Source of the DNA: Bacilli bacterium
GTDB lineage: Bacteria > Bacillota_I > Bacilli_A > RFN20 > CAG-826
DNA length: 64,000 nt
Assembly: GCA_041673725.1 (NCBI GenBank)
Contig: JBAYXD010000001.1
Location: 23,760-87,759 of the forward strand
Direction of reading: 5' to 3'
Below, one piece after another: positions 1 to 64,000 of the stretch (positions within the stretch are counted from its first letter, which is position 1; each line of letters opens with the position of its first letter). A program made the translations under genes and the position numbers. The notes under the pieces are model-generated. The model saw nothing but the letters and a program-made list of their open reading frames with translations. It searched no databases and was not told the DNA's origin.

Positions 1-37
1 TCGTTAATTTCTTCCATATCTATTATTTTACACTCAA

Positions 38-1609
38 TTATTTTTTAGAAAACATAGAAACAATAAATTGAGCATTTATATATCCACGATAATAATTTAA
101 ACTCAATTGGCCCACTAAATTTACAAATTCATAGTCAAAAATTGTTTTATCGTAATTAAAATAGACTATCGATGAATTAGGATTAATTTTTGTAATTAAG
201 TGTTTACCATCTCTACTCTTTTGAAGGAAATTAGTTTTAACCTCTTTAATTTCAAAATTTGGAGCTTGAAAGCCTTGACCAAAAGGGGATAATTTATCGA
301 TTACATCATAGTTTTCTTTAGTTATTTCTGACAAATTTATATTAATATATTTTTCATTAACTTCGACAAATGGATGTTTGGAAGCGGCTTTTTCGAAACG
401 CTCTTTAAAAACACTATAATCACTTTTATTTAAAGATAATCCACCAGCATTTTCGTGACCACCATAAGTTAAAAGAATATCCTTTAAATCATCTAGAATG
501 ATATTAATATTAAAACCATTCCTGCTTCTTAAACTGCCTTTATAAATGTTTGGATTATTATGTTCTTCAATTAGAACAACAGTTGGTTTATTAAACTCAT
601 CCATAAATCTTGAGGCTAATAGTCCAGTTAACCCTTCTTTTACATCGTTCCCTAAAACAATAATTATCGAATTATTACTATCATCAATTTTTTCGTTATC
701 TTTTATTAAATCAGAAACCATTTGCTTTCTTGATAGATTAACATTATTAATCCAAAGTGAAGTTTTGCTTATAAATTCTGTATCCGAAAAATTAACAAAA
801 TATCGGACTATATCGAATAAATGCGAATCGTTAACGATTCTACCAATGGCGTTTATTTTTGGTGCAACAGTCATCGAAATATCTCTTTCAGTTATTGGAC
901 CATATTCTTTTTTAATTAATAAGCAAATATTCTTATATTTATTCTTATTTAAGGAAGCTATTCCAAGTTTAGCAATTATTCTATTTTTATCGTTTAGAGG
1001 CATTAAATCACTGATTGTTGAAATCATCCCTAGTACCAATAAATATTCATCCGTAAAGCCAAGATATGCCTCACTAAAGAAAAAAGCTAAGCTACCAGCA
1101 GACATATTGATTTTTGAAAAATTACTTATTATAGGATGAAGAATAAATTTAGCATTTGGTAAAACATCTTCTCTAGTATGATGATCCATAATAACAACTT
1201 CCATTCCAAGAGAATTTGCATATTCCACTTCATCAACTAAAGTGATTCCATTATCTACCAAAACTAAAACTCTATAACCAAGATTATAGAAACGATCAAT
1301 ATTATTTTTTGTTAATCCATAACCATCAGTTTCTCTATAAGGAATGTAAAATCCTGGCGTAAAATCATTTGTTTTAAGGGTAAGATAAATGATTGATGTT
1401 GACATAATTCCATCACAATCGTAATCGCCATAAATTAAAATCTTAGCTTTGCTTCTTACTTTTTCTCTTAAATAGTTGGCACAAACTTCGATATTATCGT
1501 ACCCTAAAAAATCAGGTAAATCGTTAATTGATAATTCTTTTGCTAAATCATCATATTCTTTATCTGTTAAGCTATAATAGTCCAATATCTTTGATTTAAA
1601 ATCTTTCAT
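38..1609 (-). CDS. recJ: single-stranded-DNA-specific exonuclease RecJ (DHH/DHHA1 phosphoesterase)
   Basis: DHH motifs IYGDYDCDG and VIMDHHT, DHHA1 motif GGHENAGG near C-terminus; lies next to secDF as in Bacillus. Confidence 0.8.
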   Translation of the reverse strand: MKDFKSKILDYYSLTDKEYDDLAKELSINDLPDFLGYDNIEVCANYLREKVRSKAKILIYGDYDCDGIMSTSIIYLTLKTNDFTPGFYIPYRETDGYGLTKNNIDRFYNLGYRVLVLVDNGITLVDEVEYANSLGMEVVIMDHHTREDVLPNAKFILHPIISNFSKINMSAGSLAFFFSEAYLGFTDEYLLVLGMISTISDLMPLNDKNRIIAKLGIASLNKNKYKNICLLIKKEYGPITERDISMTVAPKINAIGRIVNDSHLFDIVRYFVNFSDTEFISKTSLWINNVNLSRKQMVSDLIKDNEKIDDSNNSIIIVLGNDVKEGLTGLLASRFMDEFNKPTVVLIEEHNNPNIYKGSLRSRNGFNINIILDDLKDILLTYGGHENAGGLSLNKSDYSVFKERFEKAASKHPFVEVNEKYININLSEITKENYDVIDKLSPFGQGFQAPNFEIKEVKTNFLQKSRDGKHLITKINPNSSIVYFNYDKTIFDYEFVNLVGQLSLNYYRGYINAQFIVSMFSKK

Positions 1610-1646
1610 ACAAATCTTAAAAAGACCACTTACGTGGCCTTATAAA

Positions 1647-4388
1647 CTAATCGTTAATTCCAATAAAGGTCGCTTCTTCTGGGCCATCCCCTTTATCAGT
1701 TTTATTTTTCTTGGCAAGTCTCTTATTACGATGTGAAGTATAATTTTCGCTAATTCTACTCCCGATTGATCCAAAGAACGAACTGAATAAATAAGTAATG
1801 TTAACAGTTAATGCTTTATAGAATAAAATCATAAGCAATAAACCAAGAATTACAAACACTACAAAGTAGGTTGTAAATGTTTTAGCAAATAAGAAACTAA
1901 TTAAAATAAAGCTTGATAAAATCGACATAATTATAACGTTTGAATGACTTAAAGAAATAGCATAATTACTATCTTCTTTTAATCCGGCAATATTAGATTT
2001 ATCAAGATGCTTTTCCTTCTTGATAGACTTTTCATAAACAAAGTAATTATCAAGTATTGCAAACCCTAAAATAACAAGTAAGACAACACCTAAAGTAATT
2101 TGACTAGAGAATGTTCCACGAATCAAACTGAATATTCCAGTTGTAATCGTAACAATTGTTCCAACAAAGATTAAGCTTACTAATCCTCGAGAAATACCAA
2201 ATCTAAGTATCATATAAACTCCAATTATTGCGCAACCAATCGCTGCAAATAATAAGCAATAATAATTGATTGTATCATCATTAACATTCGTAACGCCTTT
2301 TAACGCAACATCTTCAAAGTTAGAGACATTATTATAATCAACGATTAAATATTGAAGAGCATCATCAACACTTACATTATCTAACATATGGGAGTCATCG
2401 ACATAAGCGCTAACTTTTGTATTTTCATCTAAAATATTCTTTAATTCAACAATGTAATAAACTTTTTTAAGAGTTTCCTTGTTGTTAGCATAATTCTCTT
2501 TATAAGAATAAGTATAGGTGAGAACATCGTTATATTTAACGTTGGTAGTTGTTCTTGCATCTTTACTTGTATCAAAAGTATATAAATTATTTAAAACCTT
2601 TGTTTCCAAGTCCGAAACGCTTTGAATACGACTATTTTCATTATAATTAAATTGAATATAGATACGTGATGAAGTCACAGTATTTGAACTGGTATTATAA
2701 ATATTTCCATTAATTAATTGGAAACTTGTCATACCAATAATACTAGCAATCAATAGAGCAACAGCTGAAATTCCAAAGTATTTTGTTTTATTTTTACTTG
2801 TAGATTTTTTGAATGAATCAAAGTAAGTTGGTTTTTCATCTTTAGATAAATCTGGAATCTTCTTTCTCTCCACCATTAATAAATTAAGATGGTCAGCAAT
2901 AAATGTTGAATTGCTAAGGAAATAGTATAAACCACGTAAACATAAACCATTGATGACTAAATTAAGTAAGCCACCAAGAATTAATACAGCACCAATTGAA
3001 AGCATAATACTATTAGGAATAAGATAAGCAACTAAACCTAAAAGGATTGTAATAATCGAAAGATCAGCTTGAATACTGATAGTTCGTTTACTAGCTTCTT
3101 GATTTGCTTTACGTAAATTTTTACCTTTATAAAGTTCTTCTTTAACCGCTTTATAGTAGGAACAAGCACTAAATATTGAGACAACTGCTAAGGCAATAAG
3201 TGCAATAACAGTACCAATATTAAACTCGGCACCAAATGAGTTAAAGATTGCTAAAGTGACTAAAAGCATCGCTGGAGTCATGCTAATTGAAGCAAGTGAT
3301 CCTAAGCCATAATTTAATACTAAGAACAATCCAACAACTACAAAGGCTACAAGAGTCGAAATAAGTAAAGATGACATAACAATCGATTGATATGAACCAT
3401 ATGTATTGCCATGATAAATTAAGTTTTCAATAAACGCCGAAACATTGTTGCTAGCAGTATTAATATAATCTTTATTAATTAAGGTAACTTTATAATCAAG
3501 AGCCGAAGCATTGAATTTGCTACATACGATGTTAGCTAATCTATTAGCAAGTGTCGCATCATTATTAGCATCTGTAATAAAGCCAGTATACTTTAATTGA
3601 GTAAAAGTTTTATTTGGGTTTGCACTATCATAATCGTAGAATAAATTTTCTGCTTTAGTAGCATCGATTCTATCGATGTAAGCCTCAGTTTCCTTTGTAT
3701 TAGCACTAGTATTATCTTCAATAATTGTGGACATAGAATAGGTTTCTGAATCCCAATTATTGACAATATAAAGATAGTTTTCATTCTTTGTTTCTTCAGT
3801 CTCGGTATCAGCAAATGGTTTAACTTCGCTATTACTTAAAGAATGAACACTATTAGCTTGTGTATCATCTTTCTTAGTTCCGTTAATATTTTCATATAAC
3901 TTAGTCTTGAAATCCTCAGGTTTAGCAAGAGGCAAAACAATAACTGGTGAGTTATCGGTATAATCAACATAAGCTTTACCAGATGAGATAAAATCGGCAC
4001 TATCAAGTAAAATCTTACCACTATAATCCATGGCTTGAACTCCACCATCAAAATTTAAGAAAGTTGAAACATAGGTATTAATTTCACTCTTATCTTTAAA
4101 GGATAAACGAATTGTATCATTTCCTTCGTTTTCAAGTTCGTAAGTGGAAATGTTAGCTTCATCTAAACGGGTTTTAAAAACATCACTAATAGCTTTGATA
4201 GCGTCGCCATCAGTAATATCTCCTTCATTTTTTGTACCATCATCTTTTAAACTTATTTTGTATACAAAATTTTGACCAGAATCATAATCGGCACTGGCAT
4301 TAATTGACAACACAACTGGAACGAATCCCGTAAACACACTTATCAAAACGCTTACACAAAGTAAGATATATGCTATAAATCGCTTCAC
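1647..4388 (-). CDS. secDF: fused protein-export membrane protein SecDF
   Basis: 913 aa; N-terminal signal-anchor, two large extracytoplasmic domains each followed by a 6-TM hydrophobic cluster (SecD-like then SecF-like); sits between ruvB and recJ as in Bacillus. Confidence 0.55.
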   Translation of the reverse strand: MKRFIAYILLCVSVLISVFTGFVPVVLSINASADYDSGQNFVYKISLKDDGTKNEGDITDGDAIKAISDVFKTRLDEANISTYELENEGNDTIRLSFKDKSEINTYVSTFLNFDGGVQAMDYSGKILLDSADFISSGKAYVDYTDNSPVIVLPLAKPEDFKTKLYENINGTKKDDTQANSVHSLSNSEVKPFADTETEETKNENYLYIVNNWDSETYSMSTIIEDNTSANTKETEAYIDRIDATKAENLFYDYDSANPNKTFTQLKYTGFITDANNDATLANRLANIVCSKFNASALDYKVTLINKDYINTASNNVSAFIENLIYHGNTYGSYQSIVMSSLLISTLVAFVVVGLFLVLNYGLGSLASISMTPAMLLVTLAIFNSFGAEFNIGTVIALIALAVVSIFSACSYYKAVKEELYKGKNLRKANQEASKRTISIQADLSIITILLGLVAYLIPNSIMLSIGAVLILGGLLNLVINGLCLRGLYYFLSNSTFIADHLNLLMVERKKIPDLSKDEKPTYFDSFKKSTSKNKTKYFGISAVALLIASIIGMTSFQLINGNIYNTSSNTVTSSRIYIQFNYNENSRIQSVSDLETKVLNNLYTFDTSKDARTTTNVKYNDVLTYTYSYKENYANNKETLKKVYYIVELKNILDENTKVSAYVDDSHMLDNVSVDDALQYLIVDYNNVSNFEDVALKGVTNVNDDTINYYCLLFAAIGCAIIGVYMILRFGISRGLVSLIFVGTIVTITTGIFSLIRGTFSSQITLGVVLLVILGFAILDNYFVYEKSIKKEKHLDKSNIAGLKEDSNYAISLSHSNVIIMSILSSFILISFLFAKTFTTYFVVFVILGLLLMILFYKALTVNITYLFSSFFGSIGSRISENYTSHRNKRLAKKNKTDKGDGPEEATFIGIND

Positions 4389-4486
4389 AAACTGCCTCCA
4401 TCTCTTATTTATAAATAATTTATAAATAGATATTAACTATACGCATTTAAATATACCTTAAATCGCTATAAAAAACAATCGAATAT

Positions 4487-5452
4487 TTAGTCGTTTTTCT
4501 TGATAATTTTCGTCAATATTTCAACTCCTGTTTTTGTAATTTGTCGACCTTGTTTAGTCCTCTCGATAAAACCACTATTTACTAAATAAGGTTCATTAAT
4601 ATCCCGAATGTTAATTACGTTTTCATTTAAAACGCTTGCTACAGCTTCTAAAGAAACTGGTTTACCACCAAATTTCTTTGATAAACACGATAATATTTGA
4701 ATATCAACTTCACTTAAACCAAACTCGTTTATGTTAAGAAACTTAAAAGCTTCAAGGATATTTTGTTCATCAAATTTCTTGATTCCATAAAAAACCGAAT
4801 AGTCTAAAATTCGTTTCAGAATGTTGTTTGCGACCCTTGGAGTTTTTCGGCTTCTAGCCGCAATTTCTTTGATGGCCGAAACAAGTAAATGAAGATGGAT
4901 TTTTTTAGCATTATTTTGAATAATTTCTTTAAGTTCGTTTGAAGTATAATAATTAAACTTAAAAATAATCCCAAAACGATCTCTTAAAGGAGTCGAAATC
5001 GAACCAGCCATTGTCGTTGCTCCAATTAATGTAAAAGGAGATAAATCAAGCGTTATAGCCTTACTATTCTCTTCACTCTTATAAGTTATATTTATTTTGA
5101 AATCTTCCATTGCACTATATAAAATTTCTTCGACCTCACGGTCTAAATTATGAATTTCATCAATAAACAAAATATCACCTGGGTCAAGCGTCCCTAAAAT
5201 TGATACCATATCCTGAATCTCTTTTATGGCAGATGCACTTACAGTTACAATTTTTGCCTTCATTTCATTCGCAACCACATATGCTAATGACGTTTTCCCT
5301 AGTCCTGGAGGTCCATAAAATAACATATGATCCAATACGGTTTTTCGCTTTTTTGCACTAAATATATAAACTTTTAGTTCTTCGATGATGGTTTTTTGCC
5401 CAAAATAATTCTCTATTAGAGTTGGACGTAAGTAATTATCGTTATTTGGCAT
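4487..5452 (-). CDS. ruvB: Holliday junction branch migration ATPase RuvB
   Basis: Walker A GPPGLGKTSLA, AAA+ architecture, 321 aa; overlaps ruvA by about 10 nt. Confidence 0.9.
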   Translation of the reverse strand: MPNNDNYLRPTLIENYFGQKTIIEELKVYIFSAKKRKTVLDHMLFYGPPGLGKTSLAYVVANEMKAKIVTVSASAIKEIQDMVSILGTLDPGDILFIDEIHNLDREVEEILYSAMEDFKINITYKSEENSKAITLDLSPFTLIGATTMAGSISTPLRDRFGIIFKFNYYTSNELKEIIQNNAKKIHLHLLVSAIKEIAARSRKTPRVANNILKRILDYSVFYGIKKFDEQNILEAFKFLNINEFGLSEVDIQILSCLSKKFGGKPVSLEAVASVLNENVINIRDINEPYLVNSGFIERTKQGRQITKTGVEILTKIIKKND

Positions 5453-5999
5453 AACTATTTATCTCTTTTATAGCTGATTTTAAGGCTTCACTATCATTTA
5501 ATGAATTCGGCAATACATTTAAGGCATGACTAATATCTATAGATTTGTATCCAATTTTCTTTAACGCTTTAAAAACATTCTCATATCTAAAGAAATTATT
5601 GTTATCAAAATCATCTAATTTGTTGAATAACTCTACAATTATTCTATCTGCCCTGCATCCAACGCCTGGAATAACTACTAATTCACTACTATTTTTCGAC
5701 TTAATTAAGTATATTATCTCGTCTACACTTAAATTGTTTAATAACGCCATTGCAGTCTTTGAACCTACTCCATTTACGGTCATAAGCTTGTTAAAAAGCT
5801 TTAATTCTTTGGATGTCAAAAATCCATATAAAAGATATTCTTCCTCTTTTATAACATCTACAACATAAAAAGTGTAATCATCATTCAGATGATAATTTTT
5901 AAGATTTGAAGTAAAAATCTTAAAACCAACATTATTTACGTTTAAATCAACATAATCTTTACCAACTTCAACTACTTTACCAATTAGAAAATCTAGCAT
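5442..5999 (-). CDS. ruvA: Holliday junction DNA helicase RuvA
   Basis: N-terminal MLDFLIGKV OB-fold start, HhH motifs (GVGSKTA, PGVG), about 185 aa; operon with ruvB. Confidence 0.85.
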   Translation of the reverse strand: MLDFLIGKVVEVGKDYVDLNVNNVGFKIFTSNLKNYHLNDDYTFYVVDVIKEEEYLLYGFLTSKELKLFNKLMTVNGVGSKTAMALLNNLSVDEIIYLIKSKNSSELVVIPGVGCRADRIIVELFNKLDDFDNNNFFRYENVFKALKKIGYKSIDISHALNVLPNSLNDSEALKSAIKEINSYAK

Positions 6000-6025
6000 T
6001 TACTAAGTAAAGCATGAATAGAGTT

Positions 6026-7297
6026 TTATTCGTAGAAATCAAAACTAAAATCTTTTAACTTAACTGTATCACCATCTTTTGCACCCATTTGATGTAATTG
6101 TTTATCAACACCAATTTTATTTAGATAAGTTATAAGTCTCATCATTCCTTCATCAGTTGAAATATTTATAATATCATAAGTTCTTTCAACTCTTGTTCCA
6201 CTAATAACAAAGGTATGGTCGTCAGTTTTTGTAATGGTGAATATTGGTTCTTCGCTTGTTGCATCATAAACTTTTTCTTTATCTTTTTCTTCAAAGACAG
6301 GATAAGTTTGAGCAGTTTTTAGTAAGTCATAACAAGCATACAAAACCTTATCAAGACCTTCATCAGTAATACAAGAAATTGGAATAACCTTCTTACCAAC
6401 TTGCTTTTCAAACTTTTTAAGTCTTTCTTCTGCGCCTTCTTCATCCATCTTACTAGCAACAATTACTTGTGGACGATCAATCAAATGCATTCCATAATCT
6501 TTTAACTCATTATTAATTGTGTTATATGCTTCAAAAGGATCACGAATGCCACTCATATCGACCATATGAATTAAAACCTTACATCTTTCAATATGTCGTA
6601 AAAATAGCAATCCAAGCCCTTTTCCTAGATGTGCGCCTTCAATTAATCCTGGCATATCAGCTAGAACAAATGAATTTCCATCTTTTGTTGTAGCAACGCC
6701 TAAATTTGGTACTAATGTCGTAAAATCATAATCGCCAATTTCCGCTTTGCAGTTAGTAACACAACTAATAAAAGTAGATTTACCAACACTTGGATAACCA
6801 ACAATGCCAACATCTGCTAATAATTTTAATTCTAAAATGACACGTTTAGTTTCTCCTGGAAAACCATTTTCGGCAATCTTTGGAGCCTTATTTCGTGAAT
6901 TCTTAAAAGCTTCATTTCCACGACCACCACGACCACCTTTACAAATTAAATAAGTCTTTCCAATCTCATCCATATCACAAATAAATTCGTGGTTTTCTTC
7001 TAAAAAAACAACCGTTCCAATAGGAACATCAATATAAACATCTTCTGCTTTTCGGCCATACATGCTCTTAATATCACCTTTGCAACCATCCATGGCTTCA
7101 AAAGTTTTTGAATGTCTAAAGTTAACAAGAGTTGTCGTTGTTGCTGAGCATCTTAAATAAATACTTCCGCCACGACCGCCATTTCCACCGCTTGGACCGC
7201 CTAATGGTCTATTCTTTTCATGGATAAAAGCAATGGCACCATCGCCACCTTTTCCACTTCTTAATTCGATAATTACTCGATCAACAAATAAATTCAT
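6026..7297 (-). CDS. obg: GTPase Obg
   Basis: Gly-rich Obg fold GGDGAIAF / GGNGGRGG; G-domain GYPSVGKST. Confidence 0.9.
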   Translation of the reverse strand: MNLFVDRVIIELRSGKGGDGAIAFIHEKNRPLGGPSGGNGGRGGSIYLRCSATTTTLVNFRHSKTFEAMDGCKGDIKSMYGRKAEDVYIDVPIGTVVFLEENHEFICDMDEIGKTYLICKGGRGGRGNEAFKNSRNKAPKIAENGFPGETKRVILELKLLADVGIVGYPSVGKSTFISCVTNCKAEIGDYDFTTLVPNLGVATTKDGNSFVLADMPGLIEGAHLGKGLGLLFLRHIERCKVLIHMVDMSGIRDPFEAYNTINNELKDYGMHLIDRPQVIVASKMDEEGAEERLKKFEKQVGKKVIPISCITDEGLDKVLYACYDLLKTAQTYPVFEEKDKEKVYDATSEEPIFTITKTDDHTFVISGTRVERTYDIINISTDEGMMRLITYLNKIGVDKQLHQMGAKDGDTVKLKDFSFDFYE

Positions 7298-7308
7298 AAT
7301 GATTGTTT

Positions 7309-7341
7309 CTTTAAAAGAAAACCACCTTTTTAACAGGTGGC
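7309..7341 (-). terminator. intrinsic terminator/attenuator hairpin between rpmA and obg
   Basis: minus-strand stem CCACCT-(8 nt loop)-AGGTGG followed by TTTTCTTTT. Confidence 0.45.
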
Positions 7342-7346
7342 TTTAC

Positions 7347-7652
7347 TTACTTTTTTAATTCGTAAACGCTGACTCTCTTCTTGTCTTTGCCAACTCTTTC
7401 GAATTTGACATATCCAGCTTTAGTAGCGAATATTGTATCATCACTACCTTTTTTAGTATTAATTCCTGGATGGACACGAGTTCCACGTTGTCTATAAATA
7501 ATTGCACCTGCTTTGCAAACTTGACCATCACCGAGTTTGGAACCTAATCTACGACCAGCACTATCACGGCCGTTCTTAGTACTACCAACACCTTTATGGG
7601 ATGCAAAGAGTTGAATGTTAAGTTCAAATCTGAATTTCATAGTTATACTCAC
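7347..7652 (-). CDS. rpmA: 50S ribosomal protein L27 with cleavable N-terminal extension
   Basis: conserved core [14 protein letters not shown]; N-terminal propeptide ending in LF|ASHKG (the Prp cleavage motif of Firmicutes L27). Confidence 0.9.
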
Positions 7653-7660
7653 CTTTCCTT

Positions 7661-7966
7661 TTATAATTCTTTAATTACAATGTTATTAGAATATTTAGTT
7701 TCAAGGGTTTTCAATTGAGTAATGATTGTTTTAATAACGATATTATCGTCATTATTTGGCTTTTGCACCTTAACAACAACATCACCTGACTCAACATGCA
7801 TTAAGTAATTTTTATCATCTTTGATTGCGTTTAATCCACCAATAACAATTGATGAAACACAAGCACAAACTAAGTCAATTCCATTACTTTTTTTATAATC
7901 AGCATGTCCCAAAACACTAAAATCTATAACATCACCATCAACAACATGATAATTTACTTTAATCAT
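7661..7966 (-). CDS. prp: ribosomal-processing cysteine protease Prp (YsxB/DUF464)
   Basis: about 100 aa between rplU and rpmA; conserved His (LGHADY) and Cys (LVCACVSS) catalytic dyad region. Confidence 0.8.
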
Positions 7967-8274
7967 TATTGATTAATGGCTTCAATAGTTAAGCAAGTAT
8001 AAGGTTGTCTATGACCAATTGTTCTATGGTAATTAGATTTTGATTTATACTTGTATACTTTAATCTTCTTGCTTAAGCCTTGTTTTTCAACTTTGGCAAC
8101 GACTGTAGCACCCTTAATATAAGGATCGCCAGTCTTAATTGACTTATCGCCAACTAATAAAACTTTATCAAAAGTATATTTTGAACCAACTTCTACATCG
8201 AGTTTTTCGACATAAATCTTTTGGCCAACTTCAACTTTGATTTGTTTTCCGCCAGTTAAAATTATTGCGTACAT
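7966..8274 (-). CDS. rplU: 50S ribosomal protein L21
   Basis: N-terminus [18 protein letters not shown], 102 aa. Confidence 0.9.
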
Positions 8275-8460
8275 ATGTGTATTCCTCCTCTTTAAAAAAT
8301 TACTCGCTATTAAGGTGAAAATTGAATTTCTTGGATACCTTTTTTAAGCGGTTGTAGCTAAATAGAGTTACAACGTAAGAATTATACATATATTTAGTAC
8401 GAGTGTCAAACAAGAAAATACTTAAAATAACTAAAAAAACATCGGATTAGGAGTGTAAAA
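8275..8460 (-). promoter_or_regulatory. possible L21 ribosomal-protein leader RNA / 5'UTR of the rplU-prp-rpmA operon
   Basis: 186 nt non-coding leader before rplU with an internal stem (GTTGTA ... TACAAC); Firmicutes commonly carry a structured L21 leader here; no consensus checked. Confidence 0.25.
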
Positions 8461-8462
8461 TG

Positions 8463-8645
8463 CTACTTCCACGTAAATTGCCAACCACCAGGTAATTTAA
8501 TCGTCGAAGATTTACTCATAAAAAGACGATAAACACAAACAGCAGTTATTGCAATAACCATAACAGCCATCACTGCTGCTATAGTAATCGCTTCACCAAC
8601 TCGAATATTATCAAGTTCGCTATCAGTTAAGGCTACTCTATTCAT
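8463..8645 (-). CDS. small hypothetical membrane protein (60 aa, one TM)
   Basis: strong RBS AAAGGAGGAAAAGT before ATG; single hydrophobic helix ITIAAVMAVMVIAITAVCVY. Confidence 0.45.
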   Translation of the reverse strand: MNRVALTDSELDNIRVGEAITIAAVMAVMVIAITAVCVYRLFMSKSSTIKLPGGWQFTWK

Positions 8646-8689
8646 ACTTTTCCTCCTTTCACTAGGTAATGGGAGGGAATTATGAAAAA

Positions 8690-11278
8690 TTATAAATTTT
8701 TTAATTTTTCTTCGATTTCTTTTTTCTGCTCCTTATATTTTTCGTACTTATCTTTTTCTAAATCTAGTTTAGCTTTAGGGGCTTTTGCAATAAAGTTTTT
8801 GTTGCTTAAAAGTGCTTCACTACGCTTAATTTCAGCATTCATTTGCATTAAATCTTTCATTAAATTATCTTTTAGTTCGTCCTTATTTATATTATCTAAA
8901 ATATAAATAGTTAAATTTGATAAAACGATACTTGTTGAGTTTGGAACATCGTTTTTAACAATCTCTAAACTATTAGCAAATGAGAAACGATTAATATAAT
9001 CAAATAATTCTTCAATATTTTTATCGCATTTAATTCTAATATCAACATGTGCATTTGGAGCAAGTTTATTATTAACTTTATAAGTTCTAATCGCATTAAT
9101 TATTGAATTTAATGTTTCGCCTTTTTCTTCACATGATTTAAAAACAAGTTTCTTATCGTATTCTGGATAAGATTCAAGCATAATTGATTCTTTTTTATTT
9201 GGAAGATTTTGGTAAATTTCTTCAGTTATAAATGGCGAGAATGGATAAATCATCATTACGACAGCTTTTAAAACCTTAAGTAACGTGAAATAAACGCCTT
9301 CTTTATAGTATTTTTCGCTATTTAAACTAACTTTTGTCATTTCGATATAGAAAGAACAGAAGTCATCATAAACAAAGTTATATAAAACACTAGAGGCAAT
9401 TCCATACTCATATTTATCCATAGACTTAGTAACTTTTTGAATCGTTTGTTCGAGTTTTGAAAGAATAAATTTATCGACTGTGCCGAGCTTTTTAATATCA
9501 ATCTTAGTTTCGTTATAATCTTCAGGAATATTCATTAATATGTAACGTGCACTATTCCAAATCTTATTTAAATAGTTTTGGCAAGATCTGACCTTTTCTT
9601 CTGAATAACGCATATCTTGTCCTGGAGCTGCAGTTGTTGCTAAGAAATAACGTAAACTATCTACACCATATTTATCAATAACATCGAATGGGTCGATACC
9701 ATTTCCTAATGATTTGGACATCTTGCGACCTTGCGAATCACGGACTAAACCATGAATAACAATGTGCTTGAATGGTGTTTTATTAGTAAAATGCAATCCT
9801 TGGAAGTACATTCTAGCCACCCAAAAGAAAATAATATCGTATCCGGTAGACATACAATCTAAAGGATAATAACGTTCTAAATCCTTAGTTCTTTCAGGCC
9901 AACCCATAGTTCCAAAAGTCCATAAAGCACTTGAAAACCATGTATCTAGTACGTCTTCATCTTGAACCCAATTTCCACTATTATCAGGTATTTTATCGCT
10001 TACTAGTAGTTTATTAGTAGTTTCATTGTAATATACTGGTATTCTATGGCCCCACCATAATTGTCTACTTATACACCAATCATCACAATTAGACATCCAA
10101 CGCTCAAGAACTTTTTCAAATCTCTTAGGATAGAAAATAGCTTTATCAGCGGATTTTTGTTGTTTAAGAACTGCATCAGCTAATGGTTTCATTTTAACAA
10201 ACCATTGCTTAGATAATATTGGTTCAACTACTGCATCACTTCTTTCAGAATGGCCAACTTGGTGAATCATATCTTCAATTTTTACAAGATTGCCATCTTT
10301 TTTAATATTCTCTAAAAGTAATTCTCTACAATCATATCTATCCATACCAGCATATTTGCCAGTGTTTTCAGCCATAGTTCCATCAACATTCATAATAATA
10401 GGATGTGGTAAATTGTATTTTTGTCCAATAATCCAATCGTTTGGATCATGAGCAGGCGTGCATTTCATAGCACCAGTTCCGAACTTAATATCAACATATT
10501 CATCGGCGATAACAGGAAGTTCTTCACCATTTGCTGGGTTTATTACTTTTCTACCAATGCACTTCTTATATCGTTTATCGTTTGGATTAACGCAAATACA
10601 AGAATCGCCAAACATTGTTTCAGGTCTAGTTGTTGCAATTGTTAAGAATTCATCCTTGTTATCTACAAATACATATTTAAAATAATAAAAACTTCCTTTA
10701 TCCTCTTTATATATAACTTCAATATTGCTAAGAGCGGTCTTCATTTTTGGATCCCAATTAACAATTCTTTCGCCTCTATAAATTAATCCTTCATCATAAA
10801 GTTGTTTAAAAACTGTATAAACAACTTTTGAAAAACCTTCATCTAAGGTGAATCTTTCGCGAGAATAATCAAGCATTAAACCGGTTTTAGCCCATTGTTC
10901 ATGAATGATTTTACTATACTCATCCTTCCATGCATATGCTTGTTGCATGAATGCTTCTCTACCTATTTTAAAACGAGAAGTACCCATCTCAGCTAATCTT
11001 TTATCTACCTTAGCTTGTGTAGCAATGCCTGCATGATCGCATCCAGGTAAATATAAAACATCAAAGCCTTTAGCCTTTTTATATCTACAAGTTATATCTT
11101 GAATTGTGGTATCGAGCGTATGGCCAATATGTAGTTTTCCAGTAACATTTGGAGGAGGAATAACCATAGAAAATTTTTCTTTACTAACATCTCCTGCAGT
11201 AAAGTATCCCTTGTTCTTCCAATTCTCATATTTACCTTCTTCAACTTTTTTAAAGTCATAACGTGTTTCTAATGCCAT
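8690..11278 (-). CDS. valS: valine--tRNA ligase
   Basis: HIGH motif (KLHIGH), KMSKS motif, 862 aa, C-terminal coiled coil; Trp codons are TGG. Confidence 0.95.
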   Translation of the reverse strand: MALETRYDFKKVEEGKYENWKNKGYFTAGDVSKEKFSMVIPPPNVTGKLHIGHTLDTTIQDITCRYKKAKGFDVLYLPGCDHAGIATQAKVDKRLAEMGTSRFKIGREAFMQQAYAWKDEYSKIIHEQWAKTGLMLDYSRERFTLDEGFSKVVYTVFKQLYDEGLIYRGERIVNWDPKMKTALSNIEVIYKEDKGSFYYFKYVFVDNKDEFLTIATTRPETMFGDSCICVNPNDKRYKKCIGRKVINPANGEELPVIADEYVDIKFGTGAMKCTPAHDPNDWIIGQKYNLPHPIIMNVDGTMAENTGKYAGMDRYDCRELLLENIKKDGNLVKIEDMIHQVGHSERSDAVVEPILSKQWFVKMKPLADAVLKQQKSADKAIFYPKRFEKVLERWMSNCDDWCISRQLWWGHRIPVYYNETTNKLLVSDKIPDNSGNWVQDEDVLDTWFSSALWTFGTMGWPERTKDLERYYPLDCMSTGYDIIFFWVARMYFQGLHFTNKTPFKHIVIHGLVRDSQGRKMSKSLGNGIDPFDVIDKYGVDSLRYFLATTAAPGQDMRYSEEKVRSCQNYLNKIWNSARYILMNIPEDYNETKIDIKKLGTVDKFILSKLEQTIQKVTKSMDKYEYGIASSVLYNFVYDDFCSFYIEMTKVSLNSEKYYKEGVYFTLLKVLKAVVMMIYPFSPFITEEIYQNLPNKKESIMLESYPEYDKKLVFKSCEEKGETLNSIINAIRTYKVNNKLAPNAHVDIRIKCDKNIEELFDYINRFSFANSLEIVKNDVPNSTSIVLSNLTIYILDNINKDELKDNLMKDLMQMNAEIKRSEALLSNKNFIAKAPKAKLDLEKDKYEKYKEQKKEIEEKLKNL

Positions 11279-11287
11279 AAAACTCTC

Positions 11288-11920
11288 CTATTTCAATTCA
11301 CTATCTATCTTATTTTTAAGACCAATCAAACTTTTCTTATCTTTAATACTAACCATTAAAACCGAATTGTTGGCATCCTGTCCAAACTTTTGAACAAGAT
11401 TTTTTATAATTTGTGCTTTGCCACTTTGATTAAGTTTATCACATTTAGTCATGACAAGAACATAATGATAACCAGTCTCTTTAACATAATTATAAAAATC
11501 CAAATCATCATCGCTAGGTTCATGGCGACTATCAAGCAAGAAAACAATTAATTTCAAATATTTGTTATCAGTGAAATAGTCTTCAATCATTTTTCCATAA
11601 AACTCATAATCAACATCTTTTTTACGACTAAATCCATATCCTGGACAATCTACAAAATAGAATTTATCTTCAACAATATAATAGTTTAAAAGACGAGTAT
11701 GACCAGGTTTATTTGATGTGAAGGCAAGATTTTTTTGATTGACTAAGGAATTTAATAAACTTGATTTTCCAACATTACTTTTTCCAACAAAAATCACTTC
11801 CTGGAGTCTTTTCTCAGGAAGTGATTTAACCCCATCACATGATTTAATAAAAACCGCCTTGCTAAAATAATAATCAGCCATATTATTCTCCGCCAAAGAC
11901 AATTTTATAGGCATCATCAA
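11288..11920 (-). CDS. engB: ribosome biogenesis GTP-binding protein EngB/YsxC
   Basis: G1 motif GKSNVGKSSLLNSL, about 200 aa, downstream of lon as in Bacillus. Confidence 0.85.
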   Translation of the reverse strand: MMMPIKLSLAENNMADYYFSKAVFIKSCDGVKSLPEKRLQEVIFVGKSNVGKSSLLNSLVNQKNLAFTSNKPGHTRLLNYYIVEDKFYFVDCPGYGFSRKKDVDYEFYGKMIEDYFTDNKYLKLIVFLLDSRHEPSDDDLDFYNYVKETGYHYVLVMTKCDKLNQSGKAQIIKNLVQKFGQDANNSVLMVSIKDKKSLIGLKNKIDSELK

Positions 11921-14213
11921 CGCATGTCATATATTCAATCTTCAAATTATCTTGGACTTCTTTTGGAAGTTCACTAACATTATTTTTATTCTTAATTGGA
12001 ACAATTATCATCTTTATTCCACTTCTTAAAGCGGCTAAAGATTTTTCTCTTAAACCACCGATAGGAAGAGCGTTACCTCTTAAAGTAACTTCACCAGTCA
12101 TAGCAATATCACCACTAACAGGTTTATTCTTTAAACTTGAAATAATAGCAATTGTAATTGCAACACCAGCTGATGGACCATCTTTTGGAACAGCACCTTC
12201 TGGTACGTGTACATGAATATCATTCTTATCAAAAATACTAGAATCAATGTCGTATTTCTTGGCATTACTACGAACATAATCAAGTGCAATAGAACATGAT
12301 TCTTTCATAACATCACCTAATTTTCCAGTTAAAACAAGATTGCCTTTTCCTGGGAAGTAAGTGACTTCAATTGGGAGAATATCTCCACCATACTCAGTAT
12401 AAGCAAGACCAGTTACAACACCAACTTGACTGCCTTTTTCTTTCTGAGTACTGTCAAAAATCTCAATACCAAGATATGTTTTTACATCATGAGGTTTAAT
12501 TTCAATAGATGTAAACTTTTTATTGATAATATCAACGCAAACTTTTCGACAAATACTATTAATTAATCTTTCGAGTTCCCGAACACCGGATTCTCTAGTG
12601 TATCTTTCAATCATAAAATCAATAGAACTATCGGTAAACGTAATAACCTCATCAGTTAATCCATTATTCTTAATTGCTTTTTCAACCAAGTGTTCTTTAG
12701 CAATATGTAATTTTTCAATTGCTGTATAACTATTTAATTCGATTAATTCGAGACGATCAAGTAAAGGAGCTGGAATATTTTCAAGATAGTTTGCCGTACA
12801 AATAAAGAGAACATTTGATAAATCAAAAGGTTCTTCAATAAAGTTATCAGTAAATTCTTTATTTTGTTCTGGATCAAGAACTTCAAGTAAAGCACTTGCA
12901 GGATTTCCATGATAAGACTTATCGAGTTTATCGATTTCATCAAGCAAAAATACAGGATTGTTCGTCTTTGCACGTTTTAATCCTTGAATAATTCTTCCTG
13001 GAGCACTACCAACATAAGTTCGTTTAAATCCACGAATTTCAGCCTCATCGCTTATGCCACCTAAACTAGATTTAACAAAGTTTCGTCCAAGCGCACGCGC
13101 TATAGATTTAGCTAAACTTGTTTTACCAGTTCCTGGAGGTCCATAAAAACAAAGGATAGGAGCTTTTAAATTGCCTGTCATTTGTTTAACGGCTAAATAT
13201 TCAAGAATTCTCTTCTTTGGCTTTTCAAGACCATAATGATCTTCATCAAGAATCTTTTCAACATCCTTTAAATTATTATTGTCTTTAGTCTCTTTTGACC
13301 ATGGTAAGCTTAAAAGTAAGTCAATATAAGTACGAATAAGACTAGATTCAAGCGAACCTTGAGGAAGCATTTCATACTTCTTCATTTCATCTTTAACTTT
13401 AGTCTTAATATTATCGGGATAATCACCCTTTTCAACTTTATCAATAATATGGTCAGGATCAGAATCATCATCGCCTTCACCTAACTCTTTCTTAATGGCT
13501 TTAAGTTTTTCTCTTAAGAAATATTCTTTTTGACTCTTTTCGGCTGAATCACGAACTTCATTTTGAATCTTTTGTTCAATTTCAGCGTCTTTAACAAGAG
13601 CCTTACAAATAATAATAAGTTTTAATAAACGGTCATTAGTATCTTTAGCTTCAAGAAGTTCTTCTTTTTGTTCAAGCGAACAATTAACATTCATACTTAA
13701 AAGATATGAAACTTCAGTTGCACTAATACCTTTAGTCAATCTATTAACAACATCTTTTGCATTTGATTCTAAAAGGACTGCTCCTTGGAATTTTTGCAAT
13801 ACATCAAACAAATTTTTAATTATCAGTTCTTCTTCTTTTGGATCTCCACTAACTTCAGGATAGATGATAGCATCGCAAAATATTGTTTCATTGAGTAAAG
13901 AATAATTTGAAATCTTTACACGATCAATAGCAACAAGTTTTGCTTTTAAACCACCCTTTACAGGTCCAACTTGAGAAATCCTACAAACCGTACCGACACT
14001 AAAAAGATCATCTAAGCCGTCAATTTGGTCTTTAGATGGATCTTTTTGTGAAACAATTAAAACATACGAATCATAGGTTGTTTGGGAATTATTTACAGCG
14101 TTGAGTGAAATTTTGCGCTCTATATATATAGTATCTGATTGACCAGGGAATAATATAAATCCTCTAGTAACAAGAACTGGTAGATTAAAAGGAACGTTTT
14201 GTTCAAACTTCAT
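11883..14213 (-). CDS. lon: ATP-dependent protease Lon
   Basis: Walker A GPPGTGKTSLA; protease active-site motif PKDGPSAG; 776 aa. Confidence 0.95.
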   Translation of the reverse strand: MKFEQNVPFNLPVLVTRGFILFPGQSDTIYIERKISLNAVNNSQTTYDSYVLIVSQKDPSKDQIDGLDDLFSVGTVCRISQVGPVKGGLKAKLVAIDRVKISNYSLLNETIFCDAIIYPEVSGDPKEEELIIKNLFDVLQKFQGAVLLESNAKDVVNRLTKGISATEVSYLLSMNVNCSLEQKEELLEAKDTNDRLLKLIIICKALVKDAEIEQKIQNEVRDSAEKSQKEYFLREKLKAIKKELGEGDDDSDPDHIIDKVEKGDYPDNIKTKVKDEMKKYEMLPQGSLESSLIRTYIDLLLSLPWSKETKDNNNLKDVEKILDEDHYGLEKPKKRILEYLAVKQMTGNLKAPILCFYGPPGTGKTSLAKSIARALGRNFVKSSLGGISDEAEIRGFKRTYVGSAPGRIIQGLKRAKTNNPVFLLDEIDKLDKSYHGNPASALLEVLDPEQNKEFTDNFIEEPFDLSNVLFICTANYLENIPAPLLDRLELIELNSYTAIEKLHIAKEHLVEKAIKNNGLTDEVITFTDSSIDFMIERYTRESGVRELERLINSICRKVCVDIINKKFTSIEIKPHDVKTYLGIEIFDSTQKEKGSQVGVVTGLAYTEYGGDILPIEVTYFPGKGNLVLTGKLGDVMKESCSIALDYVRSNAKKYDIDSSIFDKNDIHVHVPEGAVPKDGPSAGVAITIAIISSLKNKPVSGDIAMTGEVTLRGNALPIGGLREKSLAALRSGIKMIIVPIKNKNNVSELPKEVQDNLKIEYMTCVDDAYKIVFGGE

Positions 14214-14238
14214 TCGATAACCTCCTTAGCAACTATAA

Positions 14239-15582
14239 TTACTTAGCTGCTTTTTTATCTTCAGTTTTCTTTGAATCTGCTTTTTTAGCAGCAGGTTTTT
14301 CTTCTTTAGTATTGTTAGCAATAACAAATTTTTCAATCTTGCCTTGAATAAGTTGTTCTCTTAATTTGCTTTCTTGTGGTTTTAAAGCTTTTTCAACTTC
14401 TTCTACTTTCATACCATAAGTCTTAGCAAGGTTAGCATAGTAATCTTGAATTTCATTTGGAGCAACAACTAATTTTTCAACTTCACCAATCTTATTTAAG
14501 ACTAAGAATTGAGTTAATCTAGCTTTAGCTTCTGATTGGAATTGTTCTTCAAGTTGAGCATCATTTAAACCAGTAATCTCTTTATATTGATCAAAACTTA
14601 AACCATTTTGTTGGATTTGATTGACCATATCTTTCTTAACAGCTGCTGTTTCGCTTGCAATAACTTGTGGAGCAACAACAACTTTAGCGTCATCAACAAT
14701 AGCTTTTAAGATATCGTTGAATTGCTTATCTTTAGCTTGAGAAACTTTTTTGTTATTAATGTCATCTTTAACATGCTTTTCAAGAGTCTTAACATCAGTA
14801 ACACCAGGTAAATTTAAACCTTTTGCGAAATCATCGGTAATTTCTGGATATTTCTTAGTTTTAACTTCATGAACCATACAGACAAATTTAGCTTTCTTAC
14901 CAGCTAATTCTTTAACATAGTGTTCAGGGAAGGTAACTTCAACATCAACTTTTGATTCTGGTTTAGCACCGATTAATTGGTCTTCAAAACCAGGAATAAA
15001 TGAATTGCTTCCAAGGACAAGGGAGTAGTTATCACTGCTTCCGCCTTCGAATTCTTTTCCATCAACATAACCTTTGAAATCCATAACAACTGTATCACCC
15101 TTAGCAGCTGGAGCATCAGTTTTAAGGACCCATTCAGCGTTTTGTTCTCTTAAGTGATCAACACCTTCTTTAACATCTTCATCACTAACACTGACTTTTT
15201 CTAGAGGAACATTGATACCTTTATACTTTCCAAGAGTAACTTCTGGGAAGCAAACGATTGTAAAAACAACCTCTAATTCAGTTGGACTAACTTTAGTTGG
15301 TCTAACATCTGGTCTATAGAAAACATTTAATTTATGTTCACTAACAACATCGCTAAACATCTTTGGAAGAACAATGTTCATAGCTTCTTCAAACATTTGT
15401 CCGCCGGAAATTCTTTCTTTAGCAAGATTAAGAGGGGCTTTACCCTTTCTAAAACCTTTAACTTGGACACCTTCTGCTAATTTTGCATATGCTTTATCTT
15501 GAGCATTGGTCCAATCTTTACCACCAATAGAGGCAGTAACTTCATAAACAGCATTTCCCTTATCAATTAATTTTGTAGCCAT
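14239..15582 (-). CDS. tig: trigger factor
   Basis: N-terminal ribosome-binding signature GFRKGKAP, central PPIase domain, 447 aa. Confidence 0.9.
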   Translation of the reverse strand: MATKLIDKGNAVYEVTASIGGKDWTNAQDKAYAKLAEGVQVKGFRKGKAPLNLAKERISGGQMFEEAMNIVLPKMFSDVVSEHKLNVFYRPDVRPTKVSPTELEVVFTIVCFPEVTLGKYKGINVPLEKVSVSDEDVKEGVDHLREQNAEWVLKTDAPAAKGDTVVMDFKGYVDGKEFEGGSSDNYSLVLGSNSFIPGFEDQLIGAKPESKVDVEVTFPEHYVKELAGKKAKFVCMVHEVKTKKYPEITDDFAKGLNLPGVTDVKTLEKHVKDDINNKKVSQAKDKQFNDILKAIVDDAKVVVAPQVIASETAAVKKDMVNQIQQNGLSFDQYKEITGLNDAQLEEQFQSEAKARLTQFLVLNKIGEVEKLVVAPNEIQDYYANLAKTYGMKVEEVEKALKPQESKLREQLIQGKIEKFVIANNTKEEKPAAKKADSKKTEDKKAAK

Positions 15583-15686
15583 ATTTAAAAAACTTCTCCT
15601 TATTCATTTGCGTACGATTAAAATTATATATTAGATTAAAATCTAATACAACAAAAAAGCATGGTAATTTTAAACTTAAAACTCTT

Positions 15687-16622
15687 CTAATATTCGCTTT
15701 CAATTATAGCGACTATATCGGAATATTTATCCATTTTATTTTTAGTAATATTTAGTTCTTTATAATAGTTATCATCATTTAAACTTACGCTATACATTTT
15801 ACAAGCTGATTTTATTAAGGCGCCAATGAAACTATCGAGATCATTTTCTTCGATTTCATCAGGTAAACAATAAATAAAAGCTGGTCTAGCGATAACTGAA
15901 ACATAGTTAAATATGCTTATATTTTTTTCAGTCATACTCATCTCTTTTAACTTAGAGCTTAGAAGCTTTTCAAATGAAGAAACATATGTGTAATAATCTC
16001 CGGGAATTATCGAGTAATATCGATTATTTTTCTTAAATGTTATCCTCTTATTTACTTTCGCATACATGGCATATTCAAGCAATAAAGAATAACTAGAATC
16101 AAAAGACATGTTTGTTTCGAGATAATTAACAACAACATCCTTGCAGGAAACACCTTGAGACTCTAATTCAAAAAGTTTTTTGATAGCATAAAGCTTTTCT
16201 TCTTTCACACCACTACTCAGCATTTCTTTAATATTATTTATGCTTGCGTCCTTATTTGGGTCAGATTGTTCAAAGTATTCTTTAAGTTGTTTTAAGTACT
16301 CGTCCATGCCATTTAAGTATTCTTCAGTTTTTTGATTAACATAAGGTAAACTCTTGAAATGCTCCTTTTCTTTTTCTAAATCATCGTATCTTTTAAAATA
16401 AATCAACAAAAAGAAAAGAGCTTTACTACTACTAATTAAATCCCATTTTTCTACTTTTTCTCTACTTTTGTAGTATTCATTTAATGCTTCCTCGTATTTA
16501 TAGGTAGCTTCCAAACTCAAAATATTAAAAAGAAGATCTTCGGCATCATTTACATCAATTTGTTCGGCTAAAATGCTTTCATATAAGCCTTTTTCAAAAA
16601 GTTCTTTTATTTTTTTACTCAT
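15687..16622 (-). CDS. hypothetical cytoplasmic protein (about 311 aa), no recognisable family
   Basis: long ORF with likely start at MSKKIKELF (the longer track ORF would overlap uvrC by about 30 nt); no TM or signal peptide; no motif recognised. Confidence 0.45.
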   Translation of the reverse strand: MSKKIKELFEKGLYESILAEQIDVNDAEDLLFNILSLEATYKYEEALNEYYKSREKVEKWDLISSSKALFFLLIYFKRYDDLEKEKEHFKSLPYVNQKTEEYLNGMDEYLKQLKEYFEQSDPNKDASINNIKEMLSSGVKEEKLYAIKKLFELESQGVSCKDVVVNYLETNMSFDSSYSLLLEYAMYAKVNKRITFKKNNRYYSIIPGDYYTYVSSFEKLLSSKLKEMSMTEKNISIFNYVSVIARPAFIYCLPDEIEENDLDSFIGALIKSACKMYSVSLNDDNYYKELNITKNKMDKYSDIVAIIESEY

Positions 16623-16623
16623 C

Positions 16624-18381
16624 TTATAAACCTCGTATTTTATTATATAGTTCAATCGCTACTTTTGCAGGAATAATTTGCTTTAATTCAGCAATTGAAG
16701 CATTTTTTAAATCATTTATTGTTGGATAGGCTTTATTTAAAAGTTCACATCTTTTTAATCCTAAACCATCGATTCCATCGTAAACACTCTTATACATCGA
16801 TTTATTTCTTTGGTTTCTATGGGAACTGATTGCGAATCTATGAACCTCGTCTTGCATCCTTGTTAACATAAAGAATAAAGGCTTATTGTCATCCAAATTT
16901 ATCACTTCACCATTTGAATTCATAAGAGAATTTGTTCGATGCTTGTCACTTTTTACCAATCCTGCAAGGTTAATTTTAAGCGATAGTTTATCTAGCACTT
17001 CTTTTACTACATTTATTTGTTCTAAACCACCATCAAGCAATATAAGATCAGGATAATCTTGACCTTCTTCTTTCAATCTTGAGTACCTTCTAAAAATTAC
17101 TTCACGCATGCTTGATAAGTCATCTTTTTTGTTTTGTGATTCAATGTTGAATTTTCGATACATCTTTTTGTTAGGTTCACCGTTAATGAAACAAACCATT
17201 GCTCCTATAGCGTTTGTTCCTTGAAGATGAGAATTATCAAATAACTCGATTCTAAATGGAGTCTTGATTTTAAGCAAATTGCCTAAAGATTCAAGAATTT
17301 CTAACTTATCATCCTCTAATCTTGCGCTCATAAAATGCTCATCTAATCCTTCTTTTGCATTAATTTGAGCAATTGAAATTAGATCATATAATTTCCCTTT
17401 TGTTGGATTTAATACATTAGTATCGATGGCTCCATCTAACAATTCTTTTACTTCACTATTTCCAACAACAACTTCTTTAGGAAGAGAATTATATTGATAA
17501 TATTGAAATATCATGTCGCTAACAAAATCATCAATTTCTCCGATTAATTCATAGACATAACTTCTTTTTGAAATCAATATACCTTTTCGAACAATTAAAA
17601 TAGCAAGACAAAGATAGCCTTCACGAATATTATAGGCAAAAACATCGGCATTATCGTTATTTAATAGTTCTACATCTTGTTTATCATTGATATGATTTAA
17701 ACTATCAAGAATCTTCTTATATTCTTCTGCATTTTCATAATCTAGGTTGTCACTATAAGTTTTTATTCTTGCCTTAACATCATTAACTAGACTTTTATTA
17801 TCGCCTTTTAAAAATTTACGAATATTCTCGATAATTTCATCGTATTGTTCTTTCTTAATCTTGTTAATGCATGGAGCTAAACATTGACCCATATGATAAT
17901 ACAAACAAGCTTCATTAGGAACGTTTCTACACTTTCTTAATGGGTAAAACTTATTTAAAATATTTATCATTTCATAAGCATTTGTAGATTCAGGAAAAGG
18001 TCCAAAGTATTCACATCTTTTATCATTTACATTTCTAGCAATTGATATATATGGATCCTTAACTTTATGAATAGCTATATATGGATAATGCTTATCATCT
18101 TTAAGCAAAATATTATATCTAGGAAGATGCTTTTGAATTAGATTCATTTCCAAAATAAATGCTTCTTTTTCTGTGTTTGTAATAATTATTTCAAAATGGT
18201 CAACATGAAAAACCATTGCTGCAGTCTTGCCAGTATGAGGCCTTGTAAAATATTGAGTTACCCTATTTTTTAGGTTTTTAGCTTTGCCAATATAAATGAT
18301 TTTATCATCGATGTCATGCATTAAATAACATCCTGGTTTATTAGGAAGTAAATTTATTTCATTTTGTAATCTTTCGTTCAT
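16624..18381 (-). CDS. uvrC: excinuclease ABC subunit C
   Basis: GIY-YIG N-terminus (CYLMHDIDDKIIYIGKAKNLKNRV), C-terminal HhH, 585 aa. Confidence 0.9.
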   Translation of the reverse strand: MNERLQNEINLLPNKPGCYLMHDIDDKIIYIGKAKNLKNRVTQYFTRPHTGKTAAMVFHVDHFEIIITNTEKEAFILEMNLIQKHLPRYNILLKDDKHYPYIAIHKVKDPYISIARNVNDKRCEYFGPFPESTNAYEMINILNKFYPLRKCRNVPNEACLYYHMGQCLAPCINKIKKEQYDEIIENIRKFLKGDNKSLVNDVKARIKTYSDNLDYENAEEYKKILDSLNHINDKQDVELLNNDNADVFAYNIREGYLCLAILIVRKGILISKRSYVYELIGEIDDFVSDMIFQYYQYNSLPKEVVVGNSEVKELLDGAIDTNVLNPTKGKLYDLISIAQINAKEGLDEHFMSARLEDDKLEILESLGNLLKIKTPFRIELFDNSHLQGTNAIGAMVCFINGEPNKKMYRKFNIESQNKKDDLSSMREVIFRRYSRLKEEGQDYPDLILLDGGLEQINVVKEVLDKLSLKINLAGLVKSDKHRTNSLMNSNGEVINLDDNKPLFFMLTRMQDEVHRFAISSHRNQRNKSMYKSVYDGIDGLGLKRCELLNKAYPTINDLKNASIAELKQIIPAKVAIELYNKIRGL

Positions 18382-20672
18382 TTTAAAGTAACAATCGTTG
18401 CTCCTGTGCCACCTTCTACATCGTCTCCAAGTTTAAACGAATCAACATATTTTAAAGTTTTTAAATGTTCATGAATCGCATTTCGAAGTTGTCCACTACC
18501 ATAACCATGAATAATTTTAACAACATGTAAACCACGACTATAACAATCACTAAGATATTTGTCTAATGTGCTTAATCCTTCATCTATATGATATCCAACT
18601 AAATTTAAAGAAGAACTAAGACTTTTTTTACCAAAAATCATTCTATCAACATCAATTTGAGGTTGTTTATAAGTTGATGGTGCCGCTATTTTTTCACATT
18701 TATCGATATCTGTTTTTAAGGAAAAACCATCATGAGTAACAATAGTAACTTTTTTCCCATCAAGACGTGTTACCTTTCCTTGAACATCCAAACTCTTGAT
18801 ATCAACATAATCATTAAGTTCAATTTTCTCAATCTTTTTATTTGTGATTGATAAATTGTTAATCCTATCGATATATTCCTGACTATTCTTTTTATTCGAA
18901 GCCTTAAATTCATCAACAATATCATCGATTTCATCAATTTTTGAATCCATATAATCATCAAAATCAGATATTTTCTTATCCTTTAGTTTTGCTTCTCGAT
19001 CATCTAAAGTTTTTTGTTTCTTGCTTAAATCAGCAGAGAGAGAATTTAGTTCTTTTCTTTTATCCTCAAGTTGAATATTCTTTTCATGAATTGTTCTTTC
19101 TTTATCTTCTAATAATTGAAGTTTTCTATCGTCATTATCGATATAATTTTGATTATATATAGCTTGAGCCCTATCAACAATTGAATCATTTAAGCCATAT
19201 TTTTTTGCAATAGCAAAACCATAACTCTTACCGCTTACATCATAAATAATTCTAAAGGTTGGTTCGATATTCTTCTCATCAAAAATAAACGACGCACTCA
19301 AAACATTTTTGTTAGTTAGGCCAAATTGTTTAAGTAAAGTATAATGCGAAGTTATCATTGTTAAGCATTTTCTATTAAGTAAAAATTCAACAACAGCCAT
19401 GCTAAGTGCTTCTCCTTCTTTTGGATCTGTTCCATTACCTAATTCGTCTATAACTACTAAATCTTTACTAGATATATACTTTAATAATACTGAAAGAATC
19501 GAAATATGAGCACTAAATGTTGAAAGGTTATTTTCAATTGATTGACTATCACCAATATCAACATAGATTTTCCTAAAGAATCCAATACCGCTATTTTGAG
19601 CTGCGGATATTGGAAGACCAAGCTTAGTCATATATGCTAAAATAGAAACTGTTTTTAATGCGATTGTTTTTCCACCAGCATTAGGACCACTAATTAACAT
19701 TAATGTTTTATCATTACCAAAAGAAAAATCATTAGCAACTACAGTCTTTTGGTCTAATAATGGATGTCTTGCCATGTATAATCGTATTTCTTGTTTATCT
19801 AATAAAATAGGCACTACACCATCAATTTCTGCACAATAATGAGCTTTAGATGATAAGAAATCTAAATAACCAATAACTTGATCATTAAGTTCAAGCATTC
19901 CTTCATCTCTAACTACTAAATCTGTTAATTCTTTTAATATTCTAGTTACTTCTTCTTTTTCTTGAATCTCTAAGACATGTTTTGAATTTTCTAAATTAAC
20001 AATTTCAAGTGGTTCAATAAATGTAGTTTGTCCACTATCACTAATATCTAAAACTAAGCCATCAACGCTACTTTTTAAAGAAGAGTTGATTGGTAAAACA
20101 AAAACACCATCACGCATAACAAAGTTATCGCCAGATAAATAATCTTTATAAGTAATTAAAAGCTTTGTAATAGAACTCTTGATTTCTCTCTCGCTACGAA
20201 ATAAATTCTTTCTAATAGAGTTTAATTTAGGAGAAGCATTATCAGACACAGTATTATCAACAGTAATAACATTATTTATTTTTTGGTAAAGCGGTTCATC
20301 AAATTTAAGTTTAATGAATTCTTTTGATAATAATAAAGGTGGTTCCGTTAATTTTTGATAAAATTTTATTATTTCTTTTGAAGATAAAAGAACCTCTTTT
20401 ATATCATTTAGCTTCTTTTCATCAAAAACATCACCTTTTTTGGCTTTTTTGATCTCTTCTTCAATATTAATATGATTATTAATTGGTAAATCGTTATATT
20501 TATTAGTTATGTCTATCATCTCAGACAATTTGTTGAGTTCAAGCTTACATTCATCAGCGGTTTCAAAAACATCAAGATTATCTAATATAGATAAGCCTTT
20601 TGGAGTCTTAATATATCTTTTAATATGTTCAATAACCTTGTCAATTTCAAGGATTTGTCGTACTGAATTCAT
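18378..20672 (-). CDS. mutS2: endonuclease MutS2 (MutS domain plus C-terminal Smr)
   Basis: Walker A GPNAGGKT; C-terminal Smr domain LNLVGYHIDEGLSTL...HGYGSGQLR; 764 aa. Confidence 0.9.
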   Translation of the reverse strand: MNSVRQILEIDKVIEHIKRYIKTPKGLSILDNLDVFETADECKLELNKLSEMIDITNKYNDLPINNHINIEEEIKKAKKGDVFDEKKLNDIKEVLLSSKEIIKFYQKLTEPPLLLSKEFIKLKFDEPLYQKINNVITVDNTVSDNASPKLNSIRKNLFRSEREIKSSITKLLITYKDYLSGDNFVMRDGVFVLPINSSLKSSVDGLVLDISDSGQTTFIEPLEIVNLENSKHVLEIQEKEEVTRILKELTDLVVRDEGMLELNDQVIGYLDFLSSKAHYCAEIDGVVPILLDKQEIRLYMARHPLLDQKTVVANDFSFGNDKTLMLISGPNAGGKTIALKTVSILAYMTKLGLPISAAQNSGIGFFRKIYVDIGDSQSIENNLSTFSAHISILSVLLKYISSKDLVVIDELGNGTDPKEGEALSMAVVEFLLNRKCLTMITSHYTLLKQFGLTNKNVLSASFIFDEKNIEPTFRIIYDVSGKSYGFAIAKKYGLNDSIVDRAQAIYNQNYIDNDDRKLQLLEDKERTIHEKNIQLEDKRKELNSLSADLSKKQKTLDDREAKLKDKKISDFDDYMDSKIDEIDDIVDEFKASNKKNSQEYIDRINNLSITNKKIEKIELNDYVDIKSLDVQGKVTRLDGKKVTIVTHDGFSLKTDIDKCEKIAAPSTYKQPQIDVDRMIFGKKSLSSSLNLVGYHIDEGLSTLDKYLSDCYSRGLHVVKIIHGYGSGQLRNAIHEHLKTLKYVDSFKLGDDVEGGTGATIVTLK

Positions 20673-20719
20673 AAATCTTATATTAGCATAAATAGGGGTT
20701 TAATGGTATAATTTCAATA

Positions 20720-21640
20720 ATGATAACAATAAAAGTTGATGAGACTACTCTCAAAGAAATCGAGAATGATTTCAAGGATAAAATAGTCCAAAGAAATATT
20801 GGATATATTTTATTTGTAATTAAAACCGAAACCAATATTATTACAGCTTTCTATAATAAAAAAGGTGTTGCTTTTAAAGTGACAATTCAAGGAGATAAAG
20901 CTCTTGAATTAGCTGAAAAATATTCTAAAGGCGCATTATTAATTCCAAAGAAAGAGAAGATTGTTAAAGAATCTCCTTACTATATTGATGTTGATCAACA
21001 AATTGGTAGCGATGAAGTTGGAACTGGGGATTTCTTAGGCCCTATCGTTGTTTGTGCTGCTTATTGCGACCATGAAACTATGAAATTAATTGATGAGTAT
21101 GGGATTAAAGATAGCAAAAAATTTAATGACCAACAAATTATGAAAGTTGTTCCACTACTTTTAAAGAAAGTTTTTTACGAATATAAAATATTAAGCAACG
21201 ACCGCTATAATAGTGCTGTCAAAAATGGTTTTAACATGGTCAAAATTAAATGCATTTTACATAATCACGTCTTATCTAAATTGCATTCAAGATTCCCTTA
21301 TGTCAGAAATGTTTATATTGATCAATTCACTCCTAAAGAAAATTATTTTGAATACCTTAAAGATGTCCCACATATTGAAGATGGTCTTGTATTTCGTGAA
21401 AAAGGTGAGAGTTATTTCCCAAGTGTGGCTTTAGGAAGTTGCATTGCACGTTACTATTTCTTAGAAGAAATGGCTTTTGAATCTAAAAAATTAGGAATGA
21501 AAATTCCTTTTGGAGCTGGTGCTCAAGTTAATGAGTTTAGCAAAGTATATATTGAGAAGTATGGTCTTGAAGCTTTTTCAAAGATTTGCAAACAAAACTT
21601 TAAAAATTATCAAGAATTAACCGAATTAAAATTACTTTAG
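20720..21640 (+). CDS. rnhC: ribonuclease HIII
   Basis: catalytic motif GSDEVGTGDFLGPIVV, N-terminal extra domain, 306 aa; near mutS2 and pheST as in Bacillus. Confidence 0.85.
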   Translation: MITIKVDETTLKEIENDFKDKIVQRNIGYILFVIKTETNIITAFYNKKGVAFKVTIQGDKALELAEKYSKGALLIPKKEKIVKESPYYIDVDQQIGSDEVGTGDFLGPIVVCAAYCDHETMKLIDEYGIKDSKKFNDQQIMKVVPLLLKKVFYEYKILSNDRYNSAVKNGFNMVKIKCILHNHVLSKLHSRFPYVRNVYIDQFTPKENYFEYLKDVPHIEDGLVFREKGESYFPSVALGSCIARYYFLEEMAFESKKLGMKIPFGAGAQVNEFSKVYIEKYGLEAFSKICKQNFKNYQELTELKLL

Positions 21641-22540
21641 TTTGTTCAATACATCAGTAAAATATTGAGGAAGAGGCGAGGTAAAACTCATCTCTTTTTT
21701 TGTTGTTGGATGAATAAAAGATAAACGATAAGCATGCAGTAATTGACCATTATTGTAGATTCCACAATTATTCTTACCATATAAAGGATCACCAATTACT
21801 GGATGATGAATAAATTCCATATGAACTCTTATTTGGTGAGTTCTTCCAGTTTCAAGTCGGCAATCAAGTAAAGTGTATTTCTCATAACGTTTTACAACTG
21901 TAAAATGAGTAACGGATGGTTTACCATTTATTGGGTCCACTGCCATCTTTTTACGATTTTCTTTGCTACGACAGATGGGTCCAATAATCTTCCCGTCATC
22001 TTCTTCAATTCTACCAAGAACTAATGCGTAATACTCACGATGCATCGTATGATCTTTAAGTTGTTTAGCAATAAAAGCATGAGCAAAATTGTTTTTACAA
22101 ACCAAAAGAAGACCACTTGTGTCTTTATCAATTCGATGAACAATGCCAACTCTCTCTAAGCCATTTAAATTAGAAAGCTCCTTATGCTCATAAACAAGAG
22201 CATTAACAAGCGTATCGTCATGATGTCCATCTCCAGGATGAACAACTAATCCTTTTGGTTTATTAATAACGATTATATCGTCATCTTCGTATAAAATATC
22301 TAATTTAAAATTATATGGTTTAATAGTTTCATCAAGTTTTTCTTCAACAAAATCAACGGATATCTTGTCGTTTGGTTTAATCTTATATGAAGGAGAAATT
22401 ACTTTATCGTTTACTAAAACTTTTTCTTCTTTAATCAAGTTACTAAAATGAGCTCTTGAATATTTTGATTCCTTAAGAGTTAGATATTTATCGATTCGTA
22501 ATGAACTTTCTTCAGCACTAACAACATAGTTTTTAATCAT
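21632..22540 (-). CDS. rluD: 23S rRNA pseudouridine synthase, RluA family (RluD-like)
   Basis: N-terminal S4 domain, catalytic motif HRIDKDTSGLLLV; downstream of lspA. Confidence 0.85.
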   Translation of the reverse strand: MIKNYVVSAEESSLRIDKYLTLKESKYSRAHFSNLIKEEKVLVNDKVISPSYKIKPNDKISVDFVEEKLDETIKPYNFKLDILYEDDDIIVINKPKGLVVHPGDGHHDDTLVNALVYEHKELSNLNGLERVGIVHRIDKDTSGLLLVCKNNFAHAFIAKQLKDHTMHREYYALVLGRIEEDDGKIIGPICRSKENRKKMAVDPINGKPSVTHFTVVKRYEKYTLLDCRLETGRTHQIRVHMEFIHHPVIGDPLYGKNNCGIYNNGQLLHAYRLSFIHPTTKKEMSFTSPLPQYFTDVLNKLK

Positions 22541-23169
22541 TACTTTTCATCCTTTTTAGGTGATTTTTTCTTTAAATCATCTCTAATCATCTCGACCACT
22601 TCATAAACAATTAATAAAAATATTCCAACACAAAGGCAACTATCGGCAAAATTAAATATTCCAAAGTTTGGAATTATTGGCGTAATATCAATAAAATCAA
22701 TAACACCTTTAGCATAAATTGTTGGTAAATTTGTCATGAATGAAAATGTTCGATCTATTAAATTACCAACATCACCAGCTAAAATAACCATCATAATAGC
22801 CTTTAAAAACTTTGTTAAAGTCTTTTGCTTTTTAATAAAATAGACAATGATAAAAATTGCAACTGCATAACTTGCAAAACAAAGCAAGATTCTTGCAACC
22901 ATGTTATCTCCACCAGCACCAAAGGCAGCACCAGTATTAAATGTTAAAGTTAATTGAAATAACCATTCAAAACCAGAAACTTTAACAGTTGTTTGATAAG
23001 GAAGATTGTAATAAGCCGCAACTTTAGTAAGAACATCAATCACAAAAAGAATGACTGCAAGCCAAATAAAAGATTCAAAGCATTGTTTTAAAATGCTCTT
23101 TTTTGGTTCTGTTTCTTTGTTCTCTTCTGGTTTTTTTACTTCTTGAGGGCTTGTTGGCATCTGTGACAT
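22540..23169 (-). CDS. lspA: lipoprotein signal peptidase II
   Basis: conserved NTGAAFG and FNFAD boxes, 4 TM; about 40 aa N-terminal extension. Confidence 0.8.
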   Translation of the reverse strand: MSQMPTSPQEVKKPEENKETEPKKSILKQCFESFIWLAVILFVIDVLTKVAAYYNLPYQTTVKVSGFEWLFQLTLTFNTGAAFGAGGDNMVARILLCFASYAVAIFIIVYFIKKQKTLTKFLKAIMMVILAGDVGNLIDRTFSFMTNLPTIYAKGVIDFIDITPIIPNFGIFNFADSCLCVGIFLLIVYEVVEMIRDDLKKKSPKKDEK

Positions 23170-25901
23170 ACATGTGCTCCTTCTACTTCATTTATATCTT
23201 TTTCATCAAAATAATTCCAGCATCTATCGCATTTCACACCTTTATGATGTAAAACTTGAATAATTGCAAGCTCGCCTTTATAACCAGATCTTTGTTTTAA
23301 GTTGAAATGTACTTCACTAACAATAAGAATTTCAGCTAAAGCTTTTTCGGAAACGTGATTTAAAAAATACATTCTTACACTATCCTTCTTAAAATGAATA
23401 TCAACAACTGCTTCTTGAGAAGAATGAATATCATTTGTATTACGTCTTTCTTCAATTGCTTTTAAAGCTTCATCTCTTAAGGCAAGAACGTTCATGCTAT
23501 ATTCAGCTAATAAAGCGTGATCAATTTCTTCAACATAAGCTGGATAATCATATAATTGAACATTATCTTTTGTTCTTAATGGATAATTCTTATTAACTTC
23601 ATCCATAGTGAAAGGTAGGATTGGATTCAATAATCGCATCAAAGTATAGACGACGGATGCAAAAACTGTTTGGATTTGTCTTCGACGTAAACTGTGCTTT
23701 TCATCGCAATATAGTGAATCTTTAGTAATATCTAAGTAGAATGAAGATAAATCATCACTAACAAATTTGAATAAATCATTCATAGCATTAATAAAATCAA
23801 ACTGATTGAAATTATTAATAAAACTATTAGAAACTTGATGTAATCTTTGGATGATAAATTGATCAGTAACCGTTAATTTGTCATATTCAACAATATCTTC
23901 TTCTTTAAATACATCATCTACACTGCCATTAGTTAAATTTGAAAGCATGAACTTGAAAGTATTACGAATTTTACGATAACCTTCGATGTTTTGCTTTACT
24001 AGATTTTCACTTAAACGAACATCTTGTTGATAATCAGTTGTCGCAACCCATAATCTTAAAATATCTGCGCCATAAACATTAGCAATCTTAATTGGATCAA
24101 TTCCATTTCCTAAAGATTTGGACATTTTTTCCCAATTTTCATCTAAAACATAGCCATGGGAGACGACATTTTTATATGGAGCAATACCTTTACAAGCAAC
24201 CGAAATAATAAGCGAACTATTAAACCATCCACGATATTGATCGCTACCTTCAAGATATAAATCACAAGGATAATCAAGATTTCTCTCTAATAAAACGCCT
24301 TCAAAACTTGAACCACTATCAAACCAAACATCCATAATATCTTTTTCTTTTCTAAAGATACCATTTGGTGAATGTTCATTTTTATAACCATCTGGAAGAA
24401 GTTCACGTTCAGTTTTTAAATACCAAGCATTACTACCTTCTTCTCTAAATACTTTTTCAATCTTATCGAAAACTGCTTTATCAATAATTGGTGTTCCATC
24501 TTCACAATATATAATAGGAAGAGGTACTCCCCATACTCTTTGACGACTAATGCACCAATCATTACGATCAATAATCATATTTCTCATTCTTTGGCGTCCC
24601 CAATCAGGTGTCCAATTAACGCTATCAATCGCTTGTAATAAATCTTTACGAATTGGTTCAATGGAGCAGAACCATTGAGGAGTTGCTCTAAAAATAACTG
24701 GTTTATGAGTTCGCCAATCATGAGGATAACTATGGATTAAATCCTCTTCTTTTAATAAGCAATTATTTTCTTTAAGAATATCTAAAACAACTTTATTTGC
24801 ATCTTCATAGAATAATCCAGCTAAACGTGGACCACAATCTTCAGTAAGTTTTCCATGTTCATCAACTGGGCAATATGGTTTAATTCCATATTTTAAACAA
24901 GCATTATAGTCATCTTCACCATGGCCTGGAGCAATATGAACTACACCAGTACCATCGGTATTTGTGACATAATCAGCATTAATAACTACACTATCACGAT
25001 CATAGAATGGATGCTTACAAACAACGCCTTCAAGTTCTTTTCCAGTAAATTCTTTAATTAATTTACATTCAGTAAATCCAAGTTTCTCACTTAGTTTATC
25101 TTTTAATTCGCTTAAGAAAATAAATTTTCCTAAATTTGTTTCAAATAAACCATATAAAAACTTAGGATGGGTACAAATTGCTAAGTTAGCAGGTAAAGTC
25201 CAAGGGGTAGTTGTCCAGATTACAAATTTTGCATCATTTGGAACAACGTTTTTCCCATCTCTAACACTAAAAGCAACATAAACCGTAAAAGCTTTTACAT
25301 CATGATATTCAATTTCAGCTTCTGCTAAAGCAGATTCGCTCGATGGTGACCAATAAACTGGTTTTAATCCTTTATAGATTAATCCCTTAAGAGCCATCGT
25401 TGCAAAACAATGAATCTCATTTGCTTCATATTCTTTTTGAAGAGTTAAATATGGATGATCATAATCACCTAAAATACCAAGTCTACGGATAGATTCTTTT
25501 TGTCTTTCAACTTGTTTTAAAGCATATTCTTCGCACTTTTGTCTAAATTCAGGAATTGGAGTTGTCTTTCGATTTACACCATTTTTTGTTACTTGGTTTT
25601 CAATTGGTAGACCATGGGTATCCCAACCAAAAACAAAAGGAGTTCGATATCCTGACATATTTTTATAGCGAACAACAAAATCTTTTAATACTCTATTAAG
25701 CATATGTCCACAATGCATCGCACCATTAGCATATGGAGGTCCATCATGAAGAAGATAATCACCTAAATTTCGATCTTCTTGCATATGATTATAAATATCA
25801 GCATTTTTCCAATCTTCGACAAGTTTTGGTTCTTTTTGATTCAAATTACCTCGCATCTCGAAATTGCTTTTTCCCATTAATAAACTTTCTTTTAGTTCCA
25901 T
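23136..25901 (-). CDS. ileS: isoleucine--tRNA ligase
   Basis: HMGH class-I motif, KMSKS, C-terminal Zn-finger CxxC...CxxC, 921 aa. Confidence 0.95.
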   Translation of the reverse strand: MELKESLLMGKSNFEMRGNLNQKEPKLVEDWKNADIYNHMQEDRNLGDYLLHDGPPYANGAMHCGHMLNRVLKDFVVRYKNMSGYRTPFVFGWDTHGLPIENQVTKNGVNRKTTPIPEFRQKCEEYALKQVERQKESIRRLGILGDYDHPYLTLQKEYEANEIHCFATMALKGLIYKGLKPVYWSPSSESALAEAEIEYHDVKAFTVYVAFSVRDGKNVVPNDAKFVIWTTTPWTLPANLAICTHPKFLYGLFETNLGKFIFLSELKDKLSEKLGFTECKLIKEFTGKELEGVVCKHPFYDRDSVVINADYVTNTDGTGVVHIAPGHGEDDYNACLKYGIKPYCPVDEHGKLTEDCGPRLAGLFYEDANKVVLDILKENNCLLKEEDLIHSYPHDWRTHKPVIFRATPQWFCSIEPIRKDLLQAIDSVNWTPDWGRQRMRNMIIDRNDWCISRQRVWGVPLPIIYCEDGTPIIDKAVFDKIEKVFREEGSNAWYLKTERELLPDGYKNEHSPNGIFRKEKDIMDVWFDSGSSFEGVLLERNLDYPCDLYLEGSDQYRGWFNSSLIISVACKGIAPYKNVVSHGYVLDENWEKMSKSLGNGIDPIKIANVYGADILRLWVATTDYQQDVRLSENLVKQNIEGYRKIRNTFKFMLSNLTNGSVDDVFKEEDIVEYDKLTVTDQFIIQRLHQVSNSFINNFNQFDFINAMNDLFKFVSDDLSSFYLDITKDSLYCDEKHSLRRRQIQTVFASVVYTLMRLLNPILPFTMDEVNKNYPLRTKDNVQLYDYPAYVEEIDHALLAEYSMNVLALRDEALKAIEERRNTNDIHSSQEAVVDIHFKKDSVRMYFLNHVSEKALAEILIVSEVHFNLKQRSGYKGELAIIQVLHHKGVKCDRCWNYFDEKDINEVEGAHVCHRCQQALKK

Positions 25902-25914
25902 AAATATCTCCTTA

Positions 25915-26140
25915 AATATAAAAAGTCCTTAGAAATTAATCTAAGGACGTTAATAACGCGGTACCACCTTAGTTATATGAATAAAATTCATATCACTTTC
26001 ATCTTCCAAAATTAATCTTTTTCAAAGTGATTTTTTGTTTATTTTATTAAGATTTTTCACCAAATCAATCTTTCTCTAAAATAACAATAAACAAAACGTG
26101 TCTTTTACTTACAACATATAATATTAAATCTTTAAAACTT
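25915..26140 (-). promoter_or_regulatory. T-box riboswitch leader (presumed Ile specifier) with intrinsic terminator, upstream of ileS
   Basis: minus-strand T-box sequence AGGTGGTACCGCG (plus coords 25953-25969) directly 5' of terminator hairpin GTCCTTAGA-loop-TCTAAGGAC followed by TTTTT. Confidence 0.7.
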
Positions 26141-26146
26141 AATCAA

Positions 26147-27334
26147 TTATTTTCCATTAAGGAAGTTTGGAATAATGTCTTCCATTGCATCTTCGGTACT
26201 AGGTTCTTCAACTGTAGCATTTGGATCAACTTCGCCTTCAGTTTCTTCGTTAGTTTCAAGAGCATTTTCAGCATCAGTTCCATCTTTTTCATCATTAAGC
26301 AATGGAGTGTTATCAATATTCTTATCAGCTTCTTTACGTAATAATGTTGAAGAATCAAGTTTTTCAGTACGACTGAAATCAATATCAGTATCAAAGTCAC
26401 CAGCAATAATCGAAACCATGATTTGGTCGGTTAATTGATCATTAATAGCAACACCAAACTTAAGATCTATACGACCACCAGATTGTTCAACGATATGTTC
26501 AACACAATCTTGGCATTCATACAAACTAACTTGAGGACCACAAGTAATGTGGCAAATAGCTTTTCTTGCACCTTTAATTGATTGTTCAATTAATGGAGAA
26601 TTTAAAGCACTTAAAGCAGCATCTTCACTACGGTTTTCGCCTTCACCAGTACCAAAACCAATAAGAGCGATTCCACTATCTTTTAATGTATTACGAACAT
26701 CAGCAAAATCAAGATTAATAATAGCTGGAGTAAGAATTAAATCAGTAACAGTTTGGACTGATTGAGCCAAAACTTTATCAGATTCACTAAATGCTTGACC
26801 AACAGGTAAATTACCAGCATCCATCAATAATTTATCATTAGAAACAACGATTAATGCATCACAATTTGCTTTTAAGTTATTTAAACCTTCGACACTTAAT
26901 GCAAGTTTTTTTGTTCCTTCAAAAGTAAATGGACGAGTAACAATTCCTATTGTTAATGCGCCAGCATCTTTTGCGGCTTTAGCAATAATAGGAGCAGCAC
27001 CTGTACCAGTTCCACCACCCATACCAGCAGCAATAAAGACCATATTGCAACCTTCAACTATTTGTTTAATATCTTCAATAGATGCTTCAGCAGCTTTTGC
27101 ACCAACACTTGGATCACCGCCAGCACCTAAACCATTTGTTAACTCTTCACCAAGAATTAATCTATTAGGAGCTTTGCTTAAAGATAAGGCTTGCTTATCA
27201 GTATTAGCAACATAAAACGAAACATTAGTAATGTTATCATCAATCATTCTGTTAACAGCATTGTTACCAGCGCCACCAACACCAATTACGGCAATCTTAG
27301 CTACTGGTTCAAAATTATCTAAATCTTCATTCAT
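26147..27334 (-). CDS. ftsZ: cell division GTPase FtsZ
   Basis: tubulin signature GVGGAGNNAV; GGGTGTG motif; acidic disordered C-terminus. Confidence 0.95.
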   Translation of the reverse strand: MNEDLDNFEPVAKIAVIGVGGAGNNAVNRMIDDNITNVSFYVANTDKQALSLSKAPNRLILGEELTNGLGAGGDPSVGAKAAEASIEDIKQIVEGCNMVFIAAGMGGGTGTGAAPIIAKAAKDAGALTIGIVTRPFTFEGTKKLALSVEGLNNLKANCDALIVVSNDKLLMDAGNLPVGQAFSESDKVLAQSVQTVTDLILTPAIINLDFADVRNTLKDSGIALIGFGTGEGENRSEDAALSALNSPLIEQSIKGARKAICHITCGPQVSLYECQDCVEHIVEQSGGRIDLKFGVAINDQLTDQIMVSIIAGDFDTDIDFSRTEKLDSSTLLRKEADKNIDNTPLLNDEKDGTDAENALETNEETEGEVDPNATVEEPSTEDAMEDIIPNFLNGK

Positions 27335-27347
27335 GCTCTAAAGCCTC

Positions 27348-28586
27348 CTATAACTCATCCTTAGTTTCACTATAATCATCTTTTTTATCATCTTCACGTT
27401 TAATCTCTTTAATTCTTCCTTTAATATCATCCTCAAGAGTTCCTCTATAAGATGAAGAAAGCAAGATAGCACCAGCACAATTAACAAAACAAGTATCTTG
27501 AATTCCAATATTTGGTAATATTGGGAAATTGCATGAATAATTGTTTAGGAATTTAATCAAATAATTCTTAAAACCATTGATCTTAAAGTTTTCACCAATA
27601 AAAACAAGATTTAAATTATTCATAATATCTTTATATTCAGACATTAATTTTGTTAAACATTCATTGAATTTAGTTAGATAATCTTGGAAATACTTCACAA
27701 CTATTGCATTTAAGTCATCAAGATAAAAACTGACTGGTTTGTTATTAATTGTACTTGTAACAATTGCTGGATTTAAAATTGATTTTCGACCATCATAACC
27801 ATAAATATTAACAAGTTCTTCTGCATCCGCATGTAATAAATTGAAACTACCTGCGACAGCATCAACTAGATCATCAAAACCGAATGAAAAGAAACTTGAT
27901 GCATAAACAACATTATTACCAACAAATGATAAACTGGTAGATTTTCTACCACTATCAACTAAAACATAAGTATTTAATGTGTATTTATAAGCTTTAAATA
28001 ATTGAGATGCACCGATTGGAGCAATAACATTTCTTCTAATTTTTACTCCAGCATTTTCAACAGCATCCATAATATCTTGAACTTGGTTAGTTTCAAGAGA
28101 ATAAATATTTGCATCAACTAAAAGTTGACTACTTGTTTCACCTAATGGTGGTTCAGTAAAAACCTTGTCACCATCGATAGAAAAGTAATTTGGAATAATA
28201 TCAATAATCGAATTATTTTGATTTGGAATCTTCTCTTTCTTAAGCATCATGATATCGTTTGTAATATCAATTTTATCTACTTTACTAGATGTCGAAATAA
28301 CTGTCGTTGATTTTTGACTATTATAGACTTCAAGTCCATAAGGAGGCAAAACTAAAGCTACTTCGTTAACGTTAATCTTCACATTATGCTTTTTATCTTC
28401 GATAGTAAGCATGTTTTTAATATCATTAGTTAAACTACTTCCATCTAAAACTTCTCCATCTTTTAGCGCAACAGAAAGAGGCCTAATGATACTATTTGTG
28501 ATATTTACCTTGTCATCTTGAACATTTCCAATGACCAAAGTAATCGTTTTGCTTCTTATTTCTAGCGCTGCAATATCTTTTTCCAT
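27348..28586 (-). CDS. ftsA: divergent FtsA-like actin-family cell division protein
   Basis: 412 aa directly upstream of ftsZ in the dcw cluster; actin/ASKHA-like glycine motifs only weakly recognisable. Confidence 0.5.
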   Translation of the reverse strand: MEKDIAALEIRSKTITLVIGNVQDDKVNITNSIIRPLSVALKDGEVLDGSSLTNDIKNMLTIEDKKHNVKINVNEVALVLPPYGLEVYNSQKSTTVISTSSKVDKIDITNDIMMLKKEKIPNQNNSIIDIIPNYFSIDGDKVFTEPPLGETSSQLLVDANIYSLETNQVQDIMDAVENAGVKIRRNVIAPIGASQLFKAYKYTLNTYVLVDSGRKSTSLSFVGNNVVYASSFFSFGFDDLVDAVAGSFNLLHADAEELVNIYGYDGRKSILNPAIVTSTINNKPVSFYLDDLNAIVVKYFQDYLTKFNECLTKLMSEYKDIMNNLNLVFIGENFKINGFKNYLIKFLNNYSCNFPILPNIGIQDTCFVNCAGAILLSSSYRGTLEDDIKGRIKEIKREDDKKDDYSETKDEL

Positions 28587-28699
28587 AACTATTAATAATT
28601 ATATTATTAAGTAGATTTATTTACAATCACAAAAAGTTAATTTTTAGTAGCAAATATTAGTTGTTTTATAGTATTAATTTAGTAGTAAATAAGTAAACA

Positions 28700-28732
28700 A
28701 AAAGACGGATCCATAAATCCGTCTTAAAAAGG
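28700..28732 (-). terminator. intrinsic terminator after the rsmH/small-ORF unit
   Basis: minus-strand stem AAGACGGAT-(ttatgg)-ATCCGTCTT followed by TTTTTG. Confidence 0.55.
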
Positions 28733-28782
28733 AAGATATATCAATGCGTCATAAAATACGCAGAAATATTAAATTTTTTGAA

Positions 28783-28986
28783 CTAAAAGTGTAAATAATC
28801 AATGTTAGTTACTGTTTTGCTTTCTTCTGCTTTCGCGATTTCACTTGATTTAACCATATTTAAACCAAAGCTTAATGGTAAAGCGATTAAAACTGAAGAG
28901 GCAACAACAATAGAAGCACCAACACAAATCTTCTTCATCATATAATAACCAGCTTTGTGATGATTTCTAACTAATTTGTCTTTCAT
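28783..28986 (-). CDS. small single-TM protein in the FtsL position of the dcw cluster
   Basis: 67 aa; one hydrophobic helix (ICVGASIVVASSVLIALPLSF) then polar tail; immediately downstream of rsmH where ftsL normally lies. Confidence 0.35.
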   Translation of the reverse strand: MKDKLVRNHHKAGYYMMKKICVGASIVVASSVLIALPLSFGLNMVKSSEIAKAEESKTVTNIDYLHF

Positions 28987-29000
28987 ATAATTAACTCTCC

Positions 29001-29945
29001 TTATTTAATTCTTTCTAGAATTCTTAATTTTGCGCTTTTAGCACGATGATTTTCGTCTAATTCTTCTTGTCCAGCTATTATTACTTTTTTATTTATCTCC
29101 TTATAATCAGGAGTTTTCATGTCTTTTGGATCAAGATAATCGTTTAAGCGATTTCCTTCAATTACTGAGTACTTTCGGAATAAACCTTTTACTATCTTAT
29201 CTTCCAAGGACTGAAATGTAATAACACAGACCCTTCCACCAACTTTTAGCGATTTAATCACATCCTCTAGAGATTTACTTAATACATTAAGTTCGTCATT
29301 TACTTCAATTCTTAATGCCTGGAAAATCTGCTTTGCAGGATGACCCACTACTTCAAGTTCTTTTTTAGGTTTTGAGGATTTGATTATTTCAACTAATTCA
29401 CTTGTAGTTTTAATAGGTTCAATTTCCCTACGCTTAACAATGTTTTTAGCAACTTGGTAAGAATATCGATCCTCACCATATTCCTTAAATACTCTATTAA
29501 GCTCTACCAATGAGTAAGTATTTACAATCACCTCTGCTGTTAAAGAACGAGTGGTATCCATTCGCATATCGAGTGGTCCATCAAATCTATAGGAGAAGCC
29601 TCGATAATCTTCATCGAACATTGGGGAACTAACCCCTAAATCGAATAAGGCTCCATCTATCAAATTAATATTCATCCCATCTAACACTTCTCTTATATTT
29701 ACAAAATTTGTTTTCACTATTTTGAAGTTAGAACCAATTTTGCTCAACTTCTCTTGACTATACTTAATCGCTTCATCGTCTTGATCTAAACCTATTAGTA
29801 AGCCATCTTTATTTAGTCTTTTTAGTATTTCACTACTATGTCCAGCTCTACCAAGGGTTAAATCAACATAAGTACCATCTTTTTTAATATCTAATCCTTC
29901 AATCACTTCTTTAAGTAATACTGGCTTGTGTTCGTTACTTTTCAT
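29001..29945 (-). CDS. rsmH: 16S rRNA (cytosine1402-N4)-methyltransferase RsmH/MraW
   Basis: N-terminus HKPVLLKEV, SAM-binding region DLTLGRAGHS, 314 aa; overlaps mraZ. Confidence 0.9.
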   Translation of the reverse strand: MKSNEHKPVLLKEVIEGLDIKKDGTYVDLTLGRAGHSSEILKRLNKDGLLIGLDQDDEAIKYSQEKLSKIGSNFKIVKTNFVNIREVLDGMNINLIDGALFDLGVSSPMFDEDYRGFSYRFDGPLDMRMDTTRSLTAEVIVNTYSLVELNRVFKEYGEDRYSYQVAKNIVKRREIEPIKTTSELVEIIKSSKPKKELEVVGHPAKQIFQALRIEVNDELNVLSKSLEDVIKSLKVGGRVCVITFQSLEDKIVKGLFRKYSVIEGNRLNDYLDPKDMKTPDYKEINKKVIIAGQEELDENHRAKSAKLRILERIK

Positions 29946-30387
29946 CTTTTAATAGATCTTCAGCATCTTTCTCGAAATCTTTTTCATGTTCGTCACGATA
30001 TTTATCCCAAGATTCGCTGTCCCAAACTTCGAAATGATCTAATAGACCGATAATTTTAACTGCTTTGCCAATACAATACTTTTGAAGCGTCTTTATTGGA
30101 AGTTGAATTCTTCCTGATTTATCAATTGTTAATTCCACAACTGTTTCTAGAAGAACCCTGAGATGAAGTCTTGCCTTCTCTTTCTCAAATTGAAGTGTTT
30201 GGAGTTTGTTAAGTGCGTTATTGAAATCCGATTCTTTATAGATTGAGATGCAGCCATCATAACCTTTCATAAGATAAAGTTTATCCCCAATTTCATTTCT
30301 GAACTTGCTTGGGATAACTAGACGGCCTTTATCATCTATAGAATAATCGTAGCTTCCAAGGAACATATTATTCACACTTCCTCCCAC
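29935..30387 (-). CDS. mraZ: transcriptional regulator MraZ
   Basis: two MraZ/SpoVT-AbrB repeats; N-terminus FLGSYDYSIDDKGRLVIPSKFR. Confidence 0.9.
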   Translation of the reverse strand: MGGSVNNMFLGSYDYSIDDKGRLVIPSKFRNEIGDKLYLMKGYDGCISIYKESDFNNALNKLQTLQFEKEKARLHLRVLLETVVELTIDKSGRIQLPIKTLQKYCIGKAVKIIGLLDHFEVWDSESWDKYRDEHEKDFEKDAEDLLKDEK

Positions 30388-30388
30388 T

Positions 30389-30416
30389 TTCTTCCACCTA
30401 CAACTATATTTTAACT
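30389..30416 (-). promoter_or_regulatory. candidate MraZ operator: three GTGNNAG direct repeats at 10-bp phasing in the mraZ 5'UTR
   Basis: minus strand reads GGTGGAAGAAAGTGGGAGGAAGTGTGAATAAT then ATG; resembles the phased TGGGN repeats bound by MraZ. Confidence 0.3.
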
Positions 30417-30585
30417 AAAAAAAACATTTCTTGCAAGTGTTATTTGCAAAAAATGTAATTTAATTTTTGTTCGACTACATCGACTATATTTTAACAATTT
30501 CTATACTTTTATTTCAAGTGTTTTGTTTACCCATAAAAAGAGATTCAAAACTAGATTAAAACAACTCTCCCACTACTTAAACAAC

Positions 30586-31080
30586 CTATTTATCACCAAA
30601 ATCAATATCTTTTAATGAATCAAAAACGTTTCCAGTCTGTTCATTTTCTTTTTCTCTTCGAAGATCTTCCTCAGTAATAACACGATAATTATCACCAGAA
30701 GGTAATTCTTCACCATTCTTATGAATATTAATTGGAATAGAGGTTAAAATTAATGAATAAATAAAATCATCAAAATTGATTTCATCATCGACTAAAATTA
30801 TCTCATCACAGGCTTGATCTTTCTTATTTGTAAAACAAATAGTATCGTTAATACGAATATCTTGATCAAAAGGAATGTTTGTATAACTTGAAACAACCTT
30901 GCAATTAAGTTTTAACTTAATATTGGCAACTATTGTGTTATGAGCTTTGTCAAAAGAGATTGTTCCACTAGTTCTATTGATTTTCTTTAATACCTTACTA
31001 TTTTCATCAAAATAATGATCAAGAGTAGAGTTATAATCAATGACTTCTTTATCGATTATGTCGTTAAAAAACATTTTCAT
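30586..31080 (-). CDS. YceD/YlbN-like DUF177 protein (large-subunit rRNA accumulation protein)
   Basis: about 164 aa, internal Cys pair (ICFTNKKDQAC), C-terminal tail VITEEDLRREKENEQTGNVFDSLKDI resembling the YlbN C-terminus (VMTEENQ...PRLAALEKL). Confidence 0.5.
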   Translation of the reverse strand: MKMFFNDIIDKEVIDYNSTLDHYFDENSKVLKKINRTSGTISFDKAHNTIVANIKLKLNCKVVSSYTNIPFDQDIRINDTICFTNKKDQACDEIILVDDEINFDDFIYSLILTSIPINIHKNGEELPSGDNYRVITEEDLRREKENEQTGNVFDSLKDIDFGDK

Positions 31081-31082
31081 AA

Positions 31083-33470
31083 TTAAGCCCTGATCGAACC
31101 TTTAAATTTAGTCGATATTAGCTCACGAATCTTACTATCAACTTCACTAATCTCTTTATCATTTAATGTATGGTCTTTTCCATCAAACATAACTCTTAAA
31201 GCAATTGAAACCTTGTTTGGTTCAAGCTTTTCACCTTCATAGATATCGAAAATATGTATTTCACTAATTAAAGAAGATAATTTTTTGATGTCATTTTTAA
31301 TATCGCTAAATTTAACATCGTCATTAATAACAAAAGCATAATCACGAGAAACTGATGGGAACTTATTAAAATCATTAAAATGATTGTTGCCAGTTTTGCA
31401 ACCAAACAACAAAGATAGATTCATTTCAAGAAGAATTGTTTCTTCTTTCTTTAAGTCATATTTAGATTTAAGAGTTGGATAAATATCTCCCATAACAGCG
31501 AGAGTTTTTCCATCTAATGTTACTTTAACTGAACGATTTGGATGTAACTCTTTAGAATCTAATAATCGGTCATATCTAATTCGACTTGGTTGAATATTAA
31601 ATAATTCAAGAATTCCCTCTAAATAACCTTTCATATCATAAAAAGTATATGGGGTTTCTCCGAGTTCATCTTGAGTAAACTTTTTACCAAATAAACAAAT
31701 TGATAAATGGTAACTATTCTCTTTCTTATCATTAATTTGCGAGATTTCAAAAAGACCAAAATTCTTGTTTTGATGATTAAAATTATATTGAACAGTCCTT
31801 AAAAGACTACTTAATAAATTAGTTCTAATATATTTATGATCTTCAGTTAAAGGATTAATAATCTCGTAACCATCATTCTTGTTTACAAGATTAAATGAGT
31901 CTTTATCTTCTTTATTTATAAGAGTATAAGTAACAATTCTATCAAGACCACTACTAAGCAAATAATCACTAATGCATTTAGATTTATTACTAAATTCACT
32001 TCTAGTTCCAACAGTAGTTTCCATTAATGGTAATGTCGATTCAATCTTACTAAAACCATTATATCGAATAACTTCTTCTGATAAATCAGCTTTGCCTTCA
32101 ATATCAATTCTCGAAGATGGAATAACAGCAATAAAACCGTTATCATCGACATTTTTTGTAACAATATAAAGTTTATTTAACGTATTTATAATGTCTTTAT
32201 TGGTAAATGATGTGCCAAGACGATTATTAATATAGCTAAAGGTACATGGAATCTCTTTATCTTTATAATTCAAAACATTATAGGAATTAGTTTTACTAAC
32301 TTCAAGATATTTTGCTAATTCACTCATAAAGTGAGTAACAAGTTCCATAACTTCATTAGTTTGATTAGGATTAATACCTTTAACAAATCTTTGTGAACTA
32401 TCACTAGAAATGCCGAGTCTTATGCATGTTTTTCTAATTTGTGGTCCATAAAAGTTAGCTGATTCGACAATAATATTCTTACTGTCTTTTGTGACTTCAC
32501 AACATTTGCAAGTCATAATACCAGCAATACACATAACTTTGTTATCGCTAGTAATTACAATATCGCCTTTTTTAATCGAATAAGTCTTATCATCCATGGC
32601 AACAACGTCCCCTTCAAAATCATCACGAACTATAAGTTCCTTTTTAGGAAGTTTGTCAGCATCATACATATTAATTGGTTGGCCACTAAGAAGCATTACA
32701 TAGTTACCAATATCCACTATATTATCAATAGAACGGATGCCTTCGTTACGTAAAATACTTTGTAATGATTTTGGTGAATCTTGAGTCTTAACATCACCAA
32801 AAAAGCGAATAGAAAATACTTTACATTTCTCAGTTAGACTATTAACAATATACTTATTATCTACTAATTTATTACTAATATATGATGGAATAGTAACTTT
32901 CCTATCAAAAAGAGAACCAATCTCTTTTGCAACGTTATATAAAGAATAAGCATCGCTTCGATTAGCTAATAAAGATAAATCTAGAATTACATCATCAAGT
33001 CCAAGATACTTTAAAACGTTTGTTTCACCAACAGGAGCATCTTCAGGTAGCTCTTCAATTCCTTCAATTTGTTCTTTGCGTAAATCTTTTGGATCAACAC
33101 CAATTTCATTAAGTGCGCAAAGCATTCCACAACTATCAATGCCACGAATAGTGGATTTTTTAATTTCTTTATCAGGAAGTTTTGCTCCATCTTTAGCAAC
33201 AATAACTTTTAAATCTAATCTACAATTAGGTGCACCGCAAACAATTTGTAAAACCTCGCTACCAATATCGACTTGATTTACATGTAAATGATCACTTTCT
33301 GGATGCTTATCGCATTTTATAATATGACCAATTACTAAATTTGTTGCAGTAGAAAGATGTTTTATAGTTTCTACTTCTATTCCTGCTGATGTTAATTTAT
33401 CTGCAATTTCTTCAGGAGTAATCCCCTTTAAATCAACATATTTACTTATTTCATTAATTGATACTAACAT
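31083..33470 (-). CDS. pheT: phenylalanine--tRNA ligase beta subunit
   Basis: 795 aa; N-terminal tRNA-binding domain, B3/B4, B5 and class-II-like catalytic fold; follows pheS. Confidence 0.95.
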   Translation of the reverse strand: MLVSINEISKYVDLKGITPEEIADKLTSAGIEVETIKHLSTATNLVIGHIIKCDKHPESDHLHVNQVDIGSEVLQIVCGAPNCRLDLKVIVAKDGAKLPDKEIKKSTIRGIDSCGMLCALNEIGVDPKDLRKEQIEGIEELPEDAPVGETNVLKYLGLDDVILDLSLLANRSDAYSLYNVAKEIGSLFDRKVTIPSYISNKLVDNKYIVNSLTEKCKVFSIRFFGDVKTQDSPKSLQSILRNEGIRSIDNIVDIGNYVMLLSGQPINMYDADKLPKKELIVRDDFEGDVVAMDDKTYSIKKGDIVITSDNKVMCIAGIMTCKCCEVTKDSKNIIVESANFYGPQIRKTCIRLGISSDSSQRFVKGINPNQTNEVMELVTHFMSELAKYLEVSKTNSYNVLNYKDKEIPCTFSYINNRLGTSFTNKDIINTLNKLYIVTKNVDDNGFIAVIPSSRIDIEGKADLSEEVIRYNGFSKIESTLPLMETTVGTRSEFSNKSKCISDYLLSSGLDRIVTYTLINKEDKDSFNLVNKNDGYEIINPLTEDHKYIRTNLLSSLLRTVQYNFNHQNKNFGLFEISQINDKKENSYHLSICLFGKKFTQDELGETPYTFYDMKGYLEGILELFNIQPSRIRYDRLLDSKELHPNRSVKVTLDGKTLAVMGDIYPTLKSKYDLKKEETILLEMNLSLLFGCKTGNNHFNDFNKFPSVSRDYAFVINDDVKFSDIKNDIKKLSSLISEIHIFDIYEGEKLEPNKVSIALRVMFDGKDHTLNDKEISEVDSKIRELISTKFKGSIRA

Positions 33471-33473
33471 AGA

Positions 33474-34517
33474 TTAATCCTCTACTTTCTTGTTGAATTG
33501 ATTAATGAAACGAATATCGTTTGAATAAATTCGACGAATATCATCAATACCATAACGAAGCATTGCAACACGATCAATTCCAACACCAAAAGCAAAACCA
33601 CTATATACTTCTGGATCATAACCAGACATTTTTAAAACATTTGGATGAACCATTCCAGCTCCAAGAATTTCTATCCAACCACTACCTTTGCAAGTTGGAC
33701 ATCCTTTTCCATGACATTTAAAGCAACTGATATCAACCTCAACAGATGGTTCAGTAAATGGAAAATAAGAAGATCTAAAGCGAACTTTTGAATCTTTTGA
33801 AAACATTTCTTTTGCAAATAATTCAAGTGTTCCTTTTAAATTAGCTAAATTAATATTCTTATCAATAACTAAACCTTCAACTTGAGCAAATTGATGACTA
33901 TGTGTCATATCATCGTCATCTCGACGATAACATTTGCCAGGGCAAATAACCTTGATTGGTTTACCTTTAGCAAGGCGCATAATCTGTGGTTGCATCGAAC
34001 TTGTTTGGGTTCGAAGTAATAAATTATCATTAATATAGAAAGAATCTTGCATATCTCTAGCAGGATGATCACGAGGAATATTAACTAATTCAAAGTTATA
34101 TTCATCAGTAACAACTTCTGGTCCTTCATGAACTTCATAACCCATACCAATAAAAATATCTTCAATTTCACCTAAAACTTTATAGAAAGGATTGTTCTTC
34201 CCTTCAATATGATTTATTCCAGGTAAAGTTATATCAATAGATTCATTTGCTAAAGCCTTTTCAAGTTCGATAGACTTAGCTTTTTCAAGTTTATCATTAA
34301 GTGCATTTTCAACAGTCATACGTGCATTATTAACGATTTGACCATAACTTTTCTTCTCTTCTATAGATAATTCTTTCATCTTAAGCATTAACGATGAAAT
34401 ACTACCTTTTTTAGATAGATATTTGTTACGACACTCATTAATTTCATCAAGGGTATTAGCTTTATTAATATCAGCTAAAGCCTCTTTTACCAATGATTCA
34501 ACAGCATTTTCTTCCAT
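33474..34517 (-). CDS. pheS: phenylalanine--tRNA ligase alpha subunit
   Basis: class-II motifs (FRSSYFPFTEPS, GAGMVHP), 347 aa; RBS AGGAG. Confidence 0.95.
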   Translation of the reverse strand: MEENAVESLVKEALADINKANTLDEINECRNKYLSKKGSISSLMLKMKELSIEEKKSYGQIVNNARMTVENALNDKLEKAKSIELEKALANESIDITLPGINHIEGKNNPFYKVLGEIEDIFIGMGYEVHEGPEVVTDEYNFELVNIPRDHPARDMQDSFYINDNLLLRTQTSSMQPQIMRLAKGKPIKVICPGKCYRRDDDDMTHSHQFAQVEGLVIDKNINLANLKGTLELFAKEMFSKDSKVRFRSSYFPFTEPSVEVDISCFKCHGKGCPTCKGSGWIEILGAGMVHPNVLKMSGYDPEVYSGFAFGVGIDRVAMLRYGIDDIRRIYSNDIRFINQFNKKVED

Positions 34518-34532
34518 AAAAACTCCTTAGAA

Positions 34533-34793
34533 CTAACCTTTTAAACCATCCGATTGTCTTTGCATATTTTCAACAACAACATCACTAATATCACCAATAG
34601 ATTGGGCATATTCAAGAATTTGCCATGGCTCATTAGTATGGAAATGAATCTTAATTAAAGTGTCATCTCCGACAGCAATTAAGCAATCACCCTTAAAATG
34701 TTCAGTAATATACTTATTTATTTCATCCTCATTTAAACCAGTCCCATTAATTAACAATTGCGTATCAAACTTAAATTCTAATTTTTCTGACAT
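34533..34793 (-). CDS. small protein resembling the central segment of DAK2-fusion protein YloV
   Basis: 86 aa from MSEKLEF; GDCLIAVGDDTLIKIHFHTNEPWQILEYAQSIGDISDVVVENMQRQ closely matches the YloV region GDSL-VVgdddlvkVHvHTndPgkvle-a--lGeL--ikieNMreQ; RBS AAAGGAGAAAC; sits between T-box and pheS. Confidence 0.45.
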   Translation of the reverse strand: MSEKLEFKFDTQLLINGTGLNEDEINKYITEHFKGDCLIAVGDDTLIKIHFHTNEPWQILEYAQSIGDISDVVVENMQRQSDGLKG

Positions 34794-34799
34794 ATTTGT

Positions 34800-35075
34800 T
34801 TCTCCTTTAGAAATAAAAAAAGAACTAGTTAGGAGCGAATTTCTCCGCGGTACCATCCTAATTCTTAATTAAACTTAATTAAACTATTTAACGCATAGAA
34901 TGCGGGTTCATCAAACCTGCTCAGAGGTGAATTTCATAGGTCTAATCGAAATGTTTCCACTATCCATTTCTCACTAGAAATTAGTAACTCTATTACTACT
35001 CCTCATCAACGCATTAATATAATATCATTTTATTAATTTTTCTTCACTACTTTTTGAAGGCAAAAAATACTGAAT
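34800..35075 (-). promoter_or_regulatory. T-box riboswitch leader (presumed Phe specifier) controlling the small ORF and pheST
   Basis: minus-strand T-box sequence AGGATGGTACCGCGG (plus coords 34845-34859), then a short stem and T7 run just before the RBS. Confidence 0.6.
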
Positions 35076-35090
35076 AGGGAATATTCATTT

Positions 35091-35654
35091 TTAATTGTAA
35101 TTAGTAAAGAATCTTTCGGCTTCATCTACAAACTCTTCAAAATTAAAGTCTTTATTTTGTAGGCCTTTATGCACAATTGCTCCATCAGTTAATAAAAGAA
35201 TCAACCACGATAAGAATTTTGCATCTTCAGGTTTACATTCAGTTTTAATTCTTTCGTAGATAGATTTGTTAAAAAGATTGTATTTCTCAATCATTTTTGT
35301 CTTTAAAACTTCATTCCCATTCGTGCACTCAGCAAGTAAATTGATTCGCATAGATGGATAACTAGTTCCTTTTAAGAGAACAAACTTAACAATACGATGA
35401 AGAGAAGTATCCTTATCTTTATTATCTATCCAAGTGATTAAATCATTATATAATTCATCGATTCTCCTCGAAAAGATGTCATAAACAATATCACTCTTAT
35501 TTTGATAATAGTAATAAATTGTACCACTGCTTATTTTGCAACTCTTCGCTACATCTCTTAAAGAGATATCAGAAAAATTTTTATTTACTAATAATTTTTC
35601 AGTTTCCTTAAGAATTAATTCTTTGATGTTTTCGCTATTTCTTTTTCTTGCCAT
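35091..35654 (-). CDS. TetR/AcrR family transcriptional regulator
   Basis: N-terminal HTH LRDVAKSCKISSGTIYYYYQNKSDIV, 187 aa, divergent from the flavoenzyme cluster. Confidence 0.8.
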   Translation of the reverse strand: MARKRNSENIKELILKETEKLLVNKNFSDISLRDVAKSCKISSGTIYYYYQNKSDIVYDIFSRRIDELYNDLITWIDNKDKDTSLHRIVKFVLLKGTSYPSMRINLLAECTNGNEVLKTKMIEKYNLFNKSIYERIKTECKPEDAKFLSWLILLLTDGAIVHKGLQNKDFNFEEFVDEAERFFTNYN

Positions 35655-35715
35655 AAAAATGTCCTCTAAAATCCATTGTTTTTAATTTATGAATATTATA
35701 TACTAATTTTATTAA

Positions 35716-35731
35716 ATCGGTCAATCGACCG
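35716..35731. promoter_or_regulatory. candidate TetR operator palindrome in the divergent intergenic region
   Basis: TCGGTC-AATC-GACCGA perfect 6-bp inverted repeat, GC-rich island in an AT-rich spacer, about 25 nt upstream of the RBS of the plus-strand cluster. Confidence 0.45.
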
Positions 35732-35753
35732 ACATAAGTTTGGAAGGTTACAT

Positions 35754-37463
35754 ATGAAAATCAAAAAATTAGAAAAAAAGTTTAAGAAACTCTATCCTTC
35801 AATTAATGTTGAAGAAAAAGATGGTTGTGTCCATTTAACCGGTACTCTCGATAATTGGGATGATATCGTTAATGCTGGTTATTTATCTGTTGATAAAAAG
35901 CGTTATATTGGTGTTCTTAACGATATAAAGTTAAAAGATTTCGTTGAACCAACCATGAGAATTCCAAAAGTAGTCGATAAATCACTTGAGGGATTAAAAG
36001 TTGATTGTCTTGTAATTGGAGGCGGAATATCTGGCACTTCAATCCTCAGAGAACTCATGCGTTATAACGTTTCGGCTTTATTAGTTGAAAAAGAATCTGA
36101 TTTAGCTATGCAAGCAAGTGGACGAAACGATGGAGAAGTTCATCCAGGTGTCGACTTAAATAAAGGTAGCAAAAAACAATACTATGTTGTTAGATCAAAC
36201 CCAGATTTTGGAAAGATTTGTGATGAACTGGGCGTTGATTTTTTTCGTAGAGGTCAATATGCTTGTTTTGATAAACCTCTAAGTCCAATATTAAAATTAT
36301 TTGCTAAATTCCGTACAAAAAATGGATGCCCTACTGAAGTTGCTAGTAAAAAAGAAATTGAAGAAAAAGAGAAATTCTTTAATAAAAATGTAAAATGCGC
36401 AGTTTCTAATCCTCAATCAGGAGTTGTTTCGCCATATGAATTAACCATTGCTTTTGCAGAAAACGCAGTTGCAAATGGAGCAAAAGTTTCGTTAGATACT
36501 GCAGTTTTAGGAATAAATGTTGAAAATAACCGAATAATTTCAGTGGTTACAAATAGAGGAATAATCTATCCAAAAGTTGTTATCAATGCTGCCGGATGTT
36601 TTTCAGATAAAATAGCCGAAATGGCTCATGATAGATTTTTCACTATTCATCCACGTTGTGGAACTGACTATATATTAGATAATAAGGTCAGCAATCAAAT
36701 TAACCATATTTCTTCTATTATGGGTAAAACAAATAATAAGAAAAAACATTCTAAAGGTGGAGGAATTGTTAAAACTATTGATAATAATATTTTAATTGGT
36801 CCTAATGCTCACGAAACACCATATCGTGAAGATTTTTCTGTTACTTCTTGTTCGTTAGATGAAATACTACATAAACAAGAAAGACTTCTTCCAACATTAA
36901 ATAAAAAAGATATCATCGCATATTTTAGCGGTACAAGAGCTGCAACATATGAAGAAGATTTTTATATTAGCAAAGGATTAAGAACAAAAAATATTGTTCA
37001 TTGCGCTGGAATACAATCTCCTGGGTTAACCACTGCACCACTCGTTGCTAAAGATATTAGCAAGATGGCAATTGAGGAATTAAAAGAAATTCAAAATGTT
37101 GATATTAATCCTAAATTCAATCCTATTCGCAAAAAAGATCCTGTTTTAAGAAAACTAAGTAACGAAGAAAGAACTGAATTAATCAAAAAGAATCCAAGCT
37201 ATGGACGTATTGTCTGTCGTTGCGAACAAATTAGTGAAGGTGAAATTGTTGATTGTTTAAACCGTAACATAAAAGTTCCAACAATAAATGGAATTAAAAG
37301 ACGTGTACGACCTGGGATGGGTCGATGCCAAGGAGGATTTTGTATGCCATTGGTCGCAAAAATTATTGCTGATCATGAACATATAAATATTTATGATGTT
37401 AAGGGAAAACAAATGGATAATCCAGTAACTTTCAAATCTACGAAAGGAGAAAACCATGAATAA
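35754..37463 (+). CDS. FAD-dependent oxidoreductase, GlpA/LhgO-like, with C-terminal BFD-like [2Fe-2S] domain
   Basis: start refined to ATG at 35754 (RBS GGAAGG); dinucleotide fold VIGGGISGTS...LLVEKESD; C-terminal CRCEQISEGEIVDCL...GMGRCQGGFC BFD motif. Confidence 0.75.
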   Translation: MKIKKLEKKFKKLYPSINVEEKDGCVHLTGTLDNWDDIVNAGYLSVDKKRYIGVLNDIKLKDFVEPTMRIPKVVDKSLEGLKVDCLVIGGGISGTSILRELMRYNVSALLVEKESDLAMQASGRNDGEVHPGVDLNKGSKKQYYVVRSNPDFGKICDELGVDFFRRGQYACFDKPLSPILKLFAKFRTKNGCPTEVASKKEIEEKEKFFNKNVKCAVSNPQSGVVSPYELTIAFAENAVANGAKVSLDTAVLGINVENNRIISVVTNRGIIYPKVVINAAGCFSDKIAEMAHDRFFTIHPRCGTDYILDNKVSNQINHISSIMGKTNNKKKHSKGGGIVKTIDNNILIGPNAHETPYREDFSVTSCSLDEILHKQERLLPTLNKKDIIAYFSGTRAATYEEDFYISKGLRTKNIVHCAGIQSPGLTTAPLVAKDISKMAIEELKEIQNVDINPKFNPIRKKDPVLRKLSNEERTELIKKNPSYGRIVCRCEQISEGEIVDCLNRNIKVPTINGIKRRVRPGMGRCQGGFCMPLVAKIIADHEHINIYDVKGKQMDNPVTFKSTKGENHE

Positions 37464-38700
37464 GTACGATACAATCGTAATTGGTGGCGGACCAGCAGGT
37501 CTTGCTGCTGCAATCAGTGCCCATAATAATGGTGCTAATGTATTTTTAATTGAACGTGAAGCTAGACTTGGAGGTATTTTAAAACAATGTATCCATGATG
37601 GCTTTGGTTTACTCTATTTTAATGAAAAACTTTCTGGTCCTGAATATGCTCAAAATTTTATTGACAAGTTTAATGATTTAAAAATCGAATCCACTACTAA
37701 CAGTTTTGTTACTAAAATTATTAAAAAAGATAATCTATTTTATATCGATTATGTTTCCGAAAAAGGTATGCAAACCGTTATTTCGAAAACACTTATTTTA
37801 TCGACAGGATGTCGAGAAAGAACTTCTAAACAAGTGTTTATCAACGGAACAAGACCATATGGAGTATTTTCTGCTGGTACTGCTCAATATTTTACAAATA
37901 TATTAGGGGTTCTACCTGCTAAGAAATGTGTAATTTTAGGAAGTGGCGATATTGGTTTAATTATGGCTCGAAGATTAACTCTCGAAGGCGTGAAAGTTTT
38001 GGGAGTATATGAAATTCTTCCATCCCCATCAGGTTTAACCCGAAATATTCATCAATGTTTACTCGATTATAATATTCCACTACATCTATCCCATACTGTA
38101 ACGAGATTATTTGGTGAAAATCGTTTAGAAGCTGTTGAAATATCCAAAGTTGATGAAAAACTTCAACCAATTAAAGGTACGGAAGAGAAAATTGAATGTG
38201 ATGCCTTGATTCTTTCTGTAGGTTTACTTCCTGAAAACGAATTAGCTGAATCACTTGGTGTTCCACTTGATCCAAGAACTAGAGGACCAATTGTAAATGA
38301 AGATTATATGACAATGGTCGATGGAGTCTTTACTTGTGGAAACGCAATGCAAGTAAATGATTTAGTGGATTATGTCTCATTCACTGCTGAAAAAGCAGGT
38401 ATGAGTGCTGCAAAATACGCAATTCAAAATAGAAGTTATAATGAAGTAAGTGCTTCGAAAGATTTTGGTTATGTTTTGCCTCAAAGATTATCTAAAGAAA
38501 TTAAAGAAGAAAATGTCGACTTTTACTTCCGTTCAAAAAAGATTGAAGAAAAAGTTCAAGTACAATTGATCTCTAATGACAAAGTTGTATTTTCAAAAAC
38601 TTATATGCATCTAAAACCACCAGAAATGGAAAAGATTACTATTAAATCTAGTGATTTAAATGTTGATGGTAATCTTGAACTTATTATGAAAAGAGGTTAA
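37456..38700 (+). CDS. FAD/NAD(P)-binding pyridine nucleotide-disulfide oxidoreductase (NADH-oxidase-like partner subunit)
   Basis: IVIGGGPAGLAAA FAD fold, second Rossmann motif ILGSGDIGLIMA, 414 aa; start overlaps the upstream gene stop. Confidence 0.75.
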   Translation: MNKYDTIVIGGGPAGLAAAISAHNNGANVFLIEREARLGGILKQCIHDGFGLLYFNEKLSGPEYAQNFIDKFNDLKIESTTNSFVTKIIKKDNLFYIDYVSEKGMQTVISKTLILSTGCRERTSKQVFINGTRPYGVFSAGTAQYFTNILGVLPAKKCVILGSGDIGLIMARRLTLEGVKVLGVYEILPSPSGLTRNIHQCLLDYNIPLHLSHTVTRLFGENRLEAVEISKVDEKLQPIKGTEEKIECDALILSVGLLPENELAESLGVPLDPRTRGPIVNEDYMTMVDGVFTCGNAMQVNDLVDYVSFTAEKAGMSAAKYAIQNRSYNEVSASKDFGYVLPQRLSKEIKEENVDFYFRSKKIEEKVQVQLISNDKVVFSKTYMHLKPPEMEKITIKSSDLNVDGNLELIMKRG

Positions 38701-38702
38701 TT

Positions 38703-39071
38703 ATGAAAGAATTATCATGTATTGTATGTCCAAATAGTTGCTCTCTTAAAGTTGAATTGGTTGATGGAAAATATGTTGTTACTGGTAATAAATGTAAACG
38801 TGGAGAAAACTTTGCAATTAACGAAATGACTCGACCAATGCGAACTATTTCTTCTACTGTTCGTACAACATTTAGTGATGCACCAGTCGTTCCAGTTAGG
38901 GTATCTAGTGAAATTCCTAAAGATAAAATATTTGATGTTATGAAAGAAATTAATAAAGTAGTCCTTAATAAAAGAGTAAAAAGAGGCTATAAAGTAATTA
39001 GTAATTGTCTAGATTTAAATATTGATGTTATCGTCACTAGTAATGTATTAGTTGATAAAAAAGGAGAATAA
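38703..39071 (+). CDS. DUF1667 Cys-rich small subunit of the GlpA-like complex
   Basis: 122 aa; N-terminal CIVCPNSCSL...GNKCKRGENF Cys cluster typical of DUF1667; co-located with the two flavoproteins. Confidence 0.6.
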   Translation: MKELSCIVCPNSCSLKVELVDGKYVVTGNKCKRGENFAINEMTRPMRTISSTVRTTFSDAPVVPVRVSSEIPKDKIFDVMKEINKVVLNKRVKRGYKVISNCLDLNIDVIVTSNVLVDKKGE

Positions 39072-39072
39072 G

Positions 39073-40614
39073 ATGCCAAATACTGAACCGTTAGTTTTCT
39101 CGTTTGACTTTGGTACCCAAAGCGTCCGAGCAATGCTTGTTGATAAGGATGGAAAAATTGTCTCTTTAGTTAGAGAAAAATATAATCCCCCTTATTATTC
39201 AAAAAAGATAGGCTATGCTGAGCAATCATTTGATACCTACTATAAATATGCTTGCATTGCCGCAAAATCTTTAAAAGAAAAGAATAAGAAATTATTTGAT
39301 CAAATAATTTGCGTTACCATCACCACTATTCGTGATACCTTCACTTGTAGTGATGAAAAAGGTAAACCAATTAGAGATTTTATTTTATGGTTAGATCAAA
39401 GAAGAGCAACTCATCATGAAAAGATGCCACTTTATAAGAGGATATTATTTAAAGCAGTAAGTATGGATTATGCTCTTGAAAGACAAAGAGAAATTTGTCG
39501 TCCAGCCTGGATTAAAGAAAATGAACCTGATATTTGGGAAAATACAAAAAAATTTAGTAATATTAGTGCAATTTTAAATGCTAAGTTAACCGGAAATTAT
39601 GTCGATTGTAACGCCTCTTGTATTGGTCACGTTCCATTTAATTATAAAACTAGAAATTGGATGAAAGAAAATGAACTTACTTATCCTTTATTTGAATTAG
39701 AACCAGATAAATTTATTAAAATTGTCACTCCAACTTCCCAAATTGGAAAAATAACTAAAGAAGCAGGCAACGAAACCGGATTAAAAGAAGGTTTACCTGT
39801 AATTGCTAGCGGTTCGGATAAAGGTTGCGAAACTATTGGCTCCGGCGTTATGAATAATTATTCAGCAGCTTTATCGATGGGAACAAGTGCAACTATTCAA
39901 TTTGCTACAAGAAAATATGTCGAACCAGCCAAGTTTTTACCCGCTTATCCATCTCCTAATCCAGATTTTTATAATCCTGAATTACAAGTTATGCGAGCAG
40001 GATGGATGTTTAGTTGGTTTATTGAAAACTTTGGTTTTGAAGACAAATTAATTGCGGAAAAGGAAGGTGTTTCACCTGAACACGTAATTAATCGTCAACT
40101 AGATAAAGTTCCATTAGGTTCTGGAGGATTATTACTACTTCCATACTGGAATGCACCACTAAAACAACCTGAAGCTCGAGGAACTATCTTAGGTTTTATG
40201 CCAGATCACAATAAATACTATATCTATCGAGCAATTATTGAAGGTGTCGTCTTTACTTTATATCAAGGATTCCAAACCTTAGAAAAAAATTCAAAACATC
40301 ATACTAGATATCTAGTAATCTCTGGAGGAAGTTCAGTAAGCGAAACAATTTGTCAAATCGTTGCTGATATCTTCAATCTTCCAGTTAAAAGGTCTAGAGA
40401 AAGTGAAGCTTGTGGTTTAGGTTCAGCAATGTGTGGATTTGTTGGGATGGGAGTTTATAAGTCATTTGATGAAGCGGCTAAAAATATGGTCCACTACTCA
40501 AAGACTTACGAACCAATAAAAGAAAATCATCTTGAATACGAAGAGATATATCGTAAAAAATTTGTAAAACTATATCCAAGTATTCGTGGTGTATATCGTA
40601 ACTATATTAAATAG
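39073..40614 (+). CDS. FGGY-family carbohydrate/polyol kinase (not canonical GlpK)
   Basis: start refined to ATG at 39073 (RBS AAAGGAG); phosphate-1 motif FDFGTQSVRA; FGGY N- and C-domains (SGGSSVSE); lacks the GlpK DQGTTSSR signature. Confidence 0.7.
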   Translation: MPNTEPLVFSFDFGTQSVRAMLVDKDGKIVSLVREKYNPPYYSKKIGYAEQSFDTYYKYACIAAKSLKEKNKKLFDQIICVTITTIRDTFTCSDEKGKPIRDFILWLDQRRATHHEKMPLYKRILFKAVSMDYALERQREICRPAWIKENEPDIWENTKKFSNISAILNAKLTGNYVDCNASCIGHVPFNYKTRNWMKENELTYPLFELEPDKFIKIVTPTSQIGKITKEAGNETGLKEGLPVIASGSDKGCETIGSGVMNNYSAALSMGTSATIQFATRKYVEPAKFLPAYPSPNPDFYNPELQVMRAGWMFSWFIENFGFEDKLIAEKEGVSPEHVINRQLDKVPLGSGGLLLLPYWNAPLKQPEARGTILGFMPDHNKYYIYRAIIEGVVFTLYQGFQTLEKNSKHHTRYLVISGGSSVSETICQIVADIFNLPVKRSRESEACGLGSAMCGFVGMGVYKSFDEAAKNMVHYSKTYEPIKENHLEYEEIYRKKFVKLYPSIRGVYRNYIK

Positions 40615-40631
40615 AAAAGGAAACAAAAAAA

Positions 40632-42365
40632 ATGAGCAAAAAGAAACAAGGTTTTTTACCAAAATGGGTTACTGAGGAAGCTTCTCCTAGATCTTATAGA
40701 TCTATTTCTCGATGGGGAGATCCAAAATTTGTAAAGTATCCAAAACCAGCTTTATATGAATTTATGAAGCAAACTTTTAAGATGACAGATGAAGATTTTA
40801 ACCATTACCATAACGATACTGGTTTTGAAGATGTTAATATTAAAATCCCAACCAAAATGGCTGAAAAAGACATCAAAGCTTTAAGCAAGATTGTTGGTAA
40901 TAAGAATGCATCTTTAGATGAATATGATAGATTATCCGTTATGTATGGCAAGACTTTATATGATGTCATGCGAATCCGTGAACACAAGTTTGATAGTGTC
41001 CCTGATTTAGTCTTATATCCAGAAACAACCGAACAAATCGAGAAAATAGTTGCTTATTGCACTACTAATAAAATACCACTTTATGTTTATGGAGGTGGTT
41101 CTAGTGTTACGCGAGGTGTTGAACCTGTTAAAGGTGGTGTATCTTTAGATATGCGTCGTAACTTTAATAAAGTATTAGGTTTTAATGAAATTGATCAAAC
41201 TATAACTGTTCAAGCTGGTATGAGTGGACCAGATTTAGAGCACCACTTAAATAATGCAATTAAAGAATTTAATGCAAAACGTGCTTTTACTTGTGGTCAC
41301 TTTCCACAATCCTTTGAATATTCTTCAGTTGGTGGTTGGGTTGTAACTCGTGGTGCTGGTCAAAATAGTACTTATTATGGTGTTATTGCAGATATTGTAT
41401 TATCACAAAAATATGCGACTCCAATCGGAACAATTAAGACTTCCCACTACCCAAGAGAATCGACTGGACCAAACCTCAATCAAATCATGATGGGTTCAGA
41501 AGGCACCTTTGGTGTTTTAACTGAAGTTACCCTTAAAGTGTTTAGATATATGCCAGAAAATCGTAAAAGATATTCATATATGTTTAAGACTTGGGAAGAT
41601 GCTATGAATGCCGCAAGAGAAATCATGCAAAGTGAAGATGGTTATCCATCAGCCTTTAGAGTTAGTGATGCAGAAGAAACTGATATGATGCTTAAACTAT
41701 ACAACGTTGATGAATCTCCACTTCGTCTATTCTTAAAAGGCTTTGAACCAATGAAACGAAGTTTAATGCTTGGTTTCACTGAAGGTGATACTGGTTATTC
41801 TAAAAATATTCGTAAAACTATTGCTCGTGTTGCAAGAAAATATCATGCTCGTTCATTAACTGGTATTGTTTGTAAGAGTTGGGAACATGGTAGATTCACT
41901 GATCCATATTTACGTGATACACTCTTAGATTTTGGTATTGCTACTGATACCTTAGAGTGCACTGTTAATTGGTCAAATATGGCAAAAGTTCATGAAGAAG
42001 TTCGTAAAATTTGTCATGCTAGACCAAATACTGTTGTTACAACTCACTTATCACATGCTTATCCACAAGGTGCAAACCTTTACTTTATCTTTATTACTCA
42101 TAGTGAAACTAGTGATGACTTCAAAAAATATCACTCCACTATTCTTGATGCAATTCAAAAAAGTGGCGCTGCAATCTCACATCACCATGGTATCGGTAAG
42201 ATGTTTGCTCCATGGCTTGAAGGCTATATAGGTAGAAAAGAATATGGTGTCTATCATGCGTTAAAAGACTACTTCGATAAAGATTATCTCATGAATCCAG
42301 GCGGAACAATTGGTCTTGATTTAAAAGAAAAAGACAAAAAGTTCTTAAATAAAGACGTTAAATAA
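40632..42365 (+). CDS. FAD-linked oxidase of the alkyldihydroxyacetonephosphate synthase (AGPS)-like subfamily
   Basis: 577 aa; pre-FAD N-terminal extension with RWGDPKF; PCMH FAD domain VYGGGSSVTRGVEP; strong blocks shared with animal AGPS (FEYSSVGGWVVTRGAG, STGPNLNQIMMGSEGTFGV, SHHHGIGK...NPG). Confidence 0.7.
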   Translation: MSKKKQGFLPKWVTEEASPRSYRSISRWGDPKFVKYPKPALYEFMKQTFKMTDEDFNHYHNDTGFEDVNIKIPTKMAEKDIKALSKIVGNKNASLDEYDRLSVMYGKTLYDVMRIREHKFDSVPDLVLYPETTEQIEKIVAYCTTNKIPLYVYGGGSSVTRGVEPVKGGVSLDMRRNFNKVLGFNEIDQTITVQAGMSGPDLEHHLNNAIKEFNAKRAFTCGHFPQSFEYSSVGGWVVTRGAGQNSTYYGVIADIVLSQKYATPIGTIKTSHYPRESTGPNLNQIMMGSEGTFGVLTEVTLKVFRYMPENRKRYSYMFKTWEDAMNAAREIMQSEDGYPSAFRVSDAEETDMMLKLYNVDESPLRLFLKGFEPMKRSLMLGFTEGDTGYSKNIRKTIARVARKYHARSLTGIVCKSWEHGRFTDPYLRDTLLDFGIATDTLECTVNWSNMAKVHEEVRKICHARPNTVVTTHLSHAYPQGANLYFIFITHSETSDDFKKYHSTILDAIQKSGAAISHHHGIGKMFAPWLEGYIGRKEYGVYHALKDYFDKDYLMNPGGTIGLDLKEKDKKFLNKDVK

Positions 42366-42397
42366 AAAATAAAGCTCCTTAATTGGAGCTTTTTAAA
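42366..42397. terminator. bidirectional intrinsic terminator between AGPS-like gene and TrmH gene
   Basis: AAAAAATAA-AAGCTCC-ttaatt-GGAGCTT-TTTT; convergent gene ends. Confidence 0.6.
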
Positions 42398-42414
42398 TTT
42401 TTTGAATTAATAAT

Positions 42415-43161
42415 TTACTTATTTAGATGCGCTTTATATAAAATAATTGAGGCTGCTACGCCAACATTTAAGGAATCAATGTTACTCATTTCAATAAAGA
42501 CCTTATAATCGGCAAGGTCAATTATTTCTTTTTTAATTCCTTGACCTTCGTTACCAAAAACAAAAACATATTTTTCATTAGTATCGAACTTAAAGTCATC
42601 TAGTTTGATAGCGTCTTTTGAAAGAATAGAAACCACAATTTTATAGCCTTGGGTCTTTAGTTTTTTAAGTTTATCAATATCACTGTTTTCAATATTTAGA
42701 TTAAAAATTGCACCTTGAGAAGCTTGAATAGCTTTATCGTTATATTTATTTACTGAATCGTTACTAATTAAAATATCAAAATTAGAAAAAGCAAGAGCTG
42801 AACGTAATATTGTACCAAGATTCCCTGGATCTTGAATATTATCAAGATAAATAAGATTATTTGATAACTTAATGGAATCATTAATATAATTACAAACAGC
42901 TATTACATCAGGGGCAGACTTGCTAGTACTGATTTTTTCAATAATGTCTTTAGTTACTATATATTGATCAATATTTTCATCAACGTTATTTATGTGTTTT
43001 GTCGTTATAATATAGCAAATATTATTGGCTTTAATTGCCATTTCGAATAAATGCTCACCTTCAATTACAAACTTCTTTTCTTCTTGTGATTTTTTGTTAT
43101 TTCTAAGTGAAATTGTTTTTTGAACAATTTGGTTTTTTCTACTAGTTATATACTTAATCAT
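42415..43161 (-). CDS. TrmH/SpoU-family RNA 2'-O-methyltransferase (RlmB/YsgA-like)
   Basis: SPOUT motifs NIQDPGNLGTILRSA and VFGNEGQGI, 248 aa. Confidence 0.8.
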   Translation of the reverse strand: MIKYITSRKNQIVQKTISLRNNKKSQEEKKFVIEGEHLFEMAIKANNICYIITTKHINNVDENIDQYIVTKDIIEKISTSKSAPDVIAVCNYINDSIKLSNNLIYLDNIQDPGNLGTILRSALAFSNFDILISNDSVNKYNDKAIQASQGAIFNLNIENSDIDKLKKLKTQGYKIVVSILSKDAIKLDDFKFDTNEKYVFVFGNEGQGIKKEIIDLADYKVFIEMSNIDSLNVGVAASIILYKAHLNK

Positions 43162-43163
43162 TA

Positions 43164-43802
43164 CTATTTATTAACTCCTTTATAGTTTCCTAATCTCAAT
43201 GCCTTATGTAAACTATCATAATCACTACAATATTTATAAACAAAATTATAGAAGTTTTTTGAATGGTCATAATAGAAACAATGAGCTAATTCATGAACAA
43301 TTATCGCATCAATTATATCTTTTGAAAAATGAATTAGATATGAATTGATTGTAATATGATGAGTTCTTTTACTATTGCTTCCATATCGAGTTGAAACATA
43401 CTTCGTTGAAACATTGTAAGGTTTATCAACATTCATAAGTTTTTCATAATATCTAATTCTTGCTTCAATATAAGTTAAAAAATATTTATTGATATCTTTA
43501 TAAAATGTCTTTGAACTAAAAAGAACAAAATGCCCATCAATTGAAATAAATCCATCTTTAATTTCTTGTTTTTCACCATATATCCAACAATAAGTGTCAG
43601 AAAAAGGTTTTTCTATTACTTTAGTAGGTCTAGATTTATGTTTAGAAAGTACATTTTCAAGATAACTATTTGTAACTAGATATGGGCATCTAATCGTATA
43701 TTTTCCATCTTTTACTACCCACCTAATTGATCTTATATTCTTATATTCAATTGAAGCTTCGTGAATTTCACCATTAATATTTAGCGTAGTCTCTTTTTTC
43801 AT
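43164..43802 (-). CDS. YgjP-like DUF45 zinc metallohydrolase (WLM/SprT-like HExxH)
   Basis: N-terminal YKNIRSIRWVVKDGKYTIRCP pattern and IVHELAHCFYYDHSKNFYNFV zinc-binding motif. Confidence 0.55.
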   Translation of the reverse strand: MKKETTLNINGEIHEASIEYKNIRSIRWVVKDGKYTIRCPYLVTNSYLENVLSKHKSRPTKVIEKPFSDTYCWIYGEKQEIKDGFISIDGHFVLFSSKTFYKDINKYFLTYIEARIRYYEKLMNVDKPYNVSTKYVSTRYGSNSKRTHHITINSYLIHFSKDIIDAIIVHELAHCFYYDHSKNFYNFVYKYCSDYDSLHKALRLGNYKGVNK

Positions 43803-43857
43803 ATAGAAATATTATAAAGAAATACATATAATATTTAAAGCAATGAAAGGGAATTAA

Positions 43858-44934
43858 ATGGAAACTATTATTGTAAGTGCTTGTTTATTAGGCGATAAAT
43901 GCCGTTATGATGGCAAAGATAACTATAACGATAACGTTAAGTTTTTAAAAGAACACTTTAATATTGTTCCTATTTGTCCTGAAGTTTTTGGTGGAATGTC
44001 TACTCCACGTGTTCCAAGTGAACAACGTGAAGGTTCTGTTGTTGATAAGAATGGAAAAGATGTTACTAAGTATTTTGAAAAAGGTCGAGATGATGTATTA
44101 AATATTGTTAAATATCTCCATATAAGAAAAGCTGTTTTAACTGAAAACTCCCCTTCTTGTGGAATTCATAAGGTCTATAATGGTCGTTTTAATAATACTT
44201 TAATTGATGGTAATGGTATCACCACTAAAGCTCTTTTAGAGTTAGGTGTTGCTTGTTATAGCATCGATGAAGTTGAAAAATTAATTGATAAGACTCAAAA
44301 ACAACTTTACGAAATTAAAGAACAAGAAATTCTTGAACACGAAAGAATCAATAAAGAAAAAGCAGCTAAGAATGCGGAGTATTCCACTATTGATAACAAA
44401 GCTTATCAAGAAAAGAGACGTGCTGAACGTAGCAATTATTCAAAAGATGGTGATTATAGTTCAAATAGAAGAGAAGGATATTCAAGAGGATATTCATCTC
44501 GTTCTAGAGATGATAATTATAGTAATCGTAATAGCGAACCAAGAAGCGGCTATTCAAGAGGTTATTCTTCTCGTTCTAGAGATGATAACTATAGTAATCG
44601 TGGAGATTCACGAGGCAATTATTCAAGAAGTTCTACTCGTGATGGCGATAGACCATATTCTTCACGCCCATATAAAAAGAGTTACTCAAATAATTATTCT
44701 AGAGATTCTAATTCTCGTGATGATAGTCGTTCCTATTCTTCTAGAACTCCTAGAAGATCCTATGATAATAATTATTCAAGAGATTCTAATAGTCGCGATA
44801 GTAGCCGTTCATATTCTTCTAGATCTACTGGAAGAAGCTATTCAAAAGGTTATTCATCAAATTCAAGAAGTTCATATAATACACGTAATAAATCAAGCTA
44901 TTCAAAACCAAAAGACAATGATGAAGGTAAATAA
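43858..44934 (+). CDS. DUF523 (TudS-like thiouracil/thiouridine desulfidase, [4Fe-4S]) domain fused to a long Arg/Ser/Tyr-rich repetitive low-complexity tail
   Basis: residues 1-140: IIVSACLLGDKCRYDG, CPEVFGGMSTPRVPSE, ENSPSCGIHKVYNGRFNNTLIDGNGITTKAL match the DUF523/TudS Cys triad signature; residues about 190-358 made of GYSRGYSSRSRDDNYSNR and NNYSRDSNSRDDSRSYSSR type repeats. Confidence 0.75.
   Translation: METIIVSACLLGDKCRYDGKDNYNDNVKFLKEHFNIVPICPEVFGGMSTPRVPSEQREGSVVDKNGKDVTKYFEKGRDDVLNIVKYLHIRKAVLTENSPSCGIHKVYNGRFNNTLIDGNGITTKALLELGVACYSIDEVEKLIDKTQKQLYEIKEQEILEHERINKEKAAKNAEYSTIDNKAYQEKRRAERSNYSKDGDYSSNRREGYSRGYSSRSRDDNYSNRNSEPRSGYSRGYSSRSRDDNYSNRGDSRGNYSRSSTRDGDRPYSSRPYKKSYSNNYSRDSNSRDDSRSYSSRTPRRSYDNNYSRDSNSRDSSRSYSSRSTGRSYSKGYSSNSRSSYNTRNKSSYSKPKDNDEGK
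44476..44841 (+). repeat. in-frame imperfect tandem repeats inside the RS-tail coding region
   Basis: two 72-nt units (44476-44547, 44548-44619) and two roughly 75-78-nt units (44689-44766, 44767-44841) encoding the RS/Y-rich peptide repeats. Confidence 0.7.
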
Positions 44935-45458
44935 TGACTAAAACGAGATTCATAATCATTAAAATCTCTTTAACTGGTTTAATGATTGCGCTTATTTATG
45001 TTTGCACAGCTTTTTTAAGCATTCCTTTTGCGAACGGTGCTGGTTATTTTAATTTTAGTGATTGTTTAATTCTTTTTACGAGTATTTATATTGGACCTGT
45101 TGAAGGAATTTTAAGCGCGATTATTAGTTGTGCTTTAGCGGATTTACAAGCTGGTGCAGCCCAATTTATTCCATTTACTATCGTTGCTAAAGGACTCGAA
45201 GCAATCGTTGCTTTCTTAATCTATAAACCACTTAAAAATCATAATATTTTAAAATATATCTCAGTTGTTATTGCTCCACTATTTATGGTCGCAACTTACT
45301 TTTTAGCTTATATTTTATTATTTGATATTAGTTATACTTTTAATTCAATATTTGATTTAATTCAAGGACTTGTTGGTTCAATCCTTGCAATTACACTACT
45401 TAAACTATTTTCAAGAATTCCGCTTGAAAACTTAATCCATAATAAAAAAGAAGATTGA
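44934..45458 (+). CDS. ECF-transporter S-component-like small membrane protein (FolT/ECF_trnsprt-like)
   Basis: 174 aa, 5-6 TM; motif FSDCLILFTSIYIGPVEGILSAI resembles the FolT-type FSDVPALLAALLFGPVAGI; start overlaps the upstream stop (TAATG). Confidence 0.55.
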   Translation: MTKTRFIIIKISLTGLMIALIYVCTAFLSIPFANGAGYFNFSDCLILFTSIYIGPVEGILSAIISCALADLQAGAAQFIPFTIVAKGLEAIVAFLIYKPLKNHNILKYISVVIAPLFMVATYFLAYILLFDISYTFNSIFDLIQGLVGSILAITLLKLFSRIPLENLIHNKKED

Positions 45459-45482
45459 ACTCAACATTCAATCTTCTTTTAT
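45440..45482. terminator. bidirectional terminator between the ECF-S gene and glgP
   Basis: perfect 10-bp stem GAAGATTGAA-ctcaaca-TTCAATCTTC flanked by A-run and T-run; overlaps the ECF-S stop codon. Confidence 0.6.
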
Positions 45483-45485
45483 TAT

Positions 45486-47933
45486 TTATAATTTTGAACC
45501 TTTAATTTGTTCATCAAGTTTTACTTGATCAATTTTAGTTAAGTGCCAAATATCTTTGTTATAGCCTTCAATTGTTCGATCACTTGAGAAATATCCAGAC
45601 TCAGCAATATTTACTAAACAACTTCTTTGCCAAGCTTTTGGATCTTCATAATACTTTTCAATCTTCTTGCATTCATCAATATATGCAGGTAAATCCTTAA
45701 AAATTAAGTATTCATCATTATGATTCATAAGTTCATTAAAGATTCCTTTGAAACGATCTGGAATATCTTCACACCATGGGCCATTAAATAAACTATCAAG
45801 AACCCAACGTAACTTATTGTTATTGTTATATTCATCCCAAGCATTATAAGTTCCATCGGCAGTAATCTTTTCAATATCTTTAACTTTTAAACCAAAGATA
45901 AAGGCATTATCTTTACCTACTTTATCTAAAATTTCAACATTAGCTCCATCAAGAGTTCCAAGTGTTAAAGCCCCATTCATCATAAACTTCATATTGCTAG
46001 TACCACTTGCTTCTTTTCCAGCAGTTGAAATTTGTTCACTAATATCGGCCGCAGGGATAATCTTCTCAGCAATAGACACACCATAATTTGTCATAAAGAC
46101 AACTTTAATATATTTATTTACTTCAGGATCATTATTAACTACTTTTGCTACAGCGTTAATTAATTCAATAATCTCTTTAGCAAATACATAACTTGGAGCA
46201 GCTTTAGCACCAAAAATGTAGGTATGAGGATACATTTTAAAACTCTTGTTAGTTTTAATTTCGTGATATAGCATCATAATCTTAAATACATTCATAAGTT
46301 GACGTTTATAAGCATGTAATCGCTTAATTTGAACATCAAATATAGAATTTTCATCGACTACTACACCATAATTATCATTAATATATTTAGCAAGTTTAAT
46401 CTTGTTATGCTTTTTAATTTCAGCTAATTCTTTAAGGGTTCCTTCGTCATCTTTAAATTTTAATAAATCTTTTAAACCCTCTTCAGGATTAGTAATCCAA
46501 TTTTCACCAATCTTATCAGTGATTAACTTAGATAATTCTGGGTTAGCATACATTAACCAACGACGATGAGTTACACCATTTGTTTCGTTATGGAACTTTT
46601 CAGGGAAATATTTATAGAATTCTTTAAAAGTAATTTTCTCTAAGATATCAGTATGAATTGCGGCAACACCATTAATACTAAAAGCACAATAAATAGCTAA
46701 GTTAGTCATTCTAACAAAACCATCTTTAATGATGAGCATATTGTCTTTTTCATCGCTCTTGACGTTATTTTTAGACATCCAAATAAGCATTCTACGTTGA
46801 ATTTCTTCAATAATCATATAACAACGTGGAACAAGTCTTTGAATATATTGAACTGGCCATTTTTCTAAAGCTTCAGGCATAATTGTATGATTTGTATAAG
46901 CAAAACAATGGGTTACTTGATTCCAAGCATCATCCCATCCATATCCATATTCATCCATAAGTAATCTCATCATTTCAGGAATCGCTAAAATTGGATGAGT
47001 ATCATTTAATTGGAAAACAGTTTTATTTGAAAAATCATCAAGACTACCATGTCTTCTAACAAATCCACGCATTAATGATTGTAATCCAGCACTAACAAAG
47101 AAATATTGTTGACGTAGTCTTAATAATTTACCATGTTCAGTTGAATCATCTGGATATAAACCATGACATAATTCTTTTAAAGTTGTTAGATAATCTTCAA
47201 AAGTAACATCACTTGGTAAATCTGATTCACTAGGTTGAGCACTCCATAAACGTAAAGAGTTAGCTAAATTATTATGATAACCAACAACCGAAACATCATA
47301 TGGCATAGCTAATACTTTAGTCGCACCAACGGTACGAATTCCATAACCACCATCAGGTTTAAGATAAGTTTCAGCGTTTCCATAGAAACTAACTTCAACA
47401 GCATGTTTTGGTTTTCTTACTTCCCAAACATAACCATTAGTTAACCATTGATCTGGTAATTCAACTTGTTTTTCATCAACAATCTTTTGTTTAAAGAATC
47501 CGTATTCATAACGAATACAATTGCCGTGTCCAACATAACCTAAACTTGCAATTGAATCCATAAAACATGCTGCTAATCGACCTAATCCACCATTTCCAAG
47601 TCCAGCATCAGACTCGACATCTTCAAGTTCGCCAATATCAGTACCAAGTTCACTTAATCCATCTCGGCAAATATCATAAATACCAAGATTCATTAAATTA
47701 CTAGTCATCAATCGACCAATTAAAAATTCCATTGAGAAATAAATTAATTGCTTTTCATCATTTTTTAAGACATATTCACGAGTATTACGCCAATCAGTAC
47801 CGGCATAATCACGAATCATTTCACCTAAAATATCATACTTTTCTAAAATATGAGCTTCAGATGGAAATTTTCCATACTTTTCAGTTAAACGTTCTGTAAA
47901 TTCCTTTTTAAACTCTTCTTTATTAGTAAACAT
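45486..47933 (-). CDS. glgP: glycogen/maltodextrin phosphorylase
   Basis: 815 aa; PLP-lysine region EASGTSNMKFMMNGALTLGTLDGANVEI. Confidence 0.9.
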   Translation of the reverse strand: MFTNKEEFKKEFTERLTEKYGKFPSEAHILEKYDILGEMIRDYAGTDWRNTREYVLKNDEKQLIYFSMEFLIGRLMTSNLMNLGIYDICRDGLSELGTDIGELEDVESDAGLGNGGLGRLAACFMDSIASLGYVGHGNCIRYEYGFFKQKIVDEKQVELPDQWLTNGYVWEVRKPKHAVEVSFYGNAETYLKPDGGYGIRTVGATKVLAMPYDVSVVGYHNNLANSLRLWSAQPSESDLPSDVTFEDYLTTLKELCHGLYPDDSTEHGKLLRLRQQYFFVSAGLQSLMRGFVRRHGSLDDFSNKTVFQLNDTHPILAIPEMMRLLMDEYGYGWDDAWNQVTHCFAYTNHTIMPEALEKWPVQYIQRLVPRCYMIIEEIQRRMLIWMSKNNVKSDEKDNMLIIKDGFVRMTNLAIYCAFSINGVAAIHTDILEKITFKEFYKYFPEKFHNETNGVTHRRWLMYANPELSKLITDKIGENWITNPEEGLKDLLKFKDDEGTLKELAEIKKHNKIKLAKYINDNYGVVVDENSIFDVQIKRLHAYKRQLMNVFKIMMLYHEIKTNKSFKMYPHTYIFGAKAAPSYVFAKEIIELINAVAKVVNNDPEVNKYIKVVFMTNYGVSIAEKIIPAADISEQISTAGKEASGTSNMKFMMNGALTLGTLDGANVEILDKVGKDNAFIFGLKVKDIEKITADGTYNAWDEYNNNNKLRWVLDSLFNGPWCEDIPDRFKGIFNELMNHNDEYLIFKDLPAYIDECKKIEKYYEDPKAWQRSCLVNIAESGYFSSDRTIEGYNKDIWHLTKIDQVKLDEQIKGSKL

Positions 47934-47964
47934 AAAATTTCCCTTTCCTTCGCCTAAATATCAA

Positions 47965-49926
47965 CTATTTTTTAGCTGCTGCATTTACGGGACTAACCAC
48001 TTTAGTGTCTTCGGCAGGTTGTCCATTCTTATGCGCATATTTGAAAATCATTGCGGCATATCCACCCATTTTGACACAAATCTTATGAGGCTTTTCTTCT
48101 GGACCATAATAATAAGACATTAATGGAAGACCATTATAGTTATTAGTTCCACCATAAACATCTTTATCGCTATTAAAGATTTCTTCGTAAGTACCTTCAC
48201 GAGTCAAACCAATATCATAAGATTCATAATAATTTGGAGTCATATTAAAGATAAATACAAGATGACTATCGCCAACTCTTCTTTCAAAAGCAAATACACT
48301 ATCATTCGCATTGTTGACCATCAACCAATTAAAGTGAACTGGATTATATTCTTCAGTGTGCATTGCTGGCTCATGGGCATAAATTAAGTTTAAATCACGA
48401 ATGAGACGTGAAACACTATCGTGTTTTGGGAATCTCTTTAATTCCCATGGTAATGATTTTGTTTCGTTCCATTCATCAAAACTAGCAAGTTCGTTGCCCA
48501 TAAAACTTAACTTCTTTCCTGGGTGAGCATATTGATAGGTATAAAGATTACGAATAAGAGCAAACTTTGTATCATAATCACCATACATTTTATTAATAAT
48601 TGTTCCTTTACCATGAACGACTTCATCGTGGCTTAAAGGCAACAAGAAGTTTTCACTATAAAAGTACATCATTGAGAAAGTAATTTTATTATGTTCCCAC
48701 TTCTTATAAACTGGGTCTTTAGCGTAATACTTTAAAGTATCGTTCATCCACCCTAGATCCCATTTATAATCAAATCCTAAACCACCATATTCAAGAGCAC
48801 GAGTAGTTCCATTATAATCAGTACTATCTTCAGCTATCATCATAACACTTGGGTGTTTATAATGAATTTTGCCATTCAATCTACGAATAAACTCGGTACC
48901 ACCCGTATTTTCACCTCTTTGTTTATTTCCTTCCCAATAAATAATATTACTAACTGCATCAACACGAATACCATCCATATGAAAGTATTCAAGAAAATAA
49001 TTCATTGCAGACATTAAGAAGCTTCTAACTGGATCTTTTCCAAGATCAAATTGGAGTGAACCCCATGGTGAATACATGTGTTCATTGCCATATTCATATT
49101 GGCAACTTCCATCAAAATGATTTAATGCCCAACTATCAACAGCAAAATGCACAGGTGCGAAATCCAAAATTACACCAATTCCAGCTTGATGCATTCGGTC
49201 CACAAAGGACATGAGTTGCATTGGGTTTCCATAAGTTGAATCAACACTAAAGAAACCAGTGGCTTGATAGCCCCAACTACCTTCAAATGGATATTGAGTA
49301 ATAGGCATTATTTCAATATGGGTATATCCAAGTCCTTTTAGATAAGGAATTAAGTAATCAGCAATTTCTTCATACGATAAGAAACGTCCATCAACTTTAC
49401 CTTTCCAACTTCCCAAATGCATTTCATAAATAGACATTGGTTCATCAAAATTTCTACTTCTGCTATTTAAGAATGGGCGATCATGCCATATAAATCCTTC
49501 GATATTAAATAGTCTTGAGCAACTTCCTGGTCGATATTCACTAAAGAATGCAAATGGATCGGCTTTATCAACGTATTCTCCATTACAATTTTTAAAATGA
49601 TATTTATAGAAAGCGTAATTATGTAAGTTTGGTATAAATATTTCAAATACACCGCAATCATCAATCTTTTTCATCTTACTAGTTTTTGGATCCCAATTAT
49701 TAAAATCACCAATAACTGAAACATCACTAGCAAGAGGCGCATATAGTCTAAAGACTACTCCATCAACAAGTCTCATACTTGTTGCTTTTTTCGTTTTTGT
49801 TGGATCTTTTTTAAGTGGTATGTCAATTATAACTTCGACCTTTTGCTTAACAAAATGTGCACCAAAATACGAATAAGCTTCAATTGTTTGTCCAGACAAA
49901 TAATCAGCTAAAATTCCGTATGCCAT
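47965..49926 (-). CDS. glgB: 1,4-alpha-glucan branching enzyme (GH13_9)
   Basis: 653 aa; N-terminal CBM48-like region, GH13 catalytic regions (GIGVILDFAPVH, MDGIRVDAVSNIIY). Confidence 0.9.
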   Translation of the reverse strand: MAYGILADYLSGQTIEAYSYFGAHFVKQKVEVIIDIPLKKDPTKTKKATSMRLVDGVVFRLYAPLASDVSVIGDFNNWDPKTSKMKKIDDCGVFEIFIPNLHNYAFYKYHFKNCNGEYVDKADPFAFFSEYRPGSCSRLFNIEGFIWHDRPFLNSRSRNFDEPMSIYEMHLGSWKGKVDGRFLSYEEIADYLIPYLKGLGYTHIEIMPITQYPFEGSWGYQATGFFSVDSTYGNPMQLMSFVDRMHQAGIGVILDFAPVHFAVDSWALNHFDGSCQYEYGNEHMYSPWGSLQFDLGKDPVRSFLMSAMNYFLEYFHMDGIRVDAVSNIIYWEGNKQRGENTGGTEFIRRLNGKIHYKHPSVMMIAEDSTDYNGTTRALEYGGLGFDYKWDLGWMNDTLKYYAKDPVYKKWEHNKITFSMMYFYSENFLLPLSHDEVVHGKGTIINKMYGDYDTKFALIRNLYTYQYAHPGKKLSFMGNELASFDEWNETKSLPWELKRFPKHDSVSRLIRDLNLIYAHEPAMHTEEYNPVHFNWLMVNNANDSVFAFERRVGDSHLVFIFNMTPNYYESYDIGLTREGTYEEIFNSDKDVYGGTNNYNGLPLMSYYYGPEEKPHKICVKMGGYAAMIFKYAHKNGQPAEDTKVVSPVNAAAKK

Positions 49927-50029
49927 ATTTGCTCCTTCATCTACCTATTATTTTACTAGATATATTAGTAATTTTACATATAGAAAACGTGTTTTTTTCA
50001 CTTTGCAAAAATACTTACAGAAAATTTAC

Positions 50030-50071
50030 ATAAAGAAAAAGACTAGAACAATTTATTATCGTTCTAGTCTT
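50030..50071 (-). terminator. intrinsic terminator after the PHP gene
   Basis: minus-strand stem AGACTAGAAC-loop-GTTCTAGTCT followed by TTTTTCTTT; overlaps the PHP stop codon. Confidence 0.5.
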
Positions 50072-50876
50072 TACAATTCATATTAATCATTTTCAAATCT
50101 TCAACAAGATTAAGGTTATGAACCTTGATAAATTCATAGGCAAAATCTAATTTATTATCAATTAAGTCTTGTGGGCGGTGGGCGTCTATCCCTATAACAC
50201 ATTTTACATGGTATTGACTCGCTATTTCCCAGAAATAATGATTTGGGTATGGATTAGTTCCTTTAAGTTGTGAATGAAGGTTTGCATAACCAAATCCACC
50301 AAGATTTAATTCAAGAGGAATATCATACTTTATGCTAGCTTCGCAAATATCTTTACACACTTCTTCTATTTCAGGAGTAATCTTAGTGACATCAGTCATA
50401 AATATATCAGGATGACAAACATATAAAAATAATCCAGTTTCCATCCCTTTAATTAAATCATCTTTATATTGTCTAATTCCATCGATATCATCAAGTCCAT
50501 TATAATAGTAAACTGGTTTGCCTTTCGCATCATAAACTAAATGTTGGCCAAGAATTAAATAATCAAACCCTTTTTCTTGAAGTAAAAATCGATAAAAACC
50601 ATAAAAATTTTCTTGATATTCAATTTCAAAGCCTAATTTAATATCAATCTTTCTACGATATTTCTTCCTTAAACTTAGAACACTATTAATATAATTATCA
50701 AGTTCACTATAATTTCCTCGCATATGTTCATGAACAATATTAGGAAAAAAAGCATGATCACTAAAACCTAAAGTTTTAAATCCTGCTTTTATAGCGCATT
50801 TGACGTATTCTTCATCAGTGCCAGTTGCATGTCCGCAACGATAAGTATGTGTATGCATATTGTAATTAATTCTCAC
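50064..50876 (-). CDS. PHP-domain metal-dependent phosphoesterase (HisJ-type histidinol-phosphatase family)
   Basis: N-terminal HTHTYRCGHATGTDEEYV...GFSDHA PHP motifs, 270 aa. Confidence 0.75.
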   Translation of the reverse strand: MRINYNMHTHTYRCGHATGTDEEYVKCAIKAGFKTLGFSDHAFFPNIVHEHMRGNYSELDNYINSVLSLRKKYRRKIDIKLGFEIEYQENFYGFYRFLLQEKGFDYLILGQHLVYDAKGKPVYYYNGLDDIDGIRQYKDDLIKGMETGLFLYVCHPDIFMTDVTKITPEIEEVCKDICEASIKYDIPLELNLGGFGYANLHSQLKGTNPYPNHYFWEIASQYHVKCVIGIDAHRPQDLIDNKLDFAYEFIKVHNLNLVEDLKMINMNCKD

Positions 50877-50939
50877 CCCTAAATAATATCACAACTACTA
50901 TTATCTTTTAAAATAAATACTAGAAAATTACTAATAAAA

Positions 50940-50963
50940 AACATCAACCGAAGTTGATGTTAT
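50940..50963 (-). terminator. terminator hairpin after the small ORF
   Basis: minus-strand CATCAAC-ttcg-GTTGATG followed by TTTTT. Confidence 0.45.
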
Positions 50964-50969
50964 CATCAA

Positions 50970-51125
50970 TTAGTCTTGTTGATCTTTGTTATCGTTGTAA
51001 ATCTTGAACAAACAAGCATTTGGGGTAAATTGTCCAATATATGGTGTTCCAACATTGCCGATACATACTAGTTCGTAATCTTGATTTTCATCATAACTTT
51101 CATTTTCATAATCTTCTACAAACAT
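50970..51125 (-). CDS. small hypothetical protein (51 aa)
   Basis: RBS AAGGAGG 9 nt before ATG (MFVEDYENESYDEN...); acidic N-terminus; followed by a terminator. Confidence 0.35.
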   Translation of the reverse strand: MFVEDYENESYDENQDYELVCIGNVGTPYIGQFTPNACLFKIYNDNKDQQD

Positions 51126-51206
51126 ATTCAATTTCCTCCTTGCATTTTCAATTTTAGGAGAAAAAAAATTAAAAACAAGAATATTGTCGACCACATCGAA
51201 TGAATA

Positions 51207-51220
51207 TAAGCGCTTTCAGT
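51207..51220. promoter_or_regulatory. possible cre-like element (one mismatch to consensus) upstream of the small ORF
   Basis: TATAAGCGCTTTCA, reverse complement TGAAAGCGCTTATA versus consensus TGWAANCGNTNWCA. Confidence 0.25.
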
Positions 51221-51305
51221 AACCGCTTACAATTAAAAATGTTAGGAATACAGCCTATTTAAATTACAAGAATTCAGAAATTATGAAAGTGTTTTCAAAA
51301 AAAAC

Positions 51306-52022
51306 TTAATTTCCACTATAAACATATTGAGCATTAAAAGTAGTTGAAATCTTGTATCCAGAATTTGTAAGCGATTTGACTTCCATATTTGAAGAAACAA
51401 GCATTCCGTATGTATCTACAACAAAAATATTATTAATAATATAATCTTTTTTAGTTAAATCATTTTCAAGATTATATGTTAATAACGTTTTATCATTATT
51501 TAATGAAAAATTATTATAATAATCTGTAGCATTAATGATTAGATTATCTCCGTAATACTTACCATACATATGGTATCCACTTTGATTTTCGGTATAAAAA
51601 TAGCTTCTAATATTCTCTTTAATACTATCTTTCATTGTTAGCGGATCTTTTATTTCACCATTTTCTTTAATGATTGATGACAAATTATTATTTTCATCAC
51701 AAGAATCTTCTTCAAAATAAGTTTTTAAGTTGTTTTCAATATAATTCCCAACATATGTCGCATTTTTTTTATAATAAAGAGAATTGGAATTCCATGAAAA
51801 GGAAATTTCATATTCGCTTGAACCTAATATTTCTTCACCATCATAATCCACTTGTTTAAAATAACAAGACCCGGATTGAGTCGATTTTTCAGTTTTCTCA
51901 TACTCAAAAGAATCGATAAAATCTTTTATATCGCCTTCAGGCATTGAAGAACTTCCACAACTAACCAAAAGCAAAGATGACAACACTATTAACAATTTTT
52001 TATATAATTTCTTTTTAATCAT
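51306..52022 (-). CDS. hypothetical lipoprotein
   Basis: start refined to MIKKKLYKKLLIVLSSLLLVSCGSS (lipobox LVSC); Asn/Tyr-rich mature part, no family recognised. Confidence 0.5.
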   Translation of the reverse strand: MIKKKLYKKLLIVLSSLLLVSCGSSSMPEGDIKDFIDSFEYEKTEKSTQSGSCYFKQVDYDGEEILGSSEYEISFSWNSNSLYYKKNATYVGNYIENNLKTYFEEDSCDENNNLSSIIKENGEIKDPLTMKDSIKENIRSYFYTENQSGYHMYGKYYGDNLIINATDYYNNFSLNNDKTLLTYNLENDLTKKDYIINNIFVVDTYGMLVSSNMEVKSLTNSGYKISTTFNAQYVYSGN

Positions 52023-52023
52023 C

Positions 52024-52590
52024 TTACAAATTATACTCATAAACACAGTTGCCGTAAATACATTCATTATCTGCAGAATTATAGGCATTTATAGTTGAAA
52101 AATTCTCGCTAAGTAAATAACCATTTTTGTCATAATCAATAGAAGCATTCCACTTTGCGCTCATTTCCATCCCAAAACGATTAATAATCAATCTTTTGTT
52201 GCAAGAAAACACTTTAAAAGATAAACCATCATCTTGCTGATAAATATAAACATTATAAATAGACGTTTGAGATAGAAATCTATTCTTTATTGCAAGGTAA
52301 GAATCTTCCCAATTAGCTGAATTAATATGAGTTGGCAGCGATAAATAAAATGATTTGTTAGTGTCGACATAATCAATATTCTCTTCACTTACATCATAAG
52401 ATCCAATATTTTTTGCAAGAAAATTCATTTTTCCTTTGCGACTATAGGTTTTATAATCTAAATCAACAAAATTATTAACGATAGTTAAAGCTTCATTTTC
52501 ATTTATATCATCACCATTTGAATTAGCAGAACATGAAAATATCAAAGGTATAGTCATCAATAACAAAATATTTTTAAAATACTTTTTCAT
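52024..52590 (-). CDS. hypothetical lipoprotein
   Basis: signal peptide plus lipobox IFSC (MKKYFKNILLLMTIPLIFSCSANS), 188 aa. Confidence 0.55.
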   Translation of the reverse strand: MKKYFKNILLLMTIPLIFSCSANSNGDDINENEALTIVNNFVDLDYKTYSRKGKMNFLAKNIGSYDVSEENIDYVDTNKSFYLSLPTHINSANWEDSYLAIKNRFLSQTSIYNVYIYQQDDGLSFKVFSCNKRLIINRFGMEMSAKWNASIDYDKNGYLLSENFSTINAYNSADNECIYGNCVYEYNL

Positions 52591-52598
52591 AAATCCTC

Positions 52599-55136
52599 CT
52601 AATAAATTCTTAATCCAATTCCCTTTTCAGTAATTTGAATTCTAGTAATATCAAACTTTAAATTAATCTTCTCCCCTACTTTAAGTTTTTCTTTTAAAAT
52701 ACAATAAATTTGTTTTGGTTCACCATCAAAATTAATCTTACAATTATAGTAAATCTTTCCGTTAACAATTTGGCTGCCTTCAACAACTGCATCGAAGCCA
52801 TCTTTATCAATTCTATAAGCATTATGAGGTATTTCTAATAAATAAGTTTTACTAAATACTTTTGTTCCAAGACTTTGAACCATTTTATTTGAAATAATTT
52901 CAGTTGATTCAACGTATTTCTTACCGAATTTAAAGAAGAATAATTGATCTTGTTTTAAAATATCATTATTTTCTTCAACACTTAATTCTTTATCTTTATG
53001 TTTGAACTCGCTGCTCAAATATGATGCATAATTTTCATCAACTTTAAACTTCTTCTTCATCTTAACTAATTCAGCTTTAAGTGCTGCGTTTTCACGCTTA
53101 TAATAACCATTAGTACTATTTACATTAGTTTCATAAACAATTGATTCTTCGTTTATACGTCGTGTAAGTTCGTTATTTCTTTCTTTTGGTAAATTGTCTT
53201 TATAATTTTTATGTTCTTCTCTTCTCTTGCGTCCTTCCTCTTTATCTGTATTAATCTCAACAAATTTCTTATAAGACGCTTTCTCTTCTTCTTTTAAATT
53301 ATCATAAAGAACATTTACTTCATTCTTAATAGAAACAAGTTTCTCTTTGTGAGCTTTATTGAAAGTATTAATTTTAGTTTTTTGTTCAACTTTATTGCAG
53401 GTTATTGCTTTTTCAACTTTGTCTTTTTCTAACAAATAGGCTTTATCATCTTTTTCTTTTAGTTCAACATTATTTATTTTTTGTGCATCTAAAATCTTCT
53501 TTTCATATTCTTTTTTGAGAACAGATTTTTTAGATTCATATTCTTTTTTTGTATCTAAAATTCTGTTTTCAATAATTTCTTTATAACCACTTAAATCATT
53601 CTTAGCAGTAAAATAATTGATAAATGAACCGTTAATACTATCGAATTCTGGCATAGGTTGAATCAAAGATTCTTTCTCATTTTTAACAAGAATTTGTGTG
53701 TAGTCAAAATCAAATTTAACTGTTGAGCCAATCTTATAGTCTTTGTTGGCTATGCTAAAAAGTAGTCTATTCCCAACTTTAATATAAACGAGTTTTTTAT
53801 TTCCAATTGTTTCAAAATTGATAATTTTACCATCAAAAGGACCATCATCAAGAATAATTGAGTTTGAATTAATAAACAACTCACCTTCACCATCTTTAGC
53901 TTTAATTGATAATGGAAGTTTAATTTTTAAGTCGCCAATAACGATGCTTTGTTTTTCAACTTTGCAATTCAAGACATTAATTTCAGGAAGTCTTGGCATC
54001 ACAGACTCTTCTGTTGATTTATCAAAAATATGACATTTTTTCAGATTTAAAACAGCTTTTACAATTTGTCCTGGTTTGAAATCATAAGTTGATGTCCCCT
54101 TAACAATTACTCTTGTAGATGTTTCGCCAAAACCATCACCATTAAGATCTGTATCAGCATAGATTAGAGTTTCGTTGCCAAGTTCTTCAAAATGAGATAT
54201 TTTTACATCAATTGCAGACTTATCATTTTTAGTTTTTTCTGGGTCAACTGTAATATCCTCACATCTTAAACCAACATAAACAAGGTGCTTATTATCTAAA
54301 TAAATAGGTTGAAGTTTTAATAAATCATCATGAGGAACTTCAATTTTTGCATTACTATATTTAAAATTAAAACTAATTAAATCTTTTGCACTTGAAAGTG
54401 TTGCTTCAAAAAAGTTCATTTGTGGAGTTCCAATAAACCCTGCAACGAATTTGTTATTAGGATAATCATAAAGATTTTTTGGAGTATCTATTTGTTGAAT
54501 ACGTCCACTCTTCATAACAACAACACGAGTTCCAAGGGTCATTGCTTCAACTTGATCGTGAGTAACATAAACAAATGTAGTTTTTAATTCTTCATGCAAC
54601 TTTGCAATTTCACTTCTCATTTGAGCACGTAATTTTGCATCCAAATTGCTCAATGGTTCATCTAAAAGCATAACTTTTGGATTTCTTAAAATAGCACGTC
54701 CTAAGGCGACTCTTTGACGTTGACCACCACTCATTGCTTTTGGTTTTCTATCCAAATAATCGTTTAAACCTAAAATATTTGATGCCCATAAAACTTTCTG
54801 ATGAATAATATCGTTTGGTACATGACGTAATTGAAGGCCAAAAGCCATATTTTCATAAACTGTCATATGTGGGTACAATGCATAGTTTTGGAAAACCATT
54901 GCGATATCTCTATCTTTTGGTTCAACATCATTTACAATTTTTCCATCAATATACAATTCACCAGCACTTATATCTTCAAGTCCAGCAATCATTCTTAAAG
55001 TTGTGGACTTTCCACATCCAGATGGACCCACAAGAACAATGAACTCCTTATCTTCAATGTTCATTGTAAAATCGCTTACTGCTTTTGTCCCATTTGGATA
55101 AACCTTATAAATGTGTTCTAATCTTAAATCTGCCAT
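52599..55136 (-). CDS. MalK/MsmK-type sugar ABC transporter ATPase with about 470 aa C-terminal extension
   Basis: Walker A GPSGCGKST, Q-loop, signature MSGGQRQRVALGRA, Walker B VMLLDEPLSNLD, H-loop; then a TOBE-like region, a second beta-rich region, about 160 aa Lys/Glu-rich probable coiled coil, and a terminal beta-rich domain. Confidence 0.8.
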   Translation of the reverse strand: MADLRLEHIYKVYPNGTKAVSDFTMNIEDKEFIVLVGPSGCGKSTTLRMIAGLEDISAGELYIDGKIVNDVEPKDRDIAMVFQNYALYPHMTVYENMAFGLQLRHVPNDIIHQKVLWASNILGLNDYLDRKPKAMSGGQRQRVALGRAILRNPKVMLLDEPLSNLDAKLRAQMRSEIAKLHEELKTTFVYVTHDQVEAMTLGTRVVVMKSGRIQQIDTPKNLYDYPNNKFVAGFIGTPQMNFFEATLSSAKDLISFNFKYSNAKIEVPHDDLLKLQPIYLDNKHLVYVGLRCEDITVDPEKTKNDKSAIDVKISHFEELGNETLIYADTDLNGDGFGETSTRVIVKGTSTYDFKPGQIVKAVLNLKKCHIFDKSTEESVMPRLPEINVLNCKVEKQSIVIGDLKIKLPLSIKAKDGEGELFINSNSIILDDGPFDGKIINFETIGNKKLVYIKVGNRLLFSIANKDYKIGSTVKFDFDYTQILVKNEKESLIQPMPEFDSINGSFINYFTAKNDLSGYKEIIENRILDTKKEYESKKSVLKKEYEKKILDAQKINNVELKEKDDKAYLLEKDKVEKAITCNKVEQKTKINTFNKAHKEKLVSIKNEVNVLYDNLKEEEKASYKKFVEINTDKEEGRKRREEHKNYKDNLPKERNNELTRRINEESIVYETNVNSTNGYYKRENAALKAELVKMKKKFKVDENYASYLSSEFKHKDKELSVEENNDILKQDQLFFFKFGKKYVESTEIISNKMVQSLGTKVFSKTYLLEIPHNAYRIDKDGFDAVVEGSQIVNGKIYYNCKINFDGEPKQIYCILKEKLKVGEKINLKFDITRIQITEKGIGLRIY

Positions 55137-55148
55137 ACTTTTGTCCTC

Positions 55149-56747
55149 CTATTTAATTAAAGCTATTCCATGTGGCGGAATATTAATATTGTTATTCTTA
55201 AGTCTTCCAACATAACTATTACTTTTATCAATAACTAATTCATTAATCACTTCACTAAAACCATAATCCTCTATATTTACTTCTAAATTCTCTTTTTCAT
55301 TATAATTGATTATAAATCCGATTGTTGAATCATCATAACTTTTCTTAAAAACAAGTTTTTTCAGGTCTGAATCAGCATCCACTAGTTCTGGTATTCCCCT
55401 ACTAATTGCCGGATATTTATTTCTTAAATAATTTGCTCTTTTATAATAATTTAAAATGCTATCCTCATTATTGATTTGCTCATCAACTGTCCCAAATACA
55501 TACTTAGCAACAGTAGTTCCAACTGGATTTTTACATAAAGTATTCGAATTCCAATTCATGGCAATTCTAACATTTTGATCACAAGCATTATCACCTTTAT
55601 TTGTTCCTACCATTCCAATCTCATCACCATAATATGTAAAAGCTGAACCATTGAGCATTGATAATAAACCGAATAAAAACTTTGTATTATCATCCGATGA
55701 TTCTAAAGCAATTCTAGGTGTATCATGATTGCATAAAAATGGAGCAGGAATATACTTTTCAGTAATTAAATAGTTGCTTTCTAGTCCTCTATAATATGTT
55801 TTTAACCATCCACCTTCCATATTTAAACTATTAACAATAAACCCAGTCGAACCATACGATTCAAAGTTAAAGAAACTATCCAATTCACTTTTATAGTAAT
55901 CACTAATAACTGAATAACTATCCCAACATTCGCCAATAACATAAATGTTCTTGTTCAGCGTTCTGCAATACTTAATTAAATCATTTAAGAAAGAAATATT
56001 CTTGCTATCGCTGTTTATAAAATAATACTTAACTGCATCTAATCTAAAACCATCAATTCCCATATCAACATAATATTTAATTATTTTTTTAAATTCGTTT
56101 TGAACATATATTGAATTACAATTAAATTCTGGCATATCGCTAGAAAAGTTACCTTCGTAATAGAAATTTTCATTAGGAACTTGATATGTTTTGATGTTTT
56201 TTTGTGGTTCTAAATAAAAATTATAAAAATCTTTAAATTCATCCTCTTCAGTAGTCAAAGTGATACCTTTAAGATATTTAGAATAAGCTTTTGTTGCTTT
56301 TATAAAATATTCGTTTGTAATTGAACTATGATTTAAAACCAAATCTAGAATTAATCTAATGTTTCGTTTATGGCATTCCTTAATTAAATTCTTTAAATCA
56401 TCAATCGTTCCATAACTAGAATCAATTTCATAATAATTAGCAACATCATATTTATGATATGATGGCGAAGAATTGATAGGCATTAACCAAATGCCTGTAT
56501 ATCCAAGTGATTGAATATAGTCTAATTTAGAAGCTACACCATTAAGGTCACCAATTTTATCATCATTAGAATCACAATAAGATCCAACATAAATTTCATA
56601 ATAATTACGATAATTATCATCAATAATTGTTGGTTGATCTTCATTATATTTAATCTTGTAGCCTAAAATAGAATCGTAACTTTCGCCACAACCAATTAGA
56701 GTACTAGATAATAACATTGTTGAAATTAAACCGAAGATTTTGTTCAT
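55149..56747 (-). CDS. GH13-family alpha-amylase/alpha-glucosidase lipoprotein
   Basis: lipobox LIGC; GH13 regions LVLNHSS, GIDGFRLDAVKYY, GECWD, FLCNHDTPR. Confidence 0.8.
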   Translation of the reverse strand: MNKIFGLISTMLLSSTLIGCGESYDSILGYKIKYNEDQPTIIDDNYRNYYEIYVGSYCDSNDDKIGDLNGVASKLDYIQSLGYTGIWLMPINSSPSYHKYDVANYYEIDSSYGTIDDLKNLIKECHKRNIRLILDLVLNHSSITNEYFIKATKAYSKYLKGITLTTEEDEFKDFYNFYLEPQKNIKTYQVPNENFYYEGNFSSDMPEFNCNSIYVQNEFKKIIKYYVDMGIDGFRLDAVKYYFINSDSKNISFLNDLIKYCRTLNKNIYVIGECWDSYSVISDYYKSELDSFFNFESYGSTGFIVNSLNMEGGWLKTYYRGLESNYLITEKYIPAPFLCNHDTPRIALESSDDNTKFLFGLLSMLNGSAFTYYGDEIGMVGTNKGDNACDQNVRIAMNWNSNTLCKNPVGTTVAKYVFGTVDEQINNEDSILNYYKRANYLRNKYPAISRGIPELVDADSDLKKLVFKKSYDDSTIGFIINYNEKENLEVNIEDYGFSEVINELVIDKSNSYVGRLKNNNINIPPHGIALIK

Positions 56748-56749
56748 AA

Positions 56750-57616
56750 TTATCCTTTTACAGCACCACCAGTAACACCTTCAACATAATATCTTTGCAA
56801 CCAGAAGAATAAAGCCATGATTGGAATCGAGACGAAGACACCACCAGCACAAAATTGTGGAAAATAAACAACACCATTTTCTTTAGTCAACATTTGTTGT
56901 AAGCCAACAGCAACATTGAATAATTCAGCGTGTCCTTGTGCAAGATAGCTAGCAAGCATATAATCACCCCAAGGTGCAGTAAATGCCATTAATATTGTAT
57001 AAACAATAATTGGTTTAGAAAGTGGCATAATTACTCGCCAAAAAATTGTATTCTTATTTGCGCCATCAATCATTGCGGCTTCATCAAGTGATCTAGAAAT
57101 CGTATCAAAAAAACCTTTAGCAATATAATAACCCATTGCACTACCGCCAATATAAACAAGAACTAATCCAAATATATTCCCACTCAATCCAAGAAATTGA
57201 AGAATATAATATGTAACAATCATTCCTAAGAAACCAGGGAACATTGCAATAACTAAAATAATTTTCATGTATCCTTTTCTTGATTTAAATCTTAAACGAG
57301 AGAAAGAATAAGCAGTCATTAAAGTTAATACAGTTTGTAAAACTGAAGTAATTAAAGCAATTACTAAAGTATTTAAAAACCATCTCCAAAATGGGTAAAC
57401 AGTATCCGTAAACAATTTAATATAATTATCAAAAGTAAATTGCTTTGGAATTAAATAAGCCGTAACATACTCTGTGGCAAATGATTGTAAAATCAAATAC
57501 ACGAAAGGTAATACCCAAACAATAGAAAGAACAATTAATACAATATAAATAAGCGTTTTAGAAGAAGCTTCTCTAATCTTTCTTCCATGAAAACTAAATG
57601 CATTTTTATCTAACAT
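56750..57616 (-). CDS. malG: maltodextrin ABC transporter permease (MalG-like)
   Basis: 6 TM, EAA loop DEAAMIDGANKNTIFWRVIMPLSKP. Confidence 0.85.
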   Translation of the reverse strand: MLDKNAFSFHGRKIREASSKTLIYIVLIVLSIVWVLPFVYLILQSFATEYVTAYLIPKQFTFDNYIKLFTDTVYPFWRWFLNTLVIALITSVLQTVLTLMTAYSFSRLRFKSRKGYMKIILVIAMFPGFLGMIVTYYILQFLGLSGNIFGLVLVYIGGSAMGYYIAKGFFDTISRSLDEAAMIDGANKNTIFWRVIMPLSKPIIVYTILMAFTAPWGDYMLASYLAQGHAELFNVAVGLQQMLTKENGVVYFPQFCAGGVFVSIPIMALFFWLQRYYVEGVTGGAVKG

Positions 57617-59154
57617 TATTGGAAATCCTCCTCGTTTTTAACAGAATTGCTTCGACCATAAAATACAAGAGAAATAAGAGAGACAATTACAAATACACAA
57701 ATACCAATTACCGAAGCAACACCATAATCTTTAAATACTTCACCCATAGCTATTTTATATAACCAAGTAATAAGCAAATCAGTTTGCCCAGCTCCAAAAA
57801 CATTAGTAGAAATCATAATTCCATTAACACTTGTAAAGACTGGTCCACCACCAGACAATAAATAAATAACATTGAAATTATTAATATTACCGACAAATTG
57901 AGAAATTAAATATGGACCAGTAACAAATAACATATAAGGTAAAGTAATCTTAACATACATTTTAAATGGACTAGCGCCATCAATTTTTGCAGATTCATAT
58001 AAATCAGCAGGAATATTCATTAAAAGACCTGTACAAATAAGCATTGTATAAGGAATACCTATCCACATGTTAACAACAATAATTGTAACTTTAGCAATCA
58101 TTCCATCTTCAAGGAATTTAATGTTTTCAGTAATCCAACCCAATTGTTGCAACAAAGCATTCATTGCTCCTAAATTTGTATTAAGCACTTTAGAAAGTAA
58201 TAGCAAAGAAACAAATTGTGGGACAGCAATTGTAGTAATTAAAACGGTACGCCATAATTTTTTTAACTTTATGCCTTTTCTATTAATTAACAACGCAATA
58301 ATCATTCCAAGAAAATAATTAGTAAATGTAGCAAAGAAAGCCCAAACCAATGTCCATAACAATATTTGTAAGAAAACTCCAACAAATTGATTACCGCCTT
58401 CACCACTTAAACCCAATAATCTTGAAAAGTTAGACATTCCAACCCAATCGAACAATTCTTTTGGATTCATATAATTAGAATTATAATCAGTAAAGCCAAC
58501 TAAAACCATGAAGATAAGAGGAATTATAGTAAACAACACTAAACCTGAAGTAGGCAAAGCAAGTAAGACTTTATGATAGTTTTTCCCTGTTAAATCATTA
58601 ATCGTTGAAGAATCAGTAATAACATGTCCAATAAGTCTATACTCTTGTAAACTTAAAGCTTCTTTTATTTGGGTATACCATAAATAAATAAAAACCAATA
58701 TTAATAGAATTGTGATAACTGAAAATAATAAGATATTGAAGCTATCATCCATATAAACATACCCAGTAAAAGGTTCAACATCAATATCATATTGAACCGA
58801 AGCAATATTGCCAAATGTAGGTAATTTTATTAGATTTGGAATACCAGTAATGATCAAATAAGTAATAAAACAAACCTCAAAAATGAGATTAAAAAAACCT
58901 CTAATATATTGATGATTTGTGATTTGACCAAAACCCATAACAACATAACTAATTCTAGTTTTCCAATCGCCATTTACAAAACTATTAACAAGTGTAACAA
59001 AAGGATTAGATATTTTTTTAAATAGATTTCGTGTTTTTGATGGTATTTTCCTAAAGAAATGGTAAATACCTAACGGAATCGCCATAAAAAAAGATCCAAT
59101 TTTATAAAGTATTTTCTTAGATGCAGATAAAGACATATATTCAATTGTTGTCAT
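57616..59154 (-). CDS. malF: maltodextrin ABC transporter permease (MalF-like, extended N-terminus)
   Basis: 512 aa, 8 TM, EAA loop YESAKIDGASPFKMYVKITLPYM. Confidence 0.85.
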   Translation of the reverse strand: MTTIEYMSLSASKKILYKIGSFFMAIPLGIYHFFRKIPSKTRNLFKKISNPFVTLVNSFVNGDWKTRISYVVMGFGQITNHQYIRGFFNLIFEVCFITYLIITGIPNLIKLPTFGNIASVQYDIDVEPFTGYVYMDDSFNILLFSVITILLILVFIYLWYTQIKEALSLQEYRLIGHVITDSSTINDLTGKNYHKVLLALPTSGLVLFTIIPLIFMVLVGFTDYNSNYMNPKELFDWVGMSNFSRLLGLSGEGGNQFVGVFLQILLWTLVWAFFATFTNYFLGMIIALLINRKGIKLKKLWRTVLITTIAVPQFVSLLLLSKVLNTNLGAMNALLQQLGWITENIKFLEDGMIAKVTIIVVNMWIGIPYTMLICTGLLMNIPADLYESAKIDGASPFKMYVKITLPYMLFVTGPYLISQFVGNINNFNVIYLLSGGGPVFTSVNGIMISTNVFGAGQTDLLITWLYKIAMGEVFKDYGVASVIGICVFVIVSLISLVFYGRSNSVKNEEDFQ

Positions 59155-59225
59155 ACTTTAACTCCTTTTTAAAACCACAAATTTGCATAGGACCAAAAGG
59201 CCCTATGCAAAAATTAGAATTTCAA

Positions 59226-60494
59226 CTATTTGCTTGCTTTAATATTATCATTAAGAGTCTTACAAGCATCACTTAAATTATCTAAAGTAACAGTTCCATC
59301 AATCATTCCATTGATTAATGTAGCTGGAGCAGTCCAGAAATTACCTGGAACTGAAGTTTGTGCGTGAGCAAAACTACCTTGTTCACTTAAAACCTTAACG
59401 TTAGCATTACTTGTAACAGCTTCAGAAGCGGTAGCAGTCTTATTGCATGGTGCAGTTTCATAAGCATAGAAACGCTTTAATTGGCACTTTTCGCCGGATA
59501 AGAACATAGCTAACTTATGAGCAGCTGTTAATCTATCATTATCATCACTTGAGACTTGTGGATTAACACCAAATAATTTACCACCAAGGAATGCTCCTAA
59601 GTGTTTTGTTTCACCATCAACAGTGACATTTGGCATAACAGCGCAACCATAATTATCTTTTAAAGCAGTCTTATAATTACTAATATCCCAAGTTCCTGCC
59701 ATACAAGCAATTAAATTATTGGATTCTGATGGAGCTTCCATATCTTTAACCCATGCTTTATCAGTAACAATACTATAAATAGCTTTAGCAGCTTTGATAC
59801 CTTTTTCTGAATCAAAATCAGCATCAACCTTTGAAACTTGACCTTGATCATCAAAAGTCATTGAATAATCAGCACCAAAAGTAAACATTGCGGCAGCACC
59901 CCAGAAACCTTCTGGTAAATTGTAACCAACTTTTTTGCCTAATGTATTAGCTTTGGCTAATAATTTTTCAATAGAAGAAACATCATCTTCAGTTAAAACA
60001 GACTTATCATATTGAAGGTAATAAGTATTATCACCAGTATATGGATAAGCAATAAGTTTTTCATTAAAAGTTGCAGCAGATACACCAAATGAGTTATTTG
60101 CTGTAGTAACAAAGGACTTATAATCACCCTTAAGTTCTGCTAAAGCACCTTTTGAATATAAACCTGAAACTTTATCAGAAGCGAATTCATAAACATCTGG
60201 TCCAGTCTTCCAATCAGTAACTTCTGAATCTACCTTATCTGGTCCATGTTCAACATAAGTAATATTATAAGTATTAATATCACCATTAGCTTTCATTTCA
60301 GTTTTGAAATCATCAAATAATGATTCATTGAAATACTTGTTAGTACCAGTTCCTGAATAAACAAGGTTAATTGTTTTTGCTACTGGTTCATCTGGTTCAT
60401 CAGGTGTATCAGGAGTTGTTTCTCCACATCCAGCCAAAGCAAGACTACATAAACTTAATAACGCGAGACTCACAAATCTTAAATTTTTTTTCAT
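59226..60494 (-). CDS. malE: maltose/maltodextrin-binding lipoprotein (SBP family 1)
   Basis: lipobox LAGC, Pro/Asp/Glu-rich linker, about 420 aa solute-binding fold. Confidence 0.8.
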   Translation of the reverse strand: MKKNLRFVSLALLSLCSLALAGCGETTPDTPDEPDEPVAKTINLVYSGTGTNKYFNESLFDDFKTEMKANGDINTYNITYVEHGPDKVDSEVTDWKTGPDVYEFASDKVSGLYSKGALAELKGDYKSFVTTANNSFGVSAATFNEKLIAYPYTGDNTYYLQYDKSVLTEDDVSSIEKLLAKANTLGKKVGYNLPEGFWGAAAMFTFGADYSMTFDDQGQVSKVDADFDSEKGIKAAKAIYSIVTDKAWVKDMEAPSESNNLIACMAGTWDISNYKTALKDNYGCAVMPNVTVDGETKHLGAFLGGKLFGVNPQVSSDDNDRLTAAHKLAMFLSGEKCQLKRFYAYETAPCNKTATASEAVTSNANVKVLSEQGSFAHAQTSVPGNFWTAPATLINGMIDGTVTLDNLSDACKTLNDNIKASK

Positions 60495-60562
60495 AATATT
60501 TTAAAAATACCTCCTTATTTAAGATGTATATTCATACGCACCTACGGCGCATTAATACCGAA

Positions 60563-62068
60563 CTAATCACGTCCAGACATTTTGGTTTTGATATTTAACC
60601 AATCAGTGATTTTTTTATTAAAAAATCCCTGCTTACATCTCCAACTCCAATTGTTAGTACTTAAGGTTGAAGGAAAATTCATGCGTCCCTCTTTTCCAAT
60701 TCCTAGTAAGTCTTGCATTGGACAAATTGCACATCGCGTCTTACTCATCATATTTAATTCACAAATCTTTAAGGTTAATTCTTTATTTGTAGCATCTTTG
60801 CTTGGAAGATTAATCTTGAAGAAATCACATTCATTATCTAAATCTTTTAGGAATACTATTCGGTCTTTACTATTTAACTCATCGATATATTGAGTTGTTG
60901 TTTGACTATCATGTGTTCCAGTATAGGAGAAGAAATTCTCAGTATAATTCGATGGTTTCCAGATATTTTTTGGATCTCCATCAAATCCTTGAGTAACAAT
61001 CTTCATTCCAGGATACTTAACAACATCCATCATCTTATAGAAGTCATCATCCATCATTCCTAAATCTTCAGCAACAATTGGTAGATTAAGTTTATCCATG
61101 AACATCGAAGCACCTGGACCTTTAATCCACTTTCCATTTCTTGCAGTCTTATCGCCAAATGGAATTGAATAATATCCACTAAATCCTCTAAAGTGATCAA
61201 TTCGAATTAAGTCATAAAGTTTTAAATTATAATTAATTCGTTCATTCCACCACTTATAGTCATCTTCTTTCATATAATCATAATTATATAAAGGATTGCC
61301 CCATAATTGACCATCAACACTGAAACAATCTGGTGGACATCCAGCAACACGAGTTGGAAGATGATTCTTATCTAATTGAAAGAGTTCAGAATCTTTCCAA
61401 ACTTCGACACTGTCGTAAGCTAAGTATATTGGCATATCACCCATAATTTTTACATCATGTTTATGCGCATAGTCTTTTAAATTATTGTATTGTTTTAAGA
61501 AAATATATTGCGTCCATTCATAGAATTCGACTAAATCACCATATTTTTCTTTAATCTCTTTATCAATCTTAGATGAATAATTACGATATTCATTTTCCCA
61601 AGTATTCCAAGGTTTATAAGTATGTAATTCTTTTAGAGTCATAAAGATTGCGAAGTCTTCATACTCATGTTTATTTAAGAATTCATTGTAGGAATCATCG
61701 TTACGATTGAATCTATTAAAGGCTTTCTTAAGTACGTTATATCGGTTATGGAAGAGAATTTCATAATTAACACGTCCCTCATCTCCGCCCCACTCAATCG
61801 AATCACATTCATCTTTTGTTAATAATCCATCTTCAATCAAGAATTCTAAATCTATAAAATAAGGATTAAGAGCTTTACTTGATGGAGATTGATATGGAGA
61901 ATCTCCATAACTTGTTAGAGTTAATGGGAGTATTTGCCAAACATGTAAATGACTTTGGTTTAAAAAATCGATGAAGTTATAAGCTTCGCGACCAAGCGTT
62001 CCAATACCATATTTGGATGGCAAAGAAGAAATGTGTAACAAAATACCAGCTTCTCTTTTTTCTCTCAT
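60563..62068 (-). CDS. malQ: 4-alpha-glucanotransferase (amylomaltase, GH77)
   Basis: N-terminal GILLHISSLPSKYGIGTLG; catalytic regions IRIDHFRGF and IVAEDLGMM; 501 aa. Confidence 0.9.
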   Translation of the reverse strand: MREKREAGILLHISSLPSKYGIGTLGREAYNFIDFLNQSHLHVWQILPLTLTSYGDSPYQSPSSKALNPYFIDLEFLIEDGLLTKDECDSIEWGGDEGRVNYEILFHNRYNVLKKAFNRFNRNDDSYNEFLNKHEYEDFAIFMTLKELHTYKPWNTWENEYRNYSSKIDKEIKEKYGDLVEFYEWTQYIFLKQYNNLKDYAHKHDVKIMGDMPIYLAYDSVEVWKDSELFQLDKNHLPTRVAGCPPDCFSVDGQLWGNPLYNYDYMKEDDYKWWNERINYNLKLYDLIRIDHFRGFSGYYSIPFGDKTARNGKWIKGPGASMFMDKLNLPIVAEDLGMMDDDFYKMMDVVKYPGMKIVTQGFDGDPKNIWKPSNYTENFFSYTGTHDSQTTTQYIDELNSKDRIVFLKDLDNECDFFKINLPSKDATNKELTLKICELNMMSKTRCAICPMQDLLGIGKEGRMNFPSTLSTNNWSWRCKQGFFNKKITDWLNIKTKMSGRD

Positions 62069-62087
62069 AAAAATACTCTTTCTCTAC

Positions 62088-62101
62088 CTGTAAGCGCTTT
62101 C
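62088..62101. promoter_or_regulatory. catabolite-responsive element (cre, CcpA site) at the malQ-malEFG operon start
   Basis: TGTAAGCGCTTTCA matches consensus TGWAANCGNTNWCA at all positions; 20-33 nt upstream of the malQ ATG. Confidence 0.5.
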
Positions 62102-62467
62102 ATTATATAAAAGGGAAAATCAATAATCAATACAAAATCATATATGTTTTTTTACAAAACTATTTTAAAACGATATAATCAATCTTTTTTAAAAATAAAT
62201 ATTTTTTTATTAATAAATATTATAGTTTTAACGCAAAGTCATAATTTATATTGATATTATCATTAATTTTAATTATTGATATTTGATTTAATATTATTTC
62301 GTTGGTTATCATTATATTTTAAATATTTGTAAATATTTTTAAAAAAATGTCTAGTTTTTTAACAAAAAATTAAATATTTTGCTTTTTAGATAGCGTTTTT
62401 AAATATTTAATATATATTATGTTTGGAAGCAATATTTTGCATCCTATATATAAAGAGGTATCAATAT

Positions 62468-63781
62468 ATGAACAACAATTTAAAAACTTATACTATTTAT
62501 CAGGTTTATGTAAGAAACTTTACTAAAGAAGGAACCTTAAAAGCTTTAATCAATAAGTTAGGATATATAAAAGATTTAGGAGCAAAAATAATCCAACTTT
62601 TACCAATTAATGAAATCGGTATGGACGGAAGAAAAGGCACTCTTGGTTCCCCTTATGCTATTAAGGATTATTATAAAATAAATCATGAATTAGGAACATT
62701 AGATGACTTCAAAGAACTAATTAAGAAAGCTCATGAAATGGATCTTCTAATCATGATGGATGTTGTTTTTAATCATACATCAAGAGATTGTATTTTAATT
62801 AAAGAACATCCTGAATTCTATTATCGAGATAAAGATGGAAATCTAGCAAATAGATTTGGTGATTGGTCGGATGTTTATGATTTAAACTATACTAATAATC
62901 TACCATTATTCGACTATGTAACTAAAATATTAGAGTATTACACCAATTTAGGTGTTGATGGCTATCGTTTTGATGTTGCAAGTTTATTACCAAATGATTT
63001 CTATAAATATGCCATTCCAAAAATAAGAAAAATCAACAAGGATTTAATCTTATTAGGAGAAGCAATTGAACCAGGTTTCGCCACTTCTATTCGTCAAAAT
63101 TGTGGCAATGCTGATAGCGATTCTGAGCTTTATGAGGATGGCTTTGATTTATTATATCGTTACTCAAATTATGGTTTTTTACGAGAATATCTTCACACAC
63201 ATCAAACCAGTTACTTAGAACTTTATAAGGTTGGTATTTATCTAGAGAATGTTACCCTCCCTACTACTGCCTTAAAAATTGGAACAATAGAAAATCACGA
63301 TTGTGAGCGTATTTGTTCTTACACAAATTACGATCCATTAAGAATGAACATCATTGCTTATAGTTTCTTCCTTAAAGGTACTGGATTCGTATATTGTGGC
63401 CAAGAATCAAAAGAATATAAATTACCAAGTTTATTTGAAAAAGACCTTATTTCTACAAAGGTATTTGATACAAATTACTATAATTTCATTAAAAAACTCA
63501 TTGAACTTAAATCTAATAAAGAAAATTTAGATCTTATTCAAACTAATGTTTTAAAAATCATTGGGAAAGCTATTGGTTTAATTAACATTTATAAAAATCA
63601 TGAACCAATCATAGGTTTATTCAATTTTGATGTGAATCCAATTGTTATTAAACTTAAAGATTTAAAAGATGGAGCTTATTTAAATATTATAAATAACGAA
63701 AGAGTCGTTATTCATAATAACTCAATCAAAGTAAACGGACCTTTATATCTTAAGAAACTAAACGATGATATTTCTCGTTAA
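62468..63781 (+). CDS. cytoplasmic GH13-family alpha-glucan hydrolase (alpha-amylase-like, about 437 aa)
   Basis: start refined to ATG at 62468 (RBS AAAGAGG); GH13 regions DVVFNHTS, GVDGYRFDVASLL, LLGEAIEP, ENHDCER; no signal peptide. Confidence 0.75.
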   Translation: MNNNLKTYTIYQVYVRNFTKEGTLKALINKLGYIKDLGAKIIQLLPINEIGMDGRKGTLGSPYAIKDYYKINHELGTLDDFKELIKKAHEMDLLIMMDVVFNHTSRDCILIKEHPEFYYRDKDGNLANRFGDWSDVYDLNYTNNLPLFDYVTKILEYYTNLGVDGYRFDVASLLPNDFYKYAIPKIRKINKDLILLGEAIEPGFATSIRQNCGNADSDSELYEDGFDLLYRYSNYGFLREYLHTHQTSYLELYKVGIYLENVTLPTTALKIGTIENHDCERICSYTNYDPLRMNIIAYSFFLKGTGFVYCGQESKEYKLPSLFEKDLISTKVFDTNYYNFIKKLIELKSNKENLDLIQTNVLKIIGKAIGLINIYKNHEPIIGLFNFDVNPIVIKLKDLKDGAYLNIINNERVVIHNNSIKVNGPLYLKKLNDDISR

Positions 63782-64000
63782 GATTCTTAAACTTATTAAT
63801 TGTATATTTATCGTCTAATTCGCAACTGGTGATTCGATAGCACCAGTTGTTTTTTATTACTGTTCCTGGAGCATTCATTCGTGAACCCTTGTCTTGCATC
63901 AAAATATCTTGCATAGGAATAATAATGCAACCAGCATTAGATTTATATAGTATTTCAATAAGAGTATTAAATAAGTTTTTAATCGTCACTTTATCTTTAT
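63750..64000 (-). CDS. second 4-alpha-glucanotransferase paralog, C-terminal part only (gene continues past the window end)
   Basis: C-terminus CIIIPMQDILMQDKGSRMNAPGTVIKNNWCYR parallels the malQ C-terminus CAICPMQDLLGIGKEGRMNFPSTLSTNNWSWRC; frame is open to the window edge. Confidence 0.7.
   Translation of the reverse strand, partial: KDKVTIKNLFNTLIEILYKSNAGCIIIPMQDILMQDKGSRMNAPGTVIKNNWCYRITSCELDDKYTINKFKNLNEKYHRLVS

Follow-up and report, generated by a model that had tools for sequence, protein, structure and literature searches.

An 845-residue ATPase encoded in a maltodextrin operon combines a complete importer core with an extension of a kind that is absent from Pfam models and for which a literature search found no description. 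The core is of the MsmX/MalK class and is already known. What is new is a regulatory domain present in triplicate, with a helical arm about 225 residues long set between the second and third copies. All source names that we encountered for such proteins were either 'UgpC' or 'multiple sugar transport system ATP-binding protein'.

The gene occupies positions 52599..55136 on the minus strand, as do all the features described below, of the window (the whole 64-kb stretch of DNA analysed). In the ORF list it runs for 845 uninterrupted codons from an ATG to a stop codon at 52599-52601. It lies 12 nt from the amylase gene that precedes it and has its own ribosome-binding site (AGGAGG, 8 nt upstream of the start); its stop codon overlaps the ribosome-binding site of the gene that follows.

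Could so long a protein be an artefact? The earlier note had named a frameshift that fused malK with a downstream gene as the finding that would undo its reading, and a mis-join in the assembly would have the same effect. Such an error of sequencing or assembly was suspected at first from the unusual length of the protein, and the chance of it is now negligible: a second, independent ENA assembly contains the identical 845-aa protein, end-to-end alignments over 100% of the query exist for more than 110 clusters of proteins 841-861 aa long, 49 species share the architecture, and an exhaustive search with the extension alone places it at ~380-850 in proteins like this one. Alignments to relatives of 820-861 aa (n = 117) likewise span 100% of the length. 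The long form is present in at least 49 GTDB species, among Ca. Onthovivens, Anaeroplasmataceae and Acholeplasmatales-type gut MAGs; one of the MAGs that encode it (L051) is assigned to Anaeroplasma bactoclasticum.

The length had also been called unusual for a MalK protein. Members of the MsmX/MalK class are expected to have ~340-410 aa and one regulatory domain; at 845 aa, against 353-406 aa for solved relatives, this protein falls outside that range. The description holds for that comparison, but rarity does not follow from it: the long form is the rule in its clade, and a related form of ~630 aa is common.

Residues 1-380 are a complete ABC importer ATPase of the MsmX/MalK class (CUT1), in agreement with the earlier reading of residues 1 to about 385 as a whole MalK/MsmK. 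The nucleotide-binding domain (residues 1-237, positions 54426..55136) matches Pfam ABC_tran with an E-value of 3e-32. It contains the Walker A motif (GPSGCGKST, 37-45), Q83, the signature motif (MSGGQ, 135-139), the Walker B motif (MLLDEP, 156-161) and H193, and the ABC motif residues are invariant among 118 relatives. The domain that follows, here called RD1 (residues 238-380, positions 53997..54425), is a canonical MalK-type regulatory domain (OB_MalK/TOBE), scoring 32.5 bits against Pfam OB_MalK, where the cutoff is 27. In the PDB, residues 1-380 align end to end with residues 1-369 of 7x0q (E 1e-128) and with 6yir (E 5e-120). Foldseek searches with a model of the full-length protein matched chains of the MalK family over ~380 columns with TM-scores (target) of 0.74-0.77; the matches, all MalK-like, were confined to the first ~380 residues and left the extension with none. 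The protein passes the cutoff of the NCBIfam UgpC subfamily model NF008653 (450.7 bits versus 432) and misses that of the E. coli-type MalK equivalog NF008233 (380.2 versus 568 bits), and for this reason we assign it to the UgpC subfamily and not to the MalK equivalog. The name 'UgpC' does not indicate the substrate.

Beyond the core, a second beta-rich module and a terminal beta-domain had been proposed. Both exist, and each is best read as a diverged copy of the beta-domain that MalK uses for regulation. The first, RD2 (residues 381-507, positions 53616..53996), begins with a near-invariant P-R-x-P linker (381-384); the second, RD3 (residues 731-845, positions 52602..52946), has an inserted helix at 746-756 and a conserved motif, ISNKMIQSLG.KVF. 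AlphaFold2 places the two beta-domains at 386-507 and 733-837. Pfam searches gave zero families above threshold for residues 381-845, taken as three segments, and zero for the extension in 43 family members. Matches below threshold to TOBE_2, CysA_C or OB_MalK appeared in one to four of these 43, with CysA_C_terminal and TOBE_2 found in four members each. The extension is present uniformly in relatives, as the earlier note had allowed it might be, but it does not match any known domain in Pfam.

The assignment comes from profile and structure comparisons. With hhalign, RD1 matches RD2 with 85-90% probability over 102 columns, starting from an equivalent P-x-x-N motif, and RD2 matches RD3 with 95-96.5% probability (E 9e-10). 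The direct match of RD1 to RD3 is weak (24-80%), so that the homology of RD3 rests mainly on its likeness to RD2. Searched against the PDB, the family profile found residues 237-341 of the MalK structure 2it1 (E 0.008). When the extension was modelled alone, all but one of the best 34 Foldseek matches were chains of the MalK/MsmX/GlcV/SugC type, the exception being human NBD2 (3gd7). These matches cover 115-139 columns with an rmsd of 2.7-4.8 Å and E-values down to 6e-6, without distinguishing RD2 from RD3. The di-mop domain of ModE (1h9r/1o7l) was matched as well. Within the protein, conservation is lowest in RD2, where the majority fraction is 0.41-0.53.

Between RD2 and RD3 lies the helical arm (residues 508-730, positions 52947..53615). 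The Lys/Glu-rich helical region noticed earlier is there, and its length must be revised from roughly 160 aa to about 213-223 aa. Lys and Glu make up 36% of the arm, as against 14% of the N-terminal 380 aa, and Lys by itself makes up 20%. AlphaFold2 predicts helices at 518-552, 556-628, 632-701 and 703-730, with pLDDT mostly 85-97; a loop at 629-631 forms the tip, and the breaks at 553-555 and 702 give the appearance of an elbow. We infer a single antiparallel arm because these two breaks are symmetric about the tip. It is predicted to be a hairpin ~150 Å long that bends at roughly a third of its height. The antiparallel pairing of the helices, the bend and the placement of the arm relative to the ATPase were read from secondary-structure strings, confidence values and loose Foldseek matches. 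For the extension as a whole (381-845) the mean pLDDT is 91; the pTM of the full-length and extension models is 0.55-0.58, which makes the arrangement of the domains uncertain.

The arm is not a canonical coiled coil. Its hydrophobic residues recur with a period of 3.65-3.7 in four of four helices, with little power at the 3.5 expected of heptads; at a period of ~3.67 we reject the heptad model. It is better described as a hairpin of amphipathic helices or as a hendecad-like coil. A profile search of the PDB with the arm returned coiled-coil, apolipoprotein (A-I) and KMP-11 matches, all non-significant (E 0.04-0.6 for those of the apolipoprotein type), and the hairpin proteins found by Foldseek (EmrA, the Smc arm and EnvC) are loose matches with rmsd above 20 Å.

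Across 118 relatives the arm measures 223-229 aa, while identity in the extension is merely ~30%. Conservation within the arm is highest in a block near the tip (residues 611-681, positions 53094..53306) with the consensus Y..I...E...F..FK.INKDKDAYRKR..E...FK.N...EK.NEL.K.INLEA..YES..NALKG.YKR. The helix at 632-683 has nine conserved polar residues that face away from the hydrophobic seam, on a helical wheel drawn with one constant period for all 52 residues. Fixed length, amphipathic periodicity and this island of conservation indicate that the arm is under constraint.

One relative carries an addition at the elbow. In P0016, a protein of 1088 aa encoded by a continuous ORF in L049, two transmembrane DUF6693/DUF898 repeats interrupt the helix at the 553-556 break. 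The elbow of that protein must sit at the membrane, given where the repeats are inserted. P0016 is the sole member of its cluster, the only one of this kind, and may be an aberration.

The ~630-aa forms mentioned above, labelled 'UgpC', are common in gut MAGs labelled as Clostridia and Acholeplasmatales (for example, P0141 and P0298). They agree with the long form in the order of nucleotide-binding domain, RD1, RD2 and RD3, in the P-R-x-P linker and in the type of operon (GH77-SBP-MalF-MalG-amylase-ATPase). They differ in having a loop of ~17 residues in place of the arm: residues 1-125 and 350-464 of the extension align to residues 381-505 and 523-633 of P0141. Since these relatives possess both beta-domains and only the short loop, the arm is the later addition. 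Judged from the alignments, it was inserted into the loop that links RD2 to RD3. A duplication of the regulatory domain would first have given RD2 and RD3, an older state that would survive in the ~630-aa proteins; then, in the lineage of the window, an amphipathic hairpin of ~225 residues would have taken the place of the short loop by which the final strand of RD2 is joined to the initial strand of RD3.

The genes upstream in the operon span 55149..62068. Identified from their ORFs and Pfam matches, they encode a GH77 4-alpha-glucanotransferase (60563-62068), a lipoprotein solute-binding protein or SBP (59226-60494), a MalF-like permease (57616-59154), a MalG-like permease (56750-57616) and a GH13 alpha-amylase lipoprotein (55149-56747). 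The order SBP-MalF-MalG-amylase-ATPase is conserved in the loci of 49 species where the contig is long enough; in some loci the GH77 gene comes immediately before this block, while in others it lies at a different place or outside the range covered. Genes for GH77, phosphorylase and GlgB flank the operon in the window and in relatives, and the neighbourhood outside the core operon varies among loci. A tblastn search of the 64-kb window found the nucleotide-binding domain of this gene and no second one, which bears out the earlier statement that it is the only ATPase gene of the maltodextrin locus.

Two genes with lipobox signal peptides follow, one of 188 aa (52024-52590) and one of ~238 aa (51306-52022, with a probable start at 52022). 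Pfam and PDB searches with these two lipoproteins matched neither. The pair follows the 845-aa type of ATPase in every locus that has downstream sequence, and is absent downstream of the ~630-aa ATPase in the one operon examined. This correlation of lipoprotein pair and arm may be purely phylogenetic.

What does the extension do? The account that we favour, and hold to be moderately probable as a whole, begins with operon linkage: the gene probably encodes the ATP-hydrolysing subunit of the maltodextrin importer of its own operon, extended by duplication of the regulatory domain and by insertion of the arm. The cytoplasmic platform of MalK-type ATPases holds the dimer together and receives regulatory inputs, and the extension probably makes this platform larger, for regulation or for docking. 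Two copies of the ATPase would sit beneath MalFG, as in MalK2, with stacked RD1, RD2 and RD3 enlarging the platform and each subunit projecting one rigid arm of fixed length. The conserved polar stripe that faces outward near the tip would dock onto a defined partner, whether the second arm, some other portion of the transporter, a protein of the cytoplasm or the surface of the membrane, and this docking would gate or organize transport. There is precedent for regulatory domains as sites of control in the binding of EIIA-Glc to MalK and in the trans-inhibition of ModBC (PMC10710835). The earlier note had proposed regulation (for example by an analogue of inducer exclusion), oligomerization, or docking to a cytoskeletal or other transporter partner; each of these may apply, but nothing found here speaks for a link to the cytoskeleton.

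A more specific version of the docking platform, to which we give rather little weight, makes the arm a length-calibrated ruler that couples the transporter to a defined structure at a distance of ~100-150 Å. That structure might be an adjacent transporter, the partner arm, the inner membrane surface or an enzyme of glycogen metabolism. It would amount to the independent invention, within a nutrient importer, of an ABC ATPase with an elbowed arm in the style of SMC and Rad50. If so, the ATP-driven movements of a MalK-like dimer would be transmitted to the partner or gated by it.

Trans-inhibition, the first of the rivals to the docking platform, strikes us as unlikely to a similar degree. On this view RD2 and RD3 would switch the ATPase off when they bind a small molecule in the cytoplasm, such as a sugar phosphate, the maltodextrin or maltose that has been imported, or some other metabolite, in the way that the C-terminal domains of ModC and MetN act; the arm would be only a strut or dimerization element. 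Trans-inhibition is established in ABC importers, as in the study of ModBC cited in a review (PMC10710835), and the TOBE/OB-type fold of RD2 and RD3 is that of ligand-binding regulatory domains; there are also the matches to ModE by Foldseek and the weak ones to CysA_C_terminal and TOBE_2 in Pfam. The pair RD2-RD3 also occurs without an arm in the 630-aa forms of the same operon, from which it follows that the beta-domains do something for which the arm is not needed. Against this, no ligand-site motif was identified in RD2 or RD3, RD2 is poorly conserved, and the strict length of the arm and its conserved, exposed tip are left unexplained.

Less probable still is an association with the membrane: the arm, amphipathic and rich in Lys, would lie along its cytoplasmic face or reach back to it, and would there sense the state of the lipid or cluster transporters. 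Its Lys content and 11/3-like period are typical of surface-seeking amphipathic helices, the weak matches to apolipoprotein A-I and KMP-11 and the transmembrane repeats at the elbow of P0016 point the same way, and there is a loose precedent in ProP, whose C-terminal domain either binds the membrane or forms an antiparallel coiled coil and can change from one to the other (PMC10710835). But AlphaFold2 predicts long regular helices with very high confidence, and their single narrow hydrophobic seam fits packing of helix against helix; the apolipoprotein-type matches lack significance, and P0016 stands as one possibly aberrant sequence. We think it quite improbable that the arm is a metabolic scaffold whose exposed, conserved tip recruits the GH77 amylomaltase, glucan phosphorylase and branching enzyme to channel maltodextrin: the genes for these enzymes flank the operon here and in relatives, but the neighbourhood past the core operon is the part that changes from locus to locus.

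The architecture matters because MalK is the textbook model of how ABC importers are powered and regulated via a single C-terminal regulatory domain. In an abundant clade of uncultured gut Bacilli with reduced genomes, that domain has been triplicated and an arm of fixed length with a conserved tip has been added. This implies a layer in the control or organization of sugar uptake that is missing from model systems and unseen in current annotation, and if the arm has a partner, a new way to couple an importer to the rest of the cell. There are gains of a more practical kind: a definable new domain family (the arm together with RD2 and RD3), proteins of 370, 630 and 845 aa that form a natural deletion series, and correction of a 'UgpC' label that misleads about substrate.

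The closest known systems are the MsmX, MsmK and MalK ATPases. MsmX of B. subtilis (6YIR) and Clo1313_2554 of C. thermocellum (7X0Q) are 53-54% identical to residues 1-380. With MsmX, MsmK and MalK the protein shares the nucleotide-binding domain, all ATPase motifs and one OB/TOBE domain, and its gene is encoded with those of an SBP and MalF/MalG-type permeases. Those proteins end after one regulatory domain, at 357-406 aa; the window ATPase continues for another 465 residues and, compared with MsmX, MsmK and E. coli MalK, has two more copies of the regulatory domain and an arm of ~225 aa. The B. subtilis msmX gene stands alone and its product serves several transporters, whereas the window ATPase is encoded within its operon. 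Mycoplasma MG187 and MPN134 are also long MalK-like proteins.

Two other groups resemble parts of the extension. ModC (ModBC, 3D31), MetN, CysA and the di-mop domain of ModE share with it beta-domains of the TOBE/OB type that are part of an ABC ATPase or act together with one, and folds of the ModE and ModC types are among the Foldseek matches. ModC, MetN and CysA have one such module per chain (in ModE it is tandem) and known ligands; the window ATPase has three, with a helical insertion. In EmrA, HlyD, AcrA and EnvC, too, a beta-domain is interrupted by a long alpha-helical hairpin, and Foldseek matched EmrA (4TKO, E 4e-3 over 443 columns) and EnvC (8TZL). At an rmsd of 24-31 Å these periplasmic adaptors share the general shape only; they are extracytoplasmic and have different beta-folds, and we reject membership of that group.

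A further comparison is with SMC, Rad50 and MukB, in which an ABC ATPase also bears a long antiparallel helical arm. There, too, the length of the arm and its apex are conserved and an elbow is apparent; a fragment of the Smc arm (5XG2) is a loose Foldseek match to the extension. In SMC and Rad50 it is the nucleotide-binding domain that the arm interrupts, and at the far end of the arm is a hinge or a zinc hook. In the window ATPase, a transporter subunit, the nucleotide-binding domain is uninterrupted, the arm follows RD2 and lies between two C-terminal beta-domains, and the apex (INKDKDAYRKR) is without the Cys of a hook, so we reject membership of the SMC/Rad50 family. We regard the likeness as one of analogy, not homology.

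The ATPase gene (52599-55136, minus strand) is an uninterrupted frame of 845 codons, opening with an ATG 8 nt downstream of an AGGAGG. Just 12 nt separate it from the amylase stop codon and its own stop codon overlaps the ribosome-binding site of the following gene, spacing that marks it as a member of a tightly packed operon. We found no ABC nucleotide-binding domain elsewhere in the 64-kb window, in agreement with the earlier note, which called this the sole ATPase gene of the maltodextrin locus. The 845-aa protein is the ATPase of the operon. Genes for GlgB and glucan phosphorylase adjoin; the window (GC about 25-35%) looks chromosomal, with tRNA synthetases, Lon and MutS2. A strong terminator-like hairpin (59182-59211, minus strand; 13-bp stem, 6 GC pairs, followed by a T-rich tail) stands between the genes for the sugar-binding lipoprotein and the MalF-like permease, close behind the former, and might raise expression of the binding protein above that of the membrane and ATPase subunits. 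In the permease (57616-59154, minus strand; 512 aa), BPD_transp_1 covers residues 281-500 only; the long stretch ahead of it contains additional hydrophobic segments and is kept in related loci at 53-78% identity.

Over their whole length, residues 1-380 align with solved MsmX-type ATPases, including Clostridium thermocellum Clo1313_2554 (7x0q, residues 1-369; E 1e-128) and Bacillus subtilis MsmX (6yir; E 5e-120), and Pfam ABC_tran and OB_MalK both score above threshold; a complete MalK/MsmK had rightly been recognized at the N-terminus. The NCBIfam UgpC subfamily model is passed (450.7 bits, cutoff 432), a label that says nothing about substrate. The E. coli MalK equivalog model is not reached (380 bits, cutoff 568), and the protein is not a MalK equivalog. 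By every sequence and fold criterion tested, although not by size, this portion is an MsmX/MalK-class ATPase, and it holds all that a MalK/MsmX subunit needs.

What, then, is the extension, residues 381-845? No Pfam family matches it, even at E = 10, and full-text searching of the literature, with many subscription papers outside its reach, found no description. AlphaFold2, run on an alignment of 118 relatives from the full-length search, models it with pLDDT 80-92 in the complete protein and a mean of 91.2 alone. The two beta modules proposed earlier reappear as strands at 386-507 (in RD2, residues 381-507) and 733-837 (in RD3, residues 731-845), the latter enclosing one helix (746-756). In profile-profile comparison the canonical regulatory domain, RD1 (238-381), matches residues 382-500 with 85-90% probability over 102 columns, starting at an equivalent P-x-x-N motif (PQMN and PEIN, respectively). 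RD2 matches RD3 with 95-96.5% probability (E 9e-10); the direct match of RD1 to RD3 is weak (24-80%), so that RD3 is assigned mainly through RD2. Against PDB sequences, a profile of 43 extensions finds the Pyrococcus horikoshii MalK regulatory domain best (2it1, 237-341; E 0.008). With the extension-only model, 33 of the first 34 Foldseek matches are MalK/MsmX/GlcV/SugC-type chains (115-139 columns, rmsd 2.7-4.8 Å); the exception is human NBD2 (3gd7), and the ModE di-mop domain comes after them. Judged by profiles and predicted fold, both beta-domains appear to be copies of the MalK regulatory domain.

Between them lies a helical arm (508-730), with predicted helices at 518-552, 556-628, 632-701 and 703-730. 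The earlier note had read here a probable Lys/Glu-rich coiled coil of about 160 residues. The composition stands (36% Lys plus Glu; Pro occurs once and Gly twice in the 213 residues), but the length does not: the helical part has 213 residues, and the arm 223-229 in 118 of 118 relatives, in an extension only about 30% identical overall. Nor does a heptad coil: all four helices are amphipathic with a period of 3.65-3.7 and little power at 3.5, a hendecad-like pattern that, on sequence, does not describe a canonical heptad coiled coil. Such an 11/3-like period is odd for a coiled-coil lookalike, and lipid-surface amphipathic helices have it too. Counted from the 629-631 loop, one helix break (553-555) is 76 residues away and the other (702) 72, a near-symmetry from which we infer one antiparallel arm, elbowed and about 150 Å long. 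Foldseek matches to EmrA, an Smc arm fragment and EnvC are loose, with only general shape in common; a periplasmic adaptor identity was rejected. The best-conserved stretch (611-681) surrounds the tip. Helix 632-683 carries nine conserved polar residues (D633, E641, E652, N655, K659, N662, N673, G677 and R681) opposite its hydrophobic seam, while in helix 596-628 conserved residues fall nearly all in the seam, K626 alone lying just outside. An external binding surface would produce such a pattern. The extension consists of regulatory-domain duplicates and an inserted arm of constrained length.

Among the 118 relatives the nucleotide-binding domain is nearly invariant and the extension variable yet gap-poor, with R382, P384, N507, N629, R681, F733, I748, K751, Q754, V760, F761 and E837 invariant. 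With the extension as query, exhaustive HMMER searching through 1.84 billion representatives returned only 61 proteins, the full-length ones matching at positions ~380-850; hundreds of homologues exist. With one genome scanned per GTDB species, the extension occurs in 49 species, all represented by MAGs, single-sample bins or otherwise uncultured genomes. Candidatus Onthovivens is closest (44% identity in the extension); other labels include Anaeroplasmataceae, Acholeplasmatales, Ca. Pelethenecus, Ca. Alectryobacillus, Clostridium sp. CAG:288, CAG:568 and a MAG assigned to Anaeroplasma bactoclasticum. As to whether relatives carry it uniformly as an annotated domain, it is present throughout them, without a Pfam model.

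Shorter forms suggest how it arose. Exhaustive searching also returned proteins of 619-640 aa matching the first beta-domain only, at their positions 381-500, in the order nucleotide-binding domain-RD1-RD2-short loop-RD3. In BLASTP, extension residues 1-125 and 350-464 align with residues 381-505 and 523-633 of one of these, P0141, so that ~225 residues in the 845-aa form stand for ~17. Gut metagenomes are rich in the 630-aa form (>100 clusters, one in 439 blocks of the collection), from Clostridia or Acholeplasmatales MAGs where named, and the one operon examined has the same layout (LacI-GH77-SBP-MalF-MalG-amylase-ATPase-phosphorylase, SBP being the sugar-binding lipoprotein). One regulatory domain likely became three, and three then gained an arm. 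The RD2-RD3 loop may have been elaborated more than once, as variant inserts indicate: P0137 (871 aa) has an Ala/Glu/Lys-rich helical insert of different composition lacking the INKDKDAYRKR tip motif, and P0156 (946 aa), whose Walker A is degenerate (GERKAGKST), has a helical region that is longer still. In P0016, a cluster of one member (1088 aa, continuous ORF; locus L049, 5628-8894, plus strand; Erysipelotrichales-labelled MAG HAN093), ~240 extra residues forming two transmembrane DUF6693/DUF898 repeats interrupt the arm, without a change of frame, where its first helix gives way to the second (corresponding to 553-556). Read from sequence, a cytoplasmic ATPase subunit would here have a membrane-embedded module built into its arm.

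The 49 species loci share the gene order SBP-MalF-MalG-amylase-ATPase on every contig that extends far enough. Each related locus whose sequence continues downstream has two lipoprotein genes directly after the arm-type ATPase, that of P0016 included; tblastn finds the pair in most related loci, and the six most divergent have lipobox ORFs of 212-266 aa there. The one 630-aa operon examined lacks such a pair after its ATPase. Here the genes lie at 52024-52590 (188 aa) and 51306-52022 (~238 aa), both on the minus strand, and neither product has a Pfam or PDB match. The 260-aa ORF listed for the second overlaps its upstream gene; translation probably begins with the ATG at 52022 (MIKKKLYKK...SCGSS). 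At 50877-51305, between the second lipoprotein gene and a PHP-domain gene, is only a 74-aa ORF (50970-51194). In Ca. Onthovivens L001, the closest genome, this place is taken by a pullulanase-type gene of 879 aa (PUD/CBM48/GH13), which looks to have been lost or gained within the locus.

In MalK2 and related ATPases the regulatory domains both keep the dimer together and take in inhibitory signals. EIIA-Glc acts on MalK in this way, and trans-inhibition of ModBC and MetNI is another such input (review PMC10710835 and its references). By analogy with MalK2, the RD1-RD2-RD3 stack would enlarge the regulatory platform, each subunit would project one arm, and the conserved tip stripe would dock on a defined partner, so gating or organising transport. 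We favour this overall reading, if not strongly; our confidence is much higher for the anatomy and much lower for docking. It is unlikely, though worth keeping in mind, that the extension is a ligand-sensing trans-inhibition module and the arm a strut. Less probable again is an arm acting as a membrane-surface element, suggested though it is by its Lys-rich 11/3 periodicity, the variant with a transmembrane insert and the precedent of the ProP C-terminal domain. That the extension is an enzyme scaffold seems improbable. An artefact, such as the frameshift fusion raised earlier, can be dismissed: a contig from an independent ENA assembly encodes an identical protein, 119 of the best 120 full-length matches are 820-861 aa (nearly all with 100% query coverage and ~50% identity), and 49 species have the extension.

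For ABC-transporter specialists the ATPase is a clear curiosity, and its size forms offer a ready natural deletion series. An SMC/Rad50-type identity was rejected, for here the arm lies outside the nucleotide-binding domain and has no hook. Compared with the MsmX/MalK class, the protein is alike over residues 1-380 and differs in total size.
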